IMG/VR virus record: IMGVR_UViG_2778261515_000012
Strand: one strand, 5' to 3'
Length of the DNA stretch: 12,989 nt
Origin: a virus
Lineage: Duplodnaviria > Heunggongvirae > Uroviricota > Caudoviricetes
The notes below the pieces were generated by a model. The model did not search any database, had not been told where the DNA came from, and worked only from the letters and a program-made list of their open reading frames with translations. The number at the start of each line of letters is the position of its first letter. Position 1 is the first letter of the stretch. This document shows positions 1 through 12,989 of the stretch, in pieces. Both the position numbers and the translations under genes were made by a program.

Positions 1-474
1 TCTGGCAGCCTGAGTTCACAGATAAAACACTCTCCAGGAAACCCGGGGCGGTTCATCGAAGCTGTCGGAAATCACCCTGACATTATTGCCGGGAGCAACA
101 ACGGTGATGGATACGACTACAAGCCTGAATGCCGTTACTTTGAGGTGAACGTGCACGGGCAGTTCGGCGGCATTGTTTACTATCAGGAGATTCAGCCGCT
201 GACATTCGATTGCCACGCCATGTACCTGCCAGAGATTCGCGGCTTCAGCAAGGAAATCGGGCTGGCGTTCTGGCGATACATTCTGACTAACACCACCGTT
301 CAGTGCGTCACATCGTTCGCCGCACGCAAATTCCGCCACGGGCAGATTTACTGCGCAATGATTGGCCTTAAGCGTGTCGGAACCATCAAGAAATACTTTA
401 AAGGCGTGGATGACGTGACGTTTTACAGCGCCACACGCGAAGAACTAATCGACTTCCTGAATCACGGGAGATAG
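1..474 (+). CDS. P22 gp14-like protein, 5'-truncated by the window edge
   Basis: Frame 1 has no stop from base 1 to the TGA at 472-474 and no in-frame ATG upstream of the GTG at 145, so the gene probably starts left of the window. It lies immediately upstream of the gp7-like gene, with a 2-nt gap. Product is assigned by synteny with the P22 order 14-7-20-16 only. Confidence 0.5.
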   Translation, partial: SGSLSSQIKHSPGNPGRFIEAVGNHPDIIAGSNNGDGYDYKPECRYFEVNVHGQFGGIVYYQEIQPLTFDCHAMYLPEIRGFSKEIGLAFWRYILTNTTVQCVTSFAARKFRHGQIYCAMIGLKRVGTIKKYFKGVDDVTFYSATREELIDFLNHGR

Positions 475-476
475 CC

Positions 477-1169
477 ATGTTATATGCATTTAAGCTGGGC
501 AGAAAACTGCGTGGCGAGGAACCTTATTGCCCTGAAAAAGGCGGGAAAGGTGGCAGTTCTGATAAAAGCGCAAAGTATGCAGCAGAAGCTCAGAAGTATG
601 CCGCAGACCTGCAAAATCAGCAGTTCAACACCATCATGAACAACCTGAAGCCGTTTACTCCTCTGGCTGATAAGTATGTCGGCAGCCTCGAGAACTTATC
701 GTCTCTGGAAGGGCAAGGTCAGGCACTTAACCAGTATTACAACTCTCAGCAGTACAAAGATCTTGCTGGTCAGGCTCGCTATCAGAGTCTGGCGGCAGCG
801 GAAGCAACAGGTGGATTGGGTTCCACTGCAACCGGTAATCAGTTAGCAACAATCGCACCAACGCTTGGTCAGCAGTGGCTGTCTGGTCAGATGAACAACT
901 ACCAGAATCTGGCAAACGTTGGGCTTGGTGCTCTGCAAGGTCAGGCAAACGCAGGGCAGACATATGCCAACAACATGAGTCAGATTTCGCAGCAAAGTGC
1001 GGCTCTTGCAGCGGCAAATGCCAACAGACCATCAGCAATGCAATCTGCTATTAGCGGAGGTGCGTCTGGTGCTATTGCTGGGGCCGGACTTGCGAAATTA
1101 ATTGGTTCATCAACTCCGTGGGGGGCTGCGATCGGCGGCGGTCTTGGTCTGCTTGGCTCGTTGTTTTAA
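477..1169 (+). CDS. Ejection (injection) protein, P22 gp7-like
   Basis: ATG at 477 preceded by GGGAGA (466-471). 230 aa, matching the size I recall for P22 gp7 (about 229 aa). Gly/Ala/Gln-rich with a hydrophobic C-terminus. First of three co-directional tightly packed genes whose sizes match P22 gp7/gp20/gp16. Confidence 0.75.
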   Translation: MLYAFKLGRKLRGEEPYCPEKGGKGGSSDKSAKYAAEAQKYAADLQNQQFNTIMNNLKPFTPLADKYVGSLENLSSLEGQGQALNQYYNSQQYKDLAGQARYQSLAAAEATGGLGSTATGNQLATIAPTLGQQWLSGQMNNYQNLANVGLGALQGQANAGQTYANNMSQISQQSAALAAANANRPSAMQSAISGGASGAIAGAGLAKLIGSSTPWGAAIGGGLGLLGSLF

Positions 1170-1179
1170 GGGGTAATCA

Positions 1180-2565
1180 ATGGCTACGTGGCAACAGGGT
1201 ATTAATTCTGGTGGTTTTCTGGCTGGCATCGGTACGCAAAATGAGAATGCGCCAAAGGCAAGCGACATTAACGCAACGCTTGGTCTGATCCGCGAAAACA
1301 ATGAACTGGCTCGCTCAGGTGCAAATAACGTTAGTCTGACCGCGTTACGTGGTCTGGCTGGAGTTGCTGATATTTACAATCAGGAACAGCAACAGAAAGC
1401 GATTAGTGCGTTCAATAAGGTTCACGCTGATGCATGGGCTTCTGGTGATCCATCGGGACTATTTAAGTTTGCCCAGGAAAATCCAGCGTTTGTTGCACAG
1501 GCACAACAGGCGTTTTCCGGTCTTAATGAGCAGCAACGCAACGATATGGGCGATTTAGCCATGAGGGCTAACGTCGCTCTTTCTCAGGGACCGGAAGCCT
1601 ACAGTAAATTCATTACTGACAACAAGGACAGGTTAAATCGCGTTGGTGCTAATGCTGACTGGATGATTCAGACAGGTATCCAGAATCCAGAGCAGCTATC
1701 ACACATGCTGACTACTATGTCTCTCGGTGCACTTGGGCCAGAAAAGGCTTTTGCTGTTCAGGATAAGATGGTTGGTCGCCAGCAGGAGCAGCAAAGAATT
1801 AACGAAACCATTCGCAATAATGACATGACGAATGCGAGGGCTATTAGGGGGCAAAACCTTTCCTATCAGTCTGCAATGACCGGACACGGACTTGCAGCAG
1901 AAAGACTGGCACTTGATAAGCAGAAATTCGGTTTTGAAGTACAACAGGCACAAAAAAAGGCCGAGGAACTTATTAATGCAGCGCCAAAATTATCAGTGAA
2001 CATGGAAAAGGCTATAGAAAAATCAGCAGGTGATGCGGCAGCTAGTCGTAATGCTGCCGATTCAATGACAACGCTCGCTGACACGCTGGAGAAGGAGAAG
2101 CCAACTCCTGGTTTGTTCGGTAACGCTGAAAATATGTTCTCTAAGCTTACGGGGCAAGATAACTACCTCCGAGATATGCGGATTAGATTCAACCAACTAG
2201 CCAATGCGCAGGCAACCAAGCTTCTCCCTCCCGGCCCTGCATCAGATAAGGATATTGAGTTTGCAAGGAAAGGCATTCCAAGCGAAACGGATAATCCAAT
2301 GGTCATGGCTCGATGGTTAAGGGGTATGGCAAAAATGGAAAGTAATAACGCGAAGTTCAACGAGTTTAGGTCAGAGTGGATGAGTGCAAACGGCAGCCCT
2401 GGACAATCTGATCGCAACCGAAACATCATGGGGATGGATGTTAAGAAGGGTGAATCATTGAACTCTGCGGCAAAACGTTTTCTTTCCTCAAGTTATGGCG
2501 ATAGCCAACCTCAACAGCAATTGTCCGATGACGAATTAATTAGCAAATATCTCGGAGGGCAGTAA
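1180..2565 (+). CDS. Ejection protein, P22 gp20-like
   Basis: ATG at 1180 preceded by AAGGGG. 461 aa (P22 gp20 is about 471 aa from memory). Its stop overlaps the next start (TAATG at 2563-2567). Assigned by size and synteny. Confidence 0.75.
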
Positions 2566-4397
2566 TGGCTTATAGTCGTGAACAATTGATGACGGCGTTA
2601 AGGAATGCTGATGCTGCTGGTGATACTGAGGGAGCACGTCGCATTGCTCAGATGCTGTCTTCTGGTGATCAATCCACTCAAAACCAATCGCAGCCAGAAG
2701 AACAATCTCTGGTAGGAAAAGCTACTGACTGGCTCACAGGTGGTCAAAGTGCAGGGCAAATTGCAGAACAGGCTGGTCGTGGTCTGGTAAACATACCATT
2801 TGACGTATTGCAGGGTGGCGCAAGTCTGATTAATGCAACCAGTCAGGGGCTTGGTGGGCCAAAAGTATTAGATGATGTCTATCGTCCAGTCGATCGACCG
2901 ACAGACCCTTATGCGCAAGCTGGAGAAACAATTGGCGGGTATTTAGTTCCAGGAGTTGGAACGGCAGGAAGCATGGCTATTGGATCACTGGCAGAGGCCG
3001 CAAATCAGAAAGGCGATTTCGCACAAAATGCAGCTAAAAATGCCGGAGTTAACCTTGCCGCTCAGGGTGTTCTTTCCGCAGCAGCAAAGGGAATAGGGCG
3101 TGGAATAACGGCTATAAAAGGTGATATTGCGCCAGAAGTGGCGAAGAAAATTGCCACATCAGAATCGATGGGCGTGACACCAATGACATCTGATGTTATC
3201 CCGCCGAAAAATGCTTTCACTCGCGGCCTTACTCAGGATGCCGAGGGGGCTTTACTCGGGACAGGCTCAAAGCGAGCGGAGCAATATGCAACGCGTAGTA
3301 AGCTGGTAAGTAATTATTTTGACCGTTTTGGTGAGTACAACCCTGATGATGTGGTGAAATCTCTGACCACCACGTTAAGGGGGCGGAAGGATGCCGCTGG
3401 CGCTGTTATCAATGACGTCACCAATAAAATGGGTAATGCCGCAGTTGATACCACAAATACCATGAATGCTCTGAATACAGCGATCGCAAGACAGGAACGG
3501 CTTGGGACTTCAGCCAATCAAAGCCTGCTTACATCCTTGCGTAACCTACGTGAAGAATTAGCAAACCCTGCAACTGATTTGGATGTTACGTTTGATCTAT
3601 TGCGTCAGCACAGAACAGCATTTAGATCTAATGTTCAGGGAGATGCTATGGTCTTCCCCAACCAGGCAAAAGCAGCTACCAATATGGTAGAGAATGCAAT
3701 GTCAAAAGACCTTCGTAACGCAGTTGCAAAAAACCTCGGTGCTTCAGACGCAGCAAAATACCTTAAAGCAAATTCCGATTATGCAAACGTTTATAATAAG
3801 GTGCTTAATAAAAACATTGCTAACAAGCTCAACAAGGCAAGCAGTGAAGCCAGTCCTGAACTTATAAATACTGTTGTATTAAGCAGAAAACCATCTGACG
3901 TGAAACGAATCTGGAGCGCATTGGATGATAAAGGGAAAGATGCTATGCGTGCAGCTTACGTCAGCAAAATAGCGGAAAAGGCCGGTGACTCTCCAGCCAA
4001 GTTCATCACTGAAGTTAATAAGCTGAAATCTCAGTCAGGCGGTGAAATTTACAACACTATTTTTTCTGGAAAGCACATGAAAGAACTTGATGCTCTTCAT
4101 GAAGTTCTACAGCAAACAGCAAGGTCAGACACCGCAAATGTAGTAACTCAGACGGGGCAATCGCAAGCCAACAGGATAAGGACGATTGGCGCAACTGCGA
4201 CTCTTGGTGTATCAATGGGGCTTGAGGCTGGTTTTGGTGCAATGATGCGTTTGTATGAGTCCAAAGCCGCAAGGAATATGCTTCTTCGTTTGGCAAACAC
4301 CAAAGCAGGAACGCCAGCTTATGAAAGAGCGCTAAATAATGCTGCAAATGCGATACGCCCTATACTTTCAAGCCAGATTACAGCAGAACAGCAATAA
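2565..4397 (+). CDS. Ejection protein, P22 gp16-like
   Basis: ATG at 2565 preceded by GGAGGG and overlapping the upstream stop by 1 nt. 610 aa (P22 gp16 is about 609 aa from memory). Last gene of the ejection cassette. Confidence 0.75.
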
Positions 4398-4411
4398 AAG
4401 ATAAGATATAA

Positions 4412-4897
4412 CTACCTGATATTACTGCTACTGTTGCATGTTACCGTGTTTCCAAATCCTGAATTGCAGTTTGTATATGTGTCAACGCGTGTTGGATAGG
4501 GTTGAGTTATAACAGGCTGTCTCGCTTTTTGCTCGATCGCTTGCATTGTGTTTACAGCCTGATAATTCAATAAAGCCTGCTGGAATGCTTGGCTTTGCGC
4601 TATTTGTTGGGCTTGTTCTTGGCTTTGTAATTGAACATAAAGATTCTGAAGCTCAAGTCTTGCCTGTGCGTCACTTATCTTGCCTTCATCGACACCTTGC
4701 CCGAGCATCTTTGCAGCAAGGACATACAGCTTAGGTGTTGGTGCTGATGCCATGCGTGAGTCGTTCTTCACACTGGCATCAAGGCAATTAGCCATATCGC
4801 TAAGCTTTTGATAGCGTTGTTCGCAACTTGCTTGATAGTCACTTACTTTTGCGCATCCAACCAGCAGAAGCGGGATAATTAACAGTGATTTTTTCAT
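4412..4897 (-). CDS. Prophage accessory lipoprotein (moron); possible superinfection-exclusion function
   Basis: Minus-strand ATG at 4897 with AAGGAG about 10 nt upstream on the minus strand. N-terminus MKKSLLIIPLLLVGC is a signal peptide with lipobox L-V-G-C (Cys15). Gln-rich helical middle, Cys-containing C-terminus. Convergent with gp16 (14-bp gap). Confidence 0.7.
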   Translation of the reverse strand: MKKSLLIIPLLLVGCAKVSDYQASCEQRYQKLSDMANCLDASVKNDSRMASAPTPKLYVLAAKMLGQGVDEGKISDAQARLELQNLYVQLQSQEQAQQIAQSQAFQQALLNYQAVNTMQAIEQKARQPVITQPYPTRVDTYTNCNSGFGNTVTCNSSSNIR

Positions 4898-5269
4898 ATG
4901 GTTAACTCTCCTTAGTTTTGAGCAGGATACCAGATGATACTGTATTGGTGGAGTGGTGTGTGAAAACGTGTCAACGACAAACCATCCACAACTTGGACGA
5001 ATGATTTAGCAAAAAGTGCTATTTTGGGTGTTTAGTGTCATAGAAAAGTGAATAGCTCACTTTTCAACATTGCATGAAACTTGCAGGAAATGTGACATTA
5101 CCTTATAGGTAACTTCGGCGAAAATGCAGTAAATGTGAAACGTAATGATTTAAACGTGTCGAGAAAGTGGTTGTAAGTTAGCCTCTGAAGGATTGATGAC
5201 AGCTTTGTTATGGTATTAAATGCAACTTGACACAGTTGTATACATAGCTGCGGCTATCAAGATGGAGGT
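4898..5269. promoter_or_regulatory. Divergent intergenic control region between the lipoprotein gene and the Panacea-domain operon
   Basis: 372-bp AT-rich non-coding gap between divergent genes. Contains a perfect 9-bp inverted repeat GAAAAGTGA-N5-TCACTTTTC (5043-5065), TTACC-N5-GGTAA (5098-5112), a direct 9-bp repeat AAACGTGTC (4964-4972 and 5152-5160), and TTGACA at 5227-5232. No confident -10 element was found. Confidence 0.35.
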
Positions 5270-5275
5270 ATGTTT

Positions 5276-5719
5276 ATGCTCACTTGTTTTGATGTCGCCG
5301 ACTACTTCTTGGCGCATTGCGATGAAGAAAGTGGCGACATTATCTCTAACCTAAAAATTCAGAAGTTGACGTATTATGCCCAAGGGTTTTCTCTGGTTCT
5401 TCTGGGTAAGCCGCTATTTAATGAGAAAATTGAAGCCTGGATGCATGGGCCAGTAGTTCCTGAATTGTATCGTAAATATAGGGACTGTGGTAACGGAGCT
5501 TTACCTGCGCCAGAAAACTTTGACGCTAAAAAATTCAGTGAAGATGAAATTGAATTGCTGGATGAGGTGTATAAAGTTTATGGTCAGTTTTCTGCCTGGA
5601 AACTGCGCAATATGACTCACGAAGAGCAGCCATGGAAAGATGCTTACATTGAGGGTGCGGTTAGCCAAGAAATCACACTTGATTCTATGAAAGGTTTTTT
5701 CAAAACGTTAATTAACTGA
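5276..5719 (+). CDS. Panacea-domain (DUF4065, GepA/SocA-like) protein; putative antitoxin
   Basis: ORF is open from ATG 5270, but GGAGG at 5264-5268 is spaced correctly (7 nt) for the second ATG at 5276. Protein contains NLKIQKLTYYAQGF...IEAWMHGPVVPELYRKY, matching the signature of DUF4065/Panacea 'phage-associated protein' antitoxins as I recall it. No N-terminal HTH is evident. Confidence 0.7.
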   Translation: MLTCFDVADYFLAHCDEESGDIISNLKIQKLTYYAQGFSLVLLGKPLFNEKIEAWMHGPVVPELYRKYRDCGNGALPAPENFDAKKFSEDEIELLDEVYKVYGQFSAWKLRNMTHEEQPWKDAYIEGAVSQEITLDSMKGFFKTLIN

Positions 5720-5724
5720 CGTGT

Positions 5725-6147
5725 ATGTCTAGAGTTAAGGGAAGAATAAAACAGAGGGATAAAGAGAGCTCTGCTACTGTTGGCCTCTCTATCCATCACG
5801 AATCTCATGATGTAGACAAAAGTCCGCCTGTATTTTCTCTTAGATACCTACAAAAGGGGTATTGCCTAGATTGCTGCCAAAAGCATGAAAAGGCAGCATT
5901 TGCAGATAGGCTGTTCAGGTTAAGTCGGATGTCATGGGATGAGATACGAAAATCTGATAAACACGGGCTTGGGACGGAAAAAATTGCCAGAAACGCGATA
6001 AAAGCTCCGATTCCTAAGCATGTTACTCAAGATGTGGATTTCATTGCGTTCAGATTTTGCTCTAAGGCACCTATGGTTGGTTATAAGCTAGGAGCCACTT
6101 TTTATGTCTTATGGCTCGACAGGGAGTTCAAGCTATACAAGCACTAA
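5725..6147 (+). CDS. Hypothetical protein, partner of the Panacea-domain protein; candidate toxin or effector
   Basis: ATG at 5725 lies 5 nt after the upstream stop (TGA 5717-5719) with no Shine-Dalgarno, suggesting translational coupling. 140 aa, basic, with a Cys/His cluster (GYCLDCCQKHEK). The C-terminus (FIAFRF...TFYVLWLDREFKLYKH) loosely resembles C-termini of RelE/ParE-type toxins. Followed directly by an intrinsic terminator. Confidence 0.55.
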   Translation: MSRVKGRIKQRDKESSATVGLSIHHESHDVDKSPPVFSLRYLQKGYCLDCCQKHEKAAFADRLFRLSRMSWDEIRKSDKHGLGTEKIARNAIKAPIPKHVTQDVDFIAFRFCSKAPMVGYKLGATFYVLWLDREFKLYKH

Positions 6148-6150
6148 TAA

Positions 6151-6176
6151 AACCCACCGTCAGGTGGGTTTTTTGT
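6151..6176. terminator. Rho-independent terminator, probably bidirectional
   Basis: AACCCACC-gtca-GGTGGGTT stem-loop followed by TTTTTT on the plus strand, and preceded by an A-rich run (a T-tract for minus-strand transcripts). Sits between the + operon end (6147) and the minus-strand ORF end (6191). Confidence 0.6.
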
Positions 6177-6190
6177 TGGAGATAAAATGG

Positions 6191-6394
6191 TTAACCAAAT
6201 CGATCCTTAAAGCGCCTATCGCTGTTGCGTCTCTCCATTTTACTGTTGCAGTACGGACAAAGATGCTGTTTCTTTCCATCGATAGTCCATGTGAAGTACT
6301 TTTTCTTAAATCCAGCACCACAGATATCGCAACTTCTTGGTTTAAACATACTGGCTATGAAGATAAGAACAACAAATCCTATGATCCATTCCAT
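6191..6394 (-). CDS. Small membrane-anchored zinc-ribbon protein (hypothetical)
   Basis: 67 aa with an N-terminal hydrophobic helix (EWIIGFVVLIFIASMF) and CxxC...CxxC (CDIC...CPYC). Ends at the bidirectional terminator. RBS is weak. The overlapping plus-strand ORFs 6104-6412 and 6225-6425 run through the terminator and look spurious. Confidence 0.4.
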   Translation of the reverse strand: MEWIIGFVVLIFIASMFKPRSCDICGAGFKKKYFTWTIDGKKQHLCPYCNSKMERRNSDRRFKDRFG

Positions 6395-6535
6395 ATCATG
6401 TACCTGTTTTAACTTTATTTTTTGATTTTTAGGGATTAATCAGAAACTTTATCTTGCGATTAAGCAAAGCTACTAGCTAACAAAAGAGTGCGTATACAAT
6501 CAATCGTTTCACATCAACCTCAACAAGGAGAAATC

Positions 6536-6721
6536 ATGACCATAGAAGAACGTCTGAACAACATTGAGTTGAACCAAACCCTGCTTGACCAGCGACTTTC
6601 AGATCTTGAGCTTAAAGATCTTGATGCGCAAATATCAGAAGCAGAAGCCAAGCTCTCCAGCTTAAACCACCGCAAGAAGCAAATCCGCAACAGAATTACT
6701 CAGGGACGCGGAAGCTGTTGA
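6536..6721 (+). CDS. Small coiled-coil protein (hypothetical)
   Basis: AAGGAG at 6525-6530 with a 5-nt spacer to ATG 6536. The ORF track's 6488 start is a GTG without an RBS. 61 aa with helical heptad-like sequence. Its 3' end overlaps the convergent ORF 6696-6905 by 26 nt. Confidence 0.4.
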   Translation: MTIEERLNNIELNQTLLDQRLSDLELKDLDAQISEAEAKLSSLNHRKKQIRNRITQGRGSC

Positions 6722-6905
6722 GGTGGGATGCTAGGTCTCTATCGTTAAAATCAAGGCTGCTAATCATTTCATTGTAAATGGCGTTTTTATCTTCCATTGG
6801 CAGTCTTGAGTAAACCAGACACAGAGCATATTTCAGGGAGTTTAGCTCCTTCTCTAATTCTTCCTTGCTTGACGTTTTTGACTTAATAAGCTGTTTTTTA
6901 TTCAT
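6696..6905 (-). CDS. Hypothetical small protein, third gene of the leftward mnt operon
   Basis: Minus-strand ATG at 6905 overlaps the upstream gene's stop (ATGA) and has AAGGA about 6 nt upstream. 69 aa, soluble, helical. Confidence 0.5.
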   Translation of the reverse strand: MNKKQLIKSKTSSKEELEKELNSLKYALCLVYSRLPMEDKNAIYNEMISSLDFNDRDLASHLNSFRVPE

Positions 6906-7135
6906 TTTGCATCCTTACGATTCACATCTTTTGGTAGATACTTGTGAATTGGCCAATCCATGAACGCAAGCGCGAGCCACGTCACCACGTTAAAGCCAGG
7001 GATTGTTAAACATACAGCCATCTTCCAGTCAAAACCGGCCTTTTTGGATATTTTTAACGCAGGTATAAAAAAGATAAAAACGAAAAAAATCACCATAATA
7101 ATCAATGATAATGGCGACCCTTGTTGTTGCTCCAT
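6902..7135 (-). CDS. Small inner-membrane protein (two predicted TM helices), second gene of the mnt operon
   Basis: Minus-strand ATG at 7135, 2 nt after the mnt stop, with GGAGG 6 nt upstream on the minus strand. 77 aa with two hydrophobic segments (LSLIIMVIFFVFIFFIPAL and MAVCLTIPGFNVVTWLALAF). Confidence 0.6.
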   Translation of the reverse strand: MEQQQGSPLSLIIMVIFFVFIFFIPALKISKKAGFDWKMAVCLTIPGFNVVTWLALAFMDWPIHKYLPKDVNRKDAK

Positions 7136-7137
7136 GG

Positions 7138-7380
7138 TTATCCTCCATCTCTTACACGTTTTAACACATCAATAGCTACATCAAACGCCTCTTGCTCAGA
7201 CTTTGTCAGGATTCGACTACTTGAAGGTATTAGCTGCCCTTTATGAATTTTTATCCATAGTTCGATAGCTGAAATAATCTCTGCGTTTATCGAGCGGCGA
7301 TTTGTTGCAGCAATATGCGTAAGTTGCTGTTTTATCTCATCAGGCATTCTTACGTTGAATTGTGGATCATTTCTAGCCAC
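7138..7380 (-). CDS. mnt: Mnt-like ribbon-helix-helix repressor
   Basis: N-terminus MARNDPQFNVRMPDEIKQQL...NRRSINAEI matches P22 Mnt (MARDDPHFNFRMP...NGRSMNSEL, recalled). 80 aa versus about 83 aa for P22 Mnt. AAGGAG RBS on the minus strand. Divergent from arc as in P22 immI. Confidence 0.8.
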   Translation of the reverse strand: MARNDPQFNVRMPDEIKQQLTHIAATNRRSINAEIISAIELWIKIHKGQLIPSSSRILTKSEQEAFDVAIDVLKRVRDGG

Positions 7381-7473
7381 GTCGTTCTCCTTTTATTTGT
7401 TGACATGCTAGAACGGTAGTAGTACGCTTTCAATAGTAGTACGGTACTATCAATGAGTGAAATGGAGTTGAAT
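7381..7473. promoter_or_regulatory. immI-like divergent promoter/operator region between mnt and arc
   Basis: TTGACA at 7400-7405. Direct repeat TAGTAGTACG at 7417-7426 and 7434-7443. The 21-mer at 7433-7453 (ATAGTAGTACGGTACTATCAA) shares both outer half-sites with the P22 arc operator ATAGTAGAGTGCTTCTATCAT (recalled). Confidence 0.5.
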
Positions 7474-7632
7474 ATGCAAGGTGCAAGAAAAATGCCTCAG
7501 TTCAATTTGCGGTGGCCTAAAGAAGTATTGGATTTGGTGCGCAAGGTAGCTGAAGAGAACGGGCGATCTGTTAACTCTGAGATTTACAAGCGAGTGTTGG
7601 ACAGCCTGAAGAGAGAGGGGATAACGGTATGA
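7474..7632 (+). CDS. arc: Arc-like ribbon-helix-helix repressor
   Basis: Translation MQGARKMPQFNLRWPKEVLDLVRKVAEENGRSVNSEIYKRVLDSLKREGITV is near-identical to P22 Arc (MKGMSKMPQFNLRWPREVLDLVRKVAEENGRSVNSEIYQRVMESFKKEGRIGA, recalled). GGAG at 7464-7467. 52 aa, below the ORF-track length cutoff, so found by direct reading. Confidence 0.85.
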   Translation: MQGARKMPQFNLRWPKEVLDLVRKVAEENGRSVNSEIYKRVLDSLKREGITV

Positions 7633-7850
7633 GGTTTATTGAGGTTGATGAGATTGGCTATGAGAATGCACTTGGTAGAGGTAAATCTTTAGTTAACATT
7701 GATGGCATTGAATCGATAAGGAGTGGTGAATTTACGGAGATCAGAATGATGTCAGGCGGAATCATTCCTTGCCGTGACTCAGTAGAGTCAATCAAATCAA
7801 AAATGAGTGGTCAGTGGCTTTATAGCTACAGTGACTTACAAAAACGTTGA
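7629..7850 (+). CDS. Hypothetical protein translationally coupled to arc
   Basis: ATG at 7629 overlaps the arc stop (ATGA). 73 aa with no motif I recognise. Followed by an inverted repeat GAAGCCC...GGGCTTC (7849-7880). Confidence 0.5.
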   Translation: MRFIEVDEIGYENALGRGKSLVNIDGIESIRSGEFTEIRMMSGGIIPCRDSVESIKSKMSGQWLYSYSDLQKR

Positions 7851-7912
7851 AGCCCCAACTGCGGTAACAGTCAGGGCTTCGGTATCAACAAATCGGCTTA
7901 GGAAATATTGAC

Positions 7913-8263
7913 ATGAAAAGTATAGCAAAGGCACAAAACGATTTCACCATCTTCAAATTTGGCGACAGTGAAATTCGCGTCATTAACAAGTGCGGCGAGC
8001 CGTGGTTTGTAGCTAAAGATGTTTGTGATGCTTTAGCTTTGACTAACTCACGCAAGGCGCTTACTGCACTTGATGACGATGAAAAGGGAGTAACTTTAAG
8101 TTACACCCTTGGTGGTGAGCAGAATCTAAGCATTGTGAGCGAATCAGGTATGTATACATTGGTTCTGCGCTGCCGCGATGCAGTCAATAAAGGTTCAGTC
8201 CCACACAAATTCCGCAAGTGGGTAACAGCAGAAGTTCTGCCTTCAATTCGCAAACATGGCTAG
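7913..8263 (+). CDS. Antirepressor-like protein, Bro-N domain (N-terminal part, ends at in-frame TAG)
   Basis: AGGA RBS upstream of ATG 7913. Sequence FKFGDSEIRVINKCGEPWFVAKDVCDALALTN...GMYTLVLRCRDAV...FRKWVTAEVLPSIRKHG is a typical Bro-N/AntA N-terminal domain. Ends at amber TAG 8261-8263, inside the conserved IRK-x-G-x-Y motif. Confidence 0.7.
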   Translation: MKSIAKAQNDFTIFKFGDSEIRVINKCGEPWFVAKDVCDALALTNSRKALTALDDDEKGVTLSYTLGGEQNLSIVSESGMYTLVLRCRDAVNKGSVPHKFRKWVTAEVLPSIRKHG

Positions 8264-8323
8264 TATGTTAAAGGAAAGAAAACCACTGTTGAGGAAAGAA
8301 CACCGCTACGCGATGCAGTAAAC

Positions 8324-8791
8324 ATGCTGGTAGGAAAGAAAGGACTTCGCTATGACGATGCATACAATATGGTTCATCAGCGTTTTGGTATTGACAGCAT
8401 TGATGAACTTTCAATTGAACAAATCCCGCTGGCCGTAGAGTACATCCACAGGGTAGTGCTTGAAGGTGAGTTCATTGGCAAACAAGAGAAGAAAACCAAC
8501 GAGCTTTCTGCAAAAGAAGCAAACAGCCTTGTATGGTTATGGGATTATGCCAACCGCTCACAGGCATTATTCCGCGAACTGTATCCGGCGCTAAAACAAA
8601 TTCAATCGAACTATTCCGGCAGATGCTACGACTACGGTCATGAATTCTCGTATGTTATCGGAATGGCGAGAGACGTTTTAATAAACCACACACGAGATGT
8701 TGATATCAATGAGCCAGACGGACCAACGAATCTTTCCGCATGGATGAGACTTAAGAATAAAGAATTACCTCCTTCAGTACATAACTACTGA
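8324..8791 (+). CDS. Antirepressor-like C-terminal part (same frame as 7913-8263)
   Basis: Same reading frame as the Bro-N ORF; the only stop between them is TAG 8261-8263 and the 20 codons from 8264 to 8323 are open. No RBS before ATG 8324. The two parts together are 293 codons, about the size of P22 Ant (300 aa). Followed by a terminator. Confidence 0.55.
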
Positions 8792-8808
8792 CAGATAACC
8801 AACGCAAC

Positions 8809-8834
8809 GACCCAGCTTCGGCTGGGTTTTTTTA
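8809..8834 (+). terminator. Rho-independent terminator after the antirepressor region
   Basis: GACCCAGC-ttcg-GCTGGGT stem-loop followed by TTTTTTT (8827-8833), 18 nt after the stop at 8791. Confidence 0.6.
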
Positions 8835-8891
8835 TGCCCAAAATTCACCGTAGCCATGCTGCGGCGATTCCTTGTATCTGGAGCAAATTAA

Positions 8892-10592
8892 ATGACAGAC
8901 ATTACAGCCAATGTTGTAGTGAGCATGCCTTCGCAACTCTTCACTATGGCGCGTTCTTTTAAAGCTGTAGCTAATGGCAAAATTTATATCGGAAAGATTG
9001 ATACTGATCCGGTAAATTCAGAAAACCAGATTCCGGTTTATGTAAGGAGCGAAGACGGTTCTCATATTGCCGTCTCACAGCCAATAGTTATCAATGCGGC
9101 TGGATATCCTGTATATAACGGGCAGATTGCCAAATTCGTTACTGTACAGGGCCATTCTATGGCTGTTTATGATGCGTACGGTGTGCAGCAGTTCTATTTT
9201 CCGAATGTGCTGAAGTATGATCCTGATCAGTTTGAGAAGAGATTGGCATCTTCTGGAGGGGACAAATTAGTAGGGAGTTCATGGGGTGGGCAAAGCATCT
9301 ATGATGACTACGCTCCAAAAAAACTAACCCGACCTGCCGTTATCATTGAGCCAAGTTATTCTCACTCGGATATTCAGTCGCTACTGAGCTCTGGTGGAGA
9401 TATTTATTTCATGCCAGGAATTTATCCGGTAGATGCAACATATTACTATTACGGGAATACAACGATCCATCAGTCAAGAGACGCTATTTTTTATGCAAAT
9501 AGAGACAATATTACGCTATTTAAAGCTGATCCAGCTGTTGCTGGCACTGATTATATTAGAAATATACAGGTGCATAACCCTCGAATTGATTTTAACGGAA
9601 AGGCTGGAGTTGTCGGAATTGATTTAATCAAATGCCGTAATAACTCGGGCATTTTTGGATTGTGGGTAGATATGCAGTTAGGCCGGGACTGCGTTGGCAT
9701 GAGAGCTGGCTTGCTTTGCTACGGGCTTAAAAATGACAATCCAGAAATAATGAATGGTGGGACAGGATCTACGAGGCTTATCTATCAGAATGGCGCTAAT
9801 GCCTGCAAGATCCTCAATCCCAATTTATACAGTAGTGACCCAGGCGGCGTCCTCCCTGACTATGGCCTAGTGATAAGAAACGGGTTGAATGGAATTGATG
9901 TCGATAATTCGACAACGTTTAACACTACGGCGGTAGTTTTAGATGGTGGTTTTATACAGAACTGTGAACGATATGGAACTATGGATCACGGGGCCATAGG
10001 AACAGAGCTAATGGGGAATACATATTACGAGGCATGTAAAATTGCGGATATCAATCTATCATCATCCAGGGGAGCTTTAGTAAGCAGTTCTCATCACTCA
10101 TCTACAAGCGGCACTGTTTGCATCAGAGCAAAAAACACATCAGGCTGCCGTGTGATGAACGTAAACCTACGCGGAGATCGTTCAACTGGCTTTTATGATG
10201 CAGACAGCAGCAACTCAGGCTTAACAATTGAGCATAAGCGCGACCGCCTAACCGCCCTAATCGGTGATGTGAGTGGTGCTGTAGTGAGTGGTCTGGAAAA
10301 TGACATTCGCACAATTACATTACCAGAACCAGTTCCGGTAAGAAGCGGCCATAGTTCGTTTTACATCCCAGTAACCAACGGGGCAAACATTACCACTCAG
10401 GGGCAGGCTTATGACGGGCAGGAAATCGAGTTGATATTACGGGGAAGAAATTTAACCTCTCTTACATTTTTGGGTAAACCGATCTCATTGGATGGTGTAG
10501 GGGAAGATTACAAGGTCTGTCGTTTGCGAGCTCGATATATGAGCTTGTTTGATGCGTGGCTGATCGGCGATGCGCAATGGAAAGTTGTATAA
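8892..10592 (+). CDS. Tailspike protein: P22-like head-binding N-terminus plus a distinct receptor-binding beta-helix domain
   Basis: GGAG RBS 8 nt upstream. The first 110 aa or so ([42 protein letters not shown]...[15 protein letters not shown]...NVLKYDPDQ) closely match the P22 gp9 head-binding domain as recalled. The rest is Gly/Asn/Ser-rich and repeat-like, as expected for a beta-helix, and unlike P22. 566 aa. Confidence 0.85.
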
Positions 10593-10596
10593 GAAT

Positions 10597-11745
10597 CTAC
10601 TCATCAATCCAATCAGCCCACCACTGCATCATCTCCCGGCGCTTATCCATGTACTGAGCGTGATTGTATATCCCACGAATGGAGCCGCTGTTAGCGTGCG
10701 CCAGTTGCTTCTCAATGGCATCAGCGGGCCATTCGTGCTCGTTCATAATCGTGCTGAATTCATGCCTGAATCCGTGACCGCTTTCCAGACCCTCATAGCC
10801 GATTTGTTTGATCACAAGCAATACCGCGTTCTCGCAGATTGGCTTCTTCTTATCGTTGCGTCCGGCAAAAACAAACTCTGATACTGGTTTAGTGATGGAG
10901 CTTAGCGTAGTGAGAAGTTCAACTACCTGGTCCGACATCGGAACCACATGAATCTTGCGTCCCTTCATCACATTGGCGTCTATGGTGATAATCCTGTTTT
11001 CAAAATCGACGTTCTTCCATTGCATGGAACGAAGCTCTTTTGTTCTGAGGGCTGTGTAGCGTAAAACTTTGGTCGCAATGAGCGATACGATACTTCCTGA
11101 AAATGTAGCCAGTGCTTTGTTGAATGCCGGGATCTGGTCTGCAGGAAGAAACGGGAAGTTCTTCTTGCGGTATCCCTTCATGGCGTCAGCAAGGTCAGGT
11201 GCCGGGTTATATTTAGCCCTACCAGTGACAATAGCGTAACGGAAAACCTCACCGCATCTTCTGCGGGCTTTATTTGCTCGCTCCATTGCACCGCGATCTT
11301 CAAATCTGCGGATTACTTCCAGCAGTTGCATCGGCTCAATATCCTGAATTTCAAGGCCGCCGATGATAGGTAAAATGTCGTCATCAAACATTTTTGCAAG
11401 TTCAGTCGCATACCCTACTGACCAGACTTGCTTCTTGTGCTCGTACCATTCCTTGTAAATGGCGCTAAAGGAGTTGTTGTTAGACGAAGCCTTTTTCGCT
11501 TTTACCGGATCGATGCCAACCGAGATGTCTTTCCTCGCAGTCCATGCTTTATCCCTTGCCTCCTGCAAAGTCATAAGCGGATATTTTCCGACGGTAAGGA
11601 TTTTCTCCTTACCGTCAATCTTGTAGCGAAGCTGCCATACCTTTTTCCCGGATACAGGGACATAAAGGTACAGGCCATTACCATCGAGAAGGCGGTATGG
11701 TTTTTCTTTCGGCTTTGCTGCTTCAATCTGCTTAACGGTGAGCAT
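10597..11745 (-). CDS. int: Tyrosine integrase, P4/IntS type
   Basis: ORF open from GTG 11781, but the conserved P4-type N-terminus begins at Met13 (ATG at 11745): MLTVKQIEAAKPKEKPYRLLDGNGLYLYV...GKKVWQLRYKIDGKEKILTVGKYP. The C-terminal half carries the catalytic-domain context (HGFRHEF...IRGIYNHAQY). Adjacent to a tRNA gene. Confidence 0.9.
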   Translation of the reverse strand: MLTVKQIEAAKPKEKPYRLLDGNGLYLYVPVSGKKVWQLRYKIDGKEKILTVGKYPLMTLQEARDKAWTARKDISVGIDPVKAKKASSNNNSFSAIYKEWYEHKKQVWSVGYATELAKMFDDDILPIIGGLEIQDIEPMQLLEVIRRFEDRGAMERANKARRRCGEVFRYAIVTGRAKYNPAPDLADAMKGYRKKNFPFLPADQIPAFNKALATFSGSIVSLIATKVLRYTALRTKELRSMQWKNVDFENRIITIDANVMKGRKIHVVPMSDQVVELLTTLSSITKPVSEFVFAGRNDKKKPICENAVLLVIKQIGYEGLESGHGFRHEFSTIMNEHEWPADAIEKQLAHANSGSIRGIYNHAQYMDKRREMMQWWADWIDE

Positions 11746-11906
11746 GGGTAAAAATCCGGTGGGTAAAATTATTTTATCCACTTTTTACCCGTCATGGAGT
11801 GCGGCTGTCAACGATCTGACGCGAACCATTACGAACTGTGAATCTACGGAAGGCTTGATATTCAGGGGATTTTGCGGACTGGTACGGATGGGAGCGAACT
11901 GATAAA

Positions 11907-11981
11907 TGGTGTCCCCTGCAGGAATCGAACCTGCAATTAGCCCTTAGGAGGGGCTCGTTATATCCATTTAACTAAGAGGAC
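11907..11981 (-). tRNA. argW: tRNA-Arg (anticodon CCU)
   Basis: Reverse complement reads GTCCTCTTAGTTAAATGGATATAACGAGCCCCTCCTAAGGGCTAATTGCAGGTTCGATTCCTGCAGGGGACACCA. Folded by hand into a cloverleaf: 7-bp acceptor stem, D stem GTTA/TAAC, anticodon stem AGCCC/GGGCT with loop CTCCTAA (anticodon CCT), T stem GCAGG/CCTGC, encoded CCA. 75 nt. Confidence 0.85.
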
Positions 11982-12056
11982 AATGCGGCATGAGTATACC
12001 CGCTAATGGAGTGCGGGGTAAGTACGCTGCCGCTCGATTGCTTAAACCCTCGCCAT

Positions 12057-12989
12057 TTATGCCGGGTTTTTATAATTTTTCTTAATGTTTTCCGCACGTT
12101 CTGCTTTTTGGCGTGCTTCTGCTTTACGCTTATTGCTCATGTCGTTACGAATCTGTGCATGACTCATTAACGCGAAGATAAAGGTGCCGCCGCAGATGTT
12201 CCCCGCTAAAGTAGGTAGTGCGAAGGGCCAGATGAAATCGCTCCAGTGCAGCGTACCGTTAAACACCAGATAGAGGATTTCAACAGAACCGACCACGATA
12301 TGGGTGGTGTCACCCAGGGCAATAAGCCAGGTCATCAATATAATCACCACAATCTTTGCCGCACCCGCTGCAGGAAACATCCAAACCATAGTGGCGATCA
12401 GCCAGCCGGAAATGATCGCGTTGGCAAACATCTCGCTGGGGGTGTTCTTCATCACATCCATGCCGATTTTGACAAATGCATCGCGAGTTTCTTCATTGAA
12501 GATAGGCATATATTCAAATGCCCACGCCGCAATACCTGTCCCGAGAATATTACCCAGCAGCACGACGCCCCATAACCGTATAAGTAAGCCGACGTTGCTC
12601 ATTGTCGGTTTTTGCATGACGGGTAGTACCGCAGTCACGGTATTTTCGGTAAATAATTGCTGGCGGGCCATAATGACGATAATAAAACCAAAGGTATAAC
12701 CGAGATTCTCCAGCAAGAAGCTGCCCGGCACACCTTCCAGTTCGACATGAAATATCCCTTTTGCCAGTAACGAAGCGCCCATCGACAGACCCGCCGCAAT
12801 GGCTGACCACAGTAGCGCCATTGCGTCGCGTTCCAGCTCTTTTTCACCATCCTGGCGGATATGCTCATGAATTGCCATCGCCCGGGAGGGGAGTCGGTCT
12901 TCATCTATTTCTATTTTTTTGCCGCGCTCTTTTTCTTCGCTCTCAACTTCAATTTCGTCGCTGTGTTGATCAATTTTGTCGTTGTCCAT
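12057..12989 (-). CDS. yfdC: Inner-membrane protein of the formate/nitrite transporter family (YfdC-like), host gene
   Basis: 310-aa ORF with an acidic N-terminus and multiple hydrophobic helices. Its start codon is the last three bases of the window. Position next to argW matches the yfdC-argW-int arrangement I recall from E. coli K-12. Confidence 0.7.
   Translation of the reverse strand: MDNDKIDQHSDEIEVESEEKERGKKIEIDEDRLPSRAMAIHEHIRQDGEKELERDAMALLWSAIAAGLSMGASLLAKGIFHVELEGVPGSFLLENLGYTFGFIIVIMARQQLFTENTVTAVLPVMQKPTMSNVGLLIRLWGVVLLGNILGTGIAAWAFEYMPIFNEETRDAFVKIGMDVMKNTPSEMFANAIISGWLIATMVWMFPAAGAAKIVVIILMTWLIALGDTTHIVVGSVEILYLVFNGTLHWSDFIWPFALPTLAGNICGGTFIFALMSHAQIRNDMSNKRKAEARQKAERAENIKKNYKNPA

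Follow-up and report, generated by a model that had tools for sequence, protein, structure and literature searches.

A conserved lipoprotein gene in the sieA slot of P22-like prophages, a candidate exclusion or conversion factor

Directly after the last ejection gene of a P22-like prophage, on the opposite strand and in the slot that holds the exclusion gene sieA in P22, lies a conserved gene for a lipoprotein that is non-homologous to SieA. What is new is the fold, the architecture and the occupation of this slot; envelope lipoproteins expressed from prophages are familiar as a kind. Our best reading, put forward tentatively, is that the product is a periplasm-facing, outer-membrane-anchored factor serving either exclusion or lysogenic conversion. 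The prophage is Lederbergvirus-type, and the window (the whole 12,989-nucleotide stretch of DNA analyzed here) is its right arm at tRNA-Arg(CCT), adjoining a yfdC-like gene. In E. coli, Shigella and Salmonella, P22-like prophages rank among the most common.

The lipoprotein gene and its cassette

The first-pass annotation had described a lipoprotein with a clear lipobox and a strong ribosome-binding site, encoded convergently with the last ejection gene and on the opposite strand, and our analysis bears out each of these points. The N-terminus, MKKSLLIIPLLLVGC followed by AKV, has two Lys, an 11-residue hydrophobic core and then the lipobox L-V-G-C (4853-4864, with the Cys15 codon at 4853-4855), with Ala at position +2 (4850-4852). 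The charged n-region, short h-region and lipobox [LVI][ASTVI][GAS]C (MKK-SLLIIPLL-LVGC) are those of an SPase II substrate. An AAGGAG element precedes the ATG by 10 nt, and the stop codons of the lipoprotein gene and of the gp16 homologue lie 14 nt apart (Table 1). A further description, that the gene is AT-rich relative to the structural genes, proved marginal and without real contrast, because its GC content is 0.438 and that of gp16 is 0.465 overall and 0.434 in the last 800 nt. The mature protein would have 147 aa, about 16.2 kDa and a pI of 7.8; Cys residues stand at positions 15, 25, 38, 144 and 154 of the precursor.

The lipoprotein ORF is a real, selected gene. It matches the phrog_6067 profile from end to end (E 1.6e-110, residues 1-161 aligned to all 161 profile positions), and 94 homologues were recovered. 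We compared 85 loci, comprising 80 IMG/VR contigs and annotated records. Their 85 gene copies (57 alleles) vary at 20, 13 and 89 sites in the first, second and third codon positions, have a dN/dS of 0.048, indicating strong purifying selection, and contain no internal stop codons. The sole point in favor of a chance ORF or a pseudogene without product is the missing annotation: the family is called 'hypothetical protein' everywhere, and PHROG 6067 is listed with function unknown. Against such an ORF stand the substitution pattern and intact frames just given, conservation that reaches from E. coli to Proteus (55% identity), a confident structure model and transcription of the copy in prophage Gally. 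The conservation pattern already refutes this explanation, to which we give a negligible probability.

Nucleotide homology around the gene has sharp limits. In blastn comparisons it ends on the downstream side at 4413, in the stop codon, in 60 loci, and on the upstream side at 4932, 4920 and 4904 in 62, 11 and 8 loci, so that in 62 of the 84 aligned loci it stops 35 nt upstream of the ATG. Because nucleotide homology stops at 4413 and 4932, we define a 520-bp cassette between these positions. Across the 85 loci the lipoproteins are 97-100% identical beside gp16-like neighbors that fall into at least five clusters, mutually 14-59% alike. A large convergent ORF lies within 2-188 nt of the gene in 83 of the 85 loci, and the upstream neighbors are variable, mostly an mnt-like gene or the tailspike directly. 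These patterns suggest that the cassette is horizontally exchanged as a discrete unit.

The gene had also been called a moron. The discrete insert that this term implies is borne out by the limits at 4413 and 4932 and the strand opposite to the late genes, and the apparent exchange of the cassette and the expression of the Gally copy also fit the term. A consensus sigma-70 scan returned no promoter and no terminator was found downstream of the gene, and a hairpin across both stop codons falls short of significance (z -1.36). A candidate promoter is the extended -10-like TGgTATCCT at the cassette's upstream edge.

Table 1. Positions of the principal features in the window
Feature	Position	Strand	Basis and remarks
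gp7 ejection gene	477-1169		PF25688
gp20 ejection gene	1180-2565		PF16928
gp16 (P22 gene 16 homologue), last ejection gene	2565-4397	+	phrog_770 'DNA transfer protein', E 7e-263
Lipoprotein CDS including stop codon	4412-4897	-	161-aa prolipoprotein, ATG start; full-length phrog_6067 match; dN/dS 0.048
Mobile cassette (putative), 520 bp	4413-4932	-	blastn homology limits; homology unit of related prophages with differing flanks
C-terminal beta-hairpin (predicted), residues 139-159, with Cys144/Cys154 loop (TxC-x3-G-x4-C)	4421-4483	-	AlphaFold and conservation
Single continuous long helix (predicted), residues 76-125	4523-4672	-	AlphaFold
Helical head domain (predicted), residues 18-95	4613-4846	-	AlphaFold block with pLDDT 94-98; invariant Cys25/Cys38
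Lipoprotein signal peptide, residues 1-14, and predicted lipidated Cys15	4853-4897	-	sequence itself; lipobox conservation
Intergenic region, 372 nt, AT-rich (GC 0.387)	4898-5269	.	shared with the divergent Panacea-domain gene; prophage-specific beyond 4932
Shine-Dalgarno AAGGAG	4908-4913	-	10 nt 5' of the ATG; kept in E. coli and Salmonella copies
Extended -10-like element TGgTATCCT, candidate promoter	4924-4932	-	upstream edge of the cassette; from locus alignment
immI-like region			further along; Arc/Mnt-like genes, BRO-N, P22_AR_C
Tailspike gene	8892-10592		P22 head-binding domain
Integrase gene	10597-11781

The gene is carried by 5 of 50,697 phage records and is missing from P22, HS1 and most of the phage records searched. 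Phages Gally, vB_EcoP-720R6 and VSe13 have it in the same position at 95-97% identity and Proteus phage Brookers at 55%, and the same slot is occupied in P22-like prophages of Morganella, Yersinia, Serratia and Proteus. In the Morganella and Yersinia prophages the lipoprotein gene lies alone between gp16 and the tailspike gene. Among 5426 complete E. coli genomes, 186 carry it in 190 places, four of them with two copies; it is found throughout O26:H11 EHEC and in the AIEC (Crohn's-associated) strain LF82. P22-type (A) sieA occurs in 35 of these 5426 genomes and HS1-type (B) in 21, together 56, which makes the lipoprotein gene about three times commoner than both types combined. A higher prevalence of 369 genomes was rejected: the query behind it had included gp16 and Panacea sequence from the flanks, which inflated the count, and the gene alone gives 186.

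Protein family and predicted structure

An exhaustive profile search returned 245 cluster representatives at E <= 1e-3, and 236 homologues were tallied for motifs. A lipobox is present in 206 of the 236; its +2 residue is Ala in 155 and Asp in 0 of the 206. In E. coli, lipoproteins avoid Lol sorting through an Asp at +2. Since the residue here is not Asp, the protein is predicted to have its anchor in the outer membrane and to face the periplasm. Cys15 is invariant in one alignment (A2) and conserved at 90% or more in a second (A7), the Cys25/Cys38 pair is invariant across the alignments, and Cys154 is invariant in A2. The C-terminal Cys loop occurs in 182 of the 236 homologues; of these 182, 100 end in an aromatic residue and 55 in Arg. 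Most of the 245 representatives are lipoproteins of 125-140 aa that have the head domain and the TxC-x3-G-x4-C hairpin without the Gln-rich spacer described below.

An AlphaFold model built with a 142-sequence alignment has a mean pLDDT of 89. Helices of the head domain are predicted at residues 18-28, 32-45, 47-51, 53-70 and from 76 onward, the compact part comprising 18-70 and the start of the next helix, and Cys25 and Cys38 probably form a disulfide. The last of these helices continues into the long helix of Table 1, whose Gln-rich C-terminal half (about residues 96-125) forms a spacer that is missing or shorter in distant relatives. A Pro-rich linker joins it to the C-terminal hairpin, whose strands span 139-146 and 152-159 (pLDDT 68 for residues 131-140, 87 for 141-150 and 84 for 151-160). 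No transmembrane segment was found, the maximum KD19 of 1.45 being below 1.6, a value that three regions reach in P22 SieA.

The homology and structure searches with which the first-pass annotation proposed to check its reading gave the PHROG 6067 match and no entry in Pfam, NCBIfam, PADLOC, the PDB or a fold search. Scans of the lipoprotein against Pfam (E <= 0.01), NCBIfam and PADLOC assigned no family; in PADLOC-DB, 0 families among 5027 models matched at E <= 0.1. PDB sequence searches with profiles of 46 and 142 sequences yielded signal-peptide or coiled-coil noise only, the fold search with the model yielded no informative neighbor, and searches of the literature by accession, PHROG id and topic did not find a description of the family. 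A GspK identity was rejected as a low-complexity match (18.9 bits against a cut-off of 130); the 'GspK' name of one homologue is the same artifact. The similarity to Braun's lipoprotein Lpp is a generic single-helix match: the protein described here adds a head domain and a Cys-loop hairpin, and does not have the C-terminal Lys of Lpp.

Distant relatives at 35-40% identity (L088 7974-8360, L089 485-850 and L090 7995-8384) come from metagenome-assembled genomes of Muproteobacteria, Desulfatitalea and Burkholderiales, where they do not belong to P22-like prophages. One adjoins a TetR-HlyD-AcrB-OEP efflux (RND) operon, one has a PEP carboxylase gene in its chromosomal surroundings, and one sits between the gene for a small terminase subunit and that for an MmeI-type restriction enzyme. 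PHROG matches had placed such relatives beside ejection-like genes. We rejected this placement, as Pfam identifies the neighbors as an AcrB/TolC/TetR efflux operon and an MmeI-type enzyme; the PHROG matches mislead because PHROGs include AcrB and MmeI homologues. No conserved partner gene was found among the distant loci. Among the contigs with a distant relative, L087 (IMG/VR) alone looks like the last part of a podovirus late operon: the relative lies at the end of a convergent operon for proteins of 244, 455 and 692 aa, with an Hc3-like head-closure protein encoded before them. These large proteins have no similarity to the P22 E-proteins gp16 and gp20. With distant relatives outside P22-like contexts, the strict association with the slot holds for the Enterobacterales clade and not for the whole superfamily.

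Candidate functions in the sieA slot

To our knowledge, SieA is the only characterized protein in the gene 16/tailspike slot. In P22 (BK000583) sieA lies at 13336-13830 on the minus strand, 22 nt past the stop of gene 16 and with its own annotated promoter, and the type B sieA of the HS1 prophage has the same placement. The positional analogy to sieA, which the first-pass annotation had ventured only tentatively, is exact in position and in orientation: both genes sit right after gene 16, convergent with it and before immI and the tailspike gene. Each is a single stand-alone gene for a prophage-expressed envelope protein, of 161 aa here and 162-164 aa for SieA. BLASTP of the lipoprotein against SieA gave no alignment at E <= 100, the SieA motif FxRYPxEAxxFNK is missing from the window and from the 85 related loci, and no lipoprotein locus among the 85 examined carries a SieA gene. 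SieA is integral to the inner membrane, which it spans with 3-4 transmembrane helices, and has this motif on the cytoplasmic side, whereas the lipoprotein has a cleavable lipoprotein signal, a soluble helical fold, a predicted outer-membrane anchor and no transmembrane segment. SieA, known in types A, B and C, has demonstrated exclusion activity and blocks the P22-like channel at the inner membrane (Leavitt et al. 2024, PMC10883804). By analogy the lipoprotein is a candidate for the same activity, to which its position, its predicted localization and the expression of the Gally copy point.

The most economical reading, possible in our view though short of probable, is that the lipoprotein is a second, non-homologous entry blocker, working from the outer-membrane side as a functional counterpart of SieA. 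Once lipidated at Cys15, the protein would be delivered by Lol to the outer membrane, into its inner leaflet, with its disulfide-braced helical head beneath the membrane. The long helix of 50 residues, at about 7.5 nm as long as Braun's lipoprotein, would project the disulfide-stapled hairpin into the periplasm, and there the hairpin would interfere with the entry of a superinfecting phage, at assembly of the gp7/gp20/gp16 trans-envelope channel or, alternatively, at the use of an outer-membrane protein, from the periplasmic side. The P22 channel is about 50 nm long and built in sequence from gp10 (the tail hub) by gp7*, gp20 and gp16 (PMC13622523), growing inward from the outer membrane. The closest match to this mechanism appears to be TP-J34 Ltp, a Gram-positive prophage lipoprotein reported to block DNA injection via the tape-measure protein (cited in PMC10883804). 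Both would be prophage-expressed helical lipoproteins meeting an incoming channel-forming protein outside the cytoplasmic membrane; Ltp differs in its Gram-positive host and its cytoplasmic-membrane anchor, and the lipoprotein described here has no Pfam match of any kind.

Several observations weigh against a block of entry. The lipoprotein is nearly invariant beside at least five very different gp16 types, and so gives no sign of co-evolution with the ejection proteins. Relatives outside P22-like contexts indicate that the fold is not intrinsically tied to phage entry, and the four genomes with two copies indicate that carriage does not prevent double lysogeny. Searches of Pfam, NCBIfam, PADLOC and the PDB found no similarity to known exclusion proteins or defense models. 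Still more doubtful to us is a wider version of the entry-block reading, in which the gene 16/tailspike junction would be a dedicated slot for unrelated entry blockers and the lipoprotein an unrecognized exclusion class, its hairpin jamming the gp7/gp20 tunnel from the end of a ~7-nm helix. Were this so, the lipoprotein would be a commoner solution than SieA in E. coli (186 versus 56 of the 5426 complete genomes). If it does block entry, it would give a second way, amenable to structural work, of probing the passage of podovirus ejection proteins through the periplasm, and would count as a resistance determinant of interest for phage therapy and typing.

The same near-invariance beside variable ejection proteins is easier to reconcile with a conserved target in the host than with one in a phage, and relatives in non-phage contexts likewise fit a ligand of a host protein. 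Both points favor receptor masking, in which the lipoprotein would bind the periplasmic face of an outer-membrane protein, render it useless to phages and so block adsorption or triggering instead of the channel, in the manner of T5 Llp and the Cor proteins of phi80, N15 and HK022, which inactivate FhuA. Possible targets are OmpA and OmpC, reported secondary receptors for Sf6. Like Llp and Cor, the protein would be a small, disulfide-containing phage lipoprotein of the outer membrane acting alone, with conserved disulfide-stabilized elements. The parallel to Cor and Llp drawn in the first-pass annotation did not survive at the level of sequence or fold, however: Pfam, PDB and fold searches found no relationship to either, and PDB 8a60_B (Llp) matches across the signal peptide only (E 0.17). 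At 147 aa the mature protein is much larger than Llp and Cor, which have about 60-80 aa, and it is mostly helical with a long spacer helix. Its carriers are O-antigen-specific podoviruses that use O-antigen through tailspikes (Head_binding domain), whereas Llp and Cor come from FhuA-dependent siphoviruses. We regard receptor masking as improbable.

Expression in the lysogen bears on the remaining alternatives. The copy in the Gally prophage of E. coli LF82, GALLYPH_13 (LF82_138), is 97.5% identical, and RNA-seq of this strain has been published (S1 Table of PMC9928086). There the near-identical copy is transcribed in the lysogen while the neighboring injection genes are silent: its log2(fpkm+5) is 6.29 and 5.96 in stationary LB, 7.9-8.2 in B1 and B6, 10.3 in MB1 and 8.5-8.7 in macrophages at 6 h, and the adjoining injection gene stays at 3.6-4.1 throughout (PMC9928086). 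Higher values are given for the C2 repressor and, under most conditions, for the divergent neighbor GALLYPH_14, and for no other gene (PMC9928086). The LF82 study assigned no moron to Gally; its cut-off was 5-fold and based on LB, where LF82_138, with 70 normalized counts against a prophage median of 15.6 (4.5-fold), falls narrowly below (PMC9928086). Because the Gally sequence differs from that of the window upstream of about -25, promoter details may not transfer. GALLYPH_14 itself (L001 5447-5866), a 139-aa hypothetical protein, reaches log2 9.8-11.0 in B1, B6 and MB1, exceeds LF82_138 outside LB and is also unlisted in the LB-based moron analysis (PMC9928086).

The rise of the Gally copy from about 6.1 in LB to 10.3 in MB1 and 8.6 in macrophages at 6 h is what would be expected of a lysogenic-conversion factor that, like lambda Bor/Iss, gives the host a phage-independent benefit under stress (macrophages, serum or envelope damage). 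So are the intact gene in two decayed prophages (L005 and L096), its presence throughout O26:H11 EHEC and in LF82, and the relatives in chromosomal contexts. However, all five rightmost Gally genes, tailspike included, rise together in macrophages (PMC9928086), so the induction may reflect regional de-silencing and not a response specific to this gene. In addition, Pfam gave no match to the Bor/Iss family or another virulence family, and a conversion role leaves the strict single slot beside the ejection genes across genera unexplained. We consider this explanation rather unlikely; if the protein is a host-fitness factor after all, pathogenic lineages would carry a lysogenic-conversion gene that has gone unrecognized.

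Induction up-regulates sieA in P22 (PMC10883804), and in Morganella and Yersinia the lipoprotein gene lies antisense to gene 16 and the tailspike gene, which enclose it. These two observations would suit an accessory role at the envelope during the lytic cycle, either late protection of progeny or of the infected cell or modulation of lysis. Transcription, however, runs opposite to the late operon, the Gally copy is already expressed in uninduced lysogens, the presence of the gene in only 5 of the phage records makes it dispensable, and the lysis cassette of these phages lies elsewhere (HS1 layout). Such a role is very improbable.

Neighboring genes of the right arm

Divergently from the lipoprotein gene, the window encodes a Panacea/SocA-like antitoxin-domain protein (5270-5719, plus strand; PF13274, E 2e-24) and, 5 nt further on, a 140-aa protein (5725-6147, plus strand; phrog_8366) with weak matches to the C-terminus of PADLOC NsnC (E 1.8e-7) and to NCBIfam MAG6450 (E 3.5e-5). 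From their sequences the two look like an inserted toxin-antitoxin or defense pair; the pair is present in 1 of the 85 related loci (L005).

Beyond the pair, the antirepressor appears to be split into a BRO-N part (PF02498, 7913-8263) and a P22_AR_C part (PF10548, 8324-8791), both on the plus strand; in related loci it is annotated as a single product of 262-292 aa. The integrase starts within 5 nt of the tailspike stop (10593-10597). Related argW prophages have an O-antigen acyltransferase gene between the tailspike and integrase genes (L005 14797-16341, L006 10251-11393); as no acyltransferase gene lies there in the window, the usual serotype-conversion gene is missing.

On the minus strand, a 67-aa ORF (6191-6394) combines an N-terminal hydrophobic helix with a CxxC...CxxC zinc-ribbon motif and has no family assignment. 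An Mnt/Arc-like gene (7138-7380) on the same strand is followed by genes for a 77-aa protein with two predicted transmembrane helices (6902-7135, phrog_32536) and a 69-aa protein (6696-6905, phrog_16466). Judging from its sequence, the small membrane protein of this mnt operon could be another prophage-expressed envelope function.

Follow-up and report, generated by a model that had tools for sequence, protein, structure and literature searches.

A Panacea-paired candidate toxin with a predicted RelE-type fold in a P22-like prophage of Escherichia coli

The PanA/partner pair and its prophage setting

The window, i.e., the whole 12,989-nt stretch of DNA that was analysed, derives from an E. coli prophage of P22-like (Lederbergvirus) type, of which it forms the right arm; near-identical DNA is found in Escherichia phages E212 and EC.P3, and 34 complete E. 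coli genomes have it in prophages. A pair of ORFs sharing the same orientation sits between its last injection gene and the immI region and is preceded by a non-coding stretch of about 370 nt. At the end of the window, a tRNA-Arg(CCT) adjoins a gene of the formate/nitrite-transporter family. The main features are the following:

477-4397: injection-protein genes
4905..5269, (+): non-coding leader/promoter region of the cassette, delimited by alignment and sliding-window identity
5276..5719, (+): PanA, stand-alone Panacea (DUF4065/SocA-like) antitoxin gene; Pfam PF13274 (SocA_Panacea), E 2.2e-24
5713..5727, (+): junction, with TAA 5713-5715 in the partner frame, TGA 5717-5719 as the PanA stop and ATG 5725
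5725..6147, (+): partner ORF (putative PanT, cluster T1 type), ATG start, TAA end, 140 aa, pI 9.7
5725..5814, (+): Lys/Arg-rich N-terminal tail, residues 1-30, predicted to be disordered, variable alignment columns
5815..6144, (+): core with predicted RelE/BECR fold, residues 31-140 (strand, two helices, four more strands)
6151..6178, (+): Rho-independent terminator (AACCCACC-GTCA-GGTGGGTT followed by a T run), -18.6 kcal/mol, z -4.26
Downstream of the PanA/partner pair: mnt, arc, sar RNA and a seemingly split ant
7845-7911, (-): sar antisense RNA, as in the immI region of P22 (Rfam, 69.6 bits)
Elsewhere within the window: integrase gene, and tailspike gene whose product has the head-binding domain of P22
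11907-11981, (-): tRNA-Arg(CCT) beside the integrase gene, marking the attachment site

The partner gene is real and conserved across phyla. The initial annotation had read the ORF as 5725-6147 on the (+) strand, and its coordinates, frame and start were all confirmed, ATG 5725 being the first start after TAA 5713-5715; initiation at one of the later in-frame starts (codons 69, 104 and 117) would remove the first strand and helix of the protein. The intact ORF recurs in two sequenced phages at 98.6% identity and matches phrog_8366 (E 7e-75). A word-indexed search recovered 258 homologues and an exhaustive profile search of public data recovered 1,455 cluster representatives at 50% identity (E ≤0.001), the best 150 of which are stand-alone proteins, nearly all of 130-150 aa, with a Pfam domain in none. 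A homologue of the partner protein, 39% identical, was also observed in seven temperate Pseudomonas aeruginosa phages, indicating that this type of cassette is not restricted to P22-like phages. In RefSeq E. coli genomes carrying the window allele (UMNF18, UMNK88), PGAP omits the partner ORF; in UMNK88 it instead annotates a 102-aa ORF (window 6104-6412) that runs across the 3′ end of the partner gene and the terminator. The sister allele is annotated by PGAP as a 139-aa protein (WP_032219545.1).

The PanA ORF begins with ATG 5270, just 1 nt from a GGAGG sequence (5264-5268). Because ATG 5276 has this GGAGG at a spacing of 7 nt and yields a start like that of its homologues (MLTC...), PanA probably begins at ATG 5276 and is a 147-aa protein of pI 4.8; the start chosen by PGAP in the Emek-type allele is the equivalent of ATG 5276. 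Against the NCBIfam model SocA_antitoxin, PanA scored under the cut-off. Its stop codon lies 5 nt before the partner ATG 5725, and the two proteins contrast in charge, the acidic PanA facing a partner of pI 9.7.

Upstream of the genes, the leader is 95-100% identical over 4914-5153 to that of the cassette of phage Emek, while the proteins encoded behind it are 57-70% identical. A full-length leader is carried by 82 complete E. coli genomes, of which 34 have the window allele and 48 the Emek allele. An Rfam search with the leader returned no family, and its predicted fold is weak and not significant. The leader also contains a direct repeat, TGCAG[G/T]AAATGTGA, at 5082 and 5125, and short palindromes seen by eye without a tool (GAAAAGTGA..TCACTTTTC; TTACCTTATAGGTAA). 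At the other end, the terminator following the partner gene was missed by a simple terminator scan; phage Emek has the same element, annotated there as a terminator.

Several neighbours deserve a brief mention. On the (-) strand at 4412-4897, a gene for a 161-aa predicted lipoprotein (lipobox LVGC; phrog_6067, unknown function) occupies the position of sieA in P22, where Emek has an unrelated gene. Convergent with the cassette terminator, a 67-aa ORF at 6191-6394 (-) combines a hydrophobic N-terminal helix with a CxxC...CxxC zinc-ribbon pattern and gives weak family matches only. The ant gene is seemingly split into a Bro-N ORF (7913-8263, 116 aa) and a P22_AR_C ORF (8324-8791, 155 aa). Related prophages have ant as a single ORF of about 300 aa, and ant may be disrupted in the window.

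Pairing, translational coupling and the T1 cluster

Conservation of the pair was assessed in 80 related loci taken from one-genome-per-species contigs. Pairing with PanA is invariant among the evaluable loci: in 78 of the 80, the gene immediately upstream, in the same orientation, is PanA, and the remaining two are cut by contig ends (78/78 evaluable). Five loci checked by hand, from a cyanobacterium, an archaeon and proteobacteria, likewise all have PanA upstream. The partner is thus Panacea-adjacent, taken as a distance of at most 100 nt conserved across species, with a 5-nt gap in the window and adjacency at 78/78 loci.

Among 76 loci from many phyla in which both starts could be placed, the PanA-partner junction ranges from -20 to +23 nt. 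An SD core is present in front of 6/76 partner genes versus 46/76 PanA genes, and is absent from 70 and 30 of them, respectively, in a set of loci in which many are from related cyanobacteria and start codons were picked by rule. The initial annotation had reported a missing SD at ATG 5725, and indeed no SD core of at least 4 nt occurs in the 20 nt upstream of this codon (ACGTTAATTAACTGACGTGT); since 70 of the 76 partner genes have no SD core either, the missing ribosome-binding site is a trait of the family. Folding of the junction revealed no hairpin that would mask or sequester the partner ATG (z -0.54). The absence of an SD together with the tight junction fits translational coupling by termination-reinitiation. 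The proposal that the partner depends on the Panacea gene for its translation, made originally from this one locus, is now backed by the comparative loci, with their invariant upstream PanA, tight junctions and few SDs, and these sequence comparisons suggest that such coupling would operate here.

Pairs of this kind have been described before. Kurata et al. (2022) catalogued 88 toxin clusters located beside Panacea genes (PMC8832971), and the entries of cluster T1, the first in Dataset S1, include the pair of Salmonella phage vB_SemP_Emek, an E. coli MOD1 pair and pairs from many cyanobacteria and from Mycoplasma/Mollicutes (PMC8832971). The Emek toxin, orf161 (YP_006560566.1), shares 57% identity with the window ORF over the core (E 2e-48), and the Emek PanA (YP_006560565.1) is 70% identical to the PanA of the window. 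Because this homologous pair, at the same locus, is listed under T1, the window ORF is, by homology, assigned as a T1-type PanT. In Emek as in the window, a stand-alone PanA lies upstream, antitoxin first, between gene 16 and mnt, with leader and terminator in common and a different coding allele; the T1 cluster also has the same broad taxonomic spread as the window family, cyanobacteria and Mollicutes included. This class of toxin-antitoxin systems was therefore already catalogued in 2022, and the window allele adds a member to it. No later literature characterising PanT T1 or linking T1 to NsnC, the effector of the Menshen defence system, was found; Kurata et al. and Li et al. draw no link between the PanA-paired and Menshen contexts (PMC8832971, PMC12065111), and neither the T1 family nor Panacea pairing comes up in the NetFlax supplements or the Gerdes RelE/ParE survey.

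Published toxicity data on T1 are mixed. The T1 toxins of Emek, E. coli MOD1 and Clostridium cadaveris are labelled “mRNase”, as a prediction, in Table S1 (PMC8832971). Those of Emek and E. coli MOD1, the closest homologues with a toxicity test, were scored “not toxic” when over-expressed in E. coli (PMC8832971), and the C. cadaveris toxin was toxic but was not neutralised by its PanA (PMC8832971). The initial annotation had held that an absence of growth inhibition would speak against a toxin, and this partly applies, inasmuch as two homologues gave that result; the weight of the Emek result depends, however, on the protein that was expressed. The Emek toxin is annotated with 161 aa, starting 62 nt within panA (Emek locus 2090-2575), and 22 codons later an ATG located 4 nt past the PanA stop opens a reading frame of the family-typical 139 aa, the length that PGAP assigns to the identical Emek allele in E. 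coli. The 161-aa annotation thus probably carries a wrong N-terminal extension of 22 residues. The accession used in the toxicity test is the 161-aa annotation (PMC8832971). Because the construct tested had 22 extra N-terminal residues, the Emek negative may be technical; with a probably mis-started construct, it weakens the toxin claim and does not settle it.

Comparison of the two phages also delimits the cassette. The window and Emek are unrelated outside about 4905-6178. Within it, the leader matches at 95-100% over its first 250 nt; panA begins at 82-92% identity (5′ end) and, from its 3′ end into the 5′ half of panT, identity is 38-50%, rising again to 92% in the last 60 nt plus terminator; in a megablast search with the window sequence, the Emek coding part was too diverged to match. 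Since both alleles share their own leader and terminator, and since the 82 genomes with the leader divide into 34 and 48, the cassette is a self-contained moron existing as two diverged alleles. Divergence between the alleles is steepest in the region encoding the C-terminus of PanA and the tail of the toxin, which may reflect either exchange between the alleles by recombination or diversifying selection acting on an interface.

Predicted fold, homology and conserved residues

An AlphaFold model built from 38 sequences is confident for residues 30-140 (pLDDT >93) and consists of a disordered basic tail and, after it, a strand, a pair of helices and four more strands. The tail (pLDDT <50 over residues 1-25) is where the alleles of the two phages differ most (38-50% nucleotide identity). 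The remainder of the model displays the architecture of the RelE superfamily, i.e., a strand and a pair of helices with an antiparallel sheet that can be superposed on RelE-type toxins, and the core is therefore shown, at the level of a predicted structure, to adopt a RelE/BECR fold. In structural comparisons, RNase-type members scored 5.2-7.6 and ParE lower, the best match being RelE of T. thermophilus. Foldseek against the PDB ranked RelE-type toxin families first, at a level that is not significant (best E 0.5), and Foldseek against viral structures returned no match.

Sequence-based searches gave a different picture. For 38 family members, Pfam gave nothing beyond noise at E values up to 10 and in particular no RelE-type family (ParE_toxin, YafQ_toxin, HigB-like, YoeB), and neither the protein nor its profile matched any PDB chain sequence. 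With hhalign, probabilities were <1.2% against single HigB, YafQ and YoeB sequences and <1% against profiles of YafQ and YoeB made from new homologue searches, the sole aligned piece being MVGYR against WKGYRDAH of YafQ. The profile-profile comparison of HHpred type that had been suggested as a check thus came out negative across Pfam, PDB sequences and the YafQ and YoeB profiles. Of the loose resemblance to RelE/ParE toxins noticed at the outset, the part concerning the fold stands, as predicted for the core, whereas similarity to the classical families in sequence or profile does not.

On the other hand, the core can be shown by sequence profile to be homologous to the C-terminal effector domain of NsnC: positions 185-280 of the 284 in the PADLOC NsnC model are matched by 38/38 members (best E 1.4e-11). 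The effector domain of NsnC was named “PB-BECR1” by Li et al. (2025), with YafQ as its best structural match (PMC12065111). Because these authors call it the majority type, we assume that the C-terminus of the PADLOC model is the PB-BECR1 domain. The homology extends over about 100 residues, with a BECR/RelE fold in both proteins, and the H-R-H triad reported for NsnC is compatible with the conserved His, Arg and C-terminal His of the partner (PMC12065111). NsnC differs in having an N-terminal PIN-like domain, whereas the window partner is free-standing, carries a basic tail and would be controlled by PanA instead. No ORF large enough to be nsnA (ParB-DUF262) or nsnB (ABC ATPase) is present within 4400-7100, the listed ORFs of the window encoding phage structural and immunity functions, and the neighbours at five other partner loci are unrelated to nsnA/nsnB. 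The partner also aligns with the NCBIfam family NF046006 (MAG6450_fam) of Mycoplasma, with homology over residues 41-137. The score of 24.3 bits (E 3.5e-5) is under the curated cut-off of 40, which makes the partner family a sister subfamily of MAG6450_fam rather than a member; MAG6450_fam is matched by 36/38 members, all below cut-off, and Mycoplasma proteins also occur in T1.

Residue conservation was examined in an alignment of 141 sequences, comprising the window protein and 140 representatives from clustering at 50% identity. Among the polar residues, E85, R110, D132, Y138 and H140 are near-invariant. The C-terminal pattern singled out by the initial annotation is real and strongly conserved in this alignment (R110 in 136/140, G119 in 137/141, D132 in 137/139, Y138 in 136/138, H140 in 132/134). 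Further conserved core residues are W71 and G83, and R79-H80 and R/K121 are kept in >80% of the sequences. In the model, E85 follows helix 2, the first two long strands carry R110 and R/K121, and Y138 and H140 are at the end of the chain. In YoeB, the residues proposed as equivalents are E46, which follows helix 2, R65, H83 and Y84, the last two ending the chain; the C-terminus of HigB, ..DYH, likewise ends in Y91-H92. As in YoeB and HigB, the partner has a Glu after helix 2, an Arg in the sheet and Tyr/His at its C-terminal end, the proposed mapping onto YoeB, HigB and RelE catalytic positions being made by secondary-structure order, not by superposition. R133, the nearest counterpart of R81 in RelE, is not conserved among the 141 sequences. 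Together, E85, R110, D132, Y138 and the C-terminal H140 fit a candidate RNase active site in the modelled fold.

The Cys/His cluster noted earlier fared less well. The motif GYCLDCCQKHEK exists in the window protein (C47, C50, C51 and H54) but is not conserved: C51 is kept in 126/141 sequences, a Cys occurs at position 47 in 62, and the most frequent residues are K/D/N at position 50 and D/E at position 54. A metal-binding cluster at GYCLDCCQKHEK was consequently rejected, only C51 being conserved among the 141 sequences.

Seen against the classical toxins RelE, YoeB, HigB and YafQ, the partner has in common the predicted fold, the strand order, a small basic protein and an antitoxin-first operon. 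It differs from them by about 30 extra N-terminal residues, a long loop at 88-105 and the lack of detectable sequence or profile similarity, and by its antitoxin, which is a Panacea protein rather than RelB, YefM, HigA or DinJ. With the ParE gyrase poisons it shares the superfamily fold, but structural scores are lower and the partner keeps catalytic-type residues.

Proposed function, competing readings and significance

An RNase toxin function of the partner is plausible, and we infer its RNase activity, its RNA target, its neutralisation by PanA, the coupling of the two genes and their biological role along the following lines. The ORF would be PanT, the toxin half of a two-gene PanAT toxin-antitoxin cassette, itself a 1.27-kb moron (leader, panA, panT and terminator) in the immI-proximal region of a P22-like prophage at argW in E. 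coli. PanT would most likely be an endoribonuclease whose candidate active-site residues, E85, R110, R/K121, D132, Y138, H140 and possibly R79-H80, are predicted to lie on the strands and the C-terminus where YoeB, HigB, RelE and YafQ have catalytic residues, and it would be bound and neutralised by the acidic, stand-alone PanA. Given that panT has no ribosome-binding site and that the gap is of 5 nt, it would be translated solely by ribosomes fresh from PanA; with its synthesis tied in this way to that of PanA, free toxin would never be produced first. In a lysogen, the pair would most likely act as a phage-defence or addiction module. As a whole, the reading of a RelE-fold RNase toxin, neutralised by PanA binding and made only by coupled translation, is the one that we consider reasonably probable.

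Much of the same evidence can be read in another way, which is possible though rather unlikely: PanT may be a latent defence effector, i.e., an RNase that is harmless alone and either becomes active on a phage cue sensed by PanA or cuts phage RNA only, the pair then being an infection-triggered system with a logic nearer to that of Menshen than to that of RelBE. The homologues of Emek and MOD1 found not to be toxic in E. coli agree with such a view, even if the 22 extra residues of the 161-aa Emek construct leave room for a technical negative and the C. cadaveris T1 member is toxic. The effector domain of Menshen to which PanT is homologous is restrained by a sensor and an ATPase, and Panacea has been suggested as a sensor by Ernits et al. 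(PMC10440598). That the cassette is a prophage moron provided with a conserved leader of its own and occurs in temperate Pseudomonas phages also suits a defence role, but strict pairing and coupling are what would be expected if the free protein were harmful. Carried to its conclusion, this argument would make PanT T1 proteins free-standing Menshen effector RNases, harmless until PanA senses phage, and the cassette, whose leader is near-invariant over 250 nt and whose PanA/PanT interface diverges fast, a triggered anti-phage module rather than an addiction toxin, a proposition that would account for the “not toxic” homologues and that we advance tentatively.

The other alternatives have far less in their favour. 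A ParE-like protein that poisons DNA gyrase or binds some other protein target would share the superfamily fold, but is improbable given the higher scores of RNase-type members (5.2-7.6), the retention of the Glu/Arg/Tyr/His set typical of RelE-type RNases with its C-terminal His, the lack of a ParE-like C-terminal extension and the sequence homology to a domain grouped with RNase effectors. The omission of the gene by PGAP in UMNF18 and UMNK88 and its missing SD might suggest a silent or decaying ORF that is unexpressed in the strain; this is very improbable for an ORF that is intact, is 98.6% identical in two phages, belongs to a family conserved across phyla, keeps the near-invariant residues and has a sister allele that PGAP does annotate. 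Least credible, to the point of being negligible, is a zinc-binding or regulatory protein built on the GYCLDCCQKHEK Cys/His cluster: the motif exists in the window allele, but only C51 is conserved, no zinc-finger family is matched and in the model the motif opens helix 1 of a RelE-type fold rather than forming a knuckle or ribbon.

What is new here is modest and consists of the fold assignment, the candidate active-site residues, the link to NsnC and two annotation problems. The latter concern a gene that is absent from RefSeq in the E. coli genomes carrying the window allele, and a published negative for Emek toxicity obtained with an ORF that was probably mis-started and extended. A predicted fold and a candidate active site are thereby supplied for the largest, still uncharacterised cluster of Panacea-paired toxins, and the T1 cluster and the Menshen defence system are shown to have an effector domain in common. 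If RNase activity and control by PanA hold true, PanAT would amount to a compact cassette for defence or addiction, borne by prophages and found in 82/5,426 complete E. coli genomes (about 1.5%). If, instead, the cassette proves to be a triggered module, two defence systems would be linked through a common effector.

Follow-up and report, generated by a model that had tools for sequence, protein, structure and literature searches.

In a P22-like prophage, two neighboring open reading frames lie in one frame and are parted by an amber codon. The arrangement raises the question whether they represent two genes, a single gene that is still expressed in full, or the pieces of a broken antirepressor gene (ant). 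The DNA under study, here called the window, is a stretch of 12,989 nucleotides (IMG/VR record IMGVR_UViG_2778261515_000012). An earlier note, prepared from its sequence, had proposed that a nonsense mutation inactivated one ant gene. The best explanation is very probably a recent, clonally inherited nonsense pseudogene of ant in a P22-like argW prophage.

Reading frame and domains of the interrupted gene

Window positions 7913-8791 comprise 293 codons in one frame with TAG 8261-8263 as sole internal stop and a terminal TGA. The list of open reading frames contains 7913-8263 (116 aa) and 8324-8791 (155 aa). Translation confirmed the coordinates and the statement of the earlier note that both share a frame and are split by this TAG alone; the combined length of 293 codons given there was reproduced on retranslation. 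The gene is composed of the following parts:

7913..8263, plus strand: 5' part of ant, codons 1-116 (Bro-N) and the premature TAG; the only part expected to be translated
8261..8263, plus strand: nonsense codon TAG; GAG (Glu117) in every intact relative examined
8264..8791, plus strand: 3' part of ant, codons 118-292 and the stop TGA 8789-8791; includes the open reading frame 8324-8791 and P22AR_C (approximately 8486-8704)

An uninterrupted frame of approximately 290-310 codons, usual for P22-type ant genes, is absent with TAG at codon 117; intact Ant relatives have 292-311 aa. Residues 20-110 match Bro-N (PF02498) with 71.8-74.4 bits over the full Pfam model (1-96/96; gathering score 25.6). 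A P22AR_C domain (PF10548; residues 192-264, 103-105 bits; gathering score 22.4) is encoded 3' of TAG.

The residues AEVLPSIRKHG precede the stop and YVKGKK follow it. The position was said to fall into the Bro-N motif IRK-x-G-x-Y, and TAG indeed takes the place of the x between G and Y. A search with the 116-aa fragment against 1.84 billion cluster representatives yielded 23,767 Bro-N relatives, of which 146 diverse ones were analyzed. They conserve the motif V-L-P-x-I-R-K-x-G-x-Y, with G116 in 141/146 and Y118 in 132/146, while residue 117 is variable (S/G/E/R/K/Q and others). The motif lies just past the end of the Pfam Bro-N envelope at residue 110. In the window it is encoded, but incompletely translated: the product stops at G116, without Y118.

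The prophage and its immI region

The window is assigned to the right end of a P22-like (Lederbergvirus) prophage, located at tRNA-Arg argW/yfdC in an E. coli chromosome. The gene order is 7, 20 and 16; small accessory genes including a SocA/Panacea gene; mnt (minus strand), arc, orf73 and ant; the tailspike gene; the integrase gene (minus strand); argW; and yfdC. Pfam families of the called genes comprise P22_gp7, Inj_translocase, Phage_P22_gp16, Head_binding, and Phage_integrase. Best phage matches to the window were Kapi1, EC.P3, Emek, phiv205-1, and CUS-3. In its chromosomal flank, the window matches E. coli strains such as UMNK88 with 100% identity. Kapi1 is a characterized temperate phage that integrates into argW (PMC8787464). 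The features around ant are:

7138..7380, minus strand: mnt-type Arc-family maintenance repressor gene, 80 aa, intact; protein identical in UMNK88 and Emek
7381..7473, no strand: divergent mnt/ant promoter-operator region, its function suggested by position; identical to the Emek intergenic region
7474..7632, plus strand: arc, 52-aa Arc-family repressor (Pfam Arc), intact; protein identical in UMNK88 and Emek
7629..7850, plus strand: orf73, small gene lying after arc and before ant; conserved with 1 aa difference in both Emek and UMNK88
7845..7911, minus strand: sar antisense RNA gene (Rfam RF00262, 69.6 bits, model 1-68/68); ends 2 nt before the ant ATG
8809..8836, plus strand: intrinsic terminator-like hairpin and T-run between ant and the tailspike gene; a terminator of Emek is annotated at the same place
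8892..10592, plus strand: tailspike gene, 566 aa, P22 head-binding domain (Pfam Head_binding, 210 bits)
10597..11745, minus strand: prophage integrase gene IntS, 382 aa as called, from the gene calls of locus L004 and the RefSeq annotation of the UMNK88 homologue
11907..11981, minus strand: tRNA-Arg (CCT) argW, prophage attachment site (ARAGORN, Rfam tRNA)

The promoter-operator region contains TTGACA at 7400-7405, repeated TAGTAGTAC motifs, and a minus-strand promoter-like site at 7433-7405. The sar gene scored above its Rfam gathering score of 43. A minus-strand promoter-like site (7947-7919) is situated inside the first ant codons and a terminator-like hairpin at 7880-7849. No Pfam match was obtained for orf73. 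The context of a P22-type immI region is present, with divergent mnt, arc, sar over the ant start, and the tailspike gene downstream. Since a full-length sar RNA ends 2 nt from the ant ATG, the region is considered a complete P22-type immI region apart from the interrupted ant, and window 7913-8791 is taken as its ant gene. The immI region of P22-like phages has been named 'ant moron' (Villafane et al., 2008; PMC2629481).

Intact homologues and the ancestral codon

The phages Kapi1 and EC.P3 carry an uninterrupted gene of 879 nt at the same position. The protein cluster P0001 (292 aa; 1319 members on 740 contigs) is 98% identical to the read-through translation. The existence of this uninterrupted cluster means that the single-gene status is not down to chance. 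Alignment with intact Ant/Bro-N proteins had been proposed as a check; homology to the 292-aa proteins continues unbroken across TAG. The window ant differs from Kapi1 ant in 11 nt, of which 10 are synonymous, and the sole protein change is Glu117 (GAG) to stop (TAG). Homology across the stop and the difference in codon 117 only thus support the proposal of one ant gene inactivated by a nonsense mutation.

Gene nucleotide 349 is G in 5/5 intact comparators (Kapi1, EC.P3, and the loci L015, L017, and L018). With G in the first position of codon 117 in all five, the mutation is best described as a G-to-T transversion at window 8261, GAG to TAG. The change from CAG to TAG, given as an example in the earlier note, was rejected, as all intact relatives have GAG.

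Kapi1 Ant (Kapi1_065; vB_EcoP_Kapi1, MT813197) resembles the window gene in the combination of Bro-N and P22AR_C and in the order arc - ant - tailspike. The nucleotide identity is 98.8% and the residues are the same except at codon 117, which is GAG (Glu) in the uninterrupted Kapi1 gene. In Kapi1, an HNH endonuclease gene follows ant ahead of the tailspike gene; the window has none there. The GenBank coding sequence of Kapi1 ant (L001 3008-3952, 945 nt) starts 66 nt upstream of the ATG in EC.P3 and the window and overlaps the sar region. The 292-aa form, which matches cluster P0001, probably represents the true start of Kapi1 Ant.

Modular build of Ant

In natural Ant proteins, any of three unrelated N-terminal modules precedes the C-terminal part of approximately 170 residues: Bro-N in the window and Kapi1, KilA-N in Emek, and P22_AR_N (PF10547) in P22 and UMNK88. 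P22_AR_N is not present in the window Ant, which has Bro-N in its stead. The modules meet at approximately codon 122 (window ~8276-8300), five codons after TAG. The likeness to P22 Ant suggested earlier holds for the C-terminal part: residues 122-292 share 85% identity over 171 aa with residues 130-300 of P22 Ant, P22AR_C included. It does not hold for the N-terminus, where P22_AR_N and Bro-N have no detectable similarity. The immI regions of P22 and the window agree in the divergent mnt, arc, sar over the ant start, and the location of ant upstream of the tailspike gene. The window differs from P22 in an additional orf73 between arc and ant and in the ant gene broken by TAG.

Salmonella phage vB_SemP_Emek has Mnt and Arc proteins and a mnt-arc operator region identical to those of the window, and its orf73 product differs in one residue. 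Emek Ant is identical or near-identical from approximately codon 122, but has a KilA-N module at the N-terminus and an intact gene. Locus L011 is a prophage that matches the window with 99.7-99.9% identity on either side of a different mnt/arc/ant module. Such a swap between near-identical flanks indicates that immI is exchanged as a cassette between near-identical backbones. The joint is a natural boundary between modules of the mosaic Ant family and could be of use for finding out which of them contacts the repressor.

An AF2 model of the intact homologue P0001 had a mean pLDDT of 63.9 (moderate confidence). In it, the N-terminal domain finishes with a helix (residues 98-113), residues 114-129 form a low-confidence linker, and two helical regions follow (131-184 and 200-282). 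In this model, the truncated product would keep essentially the entire Bro-N module and lose Tyr118 and everything shared with P22 Ant. The 116-residue product could retain some activity, because the whole predicted Bro-N fold is kept apart from Tyr118. A sequence search of the PDB found no relative; the best match, CorA (E = 0.21), was taken as chance. A Foldseek search of the model against the PDB yielded nothing significant (best E = 0.33), with weak matches to SKI/Dachshund domains.

Distribution of the TAG allele

The exact 116-aa product was located on 42 public contigs and the 155-aa open reading frame on 40 in an exact-protein index. The contigs with the 116-aa product originate from NCBI assemblies and from independently assembled read sets (Logan). 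Across 11-13 kb, five carrier loci (L004-L007 and L010) match the window with 99.88-100% identity. All five have TAG and share the chromosomal site. Per ~11.7 kb, 0-3 SNPs separate L004, L006, and L007 from the window, and L010 is identical over the shared stretch. Further changes in ant were found in none of the carriers examined, L005 included.

Among 363 complete E. coli records holding the segment, none carries TAG or is identical over the 81 nt around it; the best has one mismatch. The exact 35-nt TAG pattern was not found in GTDB representative genomes, JGI metagenome contigs, or IMG/VR. A literature search by accession of the carrier assemblies found no papers. Judged from these comparisons, TAG is regarded as a genuine allele, which arose once in one prophage lineage and was inherited with it. 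The mutation appears recent, because no other amino acid differs from the Ant of a working phage and no further ant changes have accumulated in the carriers. As a clonal marker, the allele could identify the carrier lineage.

Consequences of the stop codon

A single G-to-T change converted Glu117 into an amber codon at the variable x of the IRK-x-G-x-Y motif closing Bro-N. In a host with the standard code, translation from the ant start must end after 116 residues, leaving a Bro-N-only fragment without the 175 C-terminal residues, among them P22AR_C. Antirepressor activity is probably lost together with the C-terminal 60% of the protein. Binding and inactivation of the C2/CI repressor have been established for P22 Ant only, according to the literature cited in two papers (PMC2629481, PMC11016777).

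The loss is presumably tolerated because ant/immI is dispensable in P22, for lytic growth as well as for lysogeny. The region has been described as 'not essential for lysogeny' in P22 (PMC11016777), and ant- mutants of P22 are viable according to classical literature cited in PMC2629481. The ant moron undergoes genetic flux at a high rate, and HK620 and Scho1 have degraded ant genes (PMC2629481). The interruption is therefore an event of a familiar type, observed at the earliest stage. As in the window, the antirepressor of HK620 and Scho1 has been lost between the late genes and the tailspike gene. Their ant genes are degraded remnants, whereas the window ant is complete save one nonsense codon, a very early stage.

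The allele would have spread vertically with the host clone, as an early step in the decay of an accessory gene and of the prophage. Carriers show decay beyond ant, namely an IS3-family end in gene 14 of the window and replaced upstream late genes in L005. The pattern of damage fits ordinary prophage decay after a nonsense mutation, under neutral drift or weak selection. A relevant polar effect on the tailspike gene is not expected, because a terminator already separates it from ant and P22 late transcripts are antiterminated. The gene inactivation is ordinary and recent, concerns an accessory region known for its high flux, and involves no new mechanism. Its significance beyond annotation is small: the 116-aa and 155-aa open reading frames in ~40 public assemblies are to be annotated as one ant pseudogene. 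The locus shows with clarity how the decay of an accessory gene in a P22-like prophage begins, with one nonsense codon, no other amino acid change, and intact regulators.

Possible selection for the loss of Ant

The earlier note considered an inactivation selected to stabilize lysogeny. An adaptive loss of Ant, which either stabilizes lysogeny or rescues a prophage with failed ant control, is unlikely. The allele is fixed in a lineage of ~40 assemblies, which agrees with a benefit. In P22, ant- mutations suppress mnt or arc defects, a parallel for such a rescue. Unregulated Ant is reportedly harmful, as known from the classical P22 genetics of Susskind and Botstein (cited in PMC2629481), a further point in favor. 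In Kapi1 lysogens, mnt transcripts were not detected (PMC12922286), which may mean a looser control of Ant in this group. Against this, Mnt and Arc are identical to the proteins of UMNK88 and Emek, in which ant is intact, the operator region is that of Emek, and sar is full length. With Mnt, Arc, operator, and sar intact, there is no visible regulatory defect to compensate. Compensation for a broken mnt, arc, or operator was rejected on these identities to relatives with intact ant, and the proposed stabilization of lysogeny found no support. The carriers examined share one near-identical prophage at one site, consistent with a single event riding a clone, and intact alleles are vastly more common (740 contigs with the intact 292-aa cluster vs. 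42 with the truncated product).

One gene or two

Two genuinely separate genes had been listed as an alternative, to be recognized by homologues ending at the same position. None of the 141 diverse Bro-N proteins that align through G116 ends within 5 residues of it; they continue for at least 11 residues (median 134). The first in-frame start past TAG is ATG 8324, 61 nt after the stop, and no alternative in-frame start exists. A Shine-Dalgarno sequence was not found at ATG 8324 (duplex dG +0.3 kcal/mol), in comparison to -4.2 to -10.0 kcal/mol for ant, arc, orf73, the tailspike gene, and genes 7, 20, and 16. The reading as two genes was rejected because no Bro-N protein ends near TAG and ATG 8324 has no Shine-Dalgarno sequence. 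An independent downstream gene was discarded for the same reasons and the lack of another start. The downstream open reading frame of 155 codons is thus classed as an untranslated remnant and not as a gene.

A related proposal concerns a functional fission of ant by the mutation itself. The amber codon may have created a stand-alone Bro-N protein, perhaps with traces of the C-terminal module from readthrough or re-initiation, which was retained for changing the behavior of the prophage; this is quite improbable. If true, the Bro-N fragment may act, e.g., as a dominant-negative or decoy form by which the antirepressors of P22-like phages, co-resident or superinfecting, are blocked, or as a tuned-down induction switch. 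The locus would then be a natural case of module-level 'gene fission' in the mosaic Ant family. The stricter version, a fission into a stand-alone Bro-N and possibly a separate C-terminal protein from ATG 8324, with a regulatory function kept or gained, is somewhat less probable still. Its appeal is that TAG falls where the predicted inter-domain linker begins and precedes by 5 codons the joint at which Bro-N, KilA-N, and P22_AR_N are exchanged. Both pieces are near-complete modules, and neither half has gathered further mutations. The lack of further decay is, however, equally expected of a very recent mutation, with carriers differing by so few SNPs. The near-invariant Tyr118 is lost, the point of fission is not used as an end by any of the 141 diverse Bro-N proteins, and the missing ribosome-binding site 61 nt past the stop argues against a C-terminal protein.

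Suppression and sequencing error as alternatives

Compared with the pseudogene, a full-length Ant obtained by amber suppression (a host tRNA of the supE/supF type) or by natural readthrough, with activity attenuated and not abolished, is scarcely credible. Nothing favors it directly. Some leakiness is possible at amber codons, and position 117, being variable among Bro-N relatives, would probably tolerate most inserted amino acids. A suppressor tRNA was not found in the window or in the 17-20 kb loci of the five carriers, in which tRNA-Arg (CCT) is the sole tRNA. The carriers are natural isolates from several independent assemblies. The base after the amber codon is T, and amber followed by T is an efficient termination context in E. 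coli, which counts against suppression.

A sequencing or assembly error with GAG as true base, compatible with a difference of one base from intact relatives, is practically excluded by TAG in at least five loci from NCBI and Logan assemblies and by the 42 contigs with the exact truncated product.

Other features of the prophage

Window positions 1-55 match, with 100% identity, the end of an IS3-family element of UMNK88, by which the portal gene of a related prophage is truncated there. In the window, this end takes the place of the first 36 nt of gene 14 (window 19-474, as judged from L004), and the start of gene 14 is lost. The junction is absent from the TAG carriers L004 and L010, which retain the full morphogenetic module. 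In L005 (GCA_021649625.1), everything upstream of gene 20, including gene 7, is replaced (1-3263, junction at window ~1171). The replacement comprises a primase-type gene (Zn_Ribbon_Prim/Toprim_3/DUF5906) and small open reading frames; it may represent a satellite-like element, or the late operon of the prophage may have been rearranged internally.

The tailspike gene and the convergent integrase gene meet at their 3' ends, 4 nt apart (10592-10597), and the only Pfam domain of the tailspike is the head-binding domain. O-antigen-modifying genes (gtr/acyltransferase) are absent between the two, unlike in several related argW prophages.

The SocA/Panacea-domain gene (5270-5719, plus strand; PF13274, 87 bits) is followed after 5 nt by an open reading frame of 140 aa (5725-6147, plus strand) with no Pfam match. 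Gene callers split on the latter, which is called with 72 or 140 aa on identical DNA. The resulting differences in gene content among carriers, as well as a missing arc call in L006, were attributed to gene calling, with the DNA unchanged. The two genes may constitute a toxin-antitoxin-like accessory pair within the ant moron.
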